A stretch of DNA of 3,578 nucleotides, from sequence record AJ298555.1; one strand, given 5' to 3'. Positions within the stretch are counted from its first letter, which is position 1. The number at the start of each line of letters is the position of its first letter. The position numbers were made by a program, and so were the translations under genes. The notes beneath the pieces are model-generated. The model was given only the letters and a program-made list of their open reading frames with translations, was not told the DNA's origin and made no database searches. The DNA comes from Enterobacteria phage HK240. This document shows positions 1 to 3,578 of this stretch, piece after piece.

Positions 1-46
1 GATGCCGACATGTGACTCCTCTAATCACTATTCAGGACTCCTGACA
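1..46 (+). promoter_or_regulatory. 5' leader of gene O with a Shine-Dalgarno AGGA at 34..37, 9 nt before the ATG at 47. The SD sits inside a perfect 11-bp palindrome CAGGACTCCTG (33..43). The window probably begins inside the P-O divergent late-promoter region, but the promoter core is not contained here.
   Basis: Seen in sequence: AGGA at 34..37, palindrome at 33..43, direct repeat GACTCCT at 14..20 and 36..42. Placement relative to the late promoter is from recalled P2 genome organisation. Confidence 0.4.
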
Positions 47-901
47 ATGGCAAAAAAAGTCTCAAAATTCTTTCGTATCGGCGTTGAGGGTGACACCTGT
101 GACGGGCGTGTCATCAGTGCGCAGGATATTCAGGAAATGGCCGAAACCTTTGACCCGCGTGTCTACGGTTGCCGCATTAACCTGGAACATCTGCGCGGCA
201 TCCTGCCTGACGGTATTTTTAAACGTTATGGCGATGTGGCCGAACTGAAGGCCGAAAAGATTGATGACGATTCGGCGCTGAAAGGCAAATGGGCGCTGTT
301 TGCGAAAATCACCCCGACCGATGACCTTATCGCGATGAACAAGGCCGCGCAGAAGGTCTACACCTCAATGGAAATTCAGCCGAACTTTGCCAACACCGGC
401 AAATGTTATCTGGTGGGGCTGGCCGTCACCGATGACCCGGCAAGCCTCGGCACGGAATACCTGGAATTCTGCCGCACGGCAAAACACAACCCTCTGAACC
501 GCTTCAAATTAAGCCCTGAAAACCTGATTTCAGTGGCAACGCCCGTTGAGCTGGAATTTGAAGACCTGCCTGAAACCGTGTTCACCGCCCTGACCGAAAA
601 GGTGAAATCCATTTTTGGCCGCAAACAGGCGAGCGATGACGCCCGTCTGAATGACGTGCATGAAGCGGTGACCGCTGTCGCTGAACATGTGCAGGAAAAA
701 CTGAGCGCCACTGAGCAGCGCCTCGCTGAGATGGAAACCGCCTTTTCCGCACTTAAGCAGGAGGTGACAGACAGGGCGGATGAAACCAGTCAGGCATTCA
801 CCCGCCTGAAAAACAGTCTCGACCACACCGAAAGTCTGACCCAGCAGCGCCGCAGCAAGGCCACCGGTGGTGGCGGTGAGGCCCTGATGACGAACTGCTG
901 A
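47..901 (+). CDS. O: Capsid scaffolding protein gpO, which doubles as the head maturation serine protease (284 aa).
   Basis: ORF 2..901 in the track, trimmed to the ATG at 47, which has an SD and gives the N-terminus MAKKVSKFFRIGVEGD. Stop TGA at 899..901. Length and sequence match my recollection of P2 gpO. The D19, H48 and S107 codons sit at 101..103, 188..190 and 365..367. The C-terminal half is rich in E, K, Q, L and A, consistent with a coiled-coil scaffold domain. Confidence 0.93.
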   Translation: MAKKVSKFFRIGVEGDTCDGRVISAQDIQEMAETFDPRVYGCRINLEHLRGILPDGIFKRYGDVAELKAEKIDDDSALKGKWALFAKITPTDDLIAMNKAAQKVYTSMEIQPNFANTGKCYLVGLAVTDDPASLGTEYLEFCRTAKHNPLNRFKLSPENLISVATPVELEFEDLPETVFTALTEKVKSIFGRKQASDDARLNDVHEAVTAVAEHVQEKLSATEQRLAEMETAFSALKQEVTDRADETSQAFTRLKNSLDHTESLTQQRRSKATGGGGEALMTNC

Positions 902-959
902 CCGGCGTCAGTCAGTCCGGGAAAACCTTCACGATTAACCCTTAATTTCAGGAAAAACT

Positions 960-2033
960 ATGCGCCAGGAAACCCGCTTTAAATTTAATACTTACCTGTC
1001 CCGTGTTGCCGAACTGAACGGCATCGACGCCGGTGATGTGTCGAAAAAATTCACCGTTGAACCGTCGGTCACCCAGACCCTGATGAACACCATGCAGGAG
1101 TCCTCTGACTTTCTGACCCGCATCAATATTGTGCCGGTCAGCGAAATGAAAGGGGAAAAAATTGGCATCGGTGTCACCGGCTCCATCGCCAGCACCACCG
1201 ACACCGCCGGTGGCACTGAGCGTCAGCCGAAGGACTTCTCGAAGCTGGCGTCTAACAAGTACGAATGCGACCAGATTAACTTCGATTTTTATATCCGCTA
1301 CAAAACGCTGGACCTGTGGGCGCGTTATCAGGATTTCCAGCTCCGTATCCGTAACGCCATTATCAAACGCCAGTCCCTTGATTTCATCATGGCCGGTTTT
1401 AACGGCGTGAAGCGTGCCGAAACCTCTGACCGCAGCAGTAACCCGATGCTGCAGGATGTGGCGGTCGGCTGGCTGCAGAAATACCGCAATGAAGCCCCGG
1501 CGCGCGTGATGAGCAAGGTTACTGACGAGGAAGGGCGCACCACCTCTGAGGTTATCCGCGTGGGTAAGGGCGGCGATTATGCCAGCCTTGATGCACTGGT
1601 GATGGATGCGACCAACAACCTGATTGAACCGTGGTATCAGGAAGACCCTGACCTTGTGGTGATTGTGGGACGTCAGCTACTGGCGGACAAGTATTTCCCC
1701 ATCGTCAACAAAGAGCAGGACAACAGCGAAATGCTGGCCGCTGATGTCATCATCAGCCAGAAACGCATCGGTAACCTGCCGGTGGTACGCGTCCCGTACT
1801 TCCCGGCGGATGCGATGCTCATCACGAAGCTGGAAAACCTGTCCATCTACTACATGGATGACAGCCATCGCCGCGTGATTGTGGAAAACCCGAAACTCGA
1901 CCGCGTGGAGAACTACGAGTCAATGAACATTGATTACGTGGTGGAAGACTACGCCGCCGGTTGTCTGGTGGAAAAAATTAAGGTCGGTGATTTCTCCACA
2001 CCGGCTAAAGCGACCGCAGAGCCGGGAGCGTAA
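960..2033 (+). CDS. N: Major capsid protein gpN precursor (357 aa).
   Basis: ORF 960..2033. SD AGGA at 950..953 with a 6-nt spacer. The 58-nt gap after O and the 1074-nt length match P2 N as recalled. The N-terminus MRQETRFKFNTYLSRVAELNGIDAGD fits P2-family major capsid proteins. Confidence 0.93.
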   Translation: MRQETRFKFNTYLSRVAELNGIDAGDVSKKFTVEPSVTQTLMNTMQESSDFLTRINIVPVSEMKGEKIGIGVTGSIASTTDTAGGTERQPKDFSKLASNKYECDQINFDFYIRYKTLDLWARYQDFQLRIRNAIIKRQSLDFIMAGFNGVKRAETSDRSSNPMLQDVAVGWLQKYRNEAPARVMSKVTDEEGRTTSEVIRVGKGGDYASLDALVMDATNNLIEPWYQEDPDLVVIVGRQLLADKYFPIVNKEQDNSEMLAADVIISQKRIGNLPVVRVPYFPADAMLITKLENLSIYYMDDSHRRVIVENPKLDRVENYESMNIDYVVEDYAAGCLVEKIKVGDFSTPAKATAEPGA

Positions 2034-2036
2034 CCG

Positions 2037-2780
2037 ATGACGAGTCCCGCACAGCGCCACATGATGCGGGTCTCGGCAGCGATGACCGCGCAGCGGGAAG
2101 CCGCCCCGCTGCGACATGCAACTGTCTATGAGCAGATGCTGGTCAAGCTGGCCGCAGACCAGCGCACACTGAAAGCGATTTATTCAAAAGAGCTGAAGGC
2201 CGCAAAAAAGCGCGAGCTGCTGCCGTTCTGGTTGCCGTGGGTGAACGGCGTGCTGGAGCAGGGCAAAGGTGCACAGGATGACATTCTGATGACGGTCATG
2301 CTGTGGCGTCTGGATACCGGCGATATTGCCGGTGCGCTGGAGATTGCCCGTTATGCCCTGAAGTACGGTCTGACCATGCCGGGTAAACACCGCCGCACCC
2401 CGCCTTACATGTTCACCGAGGAGGTGGCACTTGCGGCCATGCGCGCCCACGCTGCCGGTGAGTCTGTGGATACCCGCCTGCTGACGGACACCCTTGAACT
2501 GACTGCCACGGCTGACATGCCTGATGAAGTGCGCGCAAAGCTGCACAAAATCACCGGTCTGTTTCTGCGTGACGGTGGTGATGCCGCCGGTGCGCTGGCT
2601 CACCTGCAACGTGCGACACAGCTCGACTGTCAGGCAGGCGTCAAAAAAGAGATTGAACGACTGGAGCGGGAGCTGAAACCGAAGCCGGAGCCGCAGCCCA
2701 AAGCGTCCCCCCGCGCCCCGCGTAAGACCCGGAGCGTGACACCGGCAAAACGTGGACGCCCGAAAAAGAAAGCCAGTTAA
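2037..2780 (+). CDS. M: Terminase small subunit gpM (247 aa), historically annotated as the terminase endonuclease subunit.
   Basis: ORF 2037..2780. The ATG lies 3 nt after the N stop (TAA 2031..2033), indicating translational coupling. SD GGGAG at 2024..2028. The 744-nt length matches P2 M as recalled. The C-terminus is a strongly basic K/R/P-rich tail. Confidence 0.9.
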   Translation: MTSPAQRHMMRVSAAMTAQREAAPLRHATVYEQMLVKLAADQRTLKAIYSKELKAAKKRELLPFWLPWVNGVLEQGKGAQDDILMTVMLWRLDTGDIAGALEIARYALKYGLTMPGKHRRTPPYMFTEEVALAAMRAHAAGESVDTRLLTDTLELTATADMPDEVRAKLHKITGLFLRDGGDAAGALAHLQRATQLDCQAGVKKEIERLERELKPKPEPQPKASPRAPRKTRSVTPAKRGRPKKKAS

Positions 2781-2879
2781 CAACCGAATGCGCCCCGCGC
2801 NAGGGCGGCACGCGGNTCAGTGAGGGTGAATCACCTGACACTGCACCGGCGTCCACCGCCCGACTTTTCAGAGGTAGTC
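2781..2879. other. M-L intergenic region (99 bp), the only sizeable non-coding gap in the window. It is GC-rich with several alternative short dyads (2791..2815) and a perfect palindrome GGTGAATCACC (2825..2835). The L Shine-Dalgarno GAGG is at 2871..2874.
   Basis: Seen in sequence. Two ambiguous bases (2801, 2816) fall inside the GC-rich dyad region, so its exact structure is uncertain. No U-tract follows any stem, so it does not look like a strong intrinsic terminator. Confidence 0.35.
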
Positions 2880-3389
2880 ATGATGACGCTGATTATTCCG
2901 CGAAAGGAGGCTCCCGTGTCCGGTGAGGGTACGGTGGTCATCCCGCAACCGGCAGNCGACGAGCNGNTGATTAAAAACACGTTCTTTTTTCCCGATATCG
3001 ACCCGAAGCGCGTCCGGGAACGTATGCGCCTTGAGCAGACCGTCGCCCCCGCCCGTCTGCGTGAGGCCATCAAGTCAGGCATGGCGGAGACAAATGCGGA
3101 NNTGTACGAGTACCGCGAACAGAAAATTGCCGCCGGTTTTAGGCGTCTGGCGGACGTCCCGGCGGACGACATCGACGGTGAAAGCATCAAGGTTTTTTAC
3201 TACGAGCGCGCCGTGTGTGCGATGGCGACCGCGTCGNTTTATGAGCGTTATCGCGGCGTGGATGCCAGTGCGAAAGGCGACAAGAAGGCTGACAGCATTG
3301 ACAGCACCATTGATGAGCTGTGGCGNGATATGCGCTGGGCGGTGGCGCGCATCCAGGACAAGCCGCGCTGCATCGTGAGTCAAATCTGA
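2880..3389 (+). CDS. L: Head completion / stabilisation protein gpL (169 aa).
   Basis: Track ORF 2820..3389 begins at a GTG. The ATG at 2880 has an SD (GAGG 2871..2874, 5-nt spacer) and gives the N-terminus MMTLIIPRKEAPVSGEG with a 169-aa product, matching P2 gpL as recalled. Seven ambiguous bases inside the gene cause X residues in the translation. Confidence 0.88.
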   Translation: MMTLIIPRKEAPVSGEGTVVIPQPAXDEXXIKNTFFFPDIDPKRVRERMRLEQTVAPARLREAIKSGMAETNAXXYEYREQKIAAGFRRLADVPADDIDGESIKVFYYERAVCAMATASXYERYRGVDASAKGDKKADSIDSTIDELWXDMRWAVARIQDKPRCIVSQI

Positions 3390-3578
3390 TGAAGACCTTT
3401 GCGCTACAGGGCGACACGCTCGACGCCATTTGTGTCCGGTATTACGGGCGCACTGAGGGCGTGGTTGAGACCGTGCTCGCCGCAAATCCGGGACTGGCTG
3501 AACTGGGGGCGGTGCTGCCGCACGGCACCGCCGTCGAACTGCCCGACGTTCAGACCGCGCCCGTGGCTGAAACTGTCA
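3389..3578 (+). CDS. X: Tail protein gpX, LysM-like, 5' partial (63 codons before the window ends; the full protein is about 67 aa in P2).
   Basis: The ATG at 3389..3391 overlaps the L stop TGA (3387..3389) as TGATG. The frame stays open to the window end. The translation MKTFALQGDTLDAICVRYYGRTEGVVETVLAANPGLAELGAVLPHGTAVELPDVQTAPVAETV shows a LysM-type pattern (GDTL.....RYYG........L.ANP). The ORF is absent from the supplied track only because it has no in-window stop. Confidence 0.85.
   Translation, partial: MKTFALQGDTLDAICVRYYGRTEGVVETVLAANPGLAELGAVLPHGTAVELPDVQTAPVAETV

Follow-up and report, generated by a model that had tools for sequence, protein, structure and literature searches.

A canonical AT-hook on the disordered C-terminal tail of the P2-type terminase small subunit gpM

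The terminase small subunit, gpM, of Enterobacteria phage HK240 ends in a tail carrying a real, conserved and canonical AT-hook, to which an accessory DNA-anchoring role can plausibly be assigned from its sequence. The motif lies in a 3,578-base stretch of sequence record AJ298555.1 (the window), which represents the segment for head and packaging proteins (O-N-M-L-X) of a P2-type phage and is ca. 98% identical at the DNA level to P2 itself and to the P2-relative sequences of the AJ2985xx series. Pfam matches place gpO, gpN, gpM and gpL in that order, in agreement with the annotation of P2, and the gpM gene is located within the late head-and-packaging operon. Residues 35-164 of the protein match PF05944 (Phage_term_smal) with 163.3 bits, the curated cut-off being 29.4, and residues 1-223 match PHROG 74 (“terminase small subunit”) with E = 2e-106. 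On the basis of older P2 biochemistry and genetics we take gpM to provide terminase activity jointly with gpP. The features of the gene are collected in Table 1.

Table 1. Features of the gpM gene and protein in the window
Feature	Window positions	Strand	Basis
gpM, P2-type terminase small subunit	2037..2780	+	247 aa plus stop; PF05944, PHROG 74, M in P2-type records
Helical TPR-like core, residues 1-213	2037..2675	+	AlphaFold2, Foldseek; kept family-wide
Last conserved helix GVKKEIERLEREL, residues 201-213	2637..2675	+	invariant G201, V202, K204, E207 and L209 in the clade
Hypervariable Pro/Lys/Ala-rich linker KPKPEPQPKASPRAPRKTRSVT, residues 214-235	2676..2741	+	column entropy, indels, pLDDT <50
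AT-hook PAKRGRPKK, residues 236-244; RGRP core 2751..2762	2742..2768	+	conservation, codon turnover
Variable C-terminal residues KAS and stop codon	2769..2780	+	translation, alignment

Some details of the record itself deserve mention. According to its Pfam match and to the annotation of P2, gpO starts at the ATG at window position 47 (P2 position 3167); the program-made list of open reading frames begins it at the ATG at position 2 (window 2-901). Ambiguous bases (N) occur at positions 2801, 2816, 2956, 2965, 2967, 3101-3102, 3237 and 3326. Positions 2811-2816 read cgcggn where P2 and its relatives have cgccgg, a discrepancy suggestive of compression errors where this old record is rich in GC.

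The translation of 2670..2780 is ELKPKPEPQPKASPRAPRKTRSVTPAKRGRPKKKAS followed by the stop codon, the peptide quoted in the first-pass annotation beginning at the L encoded from 2673. The last 34 residues (214-247) are KPKPEPQPKASPRAPRKTRSVTPAKRGRPKKKAS and contain 13 Lys or Arg, eight Pro and a single Glu, for a net charge of +12 as against +3 for the 213-residue core. Translation and coordinates thus confirm the earlier description of a basic, proline-rich tail with an RGRP near its end. The core of the motif (R239-G240-R241-P242) is preceded by K238 and followed by K243-K244-K245, which gives it a Lys/Arg flank on both sides; when the residues of the tail are shuffled, RGRP arises by chance in 0.43% of cases. 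In the linker the window encodes ASP where P2 has AAT (2706-2714), a difference of two substitutions in a GC-rich run that could be real or a sequencing error.

The AT-hook is described as an R-G-R-P core with basic flanks which lies in disordered protein and binds the minor groove of A/T-rich DNA (PMC11526092; PMC11354804). At the sequence level the gpM motif has what characterizes the class (PF02178 / SMART SM00384), namely the core, the K/R flanks and predicted disorder, and the earlier reading of RGRP and its flanks as an AT-hook agrees with the definition given in PMC11526092. PF02178 is not reported in full-length gpM proteins, and the precomputed Pfam annotation of the hook-bearing homologues lists no AT_hook family. 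With the 13-column PF02178 model the window tail alone scores 13.9 bits and the tails of relatives 15.7-17.0, the cut-off being 17.4. A fragment with the genuine HMGA1 hook-1 nonapeptide itself scores only 17.0 bits, below the same cut-off, so we treat this threshold as uninformative for a single hook.

A homologue search returned 1,310 proteins, the best 120 of which all share 65% identity or more with the gpM of the window. From these best 120 of 1,310 a clade set was made of the 99 cluster representatives that are full-length and non-frameshifted (65-98% identity). The pattern [KR]-R-G-(RG)-R-P-x-K is present near the C-terminus of 99/99, with the GRP core and its basic flanks falling within the last 25 residues. 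The commonest forms are KRGRPPK (26), KRGRPRK (24), KRGRGRPRK (24), KRGRGRPKK (9) and KRGRPKK (7), the remainder being a few other variants. The positions invariant in the clade alignment are G240, R241, P242 and K244, and conservation reaches at least 90% for P236 and R239. The columns of P236 and K238-P242 have entropies of 0-0.4 bits, with 0.9 for A237 and 0.15 for K244, the mean for the gpM core being 0.68 bits. The linker begins with a conserved K-P-K-P (214-217), after which nearly every column of about 218-235, R229/K230 apart, has an entropy of 1.4-2.7 bits, with many indels. Indel polymorphism is seen in this linker even at >95% identity (PKPEPQPKA, PKPEPKA, PKPEPQPQPKA), and is consistent with slippage in the CCG/CAG-rich repeat at 2676-2741.

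The codons for K-R-G-R-P are AAA CGT GGA CGC CCG in P2-type phages, AAG CGC GGG CGT CCA in 186-type phages and AAA CGT GGC CGA CCG in a Klebsiella Vimunumvirus. Synonymous turnover at every codon of the hook between the P2 and 186 types implies selection on the peptide rather than on the DNA, and the pattern as a whole indicates that the hook is under purifying, protein-level selection. The idea that the tail-coding DNA acts as a DNA or RNA signal was rejected, given the synonymous hook codons and the poor conservation of the linker DNA. A close relative lacking the hook is P0034 (223 aa, 81% identity), a singleton on a 2.6-kb contig, which ends ...ERLERALKRDSTGNNAR; the hook may have been lost by natural truncation, or its absence may be an artefact of assembly or of a frameshift. 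By their source names the hook-bearing proteins come from Enterobacterales, except for one labelled Vagococcus sp. and one from a Proteobacteria metagenome bin.

For a view of the whole family an exhaustive search was reduced to representatives of 50%-identity clusters, giving 1,034 family members, the best 150 of which were compared. Among these best 150 of 1,034 all hook-bearing proteins fall in one 50%-identity cluster, and RGRP was not found in the ca. 125 more distant representatives. In these the motif of the last helix is still discernible (GVKKDIERLEREL-like); most of the proteins end shortly after it, and others run on into acidic, neutral or Ala/Pro-rich sequence. In enterobacterial P2-like phages of four other genera, namely Salmonella SopEPhi (Felsduovirus), Klebsiella ST15-OXA48phi14.1 (Gegavirus) and ST13-OXA48phi12.1 (Dagavirus), and Yersinia YenM_31.17 (Graikaemvirus), only 5-6 residues of gpM follow the helix; in phages of Mannheimia and Shewanella the tail is acidic or neutral, and in Ralstonia phage RSY1 the protein ends KNTAKADAKEGDGRS. 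Basic tails without GRP occur in the unrelated gpM lineages P0156, P0204, P0207 and P0229, and the long tail of the gpM of E. coli phage 500465-2 (Gemsvirus, L015) has a basic end (...TRKTTATQKAKRG) and no GRP; on comparison, the basic tails of these four lineages and of the Gemsvirus lineage read as independent acquisitions.

The first-pass annotation had proposed to check whether the basic tail and its RGRP are conserved among P2-family M proteins. They are strictly so in the P2/186-type proteins (99/99), and the proposition fails for the ca. 125 distant homologues, which have no RGRP. Since the distant homologues lack the tail, it is to be regarded as a clade-specific accessory and not as part of the core terminase machinery. 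The simplest reading of the distribution would be a single gain of the hook in the common ancestor of phages of the Peduovirus, Eganvirus and Vimunumvirus types.

The structure of gpM was modelled with AlphaFold2 using a 100-sequence alignment (mean pLDDT 85.9). The model has ten helices over residues 4-213 and, by DSSP, no secondary structure thereafter. From residue 31 the pLDDT of the core is mostly 90-98 (80-98 in 10-residue blocks), and it is 67-82 over residues 1-30; in the tail it drops below 50 at residues 223-225, 227-238 and 244-247. The tail also falls far into the disordered zone of the charge-hydropathy plot, and the disorder that had been suspected of it is borne out by both predictors. 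The last helix (GVKKxIERLEREL) is the best-conserved C-terminal element across the family.

A sequence search of the PDB with gpM gave no match. When the model was compared with the PDB using Foldseek the best matches were to designed and natural TPR repeat proteins and were weak (E ~5e-3); relatives of gpM have sub-threshold TPR hits in Pfam near residues 165-198. No small terminase is among the 50 Foldseek PDB matches listed, so that these offer no DNA-binding template, and the predicted monomer does not match the ring-type small-terminase fold with its N-terminal helix-turn-helix, oligomerisation helices and C-terminal barrel. With a TPR-like core for which no solved small terminase is among the matches listed, the AT-hook is the sole recognisable DNA-binding motif in gpM. 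Since hook-less relatives exist, these must bind cos without it.

The M-L intergenic region (2781-2879) contains a conserved stem-loop, GGGCGG-CACGCCGGT ... ACCGGCGT-CCA-CCGCCC (window 2803-2861), and ahead of it a small hairpin, GCGCCCCGCGC (2790-2800). The stem-loop stops 10 nt short of the ribosome-binding site of gpL (GAGG 2871-2874; ATG 2880). RNAalifold analysis of six phages from five genera, hook-less ones included, gave 20 pairs, three of them with compensatory changes, and the DNA of the stem-loop is better conserved than the tail-coding linker. Rfam, terminator and promoter scans near the 3' end of M produced no match, and there is no T-run terminator at the stem-loop. It could act in the stability or processing of the mRNA, or could control the translation of gpL.

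As a candidate DNA partner of the hook we compared the cos junctions of P2, 10W, ENT4, the 186-like MHG39, Klebsiella Kp4852-2, 613R3 and the satellite P4 (L002:440-594 plus L001:1-60 for P2; the ends of L026 for P4), the hook status of the six hook-bearing phages being read directly or by close identity to P2. The hook-less comparisons number three, namely Gegavirus, Graikaemvirus and RSY1 (L009:390-540 for RSY1; L020:84-300 and L019:699-900 for the others). The PSP3-like SW9, in which the hook was not read and the cos match is gapped, was aligned and excluded from the A/T-run measurements. The cos of SopEPhi and of the Dagavirus was not located in the stretches compared, since in these phages cargo genes separate the portal gene from cos. 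Such cargo occupies this position in the hook-less Klebsiella and Salmonella phages L020 (a TIR-domain protein), L021 (RloB-domain and ATP-binding proteins) and L018 (two unnamed ORFs), and fits the anti-phage hotspot of P2 described in PMC9122126.

A common plan of cos extends from the E. coli to the Ralstonia phages and to P4. Three TGCAT repeats spaced 10-13 bp apart lie ca. 100 bp to the left of the cohesive end. To their right, and immediately left of the 19-nt end, come a fourth TGCAT, which is followed by an A-tract, and a GC hairpin; beyond the 19-nt end all junctions but that of the Graikaemvirus continue with CGCGCGC or TGCGCGC. The TGCAT array looks like the terminase-binding sites of the cosB type. 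In 6/6 measured hook-bearing phages and in P4 there is in addition a left-hand A/T run of 7 bp, TGCATTAAAA, at 20-29 bp to the left of the cohesive end (ATTAAAA in P2, 10W, ENT4, MHG39, Kp4852-2, 613R3 and P4), and a right-hand run of 8-16 bp consisting solely of A/T which starts ca. 21-26 bp past the cohesive end. P4 has no further homology to P2 in the right-hand region of cos. On the left side the hook-less phages have TGCATGAAAA (Gegavirus and Graikaemvirus) or TGCATAAAAA (ATAAAAA; RSY1), and their fourth repeat reads TGCAT(G/A)AAAA. To the right RSY1 and the Graikaemvirus have no A/T run of >5 bp, and the Gegavirus has one of 11 bp slightly further out. The hook-less phages keep the plan of cos, hence its primary recognition does not need the hook. 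The A/T blocks could receive the hook, a suggestion that we offer as a lead and not as evidence of function. On these alignments the association of A/T runs with the hook is weak and confounded by phylogeny, there being one gain and three hook-less comparisons, one of them from a GC-rich host.

The reading that we prefer, and to which we give roughly an even chance, is that gpM carries a disordered arm with an AT-hook, gained once on a TPR-like core, which acts as a minor-groove anchor, most probably at the A/T blocks of cos. The arm, a variable Pro/Lys linker of ca. 22 residues ending in one AT-hook (PAKRGRPKK), would have been added once in the ancestor of the enterobacterial P2-, 186- and Vimunumvirus-type phages to a core that functions elsewhere without it. 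At an A/T tract its RGRP core would enter the narrow minor groove and the Lys/Arg flanks would contact the DNA backbone, each terminase subunit thereby gaining a flexible extra anchor on DNA. A lone AT-hook binds DNA weakly (in the micromolar range). From the identity of the hook with characterised AT-hooks we infer minor-groove binding by gpM. The likeliest targets would be the A/T blocks flanking the nicking site, TGCATTAAAA on the left and the 8-16 bp run on the right; cos as the target is speculative, as is an effect on affinity, positioning or bending rather than on primary specificity.

The tail might instead be a generic polycationic tether which attaches electrostatically to any nucleic acid, with no preference for A/T or for the minor groove, and holds the terminase or aids its sliding. 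Its charge of +12 within 34 residues would suit such a tether, and the basic GRP-less tails of P0156, P0204, P0207, P0229 and Gemsvirus 500465-2 suggest selection for charge. We nevertheless consider it unlikely, for the linker drifts in sequence, length and charge beside a hook with four invariant positions, and the fixation of Gly and Pro is not explained by a purely electrostatic role. The tail might also dock on a protein, be it the large terminase gpP, the portal gpQ or the procapsid; such docking has precedent in several other small terminases, which use C-terminal segments in this manner; the C-terminal regions of lambda gpNu1 and P22 gp3 contact the large subunits. Small-terminase C-terminal regions are, moreover, frequently disordered (PMC11331095). 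However, there are hook-less genera with homologous O-N-M-L modules whose gpM ends right past the last helix, and a family-wide contact with TerL therefore cannot reside in the tail. The conserved last helix is a better candidate for docking than the variable tail, whose motif is identical to a proven DNA-binding peptide (PMC11526092), and a docking function strikes us as quite improbable.

DNA binding by the tail could also be unrelated to cos, for example in clearing A/T-rich phage DNA of H-NS or other nucleoid proteins, or in a moonlighting regulatory role. Bacterial AT-hook-like motifs such as the “RGR” of H-NS/Lsr2 and those of WhiB7 and CarD regulate at A/T-rich DNA, as PMC11354804 and other papers report, and the hook clade is by source names confined (the labels mentioned above apart) to the Enterobacterales, which have H-NS. 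Against this, the gene belongs to a late packaging operon and there is no sign of a second function of gpM, so that we judge such a role very improbable. That the tail is a neutral, functionless low-complexity extension would accord with its absence from most of the family and from the close relative P0034, but can hardly be credited when the hook is kept in 99/99 proteins of 65-98% identity and its codons turn over synonymously beside a drifting linker.

A bolder version of the anchoring proposal would have the hook add a second, minor-groove read-out of cos, at the right-hand A/T block (ca. 21-38 bp) and/or at the left-hand ATTAAAA, which P4-type satellites have copied; the hook would then be a lineage-specific determinant of specificity. 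We think this distinctly unlikely. If true, the hook would help to decide which helper terminase packages which satellite or related phage; P4 as a satellite must be packaged by a P2-type terminase. We know of no solved structure of the P2 terminase, whose small subunit does not look like the solved ring-shaped small terminases; the hook gives a testable handle on how cos is read. P2/P4 cosmids and transducing particles serve as delivery vehicles, and knowledge of which flanking A/T sequences count would aid the design of packaging signals. The importance of the tail is limited by its restriction to one clade and by its being dispensable for the family overall.

In the open-access literature we found no AT-hook described on P2 gpM or on any PF05944 protein, nor in connection with “P2-like”. 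The AT-hook class, and GRP motifs on other small terminases, are already known; new is the hook on a P2-type gpM. Among the closest systems are the hook-less PF05944 proteins (of Felsduovirus, Gegavirus, Graikaemvirus, RSY1 and others), which have the core fold family, gene order and cos plan in common with the hook-bearing gpM, but end 5-20 residues past the last helix or in acidic or neutral tails in which RGRP is absent.

The closest precedent for the proposed mechanism is the small terminase of HK97, which has disordered terminal arms that become ordered on DNA, an arginine entering the minor groove beside an A:T run (PMC11331095). This “arginine clamp” resembles the gpM model in placing disordered terminal segments on the small terminase of a cos phage. 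It differs in that N- and C-terminal segments fold into a substructure on a ring, there is no GRP, and the protein is unrelated to PF05944. GRP “AT-hooks” have been pointed out in the N-termini of E. coli prophage YffO (PKKRGRPAK) and Sf6 gp1 (EPKAGRPSD) (PMC10380284). There the motif is beside the DNA-recognition part of a small terminase of a different family, N-terminal and adjoining a helix-turn-helix, whereas in gpM it is C-terminal, at the end of a long linker on a TPR-like core without a helix-turn-helix.

The nearest likeness at the level of the motif itself is to HMGA1, with which the gpM tail has in common the R-G-R-P core, the K/R flanks and the disordered, Pro-rich context. A crystal structure (PDB 8CPG) has hook 1 of HMGA1, KRGRGRPRK, bound in the minor groove of d(CGTTAATTAACG)2, and the peptide binds AT DNA with a low-micromolar Kd as compared with a Kd of >10 uM on (CG)4 (PMC11526092). 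This nonapeptide is found identically in 24/99 gpM relatives, and the PAKRGRPKK of the window resembles the Reeves consensus TPKRPRGRPKK (PMC11354804). HMGA1 carries three hooks and gpM one per chain, so any multivalency in gpM would have to come from oligomerisation.
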